A stretch of DNA of 64,000 nucleotides from Phyllosticta citribraziliensis. Taxonomy: Eukaryota. Every line of letters begins with the position of its first letter. Positions within the stretch are counted from its first letter, which is position 1. The position numbers and the translations under genes were made by a program. The notes under the pieces are model-generated. The model worked only from the letters and a program-made list of their open reading frames with translations, ran no database searches and was not told the origin of the DNA. The DNA lies in contig NW_027117338.1 in the NCBI RefSeq assembly GCF_038025025.1, positions 1,116,001-1,180,000 on the forward strand. The letters are read 5' to 3'. Shown piece after piece: positions 1 to 64,000 of the stretch.

Positions 1-2
1 GC

Positions 3-941
3 AACTCTGATGACTTTTTCCCGGAGGTGCCTGCGTCACATCCGTGGCATGTCTACTGCAACGCGCACAACTCGCTCTTAACGCAACACCTCAATGTACT
101 CCCCGACTGGGACATGTTTCAGACCTCTCATCCATGGGCCTCGTTCCACGCGGCTGCGCGCTGCATCTCAGGGGGTCCGATTTACATCACAGATGTACCA
201 GGCCAGCACAACATTGATCTGATCCGCCAAATGACGGCCAAGACTCCGCGGGGCTCTACCGTCATCCTGCGCCCCCATCGCATAGGCAAGACCATCGATG
301 CCTACGTCGCTTACGATGAGCCACAGCTGCTAAAGATTGGCACATTCATTGGCCGCCAGGGTTCTGGAACAGGCATCCTGGGTGTCTTCAACACGACCCA
401 GAGGCACCTGACTGAACTTCTCACGCTTGATCATTTCCCTGGTACGGAGGATGGAGAATATGTTGTCCGCGCTCATACCACAGGTCAAATAAGCGCCCCA
501 ATCAAGAGAGGTCAGGAATCGGCGTTCGTCCACCTTGATCTCCCAGTCCAGGAATGGGAAATCTTGTCAGCGGCACCGGTGTCCACACATAACACATCGA
601 CTGGCTCCGTCAAGCTCGCAGTCCTGGGTCTTGTTGGAAAAATGACTGGCGCGGCCGCGATCGTCAACTACGACGTGTATGTAGAGCGCGAGGGTGGTCA
701 TCATCTCAGGATTTGGACCAGCCTTAAGGCTCTCGGGACCTATGGAATTTGGATCGAGGACCTGGAGAAGTTGGACATTGAGAACCAGTTCATTGCGCTG
801 ATCTTTGGCAAGCCAGTGTCCATGGAATGTGTCAGGGTCAAGAAGAGCGTGCTGGAGATTGACTTGGTGAGGGCGTGGGAGGAGAGCGATCAGAGAGCTG
901 GCTGGAGCAACGAGGTTGCCATTGAAGTCATTATTCGCTGA
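3..941 (+). CDS. Raffinose synthase/Sip1-family alpha-galactosidase (GH36), C-terminal part; 5' end lies outside the window
   Basis: Frame is open from base 3 (NSDDFFPEVPASHPWH). Contains the Sip1/GH36 motifs PDWDMFQT and FHAAARCISGGPIYITD.PG.H. Stop TGA at 939-941. Confidence 0.9.
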   Translation, partial: NSDDFFPEVPASHPWHVYCNAHNSLLTQHLNVLPDWDMFQTSHPWASFHAAARCISGGPIYITDVPGQHNIDLIRQMTAKTPRGSTVILRPHRIGKTIDAYVAYDEPQLLKIGTFIGRQGSGTGILGVFNTTQRHLTELLTLDHFPGTEDGEYVVRAHTTGQISAPIKRGQESAFVHLDLPVQEWEILSAAPVSTHNTSTGSVKLAVLGLVGKMTGAAAIVNYDVYVEREGGHHLRIWTSLKALGTYGIWIEDLEKLDIENQFIALIFGKPVSMECVRVKKSVLEIDLVRAWEESDQRAGWSNEVAIEVIIR

Positions 942-1163
942 GGGTACAAAAGTTGATGGCGCGGCACAAAAGCAAAGCAGTCCTGCAGTTGTCCTAAGCA
1001 AAGTGTTATCCTTTATTTTCCCAATCCACCTCGTGTGTTCACGCAGTCTGTATTGGATTGACAGCATTTTTGGCTTAGGTACCTAGGTAAAAGTCGACAA
1101 AAGATACGGATCTCTGACGCAAGCATATGTTGCTGACTGGCTCTGCTTTCAAACAACAGAAGC

Positions 1164-4100
1164 CTATTCCCCATGCAATCCCAGGTCCAGCGTCCAGGCG
1201 TCCATACCCACCCCAACTAAGACGACAGTCCGTCTCCTCTCATCTTCTTCCTTGCAACCCAACACCGCCATGTCAGACACGTCTGCCACGGCCGTGGGCT
1301 CGTCGGCAACACAACTCACGTCCACACCCTCCACGCCTTCTTTCTCCAGATCGACCGTGATCTCCCACACCTTGACACGCTGGTCGTTGCCGCTCGTCAC
1401 AGCCAGGAATCGGTTTTCGTCCTCGCTGCAGCGGAGCAGTGCACTTGCCGTCACTGTCGCGGCGTGGGCGGTTGGCATGATGAGCGTGCTTACACTGGTC
1501 GATGAGGTCTTTGTTTCGTGGTTGTGTCGGGTCTTGATCAGTGAGAGCGCGACGGCATTGTCATCGCCTCCGGTGAGAAGAAGCGCTGCGTCTGCTGTAA
1601 TTCTTTGGTGGCTGAGAGCTTTGACGGTGCTCTGGTGGACCATTTTGCGAGTGGCAAAGGACAACTCAGTGCGAAGATTGTCCACGGCGGCTTTCTTGTG
1701 GGACGAAGAGGTAGTCTGGATGTTGGGCCAAAATGTAATGTGTCCGTCTGTTCCAGCGGTAAGGAAATGTCGGTAGTCGACATGGATCACTTGGGTGAGA
1801 CAAGAAGTGGCATATGTGCCGACGTGGATGAGACGGAAGGTCTTGGTGGATAGCTTGGAAGTGTAGGTGTACCTCTGTTTCGATACGTCAGTCTTTTCGC
1901 TCTTTCAGAGCGCCTGAAGGCGGAAGATTAATGTTTACCCTTAGAGTTGAATCAGAGAAAACCATCGTGATGATGAACTCCCCGTCTCTGTCCTCATCCA
2001 GGCCGTGGTCCCGGGGATCCGTTGGTCCTATTTGCTCGACTTCAAAATTCATGATTCTGAGGTCGAAGTTTTCGCTCTCCGTTGGACAGACTGCTTCGCA
2101 CACCACACCGAGGCCGATCACTGGCACATTTTGGACTCTCCATACAAAGAATTCCTCGCCTCCACCGCTGCTGAAAAGGAACCGCCCATCCGCAGACCAA
2201 GCAAGGTGCTGGATTCCCGTGACATGTTTGCGGATAGTCTTGACAGATGTAAAGTCTGCATGCTTGTGTTCCCAGACAACCTCGCCGTACTGGAACAGGC
2301 GAATCGTAGTGTCTTCCGCCCCAGTAGCAAGAAGCCCCGGTCGCGTGGGGCAAGCTGCCAGTGCTTTGATCTCACGGCCATGCCCGCCCGTTCTCAGAAT
2401 ATCGTGCGATGCTTGGGCTGTGTGATACAGTTTGAACGTGTTTGCGTGGTTCCAAACGAATGTGCCGCCGACACCACCCCCAGGAGGCAGAGGGCAGAAG
2501 CTCCAGATGCGGTGGGCGCCGCCACATTCGACAGATAGTACCTCCTGTTCGAGCGTAACATTGTAGAGAACAAAGTGCTTACTTCGAAAGCCGTAGACCA
2601 TGAGGTCTTTGCTCTGTGGGTCGATGTAACAGCCTTCGGCATTAGGTCCAAGCGGAAGGGAAGATTGGTGAACGAGAGTCGTAGTCAGACTTTGCGAGAT
2701 GTCAGTTGCTGTGCAACGTCCGTCACGACCGACTGATATGAGGAGTCCGAGAGACTTGGAGCTGTCGAGCACTGTCGAGGGGGCCCATAAGAGACGGGCA
2801 ATGGCTTCGGGTGTATGTAATTTGTGACGAGCACTGAACTGATACTCGTAGATTTCGCTTGTGTCGTGGAACGGAACCTCCGGGAATATCACGAGTCCAC
2901 CACTCCTTGAACCGACAAAAGCGACGCTGCATCCGTCCGAGATTGCATAGGTTGCAGAGGTAGGTACGAAGGGAGAAGGAAGTCTCAAGGCGACTTTTCG
3001 CACAATCTTCAATTCAGCATCGCGTGAGAAGAGAAAGTGCTCAGCGACAGTTTCTCCCACTTGGGTAACAAACAAGCTGACCAGAGTCTTGCCATCCGGA
3101 GTGCAAACGGAGGAGGCGTAAATTCCGGAAATCTTTCTCTCGACTTGTGTAAGGCTTGAAAGATGAGTGCTGCTTTCGCCCACACAGAACACTTGTCCGT
3201 TTTTGCTTGCGATAAAAGCCAGCCCAAGCTCGGGTACACCTGCAGCAATAGAGTAGCCCTGAAGTTCATCAAGCTGTCCGAGGCTGTGCCACAAAACATC
3301 TCCATCTTTTCTTGCGACGTCAGCTTTCCAGACCTGGCCACTGTTCGCCGTTGAAATGACTGATCCGGGGGACAGAAAAGCAAACGATCGCTGGACGTCA
3401 GCTTTGGAATGCTCTGCTACAGACTCCAACTTTTCGAAAGGCCACAAGTGGCTGGTGATCGCACTGTCAGCTGCCCCAGTGACAATTTCAATCTTGTCGC
3501 CGTCATGATGATAGTTTGTCGCCATGGACCAAATGTTTTTGCCTGAATGAAAAGAGGACGTATCCGAGAGCTTGATGTCAACTGTCAATGCTTGTGAGCT
3601 GTCGACTTCATAGTCTAGTTGCCAGACTCGAGTGGTAGCATCTTCTCCAAACGACATGAGCTGGTTGATCCGGAATTGTGTCCTCTCAACGAAACGAACA
3701 GCCCATACTCTTGAAGTGTGGCCCCAAGCGACTGCGAGACTCTTGCTTTGGTCGGAGATGTTTGCACCGAAGCCAGTCTCTCGATCTTGGACCAGCCCCA
3801 GAACGTCCTGAGAGGCTGGCATCACTGTGCTTTTGGGCAATGGTGTAATATTCCAGAGTCTAATCGTCCGGTCATCACTACAGCTTGCAAGCAAGCGGCA
3901 AGTTGAGCCGTTTCCATCTCCAGTTGTGAATGCGGATGAAATCCGTACGCCAAATATGGATCCTTCATGGCCAGTGAAGAAGTGATGTATCGATGACTCT
4001 GCTTGCGCAGCGCTGGAGAAGTCGCAAGACCATACAAGAATTTCGCCGAATGCTGTCCCTGATGCGACCAGGACCTTGGAGTGCGAAAGCCATAGACAAT

Positions 4101-4661
4101 GTGCGGAGTACAACATGCAACGAGATGCACAAGTCAATTCCTCTGAAGAAAGCGTCAAGCTTGGGTCATTGATTGACCACGAAAATCGCAAGAGTGCATT
4201 GTGCGCCGTTACTGCCACAGTACTGCAGTCGGCCGATGCGTCTAGCTTCTCGCCAGCAGTGGAGTCGAAAGGAACTGGACAGGATGCCACATCGAGGATC
4301 CAATCTGCGACTTTGAAAACAGGCCCTTTTGACAATTCATCTGGCCTGTCCACGAAGATTTTGACTAACCGAACAAAGAGTCCTCCGTACACTAGGATGA
4401 TTGAGGATCGTTCTTGTTCGGATGAATGGACTTCCAGAATACCATGTACTGCCTGGCTCTTGAACAGTCTTTCGGAGAGGATCTGAGCTCGTTTTTCTCG
4501 CTGGAAAACACGTAGGAAGGGACCTTCAGCCGAAAGAACGAATTTGCCGCAAAATGCAAGCGCTGTCACCGGCACGCGGGCGCAGCCATGCTGTACAAAG
4601 CATGAGCCTGATGCATCGCGTTCGTTCAGGATGGAGCGCTCACTTGCAAGAAGCGGGACAT
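1164..4661 (-). CDS. RTT10: WD40-repeat protein, WDR6/Rtt10 (Trm734) family, tRNA 2'-O-methyltransferase partner
   Basis: Exons 4661-4644, 4590-1939, 1874-1164 with GT-AG introns 4643-4591 and 1938-1875; frames are consistent. N-terminus MSRFLQHGCARVPVTALAF. Motifs FTGHEGSIFGV, SCSDDRTIRLW, GHTSRVW, CGGAHR, GGHGREIK, TGAEDTTIR. Confidence 0.88.
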
Positions 4662-4979
4662 GAGGTCCAGTTGGTTTGAGAGAGTAATGCGTTGTTGTGA
4701 AAGACTTTGGCCAGAGAGATGACCGCCAGGCTTGACTAAGCGATGGTTCTGTGTTTGCGCTGGAGCGTCCGTGCGCCCTGGTCGGCGCGGCGCCCCCGGC
4801 CGCCTTGCACCCAGCTCCGCCGCCATACTCGATCTCACAACTTCATCTCGCGCCTTCACAAAGGAGCGCTCAATTCTTACACCCCCGACAACCCTTCCAG
4901 CCTGAACGGTATCCTCCGACAAGCTCGCAACCAACCTTCCGCTTTGCTCTCTCCGATTGAGCTTGTCTGACGCCTCGTC

Positions 4980-7900
4980 ATGGCGGACAACCGAGACGAC
5001 CTCGCCGGCTCCGAGTCGGATGACGAGCCTTTCAACTTTGAGCCAGCCGTTGCTTCTGACAACGAGGACGACACAAGACAAGATGACGAAGACGATGACG
5101 AAGTGAGGCTCAATCGGTCAGGCAAGCGGATCAGCAGACACCAGAGCGAAGATGGAGACAACAATGAGGAGGCTGCTGGAGATGAGGAAGAAGGGGAGGG
5201 CGAGGAGCAGCATGAGGATGGTGGTGAGGAAGACGATGAAGAGGAGGATGAAGAGGAGGAGGAAGATGAAGAAGAGGAAGTTGTTGTGAGTATCTCGCCA
5301 TCCGCGCGTGCAGAATGACGCGACTTGCCTCAGAGGTTTTTTCTCACACTTTGACAGGGTCACCAGCGCAAACGACGCAAGCGCGATGCCCGTCTCCAGT
5401 TCATCGATGTCGAAGCCGAGGTTGACGAGGAAGATGAGGAGGAGCTCGACGAAGACGACGAACTGCCCGACGAGACTCACCCCGACGACCTTCTGGACAT
5501 GCCCGCTGGTGCCGAAAACGACGACCGCCGACACAGGGAACTTGACAGACAACGCGAGCTGGAGGCGAGTATGGATGCGGAGAAGCAAGCCGCTGCTCTC
5601 AAGGAGCGCTACGGTCGTAACCGTGCCTCTGCGGTCAACTCGGCGGTCTTGCCTCAGAGACTGCTTTTGCCCAGCGTAGAGGATCCCTCAATCTGGGGAG
5701 TCAAGTGCAAGCCTGGCAAGGAAAAGGAAATTGTCTTCTCCATCGCAAAAAAGATTGAGGATCGATTGCGCACTCGCGAGCCAATCGAGGCCACGTCTGT
5801 ATTTGAGCGCGGCGCCATCATGCCTGGATACATCTACGTGGAGGCGCGCAAGCAGGCCGCAGTCATGGTCGCATGCGATAACATCTCATTTTGCTACCCC
5901 CGCAAAGAGAAGGGAATGATTCTGGTTCCACTCAAGGAGATGCCAGATTTGCTCCGCGTAAAGAAGTCCGAGGAGCTTACCGAAGGCATGTATGTCCGCA
6001 TGAAGGGCCCGCAGTTGTATGCAGGAGATTTGGCACAGATTATCGAGGTGGAACCAAACGGCAACGAGGTCACCGTCCGCATTGTTCCTCGTCTGGACTA
6101 CGGCCTTCACGATGACCCCAACGCGCCCGCCGATGCCAAGCGAAAGCGCCCTGGATTCCTCCAAAGACCCGCTCAGAGGCATTTCAGTGATGTTGAGGCG
6201 CGAAAGAAGCACATGAAATTCCTCCAGCAAGAAACCTCTCTGCATGGACATCGTATCTGGATCTACAAGAAAGACCGCTACGTTGATGGGTTCCTGGAAA
6301 AGACTGTCAAGCTCTCTCAGCTTCAAACGGATGCTGTTCATCCTCGCCTTGACGAGGTGACCAAGTTTGCCGTGATCGAGGACGGTGCCGAAAACCTTGA
6401 CCTCAATGCTCTCGCCGCCACGATCAAGCAGTCGGCTGGCCAATCCAATTACATGCCCGGAGACATGGTTGAAATTTTCCAAGGCGAGCAGAAGGGCGTC
6501 GTTGGAAAAGCCGTCACCGTTCACAACGACATCGTCACAGTCAAAGTCACCGAAGGAGATCTCCGAGGCCAGACAGTGGAAGCCCCCGTGAAGACTCTTA
6601 GGAAGAGATTCAAGGAAGGAGACCATGTCAAGGTCGTCGGTGCCAGCAAATACCAGGACGAGGTTGGTATGGTCATCAAGGTCAAGGATGACCGTGTCTC
6701 GCTCGTGACGGATTCCAACAACAAGGAAATTACGGTCTTTAGTAAAGACCTCCGAGTCGCGAGTGACACTGGCGGAATTTCTGGCATCACAAAGTACGAC
6801 CTCTTCGACTTGGTGCAGCTCGATGTCTCCACCGTTGCATGCGTAATCAAGGTCGACCGCGAATCCTTGCGGGTCTTGGATCAAAACGGCCAGGTTCGCA
6901 CCATTCTACCATCAAACATCTCCAACAAGATCGACAGGCGCAAAAACGCTGTTGGAACTGACCGGGATGGCTCTGAGATTCGCGTCGATGACACAATCAA
7001 GGAGTATGCGGGTGAGAATCGTCAGGGCCGGGTCCTCCACATTCATCGCAACTTCCTCTTCGTCTTGAACAACTCTCGAGCAGAAAATGCGGGCGTCTTC
7101 GTCGTTCGGGCTGGCAACGTGACGACCGTCGCTGCTAAGGGTGGCAGAGTCAACAGTGCAGCCCCTGACCTCATGAAAATGAACCCTGCTCTTCAAAGGC
7201 AAATGGGTCAGAATGGCCCGGCCCAGGGCGCAATGGCACCACCAAAAACCATTGGCCGGGATAGGTTGATCGGCAAGACCGTCATCGTCCGCAAGGGACC
7301 GTACAAGGGTCTCCTTGGTATTGTCAAGGACACCACGGACCTCGAGGCGCGCGTTGAACTTCACACCAAAAACAAAACCATCACTGTTGGCAAAGATACT
7401 TTGTCAGTCAAGGACCCAATCACCGGCGCCTCAATCCCAATCGGAGGTGGACGTGGGCGAGGTGCGCCAGCTCCGGGTGGGTATGGTGGTTCCACTCCCG
7501 GATCCCGCGTTCCCAATTGGCAAGGCGGCAGCCGTACCCCTATGGGTGCTCAGTCTGGTGGAAGGACTCCAGCATGGGGCCGCACTCCCGCATGGTCGCA
7601 ATCCAACGGATCTGGAACTTCATATGGCGGAGCCGGTGGTCGGACCCCAGCTTCCTGGAACAGCTCACGCACCCCTGCCTGGGCTGGCCGCAATGATGGT
7701 AATAGGACCGCCTATGGAGACGGCAGCCGAACCGCCTACGGTGATGGAGGCCGTACGGCGTACGGAGGCTCGACTGCTTATGGTGGCTCGACGTGGGGTG
7801 ACAATGTAAGTCTGCGCATGTCATGTTAAAGACGACTCTAACATTCGATTCAGCGTGGTTCTGCTTGGGATGCTTCATCACGTACTCCGTATGGCGGAGC

Positions 7901-8222
7901 TGGCTCGACGGCCTTTGACTCTGGCTCCAGGACTCCTGCATGGAATGCCAATGCGGGTTCCGGCCAAAGCAATGCACAACCTACTCCTGGCTCCTGGCAA
8001 CATCCTACTCCTGGCGCCTTTGATGCTCCTACTCCTGGATTCAGCGCTCCAACTCCTGCGGCTGATCAACCAACCCCTCGCGGCTACGGCAGTAACTACG
8101 GCGGCTATGGATACGGTGCCACGCCTGCAGCTGCGCCGACACCCGCGCAGTTCCCGGAAACGCCAGCGGCTGGCTACCCTGAGACACCCGCCGCAGGTGG
8201 AGATGACGATCGATATGACTGA
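4980..8222 (+). CDS. SPT5: Transcription elongation factor Spt5
   Basis: Exons 4980-5285, 5358-7805, 7854-8222. Acidic N-terminus, FIDVEAEV, NGN domain (LLPSVEDPSIWGVKCKPGKE, GYIYVEA), KOW motifs (KGPYKGLLGIVKD) and C-terminal GRTPAW repeats. Confidence 0.97.
7520..8160 (+). repeat. Spt5 C-terminal repeat region (coding, imperfect)
   Basis: Repeated G(G/S)RTPAW units, then (D)G(S/G/N)RTAYG units at about 7695-7785, then PTPG/APTP units in exon 3. Confidence 0.8.
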
Positions 8223-8983
8223 AGCGGCGGCAAAAGTCGATGAATGGACATGAGGAGGTCGATTTTTTTGCCCGAGCTTGGGCAGCCCACGTCAAAGTGC
8301 CGAACCACCCTTGAGTCGTGGCAAAGCGGCAGTCGACGGCACTTTGCTCGTCATGTAAATTACAAGTGGAAGTGCGGGGAACAAGTTGGGCTACCAGAAA
8401 ATGGGTGCGTGGGCATGCACGGAGACAGGCCATTGGTCCTTTAGACAAATGGCATTTCCTTCCGAAGCGGTGGTCATCGAGCGACTCTGGATGATTCAAG
8501 GGAGGAGTTTCATGCATAATTTGCGGCATTTCCGGCTAACCAAGGGGTTTTAGTAGTAGGCAGTGGTCGAGAGACTTCGTTCCAAAAGCGAGCCAAATAA
8601 TGACAACGTGTCTCGAAGAGACTGCCAGTCGGATGACACTGTCCGATTCATACTACCCGTTTGAAGCACCCGAAGTCCCCTGAAGTTCTCTTGATAAATC
8701 CCCGTGTGATGATGTGTGCTGTGAGCGCTTGGTCTCAGGCATCTCGGATCATCAACCAACAAGGCCAGTGGAGACATGCGGCCAGTCTTACACATCGCAT
8801 TCGAGATTCGAGCTCTTGGAGAAGGCTTCAGGACATTGGACAGCCTATCAAATTTGCAACCTACAAACGTTCATCGGGCCTTTCCACAATCTCCTCGGGA
8901 GTGGGTGGTTTCTACAAGATGAAAAACGAACATCCGAACATCCGAACGCCAACGGACCCAACGCAAGGATCCAACAACTTGTC

Positions 8984-11419
8984 TCAAGTCTTCCTCCTTT
9001 TCCAAGGCGATGCCTTCCACTTTTTTGGCGATGGTTTTAGTCTCTTCCTCTCTTTCCCTATTTCATCATTCGCCATGCTGAGCCCTTCCTCCAAGGCCCT
9101 GTACATGCTCTCGGCCACCTCGTTGTCTACTTCTTCACCAGCTGACATCCGCTCCAGCTCGTCCAAAAATCCCGGCGCCACTATTTCGAGAGTGCTACAA
9201 TCCTCTGTCATCATCGCCCACCCCTGGCACACGTGGTGTACAAAGGAGGTTAGCAGTCCGGGCTCTGAATAAACCGAGAAGCCGAACAGCGTGGCCAACT
9301 GACCCAGCGCGATGCCGCTTTCGTTTGAGGTGAGATCCTGGCCGACGCGGTTGGTGTCCAAAAGAAAAGATTTGCGAGCATTTGTCAAGGAGCACTTCCT
9401 ACAGACACATGTGCTGAGGTGCGGGAGGGACAAAAAGTCGGCGATGGCCATTGCACCGTGGGTGGCGGACGTGGCAGTCGTCAACTTTTCAAGCGGCACG
9501 CTGAATAGAATGGCGTCTGTTGGGATCTCGCCCCAGATCATCCACTCGTACCGACCGCAGTAGTGATTGCCTTTGAAATTTCCCCATGAGGACTGGCGGC
9601 TTGGTACCCCTTCATCAGTCTTGATGGCTCGGATTAGGGATCCTGCATGGAACATCGTTGGCTTGGGGATTTTGTCAGCATCGAACATCGCTATGTGCTG
9701 TTGACCAATGCTGGGGTCCCTTTCCCTTTTCTTCTTATTCTCTAAGCCTCTGTAAACGGACCAGATGAGCGATGTCGTTGTGGCGACAAAACAGGAGAAA
9801 TCCTCGCCCATCAGATGCATCATGGCCGCATCTAACAGCACTTCATTTGTGTGTGGCGGATTCATGACACCATCTCGCGGGATTTGGCTGCGCCGTCCCG
9901 AGCGAAAGCCCTTGGGTGAGTTTTGGCCTGGCATGCCCTCGTGATATACGCGGAATAGGATTCGAGGTTGCGGTGCTCGGTTTTCAAAAAAGTAAGGGCT
10001 TGTGACTGTGTTCCGTTCAGTCACAGGGCTGGACAAGGGGACATCGCTTTGTGGCGAGCTGGCTTCAAGTCCAGTGCCTCTCTGGCCGTGCCAGGACAAC
10101 TCAGTCAGGTTGTTTCTTGCTGGGAAGATATTCCGAGCGTGGCGAGGCTCATGCACGCATTCCCCGTTTGGAATGAAGTTGGACAACATGTTGTTTCCGG
10201 TATAGGTTGACTTTCCTTGCAAAGGAGAGGATGAAATCAGACTCATGTCGTCAGGGTTCGGAGCGAGCAGCATTTGGTGTTTGTCTCCGAGAAGCCAATT
10301 TCGAATGTCCCTCATGTATCCCACGTGTTTATGCTCTTTTTTGGTTGTGGGTTTCCGGCGCCGGTTCCGTGGTTTCAACTCGAATTCACGTTGCTCAGCA
10401 GCCTCTTTGAATCTTGTCTGCAACTCTTGCCATCGTTTCCGTGCATCGTATTGCGATTCTTCACTGAAAGCGAAAGACCATTCTGCCCATTGTGCTCTCA
10501 CGATCTGATTCCTGAAACTCGGTGGGGGAAAGCAAAAATTCAGGATTTCCACGATTTCTTCCCATGAGTTCTGCGTGAAGGTTCTCATCAGGAACACAGC
10601 TTCGCGTTCATACATATCCCAATGACGTGGAACCGGTCTCCCAGAAAGCACACGATCGCTGGTTGGAGAGACCGTTTTAATTCTTTTTGAATTTGGTGTT
10701 TTTGGCTCTTTGCAGTTGCTGTCGGACATGCAGTTTCGGCCTTTCTGAACGTCCGGCTTGGATCCATGGTGAAATCGTCTTCTTTTCTTGATGTGCTTAT
10801 CTTCGTCAACACTCCGTGGTTCTACTTCATTTTCAGAATCCTCCCAAGTGTACTTTATAGGCTCCGGCGATGCCACACCAGTCGGTGAGCCGATGAGAGG
10901 TGAATTTGGAGAGGGGGAGGGAGAGGGGTCGTCCTGGTAATGCGCAGGTGACTCCGCGACAACTGTCTCATCGTCCCCAGAATCGCTGGTCATGTGCGCG
11001 AAATCACCCTCGTCTCCGACAGTGGAATTCATGACCTGTATCTCAGAATCCTCTTTGTCTTCATCTTCATTTTGGGCTGGATCGAAGGGACAGGGGGGTA
11101 AGAGGGCCTTGGAAGCTTCAAAATGCCTCGACGACTCGTAAACTGGATCCATAGATGTGGGACCTGCCAAAGATCGATCTGAGAGTGAGCGCGATGGAAG
11201 CTCGTGGTGAAACGCTTGGTGACAGGTTTCTATAATGGGATTTTGTTCCTCGGTTTCCCGCTTGATATCAGACTCAATGGAGCGGAGTGTGGGCGCTTCC
11301 GAGTATTGCAAATTGGCTGATTTCTGCGGGCCACCCGGTGGTTGCATGAATGTAATGCGGTATTTGTTGGCCGTCAATTCGAAGGTGTGAAACTGCGGCC
11401 CATTCGAGACTTCGGTCAT
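8984..11419 (-). CDS. Uncharacterised ~811-aa protein: disordered N-terminus, Myb/HTH-like segment, C-terminal fungal ART-fold-like (DUF7587-like) domain
   Basis: Uninterrupted ORF; first ATG at 11419 (the track start at 11518 is GTG). W..YEREAV...WEEIVEILN...RAQW segment; LFRVY...FVATTTSLIW...IAMFD...YEWMIWGEIP segment; basic NLS-like clusters. The domain name is from recall. Confidence 0.7.
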   Translation of the reverse strand: MTEVSNGPQFHTFELTANKYRITFMQPPGGPQKSANLQYSEAPTLRSIESDIKRETEEQNPIIETCHQAFHHELPSRSLSDRSLAGPTSMDPVYESSRHFEASKALLPPCPFDPAQNEDEDKEDSEIQVMNSTVGDEGDFAHMTSDSGDDETVVAESPAHYQDDPSPSPSPNSPLIGSPTGVASPEPIKYTWEDSENEVEPRSVDEDKHIKKRRRFHHGSKPDVQKGRNCMSDSNCKEPKTPNSKRIKTVSPTSDRVLSGRPVPRHWDMYEREAVFLMRTFTQNSWEEIVEILNFCFPPPSFRNQIVRAQWAEWSFAFSEESQYDARKRWQELQTRFKEAAEQREFELKPRNRRRKPTTKKEHKHVGYMRDIRNWLLGDKHQMLLAPNPDDMSLISSSPLQGKSTYTGNNMLSNFIPNGECVHEPRHARNIFPARNNLTELSWHGQRGTGLEASSPQSDVPLSSPVTERNTVTSPYFFENRAPQPRILFRVYHEGMPGQNSPKGFRSGRRSQIPRDGVMNPPHTNEVLLDAAMMHLMGEDFSCFVATTTSLIWSVYRGLENKKKRERDPSIGQQHIAMFDADKIPKPTMFHAGSLIRAIKTDEGVPSRQSSWGNFKGNHYCGRYEWMIWGEIPTDAILFSVPLEKLTTATSATHGAMAIADFLSLPHLSTCVCRKCSLTNARKSFLLDTNRVGQDLTSNESGIALGQLATLFGFSVYSEPGLLTSFVHHVCQGWAMMTEDCSTLEIVAPGFLDELERMSAGEEVDNEVAESMYRALEEGLSMANDEIGKERKRLKPSPKKWKASPWKRRKT

Positions 11420-13589
11420 GATGCGTGGTGGTGGCTTTGTGTTGGTTAGGTGGACCTTTGGAGGTTTCGGCTTGTGAGAGAGGATTAGAGATAGGCCAGT
11501 GAAGCATCTGACGAGCACTTAGCGATCGGTTCTTGAGAGATTGATGGGGAGGAATAATTGTGGGACGAGTGGCGCAAGGTATTAGTTTAACGTGGTTGGG
11601 AACCTGCACTATGTGGCTGGGTGATCGGTTGGTACGGGAAGTTGGGAACTGGAGGGAAGGTACACGGACGACGACGTAGACGCGAGGAACGTGGACCTTC
11701 AATGAGCTACCTACATGTAAGTCCGGAGGCACTCTAGGTCCGTCTCCCAGTTCGTCCAGTCGGGTCTTGCTAAAGATTTGCTAAAGCTGCACAGAAGCTC
11801 AGAACTCGAGACAGTCGGACGAAGGTAGGTCTCACGGCTGTGAAGGGTGGGATGAAGATGAAACGGCTGAGATTTAGGTTTGAGCGGGGTGGCCCGTCAA
11901 ATACGTGAGGTTGAGAAATCTTATCGTAGGAGGAAAATGGAAAGGAAAAAAGTATAGAGTACGGTCACCCTGTCCCTGTTGAGAATCCCCTGCCACCTTT
12001 TTTTCGGGCCGGCTTTTGGTTGGTTGAACTTCTCAAGACCATGACACAGAGACTTCTGTTGGTCTTGAAGGTTGTCGCGATGAATCTCTTTTTGGTCCTT
12101 GCAGCACCGTCCGGCGGTTCCGCCTGGAAACTATCTTGAGGGGGTTATGGAAACGCCGTGTGAAGCACTTTGGGACGCGTGAGGCTACTCAGCACAAGTA
12201 AATTTCTCACTGGACAGGCAAGAATGTATTGAAGTCCATCCATAGCAGTTCTGTTTCTACGTTTTCCCCTAAATTCCGTCTCTTGTCTGTAATAACTTGC
12301 GTGGGGACACGGCCGTGGCTGCTGCAGCGTCCATGCCGTTCCAGCCTGTCTTTGGACCGCAATGAGATGAGATGGAGGAAGAACAAGGGTCGAGTAGAAA
12401 TGTTTGCAGAGGTTGCTGGACTATCCTCTGCTTATGGCACGTGCTGGACGATGGTGTTGATGGGTCCATGAAAAGTTACGTGGACAAAGTAGGCTTTGAG
12501 GCCCGGCCCGGCGCACGTCCTGTGGCTTTCTCAAGGCGGAGAGAACAAGGAACTGACCAACTGATTACACTGGTTATGAAGGGAACACTGAGTGGATATT
12601 GAACATGAAAGAGACCTCATTGAATGCAGCTGGTCGGAAGTTGGCTGTTGCAGGGATGCGCAAGAGCCCACGCTGCGAAATGACAAGAATTCACGGACAG
12701 TGGAAGGTGGAGTGTAGGAAGTGCTGACGCTCGGTACAGTGGCCGCGTAACGTACTCGAAGCGTTTTTCAAAGAGCTAGATCTGGGCCAGCAAAGGATTT
12801 TGGTGGGTAGATAGACTGGTCTCAGGAAAGAAGGTGGGAGAAGCAGGACGCATGACATGGGACCCACCGGAAGCAACGTGCATTTGCTGCGGGGCGGAAG
12901 TGATGATGTGAGGAGCTGCGCCAGGAGTGCAGGAGGTTGCTCAGATGCAGACCATGCTTGAGCCAGAACCAATCTGTCTGGATAGTGGCGATCTGGTGAG
13001 CTGCAAGTGATGAGGTTGGCTTGTCTTGTGTTTTGGTCTTGGTGATTGGTCCGTTCCTTTGGCTGGCGGCTTCGGCAGGGCGCGGCAAGCGTGGGCCGGT
13101 CGGATATCTGCATGGTTGACAGCTAACGGCGTCGCTGGGCAGAGATTGACACGGCTGGGGCGGATTACTCGATGGATTCGGGCTTGGTTGAGGTGTTAGG
13201 TTGGGTGTCGTGCCTAGTGCCATCCGCTTGAGCGCTTGCTTATTTCTGCCTCGTTCTGATTGGCCACATTCCACCCTCCGCCGCGTTGTTCGTCGACTCT
13301 TTGCCAGCTGCGGCTTCCTCCAATTTGTGTATTTGTTGTGTGCCTCGTCCATCATTCTCCGTTTGCTCGCCACCTGGAATTATCTCGACATACCGTTGTC
13401 TTGTTCGTTGTTGTCTTGCATTATTCCGAGCGCGCCACCATCGACCAGCACCCTACCGTACTAATCGCGGCTCGCCTTCTGAATCCGAACGAACCTGTCT
13501 GTCTCGCCACTCGTCGTCAACCCGCTCGATTTCCCTACAAAAAGCAAAGACTCCGAGTTCCTCCCAAAAGCAATTGCCTACTCTTCAAA

Positions 13590-14609
13590 ATGTCGTCACA
13601 ACCACTGTTGCCCAAGTATCCGAATCAACTACCCGCCTCCGAGGCGCCTCAGCACCCCGAGAAACATTCAGGCAACAGTGAAGTCATTCGCGACACCATC
13701 ATCGGCTTTGCTGATGGACTGACTGTGCCGTTTGCGCTGACAGCGGGCCTGTCGTCGTAAGTGTTCCTGTTCATTCCGCGCAACAGATCGAAGACAAACA
13801 AGCGCAGCGCCCGCCCTCTGCCCAGCCTCTTCTGACCAAAGAACGCCCTCTTGGCGAAAATCAACATCCGCATAACTGACAACTCGAAGCATTGGATCAA
13901 CGCGCTTGGTCATTCTGGGCGGCCTTGCGGAGCTCTTCTCTGGTGCAATCAGTATGGGCCTCGGCGCCTACCTTGCTGCTGTGACTGAGAGCAAGACGTA
14001 TGAAGTTGAGGAGGCACGTGAACGTCACGAGGTTACTCATATGCCCAATGCTGAAGAGGAGGAGATTTACGAGATTTTTGAAGAGTACAACCTGTCCAGG
14101 GAAACAGTCAAGCCTGTCGTCGAAGCGCTGAAGACCGACCACGATATGTGGGTCAAGGTAAACTTTCTGTCCAAAGAAGAAGAACGGAGACGTCTCCAGA
14201 GGATTTTTGCTGAGCCGATTTTGCAGTTCATGATGGATTTTGAACTCAAGCTGGAAAAGCCTGCCCTCAATCGTGCTTGGATTTCAGCCTTGGTCATGGG
14301 TATTTCCTACTTCCTTGGTGAGTACTGAGCCCAATTTTCGATGCACCGTGCTAACTCCATTCAGGTGGACTCGTACCAATGCTGCCATATTTCTTCCTTT
14401 CCAAGATAAAGGATGCCCTTTTCACCTCCATCGCCATCACAGTCGTTGTGCTGCTAATCTTTGGTTACGTCAAGGCAAGCGCGACAGGCTGCACTAGAAA
14501 GACTTGTCTCTCCAGTGCTGTCCAGACTCTGGTCGTGGGAGCTTTGGCTGCAGCGACGAGCTACGCCATTGTGAGAGGCGTCGACTCTCTAAAACCAGGC
14601 AGTTATTAA
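13590..14609 (+). CDS. CCC1: Vacuolar iron/manganese transporter, VIT1/CCC1 family
   Basis: Exons 13590-13756, 13890-14157, 14227-14317, 14365-14609. Motifs IRDTIIGFADGLTVPFALTAGLSS, GGLAELFSGAISMGLGAYLA, FMMDFEL, YFLGGLVPMLPY. Confidence 0.95.
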
Positions 14610-15492
14610 AAGGCTCCCTTGGATTGCACAAGTACAATGCTTTTCCAGTTTGTTAATGTTTGCTTGCATTTTTGCAAATCAGTGGCTTGGGAGCATACAT
14701 AGGACTGGGCTGGGACAAGGGAAGGTCCGTAAGCACAAGAAGATACCCCCAGGCCGAATTCGATTTTCTGGCCACCCAACTTTAGGAACAAATGACACGA
14801 GAAAAATCAGCATTCACTGTACAATTGGCGTACGGTTGCCGGCGCCACAGTCCCGACACTGGCGTAAGCGGTGAGGTGGTCCCCACAAGGCTGTTTCCGG
14901 GCGAGCCGCGTTTGCTTCTTCGATTCCCTTCGCCGACCTATCCACTCAATTCTTCGGATGTCGTGAACACTTGCCTTCCGCCAGCGCTCGGGTACGGCCG
15001 CTTCTTTCCGGGCGCCTGGAACGATCTTCAGCTCCTTTCGTCGAGACCAAAGACGGATTGATTCGTGGCATCGCATCTTAGGCGGACTGGTCAAGATGTA
15101 TCGACCAATCGCTCAGTTGGAGCATTCTTTTGCCTTGTTCCTGCGCGACCACGGACATAATGGTTGCACAGCGATCTGAGTGGTGAGATGGGTGAGCACG
15201 CGACATCAGCAGCGGCATTCCCGGCTTCCGATGCCATTGATCTAAAGCACATATTTCTTTTCTGCATATGCTCGTCTCTGGCCTCGCATCTTGGCCTGTC
15301 CGCTCATGGAGTACCTTTGGGAGGACTCCTTCGTTCCTGTCTGCGCGTGCCTTGTGCCTGCCTTCGTTGTCCTCTGTACACTTCTACAAGTCAGCCAGTC
15401 TAACAGCGACTTTCTTTTTCATTCTCCTTCTTTCCCTCTTTCTTCGCTCGCCTACTGGTTCATACACCAACTTTCGTGGTTTGTCTGGCGTC

Positions 15493-16709
15493 ATGAGTGC
15501 GCTCAAAAATGTTGTCGAGCCGGGAGGTGCGCCAACACCAACACGCACTTCAAGACTGCAGTTTGATACTGACATTCTCAGTGATTATCCTTGCCTTTAC
15601 AGTTGGCGCTCTCATCAACAGACGACGCAGCACATCCCAAGACGACCCCGAGGCCTACGCCCCATTGCTAGCTCCTGCTAATAGACTGAGCCTGACCTCG
15701 TCGTCAGGGTGTCATGATTCCGCGCGTTTTCGTGACAATTGGACGTCGCGGTTCTTGGCCAAGTTTCCTTTCCTCATGGAGATCTGGTACTGGAATTTGA
15801 GCTACTGGTGCATGAGCTCCCAGCCTCAGGCGTTGAGAATGTGCTAAATAACATAGGACATACCAACTTGCGCGTGCGCTCACTGCGACCTTGATCCGCC
15901 ACGACACAGCCGTCTTTTCCACTGCGCGCCGTCATGCGCTCTCTGTCTTCTCCCTCGAGCAGCGGCTTGGCTTTGCCGTTGAGCTCCCACTCCAGCGCCT
16001 CGTGCTTGGATACACTCCCAGCCTCATGGACCTCTTTGCCACAATCTACTACTCCCACATCATCGTGGGAGTTGCGTTCCTTGTATACATCTATACCTAC
16101 CTTCCAACGTACATCTTCCGGCGAATCCGCCGCACGATCGCGACGAACAACCTCATCGCTTTTTGCATTCTCACTGCCTACCGCTGCGCGCCTCCGCGGC
16201 TGTTACCGCCCGAATACGGCTTCGTCGATGTGCTGCACGGCGGCTCTCGACCCTCCGATGCCAGATCCAGCTCCACCTCTGGCTCCGCGTGGACGCACAA
16301 CCGGTTCCAGCTGACCATCGCCGCTATGCCCTCCCTCCACTTTGGCACCGCCCTCTTTCTCTGCGTCTGCTTGTCGCGGTTCTCACCCCACCGCGTACTT
16401 CGCATTCTCGCGCCGATGTGGCCGGCTGCGATGCTGATTACAATTTTGGCGACGGCGAACCACTTCGTGCTCGATGCATTGGTTGGTGCGGCTGTACCAG
16501 TGCTTGGCTGGCGATTGAATCGTCTGTGGTTGGTTTTGGAGCCTCTGGAGGATTGGGCTTTCTGGATGCTGCGGACGGAAAAGCCAAAACCAGCTGGTGC
16601 CATTACAGCCCGGGGGACAAGCTGGGCTCGGACTCCTACTCTGGACCAAAGCCGTGCTGGCAGTCCAGAATCGGCTCTGGGAAACAAGAGGACAGAGTTA
16701 CTTGAATGA
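15493..16709 (+). CDS. PAP2-superfamily (AUR1/IPC-synthase-like, PAP2_3) integral membrane protein
   Basis: Exons 15493-15526, 15582-15807, 15857-16709. Motifs APPRLLP..GFVD, AAMPSLHFG and ATANHFVLDALVG. Confidence 0.85.
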
Positions 16710-17829
16710 GTTTGGGAGTGCGTGGATCCATTAGGAAGAGTCGGGTGCTCCCTTTACAAAATTCTGACACAGGATGGGCGCGAAGACGCTACGAGAGGAA
16801 ATTGACATTTCTAGTATTCCAGAAACCTTACCAGCAAAATACCATCATCGCCATTTTCTCGGCTACGAATGTGACGAGATCTCTTGGAGGAGCTGTGTCA
16901 TAGCGGTCTCTTTTCGTCTCCCCGATGATGCGTCGCCCAAGTCATTCTCTTGTGATTCGCAACGTTTGAGAAAACAGTGACTGGACGATCAAGGCAAGAC
17001 GACCTGCGCAATGTTGAGCGACTCCTTCTCCTGGGAGCTGAGAGTTTATGCCCGGGAGACAGACATCGGAAAGATCATACGGCAGTATGTGCTCGTCTGT
17101 ACCAAAAAAAGCCCCTTGCCGTTGGGGGCCAAAAGCTGTGCATCCCAATGGCCTGATGCGCATTTAAGCATCTGACAAGCAAGACGGCGGAACGACTTGT
17201 TTCGACCTGCGTCCACTTGCAATTGCAAGGTTTCGCGCAGACGGCGGTAGGCAGCGATGCGCCATGGGAGCGTTCCTCCATCACCGAGGCAATCATCGCA
17301 AAGGACTTCTCGTGGCTTTGCGGATCCTTTGTTAGTGTGGATCAGCCCAGGAAAAACGACGGGGCCAGTGCACAACCTCTGCCTCTTCCATCATGTTGAG
17401 GTCGTCGGGACAGCTTTTCTGGAGCAAATACAGTCACGTAGAGGGATATTCGCCGACACTGGTTCTGGCGCTGCTGTACTACCCGAGTTGAGGGTTTGGT
17501 TTGAGGAGACAAGGTGAGCGAGCCGACCGACCAGCAGAACAGGCGCAGCACAGACCAGTCGCCGACTTTGGACCCCAAAATCATCCACACAGCTCCCACT
17601 TTCCACCGCCACCATGCTCCTCTATAGGCTAGACCTTGGCCCCCTGTAGCACCATGCAGCTGGTCAGCACAGGGCCAAAACGGCCCCAGCGGCCATACTT
17701 TAGCCCAGAGCGAGTCGCAGCCTTGTTTGCAAATCTTCCTTTTCCATGGCGATTCTCCTGACTCCATAATATCACCGGGGGCCCCTTCGCGTCCCGTAAA
17801 CTGCAAACACGAGGCCAATTGGCGCCACC

Positions 17830-19732
17830 ATGGGTGTCTCTGTCGTTCTAACGCTTGTCTCACTACTGACTCTCACCCATCTGGCAAATTCAGCGCCTTC
17901 GCCCATATCATTGGAGCCCAGTCAGTACTGGTACGTCTTTCCGTGTGTTTCGAGTCAACCGCCTCTGACATTGCAGCAGGGACGGCAATGATGGTCCATG
18001 GTCGTCATTTCAATTCGCAGTCGGCACTCCGGCGCAAAGCCTGAGGCTCCTTCCAGCTACTGGACAATCAGGGACATGGCCAATCGTCCAAGATGGCTGT
18101 TCGAGTTCGCTCACCAACTTGTCCTACTCGGCCTGTGAGGATGACCGCGGAGGAAAGCTCTTTTTGGCCAATGAATCGACCTCTTGGAACCTTACTGGCA
18201 CCTATTACCTGACGACCCTCTATGTCGAGCCGATGCTGGGAGTAGGCATAGATGCAAGAGCGAGGTTTGGCACCGACAGACTGCGCTTGAGCTGGCCTCA
18301 GAATGGACTTGCCACGCTGAACAAGTCGGTCATTGGTGGAATCGCCGCGACCGACTTTTGGATTGGAACTTTTGGTCTTGCCCCGTACGACCAGTTCTTT
18401 GAGAACTTCAACAACGACGCAAAGTCCACCTTGACCGACCTTTACGACGAGGCACTCATCCCCAGCCGATCCTGGGCCTACACCGCTGGCGCATATAATC
18501 ATGAGCCAAGTACTTACGGTAGCCTTACCATTGGAGGATACGACACAACGCGATACGAGTCGAACAACATATGGATAGGCATGGGAGATGACATATCGCG
18601 TGATCTCCTGGTGGCTGTCCAAAGGGTAGAGACGAACCTTACAAGCACGCCTCTTCTGAACAGCGCCAACTTCTGGTTCATCGACTCTCTCGTGGCGTCC
18701 ATGTGGTTCCCCGAGTCCGTGTGCGACGCCTTTGCAGACGCGTACGGTCTGCAGTGGGACAGCGAAAACTCCATCTACCTCATCAACGACACGCAGCACG
18801 AGACGCTGCTTACGCAGAACCCCACCTTGACTTTTACGCTCGCCGCGACGCAGACCAGCAATGCGACGATTGAAATCACCATTCCATACGTCAACCTCGC
18901 CCTCAACGCCAGCTACCCCTTCTACCCCAACTCAACTCGCTACTTTCCACTCAACCGCGCCGCCAATACGACATCATATACACTGGGCCGCGCATTCCTC
19001 CAAAACGCTCACGTCATCGCCAACTATGACAACTCGTCCTTTAACGTTGCTCCGGCTCTGTTCCCCAACAACGGTGCCGCGACCAACGTACTCTCCATCA
19101 CAAACGCCACAACCACCGCGCAGGACAGCGGCTCTTCGGGCCTCAGCACCGGCGCCAAAGCCGGCATCGCCGTTGGAGTCGTCGCTTTTGCCCTCATTGT
19201 CGCCGGCATCTTGGGCTGGTTCCTGTACCGCCGCCGCAAGCAGCAACGCCTCGAGCGCGAAGCTCAAGCCGCGGCCAAGGCCAAGGAGGTGGAAGAGGCC
19301 GAGGCCGCCGCCGCCGCAGCAGCAGCGGCTGAAGCTGAGGCGGAGAAGAAGCGCGGAGGAGAGTTGGACGCTGCGGATAATTCGCGCTACGAGGTGCAGG
19401 GCGACAACGACCACGGCAAGGCCGAGATGGGGGCAGGGGGCGACGGTGAAAAGAGGGCGGAGATGGCGGCCGGAGAAGATGGCGAGAAGAGGGCAGAGCT
19501 GTTCGCGCCGAACAACGCCGTCTTTGAGATGGCCGCCGAGCCGGTGGATTTGCCGCTGCTAGAGACGCCAGAGCACGGCAACTCCAGGGCAGAGCTTGAG
19601 GAAGATGTGCAGGGCATGAGGAGGGACGTTCGGACTCCGAGTCAGATTGAAAGGGACAGGGTGAGTGCCAACGAGAAGTGCAGCTTGTTGTGAATGTGTT
19701 TTCTAATCTGTTTTCAGGCGGGTCGCATTTGA
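17830..19732 (+). CDS. Secreted-pathway pepsin-like (A1) aspartic peptidase homologue with a single TM helix and a cytoplasmic tail
   Basis: Exons 17830-17930, 17980-19660, 19718-19732. Signal peptide MGVSVVLTLVSLLTL; WDGNDGPWSSF; GTPAQ; GSLTIGGYD; TLGRAFLQ; TM GIAVGVVAFALIVAGILGWFLY followed by RRRK. Confidence 0.85.
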
Positions 19733-20433
19733 GAGCGTTTTTGGAAGAAGCACTTCTTTTCAGCGTCGTTTGTCTGCCGTTCGGCGCAGCTTTGATATCG
19801 AGATACCACTAAAGTTCTAGTCAGAGTCGGGTCCTGAAGCTGCTTGCCCCGAGCCTGTTATCAGCCTGGCGCATGACTGCATTTGCATCAAACTCCAGTA
19901 ATGATTCGGGCAGATAATTGAAAGAGATCGGACGTTTGTCGCCATTTGCTTAGCGCTCGAAACTCGCCTGTGCATCGCCTGTTTTCAACAATTTGGAAAG
20001 AATGGAGCATATCATGACTTTCTTTGTCGTGCTCCGTTGTCTTACCCACCCCCCGTTTGCAGCGTCGCTGTGTGGGCTTGTCGTTGTTCTTTGTCTCTCG
20101 ACGAGCATCATCAACCCCAACCCGCCCAACCACACCGTCCACTACTCATCTTCCAGATTTGAAAGTGGAATAAGCTGAAACTCCGCCATTGCAATTGACA
20201 GGATCTAGACTCGCTCATCTCAATCCTTATAACCGATCGCAGTCGCTGTTTTACACGCATCCAATATGCCGGACACTGCAGTAATGGCCATGTCGTCAGT
20301 ATACCCTTCCGCCCTGCCCCTCAAAAAAAACACAGGCATTCGCATTGTGGATGGATGACTGAAAAATAACTTGCAACTTCCCAGGTCCCCCGACGATCCG
20401 TTCCACACGCGCACGCGCATCACAGACTCTCTG

Positions 20434-21726
20434 ATGCGCCACACTCACGATCGGTCTCGCTTGCACGTCCATTTCGATGCCATATCGCCGCTCGGAACAG
20501 AGTACCCCAAGACGCCGCTGTTCGCCATGGCTGCCGGACGTGATTTTGGCGCCGCTTCGTCGTGGCCCTTTGGCCGAGCGGTCATGGGCCTCCAGGACGA
20601 AGCTCCCCTGCTGCAGGCGGGTCCCAGTGCGCTCAAGACGCCGCCGATCAAGAAGGAGCCCATGAAGGAGCTTGAAAAGCTTGGCATGGTGGCCAATTGC
20701 AAGAAGCCCTACTCGCCCGAGGAGGAATTGAATGACAGGCTGCGTCGTGCTGCCGCTTTCCTTGGTGATCAAGACAACGTCAACGTTTTCGACTTTGAGG
20801 AACGCCTTAACGAAATCGAGTCTCTGTTGGAGAATGCTTCGCGAGAAGAACAAGTGGATCGACACCTGGTCGACCGCGTCATGGCCATGGTTGCAACGGC
20901 CAGGGGGCGAGTGGGCCAAGAAGACGCCATGCAGCTTGATGAGGGTTCGGATCAAGATCAAGAAGGGCAGGATGCACACGAGAATGCAGAATTCACCTTG
21001 CCAATCAGGATCAGCGTCGATAATCTTCACACTGCGCCGAGGGAGACCACAGCCGGAGGTTCAAAAGGAGGCAAAGCTCCACATCGTGGAAGTAGTGGTG
21101 GAAGCCACGGCGGAGGTTCATCCGGTGGAACTGGCAGATCTGGCCCAGGACATTCTGGTGGTTTTGCTGGGGGCAGTGGCGGGACCGGTGGAGATGATGG
21201 TAACGATGGCAATGGGAGCCGTCCACAACCCGATTCTCTCCACAAGGCTGACGGAGGTGACGATGAAGGCGGCGAAGATGAAGATGAGGATGGCGAGGAG
21301 GAAGATGCCCGGCACGCCATTGTCCTCGGCTCTCAGCGCGAAGCACCATGGGACGAGAATTGGTATGCGGACCAACGTGCCACTTTCGAGGATGGAGAGA
21401 CCATCTTTGCGCACAATTATCTGAGTGCGCAGATGAACCATGATATTTTGCGAAGTATGACTCCGCCCGGCCGGCTCCCATGTAGCAAAGGCTGACCAAC
21501 GCTCTTAGATGAGGAAGGCAAAAGACCGAAGATGCCCGAGGCCCAAACGCTTCGATACAAAAGCGAGTTCAAATTGCCGGATGTCCGAAAGGAAATGGCG
21601 GACAATGATCAGAGGCTGCGCAACGCAGGCACCTGGGCTCTAGATCATCTCCATGCTGACGAAGGAAGCGATCGTGGAAAGGGGGTGATGGATAACTTTC
21701 CATTGCACGGTGACTGTGAACAGTAG
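20434..21726 (+). CDS. Hypothetical protein with Gly-rich and acidic low-complexity segments; start uncertain
   Basis: Long ORF 20371-21495. Intron 21455-21508 (GTATGA..GCTGAC..TAG) joins it in frame to the 21532-21726 ORF. No domain recognised. Confidence 0.5.
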
Positions 21727-21967
21727 ATGGACTCAAGTGTGGGCACGAGACGCTTGTTCGGATATTGGTAGCTGTCTCTAGGAGGCGCCTTGGTAGTCGC
21801 ATGTGAAAGACTTTGGAGATACCAGTAGATGCAAGCCAGTTGGACTGCAGCACATGAGTATCATGCAGCATTCAAGCTGAACAATAATCTCACCAAGAAA
21901 TCCTGTCCCTGAAGACTTCATGATACAGCAACCTCTAGGAGTGTCCTGGAAGCAAGAGAAAACTTTC

Positions 21968-22690
21968 TCACAAGCTCTTGCTCATGATCATGTACGAAGG
22001 GTACTTGATCTTCCCACCCCTGAGCCTCTTGGGAGGCGGGCTGAACTCGTCCTCACTGAAGCCCAACTTGGTGTAAAACGCGAGTGCTGTCGTATTCTTT
22101 CGAAAGCAAGTGAGCATTACCTTTTCTACCTTTCCTTCTTGGGCGCAGCGCTCTACTGCATTCATGAGGTGCCCTCCAAGACCACATCCTCTGTGCGAGT
22201 CATCGAGGTGGATCTCATAAATGTAGACCACGGGATAGTCGTCTTCGATTGTGAACATGAATGAGACGAATCCTGCAAACTCGTCGTCTTTGGGCAATTG
22301 GTGATGGGATTCAGAAAATGACTCCTGGCTCGTGATCTTCGGAGGGTTGTCGCTGTGGACCGAAGAGTCGAGTCTCTTGCGGACAAGCAGGTACTGCATG
22401 TTGTCCTCTTGCATTTCGGCAAGTTTTTGCTTTGAATTCCAACCGCGCTCCGAGGCCTTGTAATCTGCCAGTGATGTTTTCTCAATGAGATCAAAGCAAG
22501 TTTTCATGTCGGCATTGCTCATGTCTCCAACGTCTTTCAGGGTCAAGTCGTAGTCCTTGAAGCAAAGCAAACTGCTGGTGCCAAAGAAGCGGTCGTGGAA
22601 CTCCTCCGGTGAGAGAGCATTGATTCTGTCGATGATCTCTTCATTTTCGATGAGCTTGTTGAATTTTCTCTTGAGGCCTGGAGAAGGCAT
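21968..22690 (-). CDS. NAT4: N-alpha-acetyltransferase 40 (NatD, histone H4/H2A), GNAT family
   Basis: Motifs CFDLIEKTS..DY..S..GW....K..EM, VVYIYEIHL...RGCGLG..LM, KVMLTCF..N..A..FY.KLGF..DEFSP. Likely start MPSPGLKRK at 22690. Confidence 0.9.
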   Translation of the reverse strand: MPSPGLKRKFNKLIENEEIIDRINALSPEEFHDRFFGTSSLLCFKDYDLTLKDVGDMSNADMKTCFDLIEKTSLADYKASERGWNSKQKLAEMQEDNMQYLLVRKRLDSSVHSDNPPKITSQESFSESHHQLPKDDEFAGFVSFMFTIEDDYPVVYIYEIHLDDSHRGCGLGGHLMNAVERCAQEGKVEKVMLTCFRKNTTALAFYTKLGFSEDEFSPPPKRLRGGKIKYPSYMIMSKSL

Positions 22691-22889
22691 GGACTCGACC
22701 GAAGCGTGGACAAAAGAATGGGAGCGCGAGATGTAGATACAAGAGATTGACGCGTCGCGTCGAGGGCAGACGGCCGGGGTTTGGTTGCGCACGGGCTTCC
22801 GATGACGGCAACGACATCCCACGCCGGCGAGATGTGGGGAGCTTCCACCAACGACTTCAACGCCACTCTTCGTCTTCATCACCAGCGCC

Positions 22890-23428
22890 ATGATAACTCG
22901 AAGCTTTAACGCTATAAGGCTCCAGTCTCGTTCCTACGCTTCTGTCTCTTCGAAACTGCCAAAGCCTGGCAAAGGCCCATTTCTCAGCCTCGACCAGGTG
23001 AGCCCGCCTCGCCCGCAACGTTGTCGGTGCAGACCACTAATGTCGTTCAGTTCCTCCAGAGACAACGTGTGATATCTTTCTGGAGAGAAATTGTCAGAGC
23101 TCTGCACAGTCAGCCCAATCCCGTCGCCCTTCTCAAGGAAGCACACGTCTCATTCAATCCAGAAATACCACCTTCGCCGACTCGAGACGAACTGCGCCAG
23201 TATGCCCGCACCGAGTTTGAGAGACACAAACACGTTACGGATCTGGTAAGAAGCGATGGAACGCTCTTGGAACACGTCAGCTAATATGCTTCGAGACACA
23301 CATAAGGTACTTGCTATCGGTAAGCCTTGCCGGGCCCCACCGCCACTGGACCAACGACTGATCGTAACCAGAACGGCAAGACCGAGTTTGATATGATGAA
23401 GCGGTATATCAATGAACAGGCCCGTTGA
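22890..23428 (+). CDS. Mitochondrial LYR-motif protein, LYRM2-like
   Basis: Five exons: 22890-22997, 23051-23108, 23163-23245, 23296-23319, 23372-23428. Arg/Ser-rich presequence, then LSLDQFLQRQRVISFWREIVR...ELRQYARTEFERHK.VTDLTHIRYLLSNGKTEF. Confidence 0.85.
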
Positions 23429-23744
23429 AACTACCTGGAACTTCCACTGCAGAACCAGCCGCCCTGAAGGAAGGGTTCCCCCGAGTCATCACTTCGGCTG
23501 GACCTTTGCCTCTTCGGCCAATCGCACCAACACCTGCTTCTCAGCACCGCGGCAACTTGGCGACTAGACTCTGTCGTGGTTCCTAGGTCTCGGATTCCAC
23601 ACAACGCAACAGGTCAAGGCCCCCCTCCCTCCAGGATGGCCGTAGCTGAAGACATGCTTGAATGGAAGAGCCTCGTACTGCCTATTCATAATTCTTCTCT
23701 CCGAGCCGTTCTTCATCAAAGTCGATTCAGATCAACAACACCAA

Positions 23745-23841
23745 GGTCTTATGGTCTAGTGGTATGATTCTCGCTTAGGGTCCACCCTGAGTAGCTTCTA
23801 CAGCTTGCGAGAGGCCCCGCGTTCGAGTCGCGGTAAGACCC
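23745..23841 (+). tRNA. tRNA-Pro(AGG) with 25-nt intron (23781-23805)
   Basis: Acceptor stem GGTCTTA/TAAGACC; D arm TGGTCTAGTGGTATGAT; anticodon stem CTCGC-TTAGGG..T-GCGAG; T arm CCGCG-TTCGAGT-CGCGG; T-run downstream. Confidence 0.96.
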
Positions 23842-24449
23842 TTGTTTTGCTTCCTGAGACGCTGGAAGAACGGTGTCTTTGAAGAGTCTTCATTTTGCTT
23901 GTCCACAGGCCACGCGGAAGTGGAGAACAGGCCCCAGATGGGCCGTGCGGTGGTTCGATGATCAGGGACCTGCTGGCTTTCTTGGATGAATCTTTTTGAC
24001 AAAGCCAAACTCCTGAGCAACTACACGTACGAGTAAAGGTATGGCGTTCGGCTTTGCTTGCACTGAAAACGATTTAGCTTGCTAACCGGTCTGGTAGGCA
24101 CCACATGGGCCGAAAAGGGCGGGCGGAGCGAGTTCGGAAACATGGACCCCTTTTACAACACACTCCTTGGTACGATTAAGAGAAGCTCAGCGTCGGAAGC
24201 TCCTCTACACAGGTCTTCAATCTCGCCGACGCAAAAGTCACAACAAAGCCTCGGGCCCAAAGACAGACATCAATGTAGTCTCTGCACAGACCAGCCTTGG
24301 CAGTCCTCCTGGCCGAACGCGGCCTGCACCGCTCGGGCCGAGAATCCTAGCTCCCCCACTCAGCGCAAAAAAAATTTGCTTGCGTCCACCAACGCACGAG
24401 CGCACGTCGTCTCATGAGCAGGATCGCACAACGCATGGGCAAAAAGAAC

Positions 24450-24552
24450 GGGTCTTACCGCGACTCGAACGCGGGGCCTCTCGCAAGCAGCTGTTTCCAG
24501 CGATACTCAGGGTGAACCCTAAGCGAGAATCATACCACTAGACCATAAGACC
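24450..24552 (-). tRNA. tRNA-Pro(AGG) with 31-nt intron (24516-24486)
   Basis: Exons are identical to those of the tRNA at 23745. Followed by a TTTTT Pol III terminator. Confidence 0.96.
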
Positions 24553-25427
24553 TGATCGTTGATTGTTGATAGAGAGAATGGCTAGCAGAGATTATGAAGA
24601 CCTGTCTTTGGGCAGGCTCGAGTTTCTGGAGCGGTCGGAAGATCCTTCGTGAGAAATTTGGAGTGCCGCAGACGGAGCAGGCAAGCAAGGGCTTGTATGC
24701 TGTGATTCGGAGCGTTGGCAGTCGTGATGGTGGCTGGAGACGGCAGTGTAAAGACCAGCTCGAAACCCTAACCACGCCGGAGAAGTAGATCAATTCGATC
24801 CAGTGCGGCAAAGACGGGGGCGTGGAGAGTGTGGCGATGGAAGAACGGTGATGGCGAGCAGGCAAGAAGAGTCCAATCAGCGCAATGTGAGGAGGAATGT
24901 TCATGGAATTGATCGCACATGTGGTGGACAGCAGCAGCAGCGACGGAATGCGGCTGAAGTGCAGTGGAATCGGGCGGGCGGCGAGACTTGACTTGCTCGC
25001 CGAAATCATTATTTTATCAAAGGTTCTTCTCCACGGCTCAGAAGTCGTGGCAGAGCTACAACTGACGTGAGACAGTCAGGGTGGGACTTTCGCAGCCAAA
25101 ACTCACGCGCGGATAGAGTTCAAGACATGGTATTTCGAGGGGAACAGGGGCAAGGGAAATCTGGCTTCCATGTTTGTGTGGGGAAATGCGCAACGGTAGT
25201 GACAAGTGGTTTTGTCTGAGGGCTTGTGGATTATTCTTGGGTCATTTGTTGGTTTTGTAGAAGTAAGAATGGAGAAAGACTTCAGATACATCTTGTATTC
25301 TCGACGCCTGCGATTCCAAGACTACGGACCGAGTCCGCAACGGATGAAGTAGAAGAAGCCAAGACGTCGAAGAATGAATCAAGCTGATACACGAAGGTCC
25401 AACACACTTGCTTGCTCGCGGCCACCT

Positions 25428-25626
25428 TCACTCACTCACTCAACCACAGCCCATTCAGCATCCACCACAAGTACTCACTCACTCACTCACTCGATTGCGT
25501 ACCTAGGTACACTCCCAAAACACAGACTGGCCCATTCTATAAGAAGAAACCGCCATCCATCCATACACACATCCGTTCCATCATGCAGCCAAACAACCAA
25601 CCAGTCGTCCGTCCGTCCGTCCGTCC
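25428..25626. repeat. Tetranucleotide microsatellite cluster downstream of RAL2
   Basis: (ACTC)5 at 25473-25492, (GTCC)5 at 25607-25626, plus shorter CACT, CCAT and CAAC runs. Confidence 0.8.
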
Positions 25627-26046
25627 ATGCTGCTGACACTGCCGCTGCGGCTACTGTTCAAGTCAAGTCCGAAAAGGCGAAGACGAAACGAGACCACATG
25701 GGCAGGCATACACACTTCAACACTTCAACAAGAGAGATAGAGAAAAAAGTGGAAGAACAAGAAGATGAAAAAGAAAATGGAGAAAGGGAAAATGGGAAAC
25801 ATGTCCCGCCCGCCTGCCCGCCATTTGCAACCGACCAACCAACCAACCATCTAACTAAGCTGACTGACAAAACCCGAAAAAGATCTTTGGGGGCCCAATC
25901 GACATCCGTGCCCATGGTTGTATCAGACAATCCACCCGCTCTTCCCACCGCCCGTTCGATCAGGCTTCTTTTACAGGTGTTGCTCCAACGCTTGGGGCGT
26001 TGCGCGTGTACATGGCCTCTGCATCCACATAGTCGTGCTATCAAAC

Positions 26047-29000
26047 TCACCCACTGCTGCTCCCCTCAATTCCCAGACCAACTTTGCCAGCATCAACACT
26101 GCCAGAGCCCTCGGCCGAGACAGACCCCTGGTGGCCGCGCTGAGCACCGCCGCTGCCGGGCGTCGACGCCATGCCCGCGCTGCGTGGACCGCCAGCGCTG
26201 CCGGGCCCAAGGCTCGACATGCCGCTGCCGCGGCCCATTTCGCGGATGCGACGGCCCTCCATGAGGCCGCGGAGCCCGCGCTTCTGCAGGCCGACGACGG
26301 CGCTGATCTCGCCCGCCCACACCTCGCGCTCGTCGCCGCCCATCATCATGGCCGGGTCCTTGCCCGTGTTGCTGGCCCAGTCGCTCGTCGCCGACGTCTC
26401 GGTCGACGCGCTGTGGTTGCTGCCCTCGTCATCCGTGAGCGGCCCGTTGGATGTAATGTCCGTGTTGATGCGCAGAGCGCGCATCGAGTCGTCCACGTCG
26501 CCCGATGCGCCGAGCGTGTTGGATGCCAGGCTGCCCTTGCGCGACTGGGACGGGCCAACTGCGCTCGACGTGAGGCTGGCCGAGGAGGCGGATGGATGCA
26601 AAGACGGACGCCTCGAAGTGGGCGGCCCGCTGACGAGCGTGTGGTCGTCGGCTTCAGAGGAGACGGAGGATTGACGGAGCTTGGCGAGGGCGTCGGCGCT
26701 GGGCAGGCCGGCAGCGACGCCGTTGAAGAAGGTTACTGAATCGCCGCCTCCGGCCGCCATGGCGGCTGCGTTGAAGATGGCCGCCGTATTGCGACCATCG
26801 AGGCGCAAGTGGAGACGTTCAATGACGGCCTCGAGAAGTCCATCGACGCGATATGGTCGCGCGAGCTGGAGGAGCGAGCAGAGGATCTGTGGAGTGCAAA
26901 GTGAAGAATTGGGTGGCGGAAGTGACGACGTGTAAAGATAGTGGGCGAGAGCTTGCAATGTTAGATGCGTGTGGGGAAGATAAAGAGTCCGAGGACGTGA
27001 AGTCGGATTGGGGTTCTCAGCGTTTGGCGGATCGTATGGGGTAAGGGTGCTGCCCGTGCTCCCGACAGTGGACGGGGTAACTGTCAGCGCCGTGCTTGCA
27101 GTCCGTATCGACGGCGTAATCGTAATGCTAGAATTGCGCCAAGGGTGGCCGCCTGTTGATGGTCGCAGCGTCGCGGCGTCCGAGGAGCCTGGATCTGATG
27201 CAACCGCGCCCTCGCGGAGCAGTTGATTGAAATACGGTCCCCACCGTCGAGCCACCAAATGCGAGTTGACGGGAATCTTTTCTCCTCCTATTGCCAGAAA
27301 CTCCATGTCTGCCAGCTCCCGCAATCCCAACGCCATGGCGCCCAGCTCCTCTGCTGCGGACAATAGTGGTCTTCCGCCAGTGACCAGCTCCGACTGCTTT
27401 TGTCGGAATGCCGCGCTCACGGACGCATAGTCGGAGGTTGGTGCTGTCCTGCGGGGGTTGTCGTAGAGTCCAAAAGCCTCCAGCTCGACAAGGCAAATGT
27501 TTGAAAAGTTGATGCGACGGTGGTTGTAGTCCTCGACGAGGCTCCTCTTGCGGTTTCCGAGAATGACAAAAGCGTTGCGCCGGTTCCATAGCACTCCTCT
27601 GTTCCAACTTCCTTGGCTAAAAATGCTTCCACCTGCATCGATGCGGCTCCAGGTTAATGTTCTAAGGTCGAGCGCCCACAGCGCGTACTCTTGCTTGGAC
27701 GATGTCAAAAAGGTGCCGCTGACGACGAAATGGTTTGCAATGACTCCACCGTTGGGGAAACGTAACCCAGGAGGCGAAAAGGTTCCGTGCATGGACTTCT
27801 CGGTCAGCGTACCGTCCGGTAATCTTACTTGGAGCTCCAGCTTGACGTCCAAAAAGTTATAATTCGAGTAGATGAGCATCGACGACCCGGTCTGCGTGTT
27901 TTCCGATTCTACCTCTTGTCCGGAAATATCTTCCTTCTTGGCTCCCGCTCCGATTGAATGAGCGGGTAATGTTGTAAGAGGTGCCACGACACTCCTATAA
28001 GCACCGCAGCTTCGCCCCAAGGTCGTGGTCGCAGTCCATTTTAAGCTCCTGAAATTGAATACACTGATTTGCTCAATGTAGTGGTTTGCGCTGTCTTGCC
28101 CGCCAACGACGACCATCTCGGCGCCTCCTGTCCCATCAAAGTCCACGCCAATAGATCCTTGGTTGGGCTGGTTCGTAGAAGCAGGGTTGTGTTGAATGGC
28201 CGAGAGGGTAGCGTTAGTCGAGGCGAAGACGGCGCTCGAGGGGAGAAGTGCCGCGCAGTGGGCGTAACGACCCTGAGGCGAATCGGTGGCCTCAATCTTT
28301 GTCCAAGTGCGGGAGTTTACATCAAAGATGTGGATATCAGACATGACGACAACCTCGGGCTGCGCATCCTGCGCGCTCTGGGCTGCTGATGCCGGCTGGC
28401 CGTTTGCTAATGCTGCTGGAGACATTCCTCCATAACAGACGAGTTTTGAGTCGCCCAATGGGCAAACACTGTGGAAATATCGTGGAGGTGGCACATCTCC
28501 TCTCGTTTCTAATTTGGTCCAATTCCGGCGAATGAGATCCAGTTCGTAGAGGTCGTTTGTCAGAGTTGGTCGCGTCCGGGATAAACGCCTTCCACCAAAG
28601 ACGTAGAGCTTATCCCCGAGGATGGTGGTTGTCGCCCCCACCAAAGGATGTGGCTCCTTTCCTGTCGTCCTGTGCACGTTGCACACTAGGCCTGACAAGC
28701 CAGAGGTTGACTGCGAGGGGGTCCCCAGACCCGCGGTTTGGCTAATCCCCGGTGAAGGTCCGGATGATGTCGGCGCAGGACGTCTAGGTTCGGAGGATTC
28801 TTCTCTGCCCATCTGGTTGAGGCTGGTGCTGCTGCTGTTGAGGCTTCGAGACATGAAGGAGGCGTTTGAGTTGCTTCGGAAATCTCTGTCGGGATATCCC
28901 TGGGAAGGGGACGGCTGCGACGTACTTGAATCCATCTTTTGGATTCTCCTGTCGCAGTCGTCCTGGCGAAAAGAGTCTGTACGGATCGGGGGGATGATCT

Positions 29001-29592
29001 CTGGTATGCTCGACTGCGGCGGGATGGGAGGTAGCACTGGCGGCAGAGACTCGCGCGGAGTCTGCGCGGGAGAGTCTGGTAATGTCTGAACAGGTTGCGC
29101 CCACTCTGGAATGACTATAGCAACATGTCTGGGCTTCGGTGCTCCTGAATCAACGGGCGCTTGGCGGCCTGCCCGCGAGTCTGAAGGCGCAGCGCACGTG
29201 CCCGAGACAAGCTTTGAACAGGTGCTGTCGATGGATTTTCGAGGACTGTCTGGGAGCACTATAGGAACATAACGGGGAATCACAATGGGGATGTGCTTGG
29301 GACGGGACGGCGCAACTGAGCCTGCGGAATTGGGCGACGAGCACGCAGAGCCACCAACGAGCCGAGTCGGAGTAGCAGGTTGAGGGGGAAGAGAGACTCT
29401 GCGCTCTGCGGAGGAACGAGCGCTGGACGACTGCTTCCGTGCGCGAAGCTCGGCGGAGAGGCCCTTTTTGGGTGACTTGGGCGATCTCGGCCGCCTCCAA
29501 GACAAAAAGGGCTGAGGCGAAGAAGAAGCAGAGGTCGGCGAGCTGGCGGCCGAGTCGTCCTTGGAATTAGAGAAGACGCCTAGCGGAGCCAT
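26047..29592 (-). CDS. RAL2: Kelch-repeat/BTB-like regulator, Ral2/Mds3/Pmd1 family
   Basis: Intronless ORF. Motifs PHPLVGATTTILGDKLYVFGG, PPPRYFHS, PPGLRFP, GSWNRG, RRWGPYF, RPRTLYLPH. An alternative in-frame ATG lies at 29727. Confidence 0.88.
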   Translation of the reverse strand: MAPLGVFSNSKDDSAASSPTSASSSPQPFLSWRRPRSPKSPKKGLSAELRARKQSSSARSSAERRVSLPPQPATPTRLVGGSACSSPNSAGSVAPSRPKHIPIVIPRYVPIVLPDSPRKSIDSTCSKLVSGTCAAPSDSRAGRQAPVDSGAPKPRHVAIVIPEWAQPVQTLPDSPAQTPRESLPPVLPPIPPQSSIPEIIPPIRTDSFRQDDCDRRIQKMDSSTSQPSPSQGYPDRDFRSNSNASFMSRSLNSSSTSLNQMGREESSEPRRPAPTSSGPSPGISQTAGLGTPSQSTSGLSGLVCNVHRTTGKEPHPLVGATTTILGDKLYVFGGRRLSRTRPTLTNDLYELDLIRRNWTKLETRGDVPPPRYFHSVCPLGDSKLVCYGGMSPAALANGQPASAAQSAQDAQPEVVVMSDIHIFDVNSRTWTKIEATDSPQGRYAHCAALLPSSAVFASTNATLSAIQHNPASTNQPNQGSIGVDFDGTGGAEMVVVGGQDSANHYIEQISVFNFRSLKWTATTTLGRSCGAYRSVVAPLTTLPAHSIGAGAKKEDISGQEVESENTQTGSSMLIYSNYNFLDVKLELQVRLPDGTLTEKSMHGTFSPPGLRFPNGGVIANHFVVSGTFLTSSKQEYALWALDLRTLTWSRIDAGGSIFSQGSWNRGVLWNRRNAFVILGNRKRSLVEDYNHRRINFSNICLVELEAFGLYDNPRRTAPTSDYASVSAAFRQKQSELVTGGRPLLSAAEELGAMALGLRELADMEFLAIGGEKIPVNSHLVARRWGPYFNQLLREGAVASDPGSSDAATLRPSTGGHPWRNSSITITPSIRTASTALTVTPSTVGSTGSTLTPYDPPNAENPNPTSRPRTLYLPHTHLTLQALAHYLYTSSLPPPNSSLCTPQILCSLLQLARPYRVDGLLEAVIERLHLRLDGRNTAAIFNAAAMAAGGGDSVTFFNGVAAGLPSADALAKLRQSSVSSEADDHTLVSGPPTSRRPSLHPSASSASLTSSAVGPSQSRKGSLASNTLGASGDVDDSMRALRINTDITSNGPLTDDEGSNHSASTETSATSDWASNTGKDPAMMMGGDEREVWAGEISAVVGLQKRGLRGLMEGRRIREMGRGSGMSSLGPGSAGGPRSAGMASTPGSGGAQRGHQGSVSAEGSGSVDAGKVGLGIEGSSSG

Positions 29593-30851
29593 GATTGTTA
29601 GCGGGACGATCGACGACGAGCAGTGGGCGGAGCGCAAATTAGGGAATATAGGGATGGATAGGAAGGGGGAATCCAGGGAAAAACGGCGCTCGCACTCGGT
29701 CTTGATTTGATCAGCATGGTGAAGCATGCTGATCTTGACTTGGTACAGGAACAAGGCGCAAGGCGGCGTCAGGTCAGATCATGGGCAGCAGCTGCAGCGC
29801 GTTGGCGGAGCGGTGCGGTGGATTCGAAGCCGGCCAGCGGCAGCAGCATGATGTTGCGTCGGCGGGAGAGGGCCCACGCCGTGTATTTGACGCGGGCCGG
29901 GGGGTGGACGGCTGTGTCACTGGACGAACGGGGTGTCTTGGACCAATTCGGAGGACGCATGGCCTGGACGAAGTGCGAATCCCGCGAGGGTGGATTTGGG
30001 GGGGGGTCGAGGGTATTCCCTTTGCATGACACGGGGGAGGGGGAGGTGATTCGCGGAGGTTGGACAGGGAGCGTGGGACAGCACAGGGAGAAGGGCGTAC
30101 CTTTTTTTGGGGGGTGGAGGGGGGGAGTCGAAAAATAAAACTAGGTTCAGACGAGGAGCGGGTACGGGACGGAGGCGTGTGGGGAGCGTTTGGCGTTTGG
30201 CGTGTGTGTGCAGCGCGGTGCTGTGTAATGGACGAACGACGAAGACGAACGGGCGTGGGGAGGTTCAGGTTGGTAGAGTTTGGTCTCGGTGATGATGCCT
30301 AAGCACACTGGCGGCACGCACGGGGGGATGGCACATAGGGGCCAAGCCGCTAGCGAGGCAAGGAAGCTCCCGACTCGACGCTGAACAAAGACGTCGACCA
30401 CATGCAACCACCGATTCTTCCTTGCCTTGGTTTGCTGCGCGCGGCAATTTTCTCTCTCGCCATCTCCATTGCGGCGTGCTACGCTACTCGACGTCGACGT
30501 GCACTCGACATATGCACCGCCGTTGCCAACAGCGTCAACTCAAGGCGTGCCTGGGCTCACACAAGCTACCTGCAGCTCCATTACATAAGGGCCCTGGCGC
30601 CGCCTCCCACCGCCTCTGCAAACGCCAGGGCCCTGCATGACACGTCGATTGTTCGTAATGTCTTTTCATTTTCTGTCTGTCACTCATTCTCTCTGGGGGT
30701 ATCTGGACGCGCTCGTCTCGACAAAGGCTTCCCTCGCCTGCTGCCATGGCGCCCATCAAAGCAAAGACTTGACCGGTTCTCTTGTTGCACTAGCTCGTCC
30801 GTCTTTGTCTCAGCCCTACTCCCGCATCCGCTCTGCCTCTCGATTGGCCAC

Positions 30852-31590
30852 TTACACGTTCGCGCTCGTCTGCTCCTTGGGCAGAGGCGTGAAGCGCAAG
30901 TACGGCTTGACGATCCTCAGGTTGGGGTAGATCTTCTGCGCGTCCTCCGTCTTGACCGTGGGGTGGACAATGACGTCGTCACCGGGGACCCAGTTGATGG
31001 GCGTGGTGATCTTGTGCTTGTCACCAGTCTGGAGAGAGTCGATGACGCGGAGAACCTCGGCGGCGTTGCGGCCAGTCGAGGCGGGGTAGGCGAAGATGGT
31101 GCGGATGGTCTTCTTGGGGTCGATGATGAAGACGGAGCGGATGGTGAAGGCAACGCCCTTGGAGTCGACGTTGGTGGCGTCCTGGTGGTCGATCCTGCGC
31201 CCAGTCAGTACCATGCTGCGTTCAATTGCCCGTCGAAAGGTCTTACATGTCGTAGGCGAGGGCGACCTTGCGCTCCTTGTCGCCAATGATGGGGAAGGCG
31301 AGGTTGGCCTGGGAGATCTCGTTGATGTCCTTGATCCAGCCCTCGTGGCTGTCAATGGTGTTGGCAGAGAGGCCGATGAGCTTGACGCCACGCTTGGCGA
31401 ACTCGGGCTCGAGCTTGGCGAAAGCACCCAGCTCGGTGGTGCAGACGGGGGTGTAGTCCTCGGGGTGGGAGAAGAGGACGACCCAGTTGTCACCGATGAA
31501 GTCGTGGAAGTCAATGGGGCCGGTGGTGGTGTCGGCCTTGAAGTTGGGGGCGACGCTGCCGAGGCGGAGGGGTTCAGGACGACCGGCCAT
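30852..31590 (-). CDS. PRX1: 1-Cys peroxiredoxin (PRDX6/Prx1 family)
   Basis: Exons 31590-31247 and 31194-30852. Motifs FSHPEDYTPVCTTELG, YPASTGRN, TPINWVPGDDVIV. Confidence 0.96.
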
Positions 31591-31600
31591 TGTGTATGTG

Positions 31601-31671
31601 CTGTGGGCGAAGAAAGATTTTGTCAGCGGGGCAGCGATGGCGGGGCGGGGCAGGAATGTTGTGGTACGTAC
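31601..31671 (-). other. Probable 5'-UTR intron of PRX1
   Basis: GTACGT donor, GCTGAC branch point, pyrimidine tract and CAG acceptor ending 10 nt upstream of the ATG. Confidence 0.7.
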
Positions 31672-33086
31672 GTGGAGATGGATGTTTTTGGGGTTGAATT
31701 GGTGTGGGATGGAATGGTGGCTTTGATGAAGAAACACAGGCAGGCCAGCGGGGTGGGGTAGGTATTTGTACGGGCAATTATGATGTGAGAAAGAAGATTA
31801 TTTCGCTCAGCTTCGCCGTCCGGATTTGGCAGCATAGCTATCACGCCATAGGGCGGAGAGCACAGCTGGCCGGCCGTGATTGGTGCGAGCTGCCTTGGTG
31901 GTGGAGAACAGCCGTGGCAGAATCGCCCAGCTAACGACACCACCGGACGGCCGCTGGCGCAATGTTATTGAATTTCGACGACAGCCCCATGACTAATTGC
32001 CATTGATACCACTTCTTCACCCTCTCTCTCGCTCTCCTCGCTCTCCCCATCTTCTCCCTCCCCAGAACAGAACACTTATTTGGTGCGTCGTGTGCTCCGT
32101 GCGCAGGTCCTCTTTTCCGCCCGGGCGCCGTTTTCCCCGCCACTGGACGACATCAACACCGTCACTGCCTCACCTTGATGTCCACTTCTGCACCTATCCG
32201 TCTTGCCGGCTTGTTGCTTCTGCTTCACAATCACAGCTTTCATCACGGCCCGACATGACTGCGACACCTTGCTAATCAGCTACATGTACCCGTTGGGCAC
32301 ATGTCCTCCGCCTTCAGCCACCCTCGCACAGGGCTGGAAAACGGCCCAGCCATCGACCCGGTCCATGTCGACGCTGACGCCATCTCTACTGCTTCTCCAG
32401 ACGACATTGCTCGACATAGCTCCCCGCATCTGCTCTGCCCTGCTCCGCTCCGCTCGCTTTGCATTGTCCGCCCTCGCCTCCTCGTCTTTGTTTCGCCATT
32501 GCCAATGCCTGTCGTTTCTGACCTCCAGTCTTTGAACGCGACGAGCGTCTCACGGCAGTCTGGCACAGCCTTGCCAAAGCCATGCGCCGCTAGTAGCATC
32601 TCGCTCGTGACATGGACACGGCCCGCACCCACAGTGTTGCGTGTCCTGACGCCCATGGACGCTGACGCTCAAGAGCCGGCCAGCTCGCAGTCGACGGCGA
32701 TGAACCTGGGCCATCATCGTGCGTCGCTAATGTGAGCCAAGGCACGAGGTCGTCGACTGCGCCGATGCGGCGCTGCCGACTTCCCAATCAAGGGCGCTTG
32801 TCGGCCACAGGGCCGGAATAGTACGCCACTCGCCCTTCTAACTGGACGGGAATAAGGGCCTCCCCAGACCGCTACCGGCACTCCATGTACTTTGGATGCG
32901 ACTCTTGCCTTTTCGTGGCGCTCTCGTGGGTCTTCCCCATGCCGTCATACCCATTCAGCGCTAGCTAGTCTTCCTCGTCTCCTCTGTACTTGAACCTTGA
33001 CTACTCCTCTCTTGTCTCCTCTCTCTCTGTGCTTCTTCCGTGCTGGCTGTCCATGCCTGTTGCATGGCACCAATTTTCTTGAAACC

Positions 33087-34915
33087 ATGGCCACCCCCGA
33101 GCTGGAGCTGCCTCCTTCGTCGTCGTTTACTACAGCTGCACCGAGTGGAAATGCCGCCGACATAAGAAACGCCACCCCAAGAGATGCGGAGAAGGAGCTG
33201 GATCTCGACAGGACGCTGCGAGAAACGACTTCGACCGACCACCAAGCAATCATTTGGCATTACCTCACCTTCGACACTGAACTCCCGGCCCCCTCGAGCA
33301 TAGAGCCACCCCACCCAGGAGCTCCTCCGCCACCAGAGTGTCCGAGCCTGAAAGAGTACCAAAATCCCTTTGACTGGTCGCCAAAGCACAAGACAATCAT
33401 CGTCTGGATATCATGCATTGCCACGGCACTGACTGCATTTACTGGAGGCTCCTACGCTCCTGCGGTAGGACAAATGACTGCCGAGTTTGACATTACCGAC
33501 ACTCAGTGCCTTACCGGAATCACCATCTTCACCTTTGGATTTGCCATTGCCCCCATGGCGCTCGCACCGTTTTCAGAGATCAACGGACGAAGACCGGTGT
33601 TCTTGTCTTGTGGAATTCTCTTCTGTTTATGCCAGCTTTGCTGTGCAGAGACGCAAATTTTTGCTGGCATGTTGGTGGCTCGCTTCTTCACAGGCGTCGG
33701 TGAGTGTTGTTGGTGGGTACCCCGTTCAATTGGATGTTAACCCGCAACAGGGGGTAGCGTATTTTCAACCATGGTCGGCGGAGTTGTCAGCGACATTTAC
33801 CACGCCCAGGACCGAAATACTCCAATGGCCATGTTTTCCGGGGCCGTGCTCTTTGGAACAGGTCTGGGGCCCATAGCAGGAGGGTGGATGGTGGAACATC
33901 TGACATGGAGATGGGTATTCTGGTTGCAGACCATTGTTGACGCGGTCCTCATGGTTGTCGTCTGTGTGTGCTTCAAGGAGACTCGTGGAAACGTCTTGCT
34001 CAGCCGAAAGGCCAAGGCTCTCAACGCCTGGTACGAAGCTCGCGAAGCTGCCGGATATTACAACTTTGACATGTCTTGCACCTCGGACGAGTCCAAACCT
34101 CGGACACCGCAGCGCATTCGGTGGAGGGTCAAGGCGGACGAGGAGCGAGCCACCCTTCGGACCATGATTGCCATTTCTCTGTTTCGACCATTCCACCTCC
34201 TCTTCACCGAGCCTGTCGTCTTCTTCTTTTCTCTCTGGGTCTCCTTTTCCTGGGCCATTCTCTACCTCACTCTCGGCGCCATTCCCCTCATATTCGAGAC
34301 GAATCACGGCTTTTCGATCGGCGAGGCCAACTCCATCTTCGCATTCATGTGCGCAGCAGGTGTCCTGTTCACGCCTGTCTGCATCTATCAAGAAAAGCTC
34401 GCGCGTCGGAGCGGCAAACTTCCAGATGGACCCGAAGAGCGTCTGTATTTTGCTTGTTTTCAGAGCATATTCATGCCGATCGGCATGTTCATGTTTGGCT
34501 GGACATCTTTCAGTTCGATTCACTGGGTAGTTCCCGGCTTAGCCATTGGTATTGCAACCATAGGCATATTTTCCATCTGTGCGTCTCCCACCCCAAAGTC
34601 TCACGCAAGAAAGAAATGAGAAGAAGCTGACATGACCCCGCCAAAACAGACCTCGCCACCTTCAACTACCTCGCCGACGTCTACCACCGCTACGCCAGCT
34701 CAGCGCTCGCCGCGCAGTCCTTTTGCCGCAACGTCATCGGCGGCTGCTTCCCGCTCGCCACCGTGCCCATGTACCGCCAGCTGTCGTTTGGCGGCGCGTC
34801 GAGCCTGCTCGGCGGCATCGGCATCGTGCTGACCCTCGTGCCATGGGTCTTAGCATTCTACGGGCCCCAAATCCGCGCCAGGAGCAAGTTTGCCAATGAG
34901 CTTTTGAAGAACTAG
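33087..34915 (+). CDS. MFS drug:H+ antiporter, DHA1-like family
   Basis: Exons 33087-33699, 33751-34578, 34650-34915. Motifs NPFDWS..K, APFSEINGRRPV, WRWVFW, ETRGNVLL, PEERL, YLADVYHRYASSALAAQSFCRN. Confidence 0.92.
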
Positions 34916-36244
34916 CTATTGCTGTGCTTCAACACCTCGGATATTCTGCTTAATCATCATCGACAGCAGTGAGCGCCACGCATGCATTTGGAGCGTTTGT
35001 CGTTTGACCTAGCATCTGACGCAAGTACTTTGTCTTGGCTTTATTCGGTTTGTGCTGTCTGTTTTGCGCATTTGCATAGACTTGGGCTGTATGCCCCCAT
35101 GCGGACCGCCCGGCGCATGATCCGCTTGCACACATGTTCAACATATGTGTGTACAGGCGGAGAGGAGGTGCGGCGTCGGCGGACGAGACCACGAGGCTAC
35201 GATTGACACGGCCGGAGACGATGCGACACATCTGATACACGACGATACCAAGTAGCGCGCCATGATCATTCTTCCAGCCTTCTTCTTGCTTGGCCCTCAC
35301 TTAGCTGAGGGCGAGAGATACCTCGATGCTTGCTTGTACTGTATGCTAGCAACGTCTTCACAGCATGGAAATTCATCAATGCGATTCCAATTCCTCTCGC
35401 TCGTCGTCTCATCCTCCTCGGAGAAACCCTACCTACCTGTACCTTGCCCTCTCTCATAGACGGCGAGTGGAGGCTGTCTGCTCCGCTGGCACGTTTGTTC
35501 GCTGGCACTCGCTACTCCACCCGGACAGCCCAGGATGCCCCCGCGTCCCACGCGCACGACGATACTACGCCGCACAGGAGCAGCCTTGCTGGGCGCGGGC
35601 TTCCCTGTGTGCCTCGTCTCGTGCACTTTTTCTCCTCTTCTCTCCCTTTCGCTGGAAGGGAGGCTGACCTGCCTGACGTATGTACGTGTCCGCTGGCTCA
35701 CTCACTCACTCACAGGCTTGAGTGATTGCTCTACCCACGCCCCCCGCATACCCCAATGCGGCTTTCTTTGTCTCTTCCGATTCCCATTTCTCATGCTGCC
35801 GCTGCCGCTGCATGCAAGTCACCTACCCACGGCGGATTGATGGAATGAGCCGAAGGAGGGAGAGCCTCCCACGCGCGCGGACGGGCGGGCCGCGCTCTGC
35901 TGTACGTACGGCATCCCAGGGAGCAGCACCGCTGATACCGCCGCGCCGCCGCTGCCGCTTCTTCTGCTGCTGCAGGGCTGCGTGTTTGCTCGGAGCAACT
36001 ATCTACGTGCCTACTGCAAGAGATCCGGCGGTTCGGGTCATGTGGGTTGAGGTGGTGGAGAGATAGGTAGATAGTAAAAGAAATAGATGTACATGCCCAA
36101 CGAGGCGTCCTGCTTACCGTCACGTCCATGGAGTTGTGTACCCACGGTGTCTGGATGCTTGGATAGATACTCACCCACCACCTACCTATCCATGGAACCG
36201 TCCATTTGCGTGTGCTCAGTGATTCGTTACACCCGACCCGACAG

Positions 36245-36353
36245 GACGACGACGACGACGACAACGACAACAACAACAGTCATCAGCAGCAGCAGCAAGT
36301 GCAGTCTCACAGTCGCGTGGGCGCCACCACCACCACCACCACCACCACCACCA
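36245..36353. repeat. Compound trinucleotide microsatellite
   Basis: (GAC)6, AAC/GAC units, (CAG)4, and (CCA)10 at 36324-36353. Confidence 0.85.
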
Positions 36354-37833
36354 TATGCGAGCAAGCGAGCGAGCGAGCGCCAGCCGCAAGATGGAAAACG
36401 ACGACGTATAGTAAACACGCTCGGCCAAACGTGCGCGGTTTCAGAGCGCTGATTTGCTCATTTTTTCACGTTCCCCCTCCCTCTGAATTTTTTGTTTTCT
36501 TTTTGGCTTGCGAGCGAGAGTTTTTTCATCTGAAGAAAGTGAGGCGGTGCGGCTTCGGGAGGCGGGAGGCAAGAAAAGTGAGGTGAGCGACGCACGCGGG
36601 CGGCTGGGCTGGGCTGAGCGGGTACTGTAAGCAGATAATGTGCATGCATGCGTAATTGGTTGGGTGCGTTGTAAGAAAAGTCAGAAGGGGAAAAAGGGAG
36701 GAGATTGGAAGAATGATGGGCTGCTGGTTGGCTGGTTGGCTGCAGCAGAGGAGAGAGAGTGTGTGTGTGGCGCCGTGGTGGGAGTGGTGGGTGACGGGCA
36801 ACGTGTTTCTAGATGAGCGAAGAATAAAAGATGGATGGATAGAGGGAGGCATGAGTAATCAGCGCGCGTGCGTGTCGTCCGTCTTGCTTGCTGCTCGCCG
36901 GTATCTGGTGGAATGAATGGCTGACTTTTGGTCGATCGCCTGGCTGATGCTGAAGAAAACAAGACGCGTGTCGAAAGGACTAGCGAGTAGAGCTGGGAAT
37001 ACTGTACCAGGTAAAATGGCGGAAGAAGAACGGTAGCGTGTGCCAGAGGAGTCTTTGCGGACGTGGGAGTGGCATTGCTCCTTCTCTTCTCCATCTTCTG
37101 CTCCTTTTCCTGGAAAATACATCGAAAGAAGGTCAGCCAGTTTCGTCCATGCCTCTGGGTACCTTAATCGACGCACTCTCATAATCTCACGACTGCCGCG
37201 TCCACATCATCAATCGATACTTGGTACAACGCGGGCGGTACATGTGAACGAGCCACCCCTCCCCCACGACTGAAAAAGTCCGGATGCGCACGAGGTGAGA
37301 GAGTGGGGGGCTCAAATCGCCTCGTCCCACATGAACGATGAAAGTGGGATGGAGAGACAATCAGATACCAACGTGAAGGCACCAAACTGCGCAGCTCGAC
37401 GTACAAGCAAGCGACCTGGATGACGACAAACGCCTGGATATTTTTTATTTCCCGGAGAGAAGTTGAGACAGGACTAAAACATCGAAACAAGATGGTGATG
37501 GATGGGTAGTTGACTCTCGACGCGCATGCATGGTTTGAGTCAGCCGCGACAAGGATGGCAGACGCGCTCCAATCGCATGGCGCGCCGCGCTGAGTGAGCA
37601 AAGTCGAACGTAGGGAAATGTTTCGCTTCTGATGGTGCCGTGCAATGGCATGCGATGAAACTCCTTGGTGTTGTTTCAGGGAGCCAGGGCGGCGGAATCA
37701 AAAAATGTCTGGTGCACCATGACGCAACACTAGAAAACGACCGGGACACAGAGCACCAACGCCGTCAGCATGCCAGTGGTTATTTCTCTAGCTCAATCGC
37801 ACCCGACCGGTGTTCTACCCTCGTCGCACCTCC

Positions 37834-39081
37834 TCACAAGGGCTGTGGGAACTTGAGCGTCTCAATCTTCTCGGGATAACGCAGCCCGGCCTGCTTGCGC
37901 ACCTCGTCCATGACCTCCATGATGGTGACACTCTCGGCCAGGTCCTCGAACCTGCCCTCCTTCCTGCCCTCGAGCAGCGCCGTCGCTGCCTCGTCCGCCT
38001 CCCAGAACATGCCCTGACCTTCGCCCTCAGGTTGGAAGGCATCGCCAAAGCCGTTGCGCCATCCGCTTCCCTTGCCCGGGCCCGGCTGCGGCCACTCGCG
38101 CTCGTCCACCGTTCCGTCGTCGAGGATAAGGCGCGTCTTGCTCGGACGGTACAGTGGCGGGAAGATCTGGATTTCGCCCTTCTCACCCTGCACGCGACAC
38201 GCGGGCCCGGCAATACTGTCGCCGGTTGGGTTTGACGAGTAGCGGATGCCAGTCGTAGCGACGGCATGGACATCGCCAGTCTTGGGGCGAGGGAAAGTGA
38301 GCAGTATGGTTGTGAGCTCGTCGGCAGCACCAGTGGGGGTGAAGCGCTTGAGCGACGAAAGAACCGACGGCGGCTTGCGGTCTGCCGGCGGGAGCGTCGT
38401 GTAGAGGGTTTGGAAGACCCAGGTCAACGAGTAGATGCCCAGGTCGAGGAGAGCACCGCCTGCCAGATCTGGGTTTACCATGCGATTCTTGCCATCAGCC
38501 ATGGCGTTGTAGGGGTCGAGGGCGTGGCTCGTGTCGGCAGAGACGCGTTGGATCTCGCCGAGCTTGCCAGACTGAATCGTCTCGCGGACATAGATGGACA
38601 GGGGGAAGTATCGGGTCCAGACGGCCTCCATGAGGAAGAGGTTCTACAATCGTCAGACTGACAGTTGCAGAATCACCGCACGCAAGCATACCTTTTCCTT
38701 GGCTATCCTCACCAGCTCCTTGAGCTGGTCGGCGTTGACGGTGAATGCCTTTTCGCACAGGACATTCTTGCCGGCCTCCAGACACAGCCTTGCATTCTGA
38801 TAGTGATGCGAGTGGGGGGTTGCAATGTAGATAATGTCGATGTTGGGGTCGGTGACGAATTCTTCGTAGGAGCCGTAGGCTTTGGCGGAGGAGGGAGCAC
38901 CGACTTCCTTGAGGAAATCAGAGGCACGAGAGGCGCTCGAAGAGCTGGCGGCGGCGACGACGGTGTGCTTGACGTTGGTCACTCCACGGGTGGTAGGGTC
39001 GACGAGGAGGTCTCTGGTGAAGGTCAGGGCAATGCCTCCGGTGGCCAGGATGCCCCAGCGGATCTCTTTGGGCGCAGACAT
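37834..39081 (-). CDS. Gfo/Idh/MocA-family NAD(P) oxidoreductase (dihydrodiol/D-xylose dehydrogenase-like)
   Basis: Exons 39081-38692 and 38643-37834. Motifs IRWGILATGGIA, YIATPHSHHY, VLCEKAF, LMEAVWTRYFP, GGALLDLGIY. Confidence 0.93.
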
Positions 39082-39313
39082 GATTAGGAGGGAGGGATTG
39101 AAGAGGGTGAGAAGTGGGATAGGGTCAATTGGGCGGACGGGCAAGAGTTTATCACAATGGGAGCTCTCCACTGGAGAAGTACAAGTACCCCGCCAGAGAG
39201 CTCTGACTGATGGAGTAATGACGAAAGTGGGGCTCAGCGGCCGTGCGGGAAATAACTTCCCAAATCTGAATGCTTTCTTCTATCAACACCACGCCCATCC
39301 CACCCTCACCACT

Positions 39314-40333
39314 TCAACCATTGCGGAACAGGTAACTGTAGGCGTTGAGCGCCGGCGCGCCACCCAAGTGTGCATATAGCACGCGGCTGCCCTCTGGAAA
39401 CTCGCCGTTCCGGATCATCTGGATCATGCCGTCCATCGACTTGCCCTCGTATACGGGATCCGTCAACATGCCCTCGGTCCTGGCGCACAGCCTGATGGCC
39501 TCCATCGTGCCCTCGTTGGGCAGTCCGTACTCGGGCCCGCCGAACCGCGTGTCCAGCACCACGTCGTCCTCTGTGATTTCGCGCCCCAGCTCGACCAAGT
39601 CTGCCGTGTTCCTAGCGATGCGGAGAACCTGCGCGCGCGTCTTCTCGGGCTTCGCGCTGCCGTCGATGCCAATGACCTTGTTGGCGCGTCCGTCGGCCGC
39701 GAATCCTACAATCATGCCCGCCTGCGTCGACCCCGTCACGGCGCATACGACGATGTAGTCGAACTTGAACCCCAGCTCGGCCTCCTGTTTCCTGACCTCC
39801 TCGGCGAATCCCACGAAGCCCAGTCCGCCCTTGGGATGCTCCGAGCAGCCCGCCGGCACGGGAAATGGTTTGCCGCCTTTCGAGCGTACCTCGTCCATGG
39901 CTGCCTCCCAGCTGGGCCGGATGCCAATGTCGAATCCTGCCGCGTCGAGGCGCACGTCAGCGCCGAGGATGCGCGACAGCTCAATGTTGCCAACCCGGTC
40001 GTAGACGGCGTCGTGGTAGTTGACCCAATTCTCCTGCACCAAGACGCAGGACATGCCCAGGTGTGCCGCTACCGCTGCGACCTGGCGCGTCTGGTTCGAC
40101 TGGATCCCGCCAATCGACACGAGCGTGTCGTAGCCTCCTTCAATGGCATCCGGCACAATGTACTCGAGCTTGCGCGTCTTGTTGCCGCCGAACGCCAGTC
40201 CCGAGTTGCAGTCCTCGCGTTTGGCGTAGATTTGCACCTTGTTGCCCAGTTCCGCCGACAGTCGCTTGAGATGTTGGATGGGCGTCGGCCCGGAGAAGGT
40301 GAGGTCGTACTTGGGGAACTTGTCGAGCTTCAT
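39314..40333 (-). CDS. acdS: 1-aminocyclopropane-1-carboxylate (ACC) deaminase
   Basis: Intronless, 339 aa. PLP lysine motif [28 protein letters not shown]; the diagnostic Glu (TDPVYEGKS) and Leu (AHLGG) that separate ACC deaminase from D-cysteine desulfhydrase. Confidence 0.97.
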
Positions 40334-41147
40334 GGCGGGGTAGGTGCGGGTGGTAGGCGTGTGGATAGGTACCGTGGAATTGGGTTCAACTATCTACCAT
40401 TGGCAACCCGTTCCTCTTCATATGTTTCTTCTGGACGCCATCCAGTGTCGGCTACAGCCGGCCGAATGCGTCATGCGACAGTCTTCGGCTTCACATTGAC
40501 CTTGCCGACCGACATCGCAGAGCTGTTGATGTGCCAGACTGTCGTGACTGTGGCTTTCAAGTCAGCGAATTATCCGAGCTAGTGATCTTCAGGCCCACCG
40601 CCAGCGTCTCCATGCTGGACAACGCCCAATTCTGGAATAAAGCGTCAGCGAGAGGGCAAGCTGACCGTGATAGCTTTCAGACTTCCCATTCAATCGTCCA
40701 TCATTAAACAATGGTTGCGATTGAGGATGCACCAAAAAATGTCAGGAGCAGGAACATGCGGGCAGCTGCTAACTTTTGCTGATAAGCACGAGTGGGTCCT
40801 GCGACTTCAAGGGTCCGGCCCTATCTATCACCACTGCCGGATACGGCAATCCAGGCGATCGCCCTCTAAAACTAGACGCCGCGCAGCAACGTCCGTGGCT
40901 TGGTGCTTGATGCCACAGTCGAGGAACACAGAAGAGTGCGAGAGCAGATGGGGAGCACTCGTGCACTTCACCAAGCAAATGGTAGGAAGGAATGAAGCTC
41001 TTTCGCCGAGAGTACCCAGGAGCAATCGAGCACTTACGTGAAGCATTGAAGCCCCAGATTGTGGAATCCCAAAAGTTGTTTGCGTGCTACAAATTTTGCT
41101 GTCCATCCTGTGCCCCCCTCAAAGTATCTCAACCCCCTTTCTCCTGA

Positions 41148-43235
41148 TCAATCCAAATACAGCGCCGTCCTGACCACGCGCTCCCACAAGCCCCCTGACA
41201 ACAGCTCGTCGCTCCACTCGCCGCGCCACCCCACGATCCCGTCCGGCCGCACCAGCACTGCGCCGTCGATACTGACGCCGCACGCCGCAGCCCACGCGCC
41301 GTCGCGGTCGTAATACGTTTCCATGCCTCCGCCCTTCCCCTCATCAACCCCCCTCTCCCCCTGGACAACCACGCCCCTGACCAGCCCGCCAACCACCTTC
41401 TCCCACCCCGCTCCGCTCTGCCGCGCAATCAGGAGCAGGCGGTCCAGCGGCAGCAGGTCGCGCAGTGCCACCGCCTTGTGATCTTCTCTGGCTGCTTCTT
41501 GGACCTGCCCGTCGTTTGAGTTTTGATGCTGCCGCCGCACAACCCACGCATGCGGCAAATGGTGGCCTGGCAGCGTCGACGCGGCGAAGACGTCGCTGCG
41601 GAACGCGCCAGTCGAGTCGAGCTGCCCGCCCTCGAGCGGGTCGCGCGCGACGGCGATGGATGGCGGTAGAGGAGCGCGGCCGTTTGGAGTCGCGTCTGCC
41701 TCTGCGCCGACACTGCCATTCGATTCTGCCCCTTTCGAGACAGCCTCGCTGCTCGTCGCCGGCGCCACTCTCTCCGCAACGCTGGGATAGAACCAGCCGA
41801 CCTCGGTTCCGGGGGCCTTGAACTCGCGATCTAGGACATGCAAAGCGTCGGCGACGGCAGCGCGCTTCTCTGCGTAGGCAGGGTGACGCGGGTCGAAGAA
41901 GGCATCGACGGCGGCGCGGTTGCGGGACACCGTGGCCCCGTCGGTGCCCGGCTCGAGGCCCAGCGCGGCGTCGAGGACGAGCGAGTGCGCGCGCAGGTTG
42001 TGCAGCGATGAGAGGCCAACGGCGCGGCCGACGGGGAGGCGCTCGGTGGTGTAGGAGGAGAGGAGGGGGAATAGGGAGTCTTCAGTCGCCGCCGCGGCCA
42101 TGGTTGCTGTAGCGCCTTGTTCTTGTCCGTCGAGCAGCGAGCGCAGCGCCGCGGGCGGATCGAGGGCCATGGCCAGCTTCCACATCAGATTGAAGGCATC
42201 CTGAATGCCCGTATTCATGCCCAGTGCGCCCCACGGCGGAATCTTGTGCGCCGCGTCGCCAGTAAGGAAGACGCGCCCGCGCTGGCCGGCGCGGTACGTC
42301 GCGGCGTAGATGGCGTTGACGTTCCAGTGTGACAGACTGAGCACGTCAATGGATACGTCGTCAGTGATTCCCAGAGTGTCCAGGATGCGACGAGCCAGCG
42401 CCGAGCGGTCAAAGTGCGCCGGGTCGTGAGCAGTTGGAGAGCACACAAAGACCCATTCTTCATCTTGCGGCTTGTCTGAAAGGGGCCAGGGCCCGATTTG
42501 GTACATGAAGCCCGTCCTGGTGCTCCCGCCACGGTCCGGGTGTGTCAACCAGGTGATGAAGTTGTTCGGATCCGGGTGAGTGGCCCGAAGCGGCGCGCGT
42601 ATGTGCGCCGTCACCATGTTGTAGATGTCACGCTCGCCGAGCCAGGGGACGGAGAGGGCCGACGTGAAGGAGCGTCCACCGTCGGCGCAGATGACGAACT
42701 TCGCATGGACGGTTTCTTCTGGGGAAGACGGGCCCCTGTCGAGGTGGCGTACTTGAAGCGTGACAGTGTCTTGGTCTGCAGAATCAGACAGAGACGTCAC
42801 CTCTGCCGAGTACTTGATGGCCGTGGGATTCAGCTGCTCGGCTCTGCGTTTGAGGATGGGTTCCAGTCTGATTTGGGGGAGAATGGCATAGCGGGTCGGC
42901 CCATGCCTGGCATACTCTTCAGCATCGGGGCCGCCTCCCCAAGCATAACGGGATGCTATCTCTTTGCCCCTTGGGCCAATTTCGGTGTACCATGATGTCC
43001 GTCCTGCTATTTCGGGTGGAGCTGAGACGGCGTAGACCTCCTCTTCGATTCCCATGACACGAAAGATCTCCGTGGTCCGCTGATTGATCCCACATGCCTT
43101 GGGATGTATCGCCGTCCCAGGGTGTCGTTCGAACAAGACATGGGGTATGTTTCTGAGAGTCAGTAGAATCGAACAAGACAGCCCGATGGGTCCGCCGCCG
43201 ATAATAGCAACTGGTTGTACGCTAGATCTAGACAT
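41148..43235 (-). CDS. FAD-dependent aromatic monooxygenase (PheA/TfdB, FAD_binding_3 family)
   Basis: Intronless, 695 aa. GGGPIGL Rossmann motif, HPKACGINQRTTEIFR, ICADG, VFLTGDAAHKIPPWGALGMNTGIQDAFNL.WKL, PG.HLPHAW, GAVLVRPDG. Confidence 0.9.
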   Translation of the reverse strand: MSRSSVQPVAIIGGGPIGLSCSILLTLRNIPHVLFERHPGTAIHPKACGINQRTTEIFRVMGIEEEVYAVSAPPEIAGRTSWYTEIGPRGKEIASRYAWGGGPDAEEYARHGPTRYAILPQIRLEPILKRRAEQLNPTAIKYSAEVTSLSDSADQDTVTLQVRHLDRGPSSPEETVHAKFVICADGGRSFTSALSVPWLGERDIYNMVTAHIRAPLRATHPDPNNFITWLTHPDRGGSTRTGFMYQIGPWPLSDKPQDEEWVFVCSPTAHDPAHFDRSALARRILDTLGITDDVSIDVLSLSHWNVNAIYAATYRAGQRGRVFLTGDAAHKIPPWGALGMNTGIQDAFNLMWKLAMALDPPAALRSLLDGQEQGATATMAAAATEDSLFPLLSSYTTERLPVGRAVGLSSLHNLRAHSLVLDAALGLEPGTDGATVSRNRAAVDAFFDPRHPAYAEKRAAVADALHVLDREFKAPGTEVGWFYPSVAERVAPATSSEAVSKGAESNGSVGAEADATPNGRAPLPPSIAVARDPLEGGQLDSTGAFRSDVFAASTLPGHHLPHAWVVRRQHQNSNDGQVQEAAREDHKAVALRDLLPLDRLLLIARQSGAGWEKVVGGLVRGVVVQGERGVDEGKGGGMETYYDRDGAWAAACGVSIDGAVLVRPDGIVGWRGEWSDELLSGGLWERVVRTALYLD

Positions 43236-44560
43236 GAGGAAGGGTTCTTTTGTCGAACCGATATAATTTCAAGACTAGACAATGACCGTGACTACCTTCA
43301 AAGCGCTTGATTCGGCCCCGCTCTTAAGTATAGATGAGTATTCCTTATACAACCGGCTCCAAGCGGAATCTCGAGGAAAGTCGGCAATGCCAGCTCTGAT
43401 GCAGAGGAGCCCGGTAATCCCGAAATCCCGAACTCATTTAGAATAGTTGTTCAGGTTGAAGCAACCTTGACGGCTAGATTTAAATCCGAATGTCTAGGCA
43501 CGGCTGACGTGGTTTTGACTTATACTGGGGTTCGTAACGGGCTTGGGCCAATAAGAATGTGTTTGCCGCGGATGGTCAAGCTGTCGTGACTAAGCAGAGT
43601 AAAGCTTTAGAAATTTTGCATAACAAGAGTACAGGTTTGAAAAGGTAGGAGACTCGGGCATACGAATACTTTGAGCCGATGTAAGAAGGGCAAGATGAAC
43701 GCAGCAGACTTGCGCCAAGAGCCAAGAGGAAGGCGAAGTCGGATGGCTTCTCATCAAGGTAATGCTGGATGTTAGCTTCAGACGCGACTCAATGCTTACA
43801 GCTCGTTAAGTCACCGTGCAGATGCAAGAATCAAGCGAATCGTATCAATCCCACTCCTGATGACGAGAAGGTTCCCACAATTTGAATGCCATGGCTGCCG
43901 GAGACCGACCATGGTCTTGGCGAATTGTGCATCAAGCAGTGGCATCCCCAACGCTGGAATGTTGTTGAAGCTGGTCGCCAGAAGATTAATGAGTGTCCGA
44001 CAAAGGAAGTGATGCTGCCGCAGAATTCAATCGCAAGCGAAGAGTCCACTCCACCAAGGCCGGGATCGGAGATGTAAGAAGCAAAAACAACGGAGCCATC
44101 ACTGATATCCCTCTCTTCTCATGGCATCCTTTTAAACGCTGTTCCCATCCCCTTCTGGAGCTTGGCTATCAGAAGTTTCCGAATCGGGAGCTCATGGTCC
44201 ACTAGGAGCGTCGTCAGCATGTCATTTCTGCGAGTATTCAAAAAACGGATTTGAAGCCGCAATCATGTGCAACCAGGTCAGACGCGCTCCGCTGAAGAAG
44301 CTGAGGATGAGTCCATGGATAGATTCTCGCAAAGTTCAGAGCTGCAAAAGGTATCTCGAACCCCAAACGCCTCCCTCGGCGAGTCAAATCAAAGATGGCC
44401 TGATTGACAGCGTCTATTCACGACGCTGGTGCCATTTTCGCCGGCTTCGCAGCCCCTTGCGCGCCGTAAACAGATCCCGAACAATTCAAGCCGTTCCCAA
44501 AATCATTTGTTATGCGTATAGTGATATCGCGGGTATCGCGGGGATTCGGGTGGTGGACGT

Positions 44561-45028
44561 TTAGCGCTTGCGCTCGAAGTATCCGCTGGTGCTCATGATG
44601 GCGACGCTCTGATCCATGAGGACTTCGCCAACCCAGAGGTAGTTGTCAAGCCACTTTTTGATGTTGTCGGACTGGGTCAAGCTCTCGGGCTTGACACTAG
44701 GTCTACGAGTCCCAGAAAAGCGGGAGGAAGTCAGCGGGCTGTTGCAGTTGATGGTGGGGTGAGATGGCGAGGTGAGAGGAGAGGTCAGGCAGCAGACGGG
44801 AGGGCATACGTAAGGCCGGTCGAGCGCTTGACGCCAGCGAGGAAAGCGGAGACTGGATCATGTTAGAGCGAGCGAGGTCGGGAGAGGGTTTGATTAATGG
44901 AGGCGCACAGAGAACGGCGTCAAAGGCGTAGTGGGTCAGTCGTCCGAGCTACAGGTGAGGTGGTGAGCGCGTGGTGTTTTGGAAGCCGGCGGCGGGTGGA
45001 GGCGGGTGGAGTGACAACTTACGACCAT
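44561..45028 (-). CDS. 76-aa DUF1748-family small protein (absent from the ORF track)
   Basis: Exons 45028-45023, 44948-44909, 44852-44810, 44702-44561, all GT-AG with branch points. Product: MVLGRLTHYAFDAVLFSAFLAGVKRSTGLTPSVKPESLTQSDNIKKWLDNYLWVGEVLMDQSVAIMSTSGYFERKR. Confidence 0.88.
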
Positions 45029-46150
45029 GATGGCTGCTTTGTTTCGGGGGTGGCAAAGGGGGAACAGACTGGAGCGGGCGATGCGGCGATTCAGCGACAC
45101 GGGCAAGCAGAGTGGTGCAAGATGAGTGGAAAGTGGGCGAGGGGAGAGTACAGGTGCGAGGAGAGAGAGAGGCGTGAGATGCAGGTCGCGACGATGGAAG
45201 TAGCAGACCAGGGCAGTGGTTGGCTGAGCGAGCGGGGCGGGACGGGACCGGGAGTCGGTCGGGGCGTCGGGAGATTCGGGACCCGGCTCGGGGGGCGGAA
45301 CAACGACGCACGAGCCAAGGGCCGACGGGCGGAGTGGTGGAGTGCAGCTGAGATAAGCGCCAAGCGAGCGCACAAGCCCTAGCTTAATCCAGAATAGCCG
45401 CCTGCCTGTTGCTGGTGTTATCACAATCCCTGTCCATGTCACCCCTCCGGTCCTGCAGAGAGAGACAGCACGGCACCGACAGCACGGCACTAGACGACGA
45501 GTGCTAGATCCAATCAGGAATCGACCCAGTCAGAGTCAGGTCGGAAAAGTGTGAGTGCTTCCGCCGCTAGTGCACTTGGCTTCATTTTTGTGTCGCGTCG
45601 CGAGGGCCGTCCCGCTGCCAGAGGATTTGTTTGCTTGCGACTGCTCACGTTTGGCCAGAAGCCAATCGCTGCGCAGCAACTAGTCACGGTGGCTCAGATT
45701 CAAATCCACCGCGTTTCGGTGGGCGTGGGCGTGGGCGTGGGCACTGGGCAGCGCACGGCAGGGCAGGTCTGAGCGACGGTGGGGTTGAGCTGGTCAACAG
45801 ATCGAGCTGCGTACAGAAGCTGACCTCACGTTAGAACGGCCGGCCGTTGAAATAGGATACAATGCGTTTCAACATAGCTCATTCGTTGAACCCCCGGGTG
45901 GGCTACAAGCTCTTGGGCCAGCACGCCCAATTGGTGAGTCTAGGTCTTGGGTGTCTCGGACCCTAAGAAAAAAAACCCGCCTCGCCCGCTCCCAGTCGGA
46001 GCTGCCCATCCCACCACATTTCTTCTCCGACGCCGCAGCCCACCCTCCGCCCTCTCCCTCTTAATCTTCACCAGCTTCCCCTCCTCTCTTTTTGCTGCAA
46101 CACCCGCTTCAACACCTCTCTCCCTCTTCTAGATACCCCCGCTCAAGAAA

Positions 46151-48028
46151 ATGGCCAACGCCCTCGACCACCTCCATGCCGGCCGCACTCGCGTTGAGTG
46201 GCTGTCGCAGCTCAACACCGAGTACCGCCCCGCGAAGAACTACCGCCGCACTGCCATCATTGGCACCATTGGTGCGTTCGCTTTGCGGATTCCCTCCTGC
46301 TTCCTGCCGCTTGCAAGCTAACCCAATCCCAAACAGGCCCCAAGACCAACTCCGCCGAGAAGATCAACCTTCTCCGCAAGTGTCAGTTCCCCCCAAAGCT
46401 TTCCGCGTCACTGAGCTTCAAAGCTGACACAATCCAGCCGGCCTGAACATTGTTCGCATGAACTTTTCCCACGGTTCATACGAGGTAAGGAGAAGCTGAC
46501 TAGTAGCATGCTCATCATGCTTCGAGGAGAAAAAGGCAAAATGGCTGACCTCTGTACAGTACCACCAGTCCGTCATTGACAACGCCCGCGAGGCCGAGCG
46601 CACCCAGACTGGCCGCCCTCTCGCCATTGCTCTCGACACTGTAAGCTCCTCGCTCTATTCTCCACTTTCAATTCCTAACTCCCCAACAGAAAGGCCCCGA
46701 GATCCGCACGGGCAACACCGTTGACGACCAGGACCACCCCATCAGCGCCGGTGACGAGCTCATCATCACCACCGACGACAAGTATGCGACGGCCTGCGAC
46801 AACAAGATCATGTACGTCGACTACAAGAACATCACCAAGGTGATTGAGGTTGGCCGCATCATCTTCGTTGACGACGGTGTCCTGTCCTTCACCGTCGAGG
46901 AGATTGTCGACGACAAGACCCTGCGCTGCAAGTGCGTCAACAACGGCAAGATCTCGTCCAAGAAGGGTGTCAACCTGCCCAAGACCGACATTGACCTTCC
47001 CGCCCTCTCCGAAAAGGACAAGAGCGACCTGAGATTCGGTGTCAAGAACAAGGTCGACATGGTCTTTGCCTCGTTCATCCGCCGCGGCAGCGACATCAAG
47101 GCCATCCGTGAGGTCCTTGGTGAGGATGGCAAGGAGATTCAGATCATCGCCAAGATTGAGAACCAACAAGGTGTCAACAACTTTGACGAGATCCTTAGGG
47201 AGACTGACGGTGTCATGGTCGCCCGTGGTGACCTTGGTATTGAGATTCCTCCCGCTCAGGTCTTCATCGCCCAGAAGATGATGATCACCAAGTGCAACAT
47301 TGCCGGCAAGCCCGCCATTTGCGCTACCCAGATGCTCGAGTCCATGACCTACAACCCCCGCCCCACCCGTGCTGAGGTTTCCGACGTTGGCAACGCCGTC
47401 CTCGACGGTGCCGACTGCGTCATGCTTTCTGGCGAGACTGCCAAGGGCAACTACCCCCAGGAGGCTGTCTCGATGATGAACGAGACTTGCCTGCTCGCCG
47501 AGGTTGCCATTCCCTACCTCAGCGCCTTTGACGAGCTCAGGAAGCTCGCCCCCGTCCCCGTCCCTACCACCGAGACTTGCGCCATGGCCGCCGTCTCTGC
47601 CTCTCTCGAGCAGAACGCCGGTGCTATCCTTGTCCTGACCACCAGCGGTAACACTGCCCGCCTGGTCGCCAAGTACCGCCCCGTCTGCCCCATCATCATG
47701 GTCACCCGCAACGCTGCTGCTGCCAGAGTACGTTTGTCCCCTGAATGAAGTCTACATTTTTCCTAACAAAACATAGTATTCTCACCTGTACCGCGGTGTC
47801 TACCCCTTCTACTTCCCCGAGGAGAAGCCCGACTTCAAGAATGCTCCTTGGCAGGAGGATGTCGACCGCCGTCTCAAGTGGGGCATCATGAACGCCATCA
47901 AGCTCGGCGTTCTCAACCGCGGCGACGCTGTTGTCTGTGTCCAGGGCTGGCGCGGCGGCATGGGCCACACCAACACCCTCCGCATTGTGCCCGCTCAGGA
48001 GGACCTCGGCCTCGATCAGGAGGCTTAA
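46151..48028 (+). CDS. PYK1: Pyruvate kinase
   Basis: Exons 46151-46271, 46337-46381, 46438-46484, 46560-46640, 46690-47727, 47777-48028. Motifs [53 protein letters not shown]. Strong C-ending codon bias. Confidence 0.98.
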
Positions 48029-48352
48029 GTTACTAATCAACCCAGTGCAGGAACTCGTCAAGTACGAGAGTAGGTATATGGGAGAGTTTTGAACCGCAAA
48101 AGCGCTTTGATTGAGGACAGTACAATGTCTGCGAGACGAAGCCGGGGAAAATGATCGCACGACGAAGAAATGGAACGGGACCCGCATTAGAAGGATGTGA
48201 ATGGGCCGGAGTAACTGGACGGTTTCACGATTTTGACTGAATTCATGAAAATTTCTAATTTCATTGACGTGCAATGTTCAAATCCGCTGAAGACGTGCGA
48301 CACGGGGATGCCTGAGAACCAGTTTCCTTTCTACGATCCATCTCTTGGTGTA

Positions 48353-50613
48353 TCAGAGCTTTACTCCTCCACCCATCAGCCTGTCAAACTCTCTCTTTCT
48401 AAAACGCTCGTACCTGCCCTCGCTCAACCAGTATATCCTGTCTCCAGATCTGGCTACGATCTCTGGATCGATACCCTCTTTCTGCAACACGTGCTTTTGC
48501 AGCTTGTTGGTCCCCGTCACGGACAAAGCCATTGTGACCCTGACAAAAACTGGCACGGCATATTTGGGCAAACAATTCCTCGCATGCTCTGCCAGGACTT
48601 TTAGCCTCTGTCTCTCCCACCGCTCATCCTTGCCCTCGGCGCCCTTCAAGGACAGCGCCGCACAGCCCGCGCGACCCTCTGCCCCCGGGACTCTAACGCC
48701 GTACACGACGACGTCACTGACGACATCAACGCCCCTGCCGGCCGCCAGCGCGCCGGCCACCTCGAGCGTCGCCACGTTCTCGCTCTTCCAGCGGAACGTG
48801 TCGCCCAGGCGGTCGACGAACCACCAGCGGCGCGCGCCGTCCTGGCGCAGCACGTCGCCGGTGCGGAACCAGGCGTCGCCGGGGGCCAGCACGTCGTGGA
48901 CGATCTTGGCGCTGGACGCGCGCCCGTCGCCAAAGTAGCCCTGGAACGTTGCCCGCGTGTCGTCGGCCGGCAGGCGGAACAGCAGCTCGCCGGGCTCGTC
49001 GACGCCGCACAGCGCGACGCGGTTGTCGTTGTTGGCGCCGTCGCGCAGCAGCGTGCCCGTCTCGCTGTCCACCCGCGCCACCACTTGCAGCTTGCCGTGG
49101 CCAAACGCCAATGCGGATGCCAGCGCGCCAAAGTATCCCACGGCGCCTGCGGTGAAGGGCCCAGAGCTGCGGTTCCACAGCCCGGCCGGGCCCTCGGTCG
49201 CCGCGTAGAACTCGCACACGGTGCGGATGTTGAAGCGCTCGGTGAAGCGCGCCCACACGTCTGGCCGCAGCCCGTTGCCGAAGACGGTGTGTACGCGGTG
49301 TGTGGCGTCGAGCGCCGCGTTGGGCGGCGAGGCGAGCAGGTAGCGCAGCGTTTCGCCGACGTATTGGAGGTGGGTTGCGCGAGTAGCGTGGAGGGAGGGC
49401 AAGAGGTAGGTCGTCGAGAAGGAGGGAGCGAGGGCGAGCGTTGTGCGTGATGAGAGGACGGCGAGGAGTGCGAGGAGCGAGGCCGAGGTGTGGTAGAGGG
49501 GCATGGCCTGGAGGATCTCTTGTCAGCCACGTACAAATTATGCACTCATGGTCTCGCTGAGAGGGTGAGGATTAATTGCCGTCTGCGAGAGAGCTCGATT
49601 CTCGTGAGAAGTCGTGTGGTTGATACGAGAAAGACGGTACGTAATTGTGGCGGGGATAGAACTCACTGTAAACACCACATCCCCCTGCTTCAACGGTAAC
49701 CACAAGCCGCAGAATGTTGCCGCAACCTTTGCTTTGCCCCAACTCACCACGGCCGGCTTGGGGAGTCCCGTCGTTCCACTCGTGTAAATCAACATGGCCA
49801 TGTCCTGGCTCTCTCCAACGCTGCGCTGCGCATCCTCCGCCCTCAATCCCTCCTCTTTCAGAATCTCTTCGTCCCACACGTCCAATCCAAACCTGACCGT
49901 CGAGATACGTTGGCCAGAAAACCCCTCTCCCTTTTCTGCGCCATTGACCAGTTCTCTCCAAACTTGCCCGTCCTCAGCATATTTGTCCTGGACCTCGCTC
50001 TCGCTCCCCACGAGCACGAGCCTCGCCGTCGAAACCCGCAAGCAGTGCAGCAGCCCTGCACCTTTCAAGTGATAGTTGATGAAGGCGGGGGTGGCGCCGA
50101 GCGACCATAGGGCAAACCACGCCACCACGAAGCGCGCGCTGTTGGGCATGTCGAGCGCCACGACGTCGCCGCGCCGAACGCCGTGCGCGCGGCGCAGATA
50201 CCGCGCAAATGACAGCACCGCGGCATACACGGCGCCGTACGAGTGCGACTCCAATCGGATTTCGGATCCTGGGTCTCCATTGGCGTGTGGGGAAGAGCGG
50301 CCTTCCTTGGGCGGGTGATGGGGTATCTGCAAAAAGAGCGTGTCGCGGGTCCGTGGATCCAGCGCTGCGGCTTCGAGGTCGTAGAAGCAGTTGGTGCGGT
50401 CGTTGCGCTCGGCGCGCGTGATTGTGTAGATGGCGCGCAGCATAGCTTGCGTGAACCAAGCGTCGTAGGAGAGACCGAGGCGCGCGTCGAGATACATGGA
50501 ACCGGTGACAGCAGCGGCACCGGCCATGGCCAGCGCCGCGAGGGGGACTGCATGTTGTGTCAGAAAAAAAGATGGCTTCTTTTGCGCTGGTGGGACGGGA
50601 GCAAACCTGGCAT
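48353..50613 (-). CDS. FAT1: Very-long-chain acyl-CoA synthetase / fatty acid transport protein
   Basis: Exons 50613-50607, 50547-49667, 49507-48353. Motifs IYTSGTTGLPK, MPLYH, QYVGETLRYL, GNGLRPDVW, EFYAATEG, DRLGDTFRWKSENV. Ends in VKL. Confidence 0.93.
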
Positions 50614-52132
50614 GGTGGCAACAATTGACAAGAAAGCGCTGGATTGGATAGTGCACTGTGGTCTTTTTCTATTTGACAGAGGAACGTGACTTGAAGCGAC
50701 TGTGTAAGGTAGGACTAGCTGTGCCGTGTGGCCATATTCGCGGTGTACATGTATAACAATGCCGCGGTCAATCAAGCCGGACAGGCTGGCCAACGATAAA
50801 ACAACATGGTTCAGACGAGCAAGGAAAGCGAAGAAAGAAACGAGGGGCAAATGACGCGAAACGCAGCCAAGCCAAGCAAGCGAAAACGCGGAGCTCAGGA
50901 CGGAGAGCACTCTATCCGTTCATGGTGCGCAGGAGGGGGGTGGAGAGGGTTGGGGCTGGCAGTGGGAGGCGAGGCGGAGCAGTGAGTGGAGAGAGGCATG
51001 CGAACGACGCGTGGTAACCGAGTCGCCTTCGGTTCGCTTTCTCGCTAACCCTTACCATCTCTGTCTGTCAATCTCCGCCGCAAAAACAAACCAATACTAC
51101 TGAACAGCAGCATTCTTCAAAAGCTCATGAGCCGCTTTGGCGCATAAAAGTCCAAGGCCGCCTTCTGGCTGCCCGACACGTCTCCCGCTTTGCTGTGTAC
51201 AAACGGGGGTGTCCTTTGCTTTGCCTACTGATGGGAATCCGGGGTCTGGCACGAGGCATTCATTCCCCGTTATGAGCACGCGATGGTGCTCTGCGACAAA
51301 GCCCACGTCCATCCTCCACTTGGTGTTGCTGAGGTCAGAATCATTAACAGTCTTTTTTACGGCCGCAACGGCCTGCAGTCAAGAAACTTTGCATAGCCGA
51401 CCCGATGGCCCAGCTATTGCTTGATCTATTCTAGATTGTCGGATTTTCACTCGGACCGCCAGACTTCGTCTAGGGGACATCAGGGTCGTCACCTTTAAGC
51501 ATAAGTGGTCTGATGGGAGAAATGAAGGCTCGCCATAGCCTCGAAACGGGGCAGAGCGATGGCTCGGCCCGGACGAGTCCTGCTGCTTCTTTGGCTTCGC
51601 TTTCGGTTTTCAAGAACGCCATGTGGCGCGAATTGAAGCTCAACCGGACCTTGCAAGGCCAGTGAAAGCCGAGTGAAGAAGCTATTAACGAGCAAGTTGC
51701 TTCAGGAAATTACATTCTCTGTCGAACCCTTGAGGTTTAGATGCTTTTCTCCAGCACTGGCAGAGAAATTGAGGTGGCATTCTTCGATTGCCAGAAAACT
51801 ACTTTCGATTGCAGGCATCATGCGACATACCAACGAGTTGTCTGGTTTGTCATATCCTGTTCAGAAACTTGCCAATTCGAAGCGGAGTCTATGTACTTTT
51901 GTCGGTCTCGACTGAACATTTCCCTCAAAAGTCGTCCAGCAATGGCGTATCAGAATGCAGAGAGTAGCGCATTACAACCGACCAAATGCACGTAGGGGAC
52001 AAGTGTTACTCCGCACTAAACGATCTCTCTCGCCAACTTACTGCCAACACCGATGCCACCGGACAAGAAAAAGAACAAGTCAGCTGGACAAGAACCAAAA
52101 TCTTATGCAAAAGACCAAACGCCTGCGCAGGC

Positions 52133-54135
52133 TTACATCGAGGAGCGCCCACGAAACGACGAAAGCGACGACCACGCTACCCTGTGAAGACTCTTCTTCT
52201 TCTGTTCTCTCCTACTCACCAGATTTGAATGCATACTCTCAGCCGTAGCGCTCGCCGTCACGGCAATCGGACTGCCCAGCGGTGAATCGGACCCGTCGCC
52301 AGCAGCGCCTGGCATGCTCGAGTAATCAAAACTCTCCTTCGACGACCTCAGACGCCTGATGCTTTTGCGAGGAACGATGCCCCTTCGGCCTTGTTCGTCT
52401 TCCTGCTTGCTGCTCGAAAGCTGCTCCGCTTCCTGCGCCGCCCGCTCGACGTCCATGCTTGTCTGCTCGATGCGCTGCGTGCAAGTGATTTCAAGCGTGC
52501 GGGGTGACATGGGCGGTGACGAAGACGACATTTCGATGCTGTCGCTGCCGGCGCTGTCGCGCTTTGTGTTGTGGGAATGTGCGCTCCGGCTGCTGGAATT
52601 GCTGATGATGCTGCTGCGAGATGCGAGGAGCGGTCGGGGCGTGCCAGCATTCGCCATCGCAATGTCCAGGGAGGGAGGCCGGCTGGTGCTCCGGCGCTCT
52701 ATGAAGATGGCGCGAGGTGGTGGCATTGGGCACGCAGACATTCGCTCGGCGTAGCGAACAAATTCGCCTCCGTCTTGATGCTCGTCGCGCACAATGTCTT
52801 CGGGCGGCGCTTCGGTGTTCCACGAGCGCGGCGACACAGGGGACATCTTTTGCGGAAAGTCGGCGGCAACTCTGATAAAGCCAGTCCTGCTATCTTTGCG
52901 GTCGTGAGTATAGTCGCACTTTGACGCGCTGACTGAGATCTGAGGTAGGTCGACACTACTGTATGTCCCCCTTCCGCCGGTCTCCTCAATCGGGAGGATG
53001 CTGCTTCCGGTCGCGTAGCTGTTGAAACCTCCCCTGACGAAGTGGTATAAGCCTCGCGACATGCTAAGTATCTTGGGTTCAAGATAACGGGCCACTAATG
53101 GGCGGAGAGCAGGGGCACTGGCACAAATCTGCGTCACCAGATCAACTCAAGCCCCCGTAGTCATGTTCGTTCAACAACAAGGAGGGTTTGACTTACTAGA
53201 CCGAGATATGCCTCAATTGTTGCCACCATAAAGAGTGGGTAGGCTTCCCAACTGGTGTCTATGGCCAACAAAGACCTCCAAGTCAGCCATGTGCGCACAC
53301 ATGCTGTAACAATCACGATGAATCCAAGACCGAACAGCACGCAGGTGGTGATTCGTTGTTGTAGTGGCAGTCTCATGGTCAAGACAGTCGGGATTGGTAG
53401 CACGGCAACTAGTGTGTCTATGAGGACATTGATGATGCTGGCAACAAGATTGAGCACATTTTGGTCGATGCAGCGGGATCCTTTGGGGGGAATAAAACTC
53501 CAGAAAGTCCGCATCGGACTGTCGTCTCATCAGTCAACGTCCATCTCAGTGATTCTTGGATAACCACAACTCACATGCAGATCAGACACGTAGCCACCGT
53601 TATGAAGATCCAGTTCGCAATGTTGATGGCAAATGCACCACGCAGAGTCCACTTGGCCCATCGAATATCCGGTGCTTGGAAGAGGCGGGAGTAGAAAGCC
53701 AGCAGCGACTGCCGAGTGAAGAAAATGACGGTCGGAAATGTCATGCGCGCGGCCAGGCCAACTTTGATGGTCGGCTGAATGCTCCACAGCGGTATGTCCC
53801 AGATGTGTCGGTTCCAGTAGAACCGCTGAAAAGCAAGTATGATGGTGGCGCTCAAGCCGATTGCAAGAACCTGTTGCGCATCAGCTTCCTGCTTCGACGA
53901 TCGTCTAGAGCATGCTTCGACCACTTACAAAGGCTATAATCATGTAGACGTCGTCGGCACCAAACCATCTCCTGAGAAACACTCGACTGTAGATGCGGAG
54001 GGCGAGCATGGCCAGGGAGATGGATGCCAGGACCGCGTTCAGGACGACAATGCCATCACCTCGTGTGGATGGGTTGGCGTAGTTTGGTCTCGGCCATTTG
54101 ACGATCTCGTCCAAAGGGTATAAGCTAGTGGCCAT
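52133..54135 (-). CDS. PTH11-like (CFEM-less) integral membrane protein, fungal rhodopsin-like domain
   Basis: Exons 54135-53929, 53870-53575, 53518-53197, 53128-52133 (3' end less certain). Motifs WPRPNY.NP.TRG, LRIYSR....FGADD, C.P...FW, D..V..LPIP, ICASAPALRPL. Confidence 0.85.
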
Positions 54136-55061
54136 CAGGACGATGGATGATTCCCAGTGGAGAAATAAAACAGAGATAGACGTCTGGTTGTCAGTAGGCT
54201 CAACTGTGCTCCACGACAGAGAGGGCGCCAACAAGAATGCCCTTGGGAAGCTCAGCGAAGGTGGGATGTGGTCGTAGGTCGGCACCTGGGGTCTAGCCCT
54301 AGCTTGTCAGGCGCCTCCATCAGGCTAGGAGTAGGAACAGTGATGCAAGACCACTGAAGTTTTAGCGTTCCAGCATTGGTAGCGGGCCTGCCAAAAGTCA
54401 ATGTGATCAAATGGAAGAATTGGCATTGCTTGAAAATGTTCCCTTGGGCGTGGGCAGGATAGCAGATATACTCCGTAGAAGAGTTAGAGAAACACAAGGC
54501 TCGCTACTTCTGTTCAAATGACCGTGTTGATGCAGGGAATCGAGTAGAGGTCATGGTGGTGAGGTCATAGTGGCAGATGCTGGTTCAGGGTTGATCGGCT
54601 GAAGCAGTATTGGGAGAATTTCACGTCAGGCACCGCATGAAGCCGTGCCACATCAATTGCCCTCAAGTACGTTCATCCGCGGTCATGTCCGCATTGCCAC
54701 AGACCCTCAGCGCCACTAGGGATGCTTTCGTGTACAATTTCAGCTGCATCTGCTGAAGGAGCTGCGAAGAAGCAGTTGACTGCGGCAAAACTGATCACTG
54801 GCGCGCCTGGATTAGTCTAGGCAAGGCGTGGTATTGGCTTGTGTGAGCGGCGAGGCGCAGACTAGTACAACCTTAACTGAAAACGGCGAAAAGAGGGATG
54901 AAGACACTCAGCATCCGTCAACTGTATCCAAACGTGGCATGATGGTGGCACAGAGACCAAAATGTGGACAAAACTGTTGCGGGATGGCAAATGTGCTCAG
55001 AATGACATTCGTTCCATTGCCTTTTGAGAAGAAAGGCCCTGTAATGGTTGTCAGCATTACA

Positions 55062-58000
55062 TCAACTTTTGCCCTTACCACGACCTCTGCCTCTAGCTCT
55101 GCCCCGCGAGCTCGCTTTCCTTGCCTTTTTCCTAGGCTCTTCGAATTCCTCACTCTCTTCTTGATCCTCATCGTCTTCCACCGCAGCTCTTTTCTTACTT
55201 GTCCTTCCCTTTCTCCTTCTGGCGCCTGATGCCTCGCCTTCTTCTGCGTCCACAACACCGTCATTCTCTGCCTCTTCGTCGGGCCCGTCTCCAGCCCTAG
55301 CTCTAGCGCCCATCTTGGTCAGCGCATTGCCCAATCTTCTGCTTGTCATCTCGACCCGTTTTCTCGGTGCGAAAGCACCAGCACCAACGCTACCTCCAAA
55401 GAAACCCGTGATGTTTGACTGCGTTCCTTCCAACTCGCGGCGGTTCATGTCTCGAATGACGGGCACGAGGACCTCATCGGTGCGCTCCTGACTCCACCCA
55501 ATAGTCGCCATGAGAAACCGCCTGAGTTCATCTAGATCTGGCACGCCCCACTCGAATTTCGACGGATCGGAGTCGACTTCAGGCTTCAGGTAGGCGTCCT
55601 CGACTCGAGGATCCGGAAATGTAGGCGGGAGAAACAACTTGGTGGCGTTGCTTTTGCGGAACTTGCGGCGGAAGTTGTTTCCTCTGTCATCTTCTGACTT
55701 TCTAGTCCCGCTCTGGACAGATGCCCACCACTCACGAAATTCTGTAAGATCGCCGAACTCGGAGAGAACTTCGAGGGCAGTGACCGGTCCAACCCGAGGA
55801 AGGCCTTCCGTGTAATCACTACCTAGGAGCTGCGCAATGGCGATGAGTCTCTCACGCGTTAGGCCGAATTCGGATTCCAAGTCGGACGTGAGGTAGCACT
55901 CGACAAATTTGGCTTGGTTGAACATGTTCTTGTAGACACGTGTGCCACCAAAGAGGAAAATATCACTATCATCCGTGACAATTCCATCAACGAGACCCAG
56001 ACTGACAAGCTCTGCACACTGGGCTTCGGCTTCCATTGGTGCTGTTATGTAGGGAAGACCAAAGAGCGAAAGAAGTTGCTGACACTCAGCTACCATAGTT
56101 TGCGTGACTTCATCTGCGTCGCGTCGATCCTTTTTTTGCTGGTTTCGTAGGGCCTTGAGTTCCCGCTCATAATCAATAGCATTCGCTTCTTGTGTTTTGC
56201 TGTTGAAAGTAGAAGCGAAACGGGCGTGCTCTTCTGATTCTTGGGCCAGCTGTCGAAACAACTCCTCGTCTTCGGGGTCCGAGTAGAGGTGCTCGTCGTC
56301 ATCCTCGTCGCTGAGTCCCTCCGGCGCTGGGACTATGTTTGGATCGTTCAAGTCGATAAGGGGAGGCGATGGCCGGACAGTGTCGTGAGGGACAGGCTCC
56401 GTCTCGGTTATGGGAGGTGATGGTCGCACTGTCTGGGTGCTCTCAGGCACAGGTTCATTCGTTATGACGTCTTCGAATTCAGGCTCGGGAGACGAGGGTG
56501 GAGAGCTCTGGACCTTGCCTGCTGCGACTGCTGACCCTTCGTGGTTTCCAACCGGATCTTGCAGTTTTGCGCGTCTTTCGTCTTCTGGTTCACTCTCAGA
56601 CCATTCGTAGAATTCTTCTTGCGGCGAAGCGGCCTTGTCAGCCGAATTTGGCAAGGGAGAAGGGTTTCTATCTTGCAAAACTTCAAAGTCGTTCTGGGCA
56701 TCCTCTTTTGGCTGCAAAGACTCAGCTCGAGATTGACCGGCTGATTCATCGATCTTGTCAGGAGCAGTCAACACCACATCCTCCATTTCGATGTCTTCAT
56801 CAGCTTCTTCGGGTTCCTCTTCCTTGTCAGACCCAATATGAATTATGCTTTCGTCTTTGGGAGACTCTGCTTCCAGGTCAATAACCTCCTGCTTCTCGGG
56901 ACTGTTGGCGTCCAGGTCGATGACTTCATTTTCGTCTCTCATTAGTTTGTCTGGCTTTTGAAAAACAAAGTCCTTCTCCAGTGCCTTCCGGTCCCTCTCC
57001 CTCTGCTCTGCCTCCATGGCCTTGGCAGCAGCGTAATCGTCTCGAATATCGTGGTTTTCGGCAAACCAAGGAGGCAAAGGAGCAGCCTTTTTGGCCTCGG
57101 CATTCTCAGCTTTCCTTTCAAACCCTCCGGCCTGCGCCTCCTGGAGCTTTTCCATCTTCTTCTTCCCAAGCAGAGAGCTTCCAAGATCGAGCCTTTCAAA
57201 AGGCAAGGGCGCCGGGCGCAAGGATGGAGTGGCAGGCTGATTTGACGGAGAGCGTTTAGGAGACTGTGGCTTTGGGCGCGACTCAGGTCTCTGAGTGGTC
57301 TTGTGTTTCGATTTTCTCGATTCTGCCAGTGCTGCCTGCAGATCAATACCATCCTCCTCGCTGTCGCTCTCTGCAAAGGGCTGGGCGACTCTAGCGCTGC
57401 GATTGTTTGCCATTCGAGCGATTGCCAGGCCAGTCCCCGAGGTAAAGGGCTTTGATTCATCTGGCTTCTTCTGAAAAACTTCTTGGAAATCGTCTTCCTC
57501 GTCCGCGTCCGTTCTTTGGTGAACCTCGTGTCCATCTTCATCCTGCTGAAGTGACATGGCGATTGCCCTCTGTAGTTCTTCGTCCTCTTCCCCGTTCACT
57601 CCTTCCGCTCCGTTGATCCCAATATCTTCCCATTCCTCATCCTCCTCATCACTTTTAGCGTCGGCGACGAAAAGAGAATCCGGATCTTCTGTTCGAGGTC
57701 GACCGGCGCGACGACGAAGACGGCTCCGACCAGACTTTTGCCGTGTTGGACTACGCTGCGTAGATCCAGATGGGCTTTCTTTGCGCTTTTGACTAGGCAG
57801 CCGATTGAGACCCTGGATGGGGACATCTTCAAAGTCCTCATCTTCTTCCCACTCCTCCTCTTCTTCCTTTGGAGGACTGCTCCGGTCTACCTCGATAGGC
57901 TTGTCATATCGCCCTTCATCCTTATCCACGACTCCCAAAGCCCAGCCACCCTCTACGCCCTCGTTTTTGACCAAGACATACTCCCGGTTCTTCTCGCCTG

Positions 58001-58889
58001 CGACGCGACCGCCAGCATCCATACCGTACAGCGTGTCACCGTTGTTGATGTTCATCAAGCGTTGCGTGAGCTCGTTTCGTTCCCTGACCCTCTCAATCTG
58101 GAATTTGGAAAACTCCATCCTGTCCTTGAACATGGCGTCCAATTGGTCCTTTGAATATCCCATCCTCAACCGGCTCCTCAGCCTCGCAGCATTCAATATG
58201 TTGTATCGGTCGGTGGCAGGCAAGCTTATAAAGAATGGGCTGTCGAAGTCGATCTTTGAAAAGTCGTAGACGTTGATATCCTCGCCTGATTCGAAAGTTC
58301 GGGCGTAGTCCTCCAGCTCCTCCAGCGACATAATGCGTGGGTCGTTCGGCCCTCCCATCTCTGCCAGGGAAGCGCCCAACTCTGGGAGGTGGTATTGGTC
58401 CTTCTTCCTGAAGGTGCGGTTTTGCTGCCGTTCCTTGGGAGTGGAAAACACCTCTTCCGCGTATACGTAGCTTTCTGGTGCTACCTGCTCACGATCCTCT
58501 TCGGCCGCCGTCTTGCGTTTCGCCTCTTCTTCCTCAGCGCGACGCTGCATCTGCACAGCCAATAGCTTCCCGGCAGTCCTTACTGCATCGTCTCTTCTGC
58601 CTTCGCGCCTGTTCTTGCGAGCGTTGATTGTTTGTCGCTTGAGAGCCGGCGCACCGCCATCGAAAACGAATACGGGCTTGATGCCGATGAACAGTAGCTT
58701 GCAGATGCGGCGAAAGAACCCGACGACATGAGAATTCCGGAGAGCGTTTCCTTCCTTGTCGCGTACGGCTTTCAGAAATTGGTATATCCAGATGGAGGCA
58801 TCGACGGCGAGGCGCTTCTTGTTCAGCGTTTCGATCTTGATGGGTCGCGCGCATGGCTGCACGACGGTCCAGAGACCGGTGACACCCAT
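55062..58889 (-). CDS. RAD2: XPG/Rad2 nucleotide excision repair endonuclease
   Basis: Intronless, 1275 aa. XPG-N (MGVTGLW, LAVDASIW, VFVFDGG), acidic spacer with a UIM-like ELQRAIAMSL, XPG-I (APMEAEAQCA, TDDSD, LLGSDYTEG). Confidence 0.97.
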   Translation of the reverse strand: MGVTGLWTVVQPCARPIKIETLNKKRLAVDASIWIYQFLKAVRDKEGNALRNSHVVGFFRRICKLLFIGIKPVFVFDGGAPALKRQTINARKNRREGRRDDAVRTAGKLLAVQMQRRAEEEEAKRKTAAEEDREQVAPESYVYAEEVFSTPKERQQNRTFRKKDQYHLPELGASLAEMGGPNDPRIMSLEELEDYARTFESGEDINVYDFSKIDFDSPFFISLPATDRYNILNAARLRSRLRMGYSKDQLDAMFKDRMEFSKFQIERVRERNELTQRLMNINNGDTLYGMDAGGRVAGEKNREYVLVKNEGVEGGWALGVVDKDEGRYDKPIEVDRSSPPKEEEEEWEEDEDFEDVPIQGLNRLPSQKRKESPSGSTQRSPTRQKSGRSRLRRRAGRPRTEDPDSLFVADAKSDEEDEEWEDIGINGAEGVNGEEDEELQRAIAMSLQQDEDGHEVHQRTDADEEDDFQEVFQKKPDESKPFTSGTGLAIARMANNRSARVAQPFAESDSEEDGIDLQAALAESRKSKHKTTQRPESRPKPQSPKRSPSNQPATPSLRPAPLPFERLDLGSSLLGKKKMEKLQEAQAGGFERKAENAEAKKAAPLPPWFAENHDIRDDYAAAKAMEAEQRERDRKALEKDFVFQKPDKLMRDENEVIDLDANSPEKQEVIDLEAESPKDESIIHIGSDKEEEPEEADEDIEMEDVVLTAPDKIDESAGQSRAESLQPKEDAQNDFEVLQDRNPSPLPNSADKAASPQEEFYEWSESEPEDERRAKLQDPVGNHEGSAVAAGKVQSSPPSSPEPEFEDVITNEPVPESTQTVRPSPPITETEPVPHDTVRPSPPLIDLNDPNIVPAPEGLSDEDDDEHLYSDPEDEELFRQLAQESEEHARFASTFNSKTQEANAIDYERELKALRNQQKKDRRDADEVTQTMVAECQQLLSLFGLPYITAPMEAEAQCAELVSLGLVDGIVTDDSDIFLFGGTRVYKNMFNQAKFVECYLTSDLESEFGLTRERLIAIAQLLGSDYTEGLPRVGPVTALEVLSEFGDLTEFREWWASVQSGTRKSEDDRGNNFRRKFRKSNATKLFLPPTFPDPRVEDAYLKPEVDSDPSKFEWGVPDLDELRRFLMATIGWSQERTDEVLVPVIRDMNRRELEGTQSNITGFFGGSVGAGAFAPRKRVEMTSRRLGNALTKMGARARAGDGPDEEAENDGVVDAEEGEASGARRRKGRTSKKRAAVEDDEDQEESEEFEEPRKKARKASSRGRARGRGRGKGKS

Positions 58890-59173
58890 GGCGGTAAATC
58901 AACAGAAAAGCTCCGTTGGATCTCAATATTCCCCTTGGAATTCTGGAAGAAGATGCATGGCTGAGTGTTGTGAAAAGCGGCGCGTGGCGGCGACGAGAGC
59001 GCGTGTGCTTGCCGGGTCCGGCGTCACGCCAGTGACGACATGGATCCGGGGAGAATCTCATCCACAGTAATTGCATGAGTCATGAGCACCCTTGACGCAC
59101 CCACGACTTTCAACTTCTTCATCAAAGCTTCAAAGCGGTCAATTCAATGATTCACTACCAATCGTTCAATATA

Positions 59174-61297
59174 CTAGGCTCCATCACTGCCAGCATCAAC
59201 GTACTCGTCATCTGACAACCTGTCCTCATCTACCATTGAAGGACTCCACTTTCGCTTTCCCTTTCTACCGGCGTGGCTCTTTACCAACGGGACGTCGTCA
59301 TCTGAGTCCATGCCATGAATCGAGTCTGTTGAATTTGGCCAAGCGGTCTTAGGATCCCGATAGTTCTCCTCGAACTCTTTGTCGAATCCGTAGTGAAAGA
59401 ACAATTCTCGTCCCGGGGGAATATCTCTGATGGCGAACACCCCAATGCGATACACTGTGTTGCACATCAAGATCTTGGTCGTGCAATTGACGAATTTCTG
59501 TTTGGCGTTGTTGATGAACCGCATATCATTGCCCATGCGCGTAGCATCAATGGCTTGGTCAATGGTGCCGTCGTCTTCGAGGTCCTTGCCGGTCAAATTG
59601 AAGATGTATTGCTGTCCAGTTTTCTTGTAGTAGAACTCTCTTCGCAGCATTTCGTTGTGAGATGATCTCGCCAGTATACTCTCCCAAGTAATCGCCTGCT
59701 GAGATGGCCTCGACGGTATACAATCCGAAGCCCGCATCTTTGATACTGGAGGTCCCCAGGATCGTAAGCTTCTTGATGCCGCTTTGTATTTTGACATTCT
59801 GGCATAGCTTTCTATCATCTGGATCGCGCCCTCTGCTAACCGAATCCAAAAGCTCGCCGGCGCCGCAACGGAAGCATAGATCTGGGTCGCATTCTCTTGA
59901 TAAACTGAAGCACTGGCACTTTGGGTTGTTCCAGCAAGTCTTTTGCTGTTTTGAACACGAGCAGCCCGAAAAGCGTCGCGGGCAGGACTTTGAACAGCCA
60001 CATGACTTCTCGCAAGTGACCTCATGCTCGAAACAGGAGCATTGTGCCTGCTCGCAGCTGCCTTCATGGCTGCAAGGGACAAAGCTTGGGCGATCATAGA
60101 CGCTGGAGGCCTTTGCAGCGAGTTTTTTCCAGTGCCTCGCGCTTTTGTATTCAAGCGCGTCGCCGTCCGTATGCGCTCGGCGGCCCGTTGTTACGTGCGT
60201 CCGGATGTTTAGCGAGGCATCTCTGTCGGCCTCATCATCTTCTTCCTCCATCATCGCACCATGGTAGGGGCATTCGTGCACATGGCAAACTCGACATGCC
60301 AGAGTGCGATGCTCAAATCCAGTATCTTCCTGGAACTCCTCTTCGGATTTGAAGTGCTGTATTGCAATGAAACTGAGAGCGACAAACACGTTGAACCATG
60401 CGTGACAAAGGGCAGAAGTTCGTGCCAAGGCATCCGGGGTCGACTTAGGCAGGCGAGCCAGAAGTTTGTGATGTGCCGGATATTTTGAGCAAGCCTGCTT
60501 CTTCCATTTCTCCATATTTCTAACCTGTTGCGCATGCAGTCCATAGGCTTGAGAATTTGTGTCAAGGATTCGTTTGAACTCCTCCACGGACATAGCGTAG
60601 TAGTTGACCACATCGGCAAAGTTGCAACGAGCCTTTTCCAGGGCATACGGGGCGTATGGGAACAGCTGCCAACACATCTCGACGTAGTCGTTCTCGACGT
60701 GTCGCTGGTCGTTTACCATGTTGAACTGCTCCTTCATCTCTTCAGTCAATTCTGAGTCATTCTGGTCATCACTGAAGCAGGGCAAGACCAGAACGTTCTT
60801 GTTGTTAGGAGCCAGAATGTTTTGACTTAGAGAGACGTAGCCTTTGTAGCTCGGGACCTGAACGGAGGTAGAAGCGAATCTTGTGACGGTACCGTGGAAG
60901 CTCGATGGCTTGTCACCGATGGGAGTATATTGTCTTTTTCCGGTGACCTTCCTGGAATCTTTGTCCGTCTTCACAGAGACCTTGGGCTTGAGCGAAGCAA
61001 ATGGAGATTTGCTCGAAACGGGCTGCCCCGAATTATCGATAGGTCTAGAAGTGTGAATGTTCGATGGATGGGCTGATTTCGTCTCTGGCGCTACGCCAAC
61101 AGTCTTTGCTTCACGCCTGCACCGAGCTCGAGCGAGACGATCCTAAATTGTGTAAGACTGGCGCCCGGTAAGTGTCCCACAAAATTGGAAAGACTGACCG
61201 CAGCGAAGTACCGGACATCTTCCTGATACTTCTTTTGGACCTCTTCCACTAGAGTCTTCATTCTTGGGTAATTACATAGCTCAGCGGTTGAAGACAT
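59174..61297 (-). CDS. KMT6: Polycomb H3K27 methyltransferase EZH2/KMT6 homologue (CXC + SET), with an apparent frameshift at about 59654-59660; 5' end uncertain
   Basis: Exon 61297-61199, then intron 61198-61143. CRVCHVHECPYHG; CXC domain (PCSHEGSC, CEKSCGC, RECDPDLC); SET domain split between two frames (GFGLY..EYTGEIIS | NEMLRR..IDATRMGN..RFINN..ELFFHYG). Confidence 0.88.

Positions 61298-64000: not shown

Follow-up and report, generated by a model that had tools for sequence, protein, structure and literature searches.

An intact, transcribed ACC deaminase gene of probable proteobacterial ancestry in Phyllosticta citribraziliensis and across the Botryosphaeriales

The acdS gene of Phyllosticta citribraziliensis is best explained as an intact, transcribed, and fungal-resident ACC deaminase gene of beta/gamma-proteobacterial ancestry that is old and order-wide, a reading to which we assign a probability of roughly 0.88. 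The gene lies in the window analyzed here, which is the whole stretch of 64,000 nucleotides taken from contig NW_027117338.1 (assembly GCF_038025025.1, positions 1,116,001 to 1,180,000). ACC deaminase (EC 3.5.99.7) is a PLP-dependent enzyme that cleaves the cyclopropane ring of ACC, from which ethylene is directly formed in plants, to give alpha-ketobutyrate and ammonium, and it is the best-studied microbial route to lower plant stress ethylene. A preliminary description of this DNA had proposed a bacterium-to-fungus transfer. The bacterial ancestry is supported by the sequence identities and trees, whereas the transfer turned out to be neither recent nor specific to this fungus.

The gene is read from the minus strand, where the coding sequence and the PLP-binding lysine are found at the following positions:

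39314..40333, minus strand: acdS coding sequence, 339 codons plus a TGA stop, intronless (open reading frame, TIGR01274 match, and RNA contigs)
40178..40180, minus strand: codon of Lys52, the PLP-binding lysine (Lys51 in Pseudomonas numbering; alignment and the residue list of PMC4048297)

The intronless open reading frame of 339 aa that had been described was borne out, as the frame runs from an ATG start to a TGA stop with zero internal stops and the RNA contigs are unspliced and collinear with the DNA. The product matches the Pfam family PALP (PF00291) with 152.9 bits and the NCBIfam equivalog TIGR01274 (ACC_deam) with 628.4 bits against a cutoff of 392, the latter over nearly its full length (query residues 3-338 on model positions 2-336 of 337). 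In the NCBIfam scan of the product, the models for D-cysteine desulfhydrase, CuyA, and XcbE all stayed under their own cutoffs. D-Cysteine desulfhydrase (DcyD) shares the PALP fold with the query and falls in the 40-50% identity range, but the query keeps Glu296 and Leu323 and scores 230 bits against the DcyD model, whose cutoff is 429. The top match among solved structures is chain 1rqx_A (606.9 bits, labelled 1-aminocyclopropane-1-carboxylate deaminase), with chain 1f2d_A (454.2 bits, labelled ACC deaminase) below it; we take the former to be the Pseudomonas enzyme and the latter the yeast enzyme.

The 338-aa AcdS of Pseudomonas syringae (P0455) was used as numbering reference. It is identical to the query at 278 of 339 positions with one gap, and its residues K51, S78, Y294, E295, and L322 correspond to K52, S79, Y295, E296, and L323 of the query, which are invariant across a 14-sequence alignment of close relatives. 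In the sections of Nascimento et al. 2014 (PMC4048297) consulted here, these five residues serve as the criterion for a true AcdS, and it is stated there, citing Todorovic and Glick, that an E295S/L322T swap turns the Pseudomonas AcdS into a desulfhydrase. With all five published key residues conserved, the catalytic signatures are intact, as had been claimed, and the peptide stretches quoted in support are all present and identical or near-identical in 1rqx or the P. syringae AcdS. The window gene is a member of the ACC deaminase family with the PALP fold (fold-type II PLP enzymes) and the key residues, and its activity is predicted from the sequence. Direct reading of the minus strand further confirmed the eukaryotic start context and the lack of a Shine-Dalgarno sequence: the start reads CCCGCC ATG AAG on the coding strand, and the pyrimidine-rich 25 nt before the ATG contain no AGGAG-like run.

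The surroundings of acdS are fungal on both sides, with the flanking genes within 232 and 814 bp. The following features were located around the gene:

37834..39081, minus strand: GFO/IDH/MocA oxidoreductase gene, the downstream neighbor (PF01408 and PF22725 in two different frames)
38644-38691, minus strand: 48-nt intron of the GFO/IDH/MocA oxidoreductase gene (GTATGC...CTGAC...TAG, with CTGAC as the branch site)
41148..43235, minus strand: FAD-dependent aromatic-ring hydroxylase gene, 695 aa, the upstream neighbor (PF01494 with 231 bits, and PF21274)
44564-44857, minus strand: open reading frame with a Mitofissin domain (domain scan)
46645-47745, plus strand: pyruvate kinase fragment, split across frames (domain scan)

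A split MFS transporter was also detected farther out in the domain scan of 33.0-47.5 kb. The Mitofissin-domain frame and pyruvate kinase are ordinary eukaryotic housekeeping genes and thus confirm the fungal context. The hydroxylase gene is, like acdS, intronless, and it lies in a GC-rich stretch (window GC of 0.66 at 41-42 kb).

Among the 80 bacterial loci closest to the query, at least 58 have a divergent Lrp/AsnC reading frame directly upstream of acdS; the frame taken at each locus was the longest divergent one starting no more than 400 nt upstream of acdS, which was present in 74 of the 80. The remaining 16 of these 74 upstream frames are probably wrong picks in GC-rich DNA, so that 58 of 80 is a lower bound. 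The window acdS lacks the divergent upstream Lrp/AsnC regulator that defines the bacterial acdR-acdS unit, and the position of a bacterial acdR is taken by the FAD-dependent hydroxylase gene. The missing acdR/Lrp neighbor of the preliminary description was likewise corroborated on the wider scale, as none of the 69 reading frames scanned in 33.0-47.5 kb (65 stop-to-stop frames of at least 90 aa plus 4 scanned individually) carries an Lrp/AsnC domain.

The GC profile of the window has no break at acdS. Its GC3 is 0.83 (0.73-0.79 in the neighbors), and its codon usage correlates with that of the fungal neighbors at 0.72 and with that of bacterial acdS genes at 0.79 (RSCU correlation). Composition was considered as a signal of transfer and rejected, as GC3 and RSCU separate acdS neither from its fungal neighbors nor from bacterial acdS.

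Transcription was assessed with the Logan contigs of four public runs (X1, X2, X10, and X11) that were aligned to 38600-41400. Two transcribed regions outside the coding sequence were delimited in this way:

39273..39313, minus strand: 3' UTR, minimum extent (contig ends at 39273 in X2, 39275 in X11, 39304 in X1, and 39318 in X10)
40334..41022, minus strand: transcribed upstream region (X1 contig unbroken over 39304-41022; X11 contig to 40537)

In all four runs, the contig of the GFO/IDH/MocA neighbor skips exactly 38644-38691, from which it follows that the runs contain spliced RNA; the spliced fungal neighbors invoked by the preliminary description are thereby substantiated for this gene. 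The X1 contig of acdS (1719 nt, 39304-41022) has one difference and no joint, and the X2 contig (1113 nt, 39273-40338) has zero differences and no joint, the two deriving from one organism and two studies. Two RNA-Seq runs of one study, labelled plant metagenome, contain acdS contigs of a relative that is about 96-97% identical. One of these runs shows 34 differences across 39318-40353; the other shows 54 differences, together with indels upstream, across 39275-40537. For an intronless gene, contigs of an RNA library are by themselves indistinguishable from DNA carry-over. The acdS contigs are taken as RNA because of the spliced neighbor in the same runs and the uncovered intergenic bin at 39164-39257, in the gap between acdS and the downstream gene, which has zero cover in all four runs. 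No RNA contig in the four runs joins acdS to either neighbor, which is expected if the transcripts are separate and is silent on linkage in the DNA. Contig depth is unusable as a level of expression.

With contigs spanning the reading frame from RNA-type runs of two studies, acdS is transcribed in the recipient. The transcript is read as a discrete and unspliced one whose 3' UTR measures about 40 nt and whose 5' end is uncertain. The X1 contig extends 689 nt upstream of the ATG, and the X2 contig of the same organism ends 5 nt upstream (40338), beyond which X2 has low-depth pieces only. The transcription of 40334-41022 could reflect a 5' leader that is long or has alternative forms, or else an independent transcript from upstream, as the contigs cannot place the start.

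One explanation of such a gene is contamination or mis-assembly, by which a piece of bacterial DNA would have been joined to a fungal scaffold. Only the bacterial look of the protein speaks for it, and we give it next to no chance. There is no composition break and no acdR, both flanks are fungal at the short distances given above, the same gene is present on contigs of 1.7-3.1 Mb in other species, a one-residue insertion described below occurs only in eukaryotic copies, and transcript contigs come from two studies. The fungal flanks, the contigs of the relatives, the insertion, and the transcripts together refute this explanation. The preliminary description had already argued against simple contamination, and the spliced neighbor, the megabase-scale orthologue contigs, the eukaryote-type start, and the discrete transcript contigs exclude it. 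Moreover, acdS is linked to an intron-bearing gene and has orthologues in related Botryosphaeriales, as is found for a resident gene.

The best database matches of the AcdS protein are those of Phyllosticta citrichinensis (99%) and Phyllosticta capitalensis (95% and 94%). Identities amount to 91% for Macrophomina, 89-90% for Botryosphaeria, 88% for Diplodia, 87% for Aplosporella, and 82% for Saccharata. Orthologues are present in seven named Botryosphaeriales species on contigs of 0.39-3.1 Mb and span four or more families of the order. The protein is furthermore 88% identical to that of Punctularia, 87% to a Nothophytophthora protein, and 85% to that of Peniophora, and proteins of Burkholderiaceae, Hydrogenophaga, Xenophilus, and Pantoea (83-86%) are interspersed among the eukaryotic matches. 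The identity to the AcdS of Lampropedia, Ralstonia, Curvibacter, Variovorax, and Pseudomonas is 82-87%, and at the nucleotide level the closest bacterial genes are 71-78% identical. To the typical fungal enzyme (Aspergillus sclerotioniger), the protein is 55-56% identical, in agreement with the earlier claim that it is closer to the bacterial than to the typical fungal enzymes.

The query thus resembles the AcdS of beta- and gammaproteobacteria in its length (±1 residue), in its identity level, in its catalytic residues, and in the PALP fold family. It differs from them by an additional residue that follows Leu-Thr-Phe close to the N-terminus, by the lack of a divergent acdR/Lrp gene, by its eukaryotic start context, and by its monocistronic fungal transcript. 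The typical fungal ACC deaminases (Penicillium citrinum, Trichoderma asperellum, and Aspergillus) share the reaction and the fold family with the query, but they are proteins of about 350-365 aa with an N-terminal extension that form a separate clade (100/100). The best 120 matches to the Aspergillus enzyme include Eurotiomycetes, Sordariomycetes, Orbiliomycetes, and some Agaricomycetes, and no Botryosphaeriales are among them, although members of that order may lie beyond these 120. According to the consulted part of PMC4048297, the typical fungal enzyme is reported to matter in the interaction of Trichoderma with plants.

Phylogenetic trees were built from three selections of sequences. An overview FastTree comprised 141 rows (121 database-match proteins plus 20 outgroup or typical fungal rows), and here the 17 eukaryote-type sequences formed one clade with an SH-like support of 93 within the bacterial radiation. 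A careful tree (IQ-TREE, LG+C20+F+G4 PMSF) was based on 64 rows picked from about 160 sequences after near-duplicates had been thinned, consisting of 25 eukaryote-type, 34 beta/gamma-proteobacterial or unnamed, 1 alphaproteobacterial, and 4 typical fungal rows. In this tree, whose bootstrap had not fully settled, the 25 eukaryote-type rows constitute one clade (100/99) that is nested in the proteobacterial sequences. Its sister is a group of Xenophilus, Pseudorhodoferax, Variovorax, and Acidovorax (90/78), and the typical fungal clade (Aspergillus/Penicillium/Neurospora-type) lies outside (100/100) on a separating branch roughly 1 change per site long. The maximum-likelihood phylogeny that the preliminary description had proposed as a check therefore places the query inside the beta/gamma-proteobacterial AcdS radiation and not with the typical fungal clade.

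A second careful tree contained 48 rows (30 eukaryotic-type plus 18 bacterial or unnamed). The split between eukaryotes and bacteria is supported by 99/95 and was found in 98% of 200 bootstrap trees. Saccharata is basal, the Dothideales form one group with Taxawa and Aplosporella, and the oomycetes are monophyletic (100/99) among the fungal copies. Punctularia, Peniophora, Fomitopsis plus Daedalea, Phyllosticta, Botryosphaeriaceae, and the oomycetes emerge from a polytomy. The Botryosphaeriales are not monophyletic in the free maximum-likelihood trees of 64 and 48 rows. In AU tests, monophyly of the Botryosphaeriales (p 0.141) and a single clade of all fungal copies with the oomycetes as sister (p 0.11) were not rejected, both groups having been named after the tree was seen. 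Further clade members were named through sequence clusters, namely Aureobasidium spp., Delphinella, Neodothiora, Zalaria, and Lasiodiplodia as well as Fomitopsis schrenkii, Daedalea quercina, Phytophthora spp., Peronospora spp., and Plasmopara. The eukaryote-only clade is hence composed of Botryosphaeriales, Dothideales, four basidiomycete genera, and Peronosporales oomycetes; Punctularia, Peniophora, and Fomitopsis/Daedalea are presumably Agaricomycetes of three orders. A derivation of the polypore genes from within the Botryosphaeriaceae, considered because Lasiodiplodia shares a cluster at 90% identity with Fomitopsis and Daedalea, was rejected, as the 48-row tree gives Fomitopsis plus Daedalea their own branch of the polytomy.

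These trees and identities bear on the age of the gene. A recent bacterial transfer confined to this Phyllosticta lineage would fit a gene that is intronless and up to 87% identical to bacterial proteins. It is scarcely credible in view of the orthologues of 82-95% identity on megabase-scale contigs in at least four Botryosphaeriales families, of a nucleotide identity to bacteria of only 71-78%, and of the 64- and 48-row trees, in both of which the eukaryotic copies are nearer to the query than any bacterial one. The order-wide orthologues and both careful trees refute a transfer private to this Phyllosticta. As the nearest relatives are other eukaryotic copies and the bacterial nucleotide identity is so low, the transfer is old and not private; it is older than Phyllosticta and plausibly as old as the Botryosphaeriales.

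The opposite extreme is vertical inheritance, where an ancient eukaryotic acdS paralogue was lost elsewhere and still looks bacterial through slow evolution. An ancient common origin of the typical fungal and the bacterial AcdS is indeed proposed in the consulted part of Nascimento et al. 2014 (PMC4048297). Vertical descent of the window gene nevertheless appears highly unlikely, for the eukaryotic clade is nested within the beta/gamma-proteobacterial sequences instead of being their sister, the distribution is patchy, and the copies of oomycetes, ascomycetes, and basidiomycetes are, with mutual identities of 85-90%, too alike for vertical descent. The lowest identity quoted inside the eukaryotic clade is the 81% between the query and Aureobasidium pullulans.

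The eukaryotic clade is furthermore marked by a shared insertion of one residue, which is located in the window as follows:

40292..40294, minus strand: codon of Ser14, the insertion after Leu-Thr-Phe (alignment; marks the eukaryotic clade)

The extra residue is present in 17 of the 121 database-match proteins, and exactly those 17 form the eukaryotic clade. It is also present in 10 of 11 further clade members obtained by profile search, the exception being Taxawa. The insertion after Leu-Thr-Phe was found in none of the 80 closest bacterial loci (species-representative genomes), and no named bacterial protein with it was among the best 120 matches when a profile of the eukaryotic clade was searched against a collection of 5.8 billion proteins. 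An 84-aa Paraburkholderia fragment was considered as a bacterial member of the eukaryotic clade and rejected, since it is without the insertion and of the ordinary bacterial type; it is 89% identical to a Burkholderiaceae protein versus 82% to the Zalaria-like sequence that shares its cluster. The Taxawa tesnikishii protein (P0429, 340 aa) stands within the eukaryotic clade beside the Dothideales and is without the insertion; either the residue was lost secondarily or the indel is shifted.

We tentatively propose that the Burkholderiales-type acdS entered eukaryotes once and then moved between Dothideomycetes, Agaricomycetes, and Peronosporales oomycetes that share plant and wood habitats, and we hold this at a little short of even odds. 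The proposal rests on the well-supported eukaryote-only clade, on the shared insertion, and on cross-phylum identities that equal those within an order (90.3% between Lasiodiplodia and Fomitopsis, 90.6% between Lasiodiplodia and the query). The same pattern would result from a donor lineage that has not been sampled.

Separate uptake of acdS by Botryosphaeriales, Dothideales, basidiomycetes, and oomycetes, each from related and unsampled bacteria that bear the insertion, is possible, although we would sooner bet against it. A eukaryote-only clade is also expected if the donor lineage is absent from the databases, and the recipients all live on plants or wood, habitats that are rich in such bacteria. 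Bruto et al. 2014 is said to be devoted to acdS transfers and to carry the words 'Frequent, independent transfers' in its title, with which separate uptake agrees. Actinobacteria, Betaproteobacteria, and Gammaproteobacteria are relayed as donors in the consulted part of a review (PMC8227670), which also attributes to Bruto 2014 a total of 65 acdS homologues in fungi and oomycetes. Against separate uptake stand the absence of the insertion from the 80 bacterial loci and from named bacteria among the best 120 profile matches, and the support of the eukaryotic clade (100/99 and 99/95). If a single entry is true, it would recast the published frequent and independent transfers, for this subclade, as one entry followed by spread from eukaryote to eukaryote.

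The bacterial origin of acdS in the genus Phyllosticta is already in print. Nascimento et al. 2014 (PMC4048297), in the part consulted, describe Proteobacteria-like acdS genes of bacterial origin in Guignardia citricarpa CGMCC3.14348, Macrophomina phaseolina MS6, Aureobasidium pullulans AY4, Punctularia strigosozonata, Fomitopsis pinicola, and Phytophthora spp. Guignardia citricarpa is Phyllosticta citricarpa in the NCBI taxonomy, and strain CGMCC3.14348 is filed under that name. The query clusters with exactly the genera of this published set and belongs to the same lineage, with nothing essential different. A 2024 survey of 829 fungal genomes, as far as its consulted part goes, again lists AcdS among the prokaryote-derived genes. 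Among the papers listed in a literature search, no title or abstract opening deals with ACC deaminase in Phyllosticta or Botryosphaeriaceae. Added here are the transcript evidence, the loss of acdR relative to bacterial loci, and the single eukaryote-only clade with its shared insertion. Saccharata, Aplosporella, Diplodia, Lasiodiplodia, Delphinella, Neodothiora, Zalaria, Taxawa, Peniophora, Daedalea, Peronospora, and Plasmopara are added as carriers.

Taken as a sequence of events, a bacterial acdS would have been acquired and kept as an intronless, separately transcribed fungal gene, in the course of which the divergent regulator acdR would have been lost and a eukaryotic start context come into use. 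The N-terminus of AcdS has no signal peptide, and the enzyme should therefore be intracellular. There it would act on ACC that is imported from plant tissue or synthesized by the fungus itself, and the benefit may consist in nitrogen and carbon gained from ACC, in a damping of host ethylene, or in both. Catalytic activity and any advantage for the fungus are both inferred. The presence of the gene suggests that Phyllosticta, Macrophomina, Botryosphaeria, Diplodia, and Lasiodiplodia may be able to consume the ethylene precursor of their hosts. As the Botryosphaeriales are pathogens of fruit, leaf, and wood as well as endophytes, the use of ACC could bear on latency and on the timing of symptoms.

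Two further groups of proteins were observed among the relatives. Several AcdS proteins from metagenomes (P0016, P0017, P0019, P0022-P0024, P0028, and P0032) are 360-362 aa long and do not have the insertion. Their N-termini extend by about 22 conserved residues beyond the usual start; either this stretch is genuine or the start was called wrongly. Their place in the trees is with P0035, close to Hydrogenophaga-type bacterial sequences. In the 976-aa protein of Zalaria obscura (P0498), the AcdS part comprises residues 636-976 and follows 635 other residues; this deposited entry is probably a fused gene model and less probably a real fusion.
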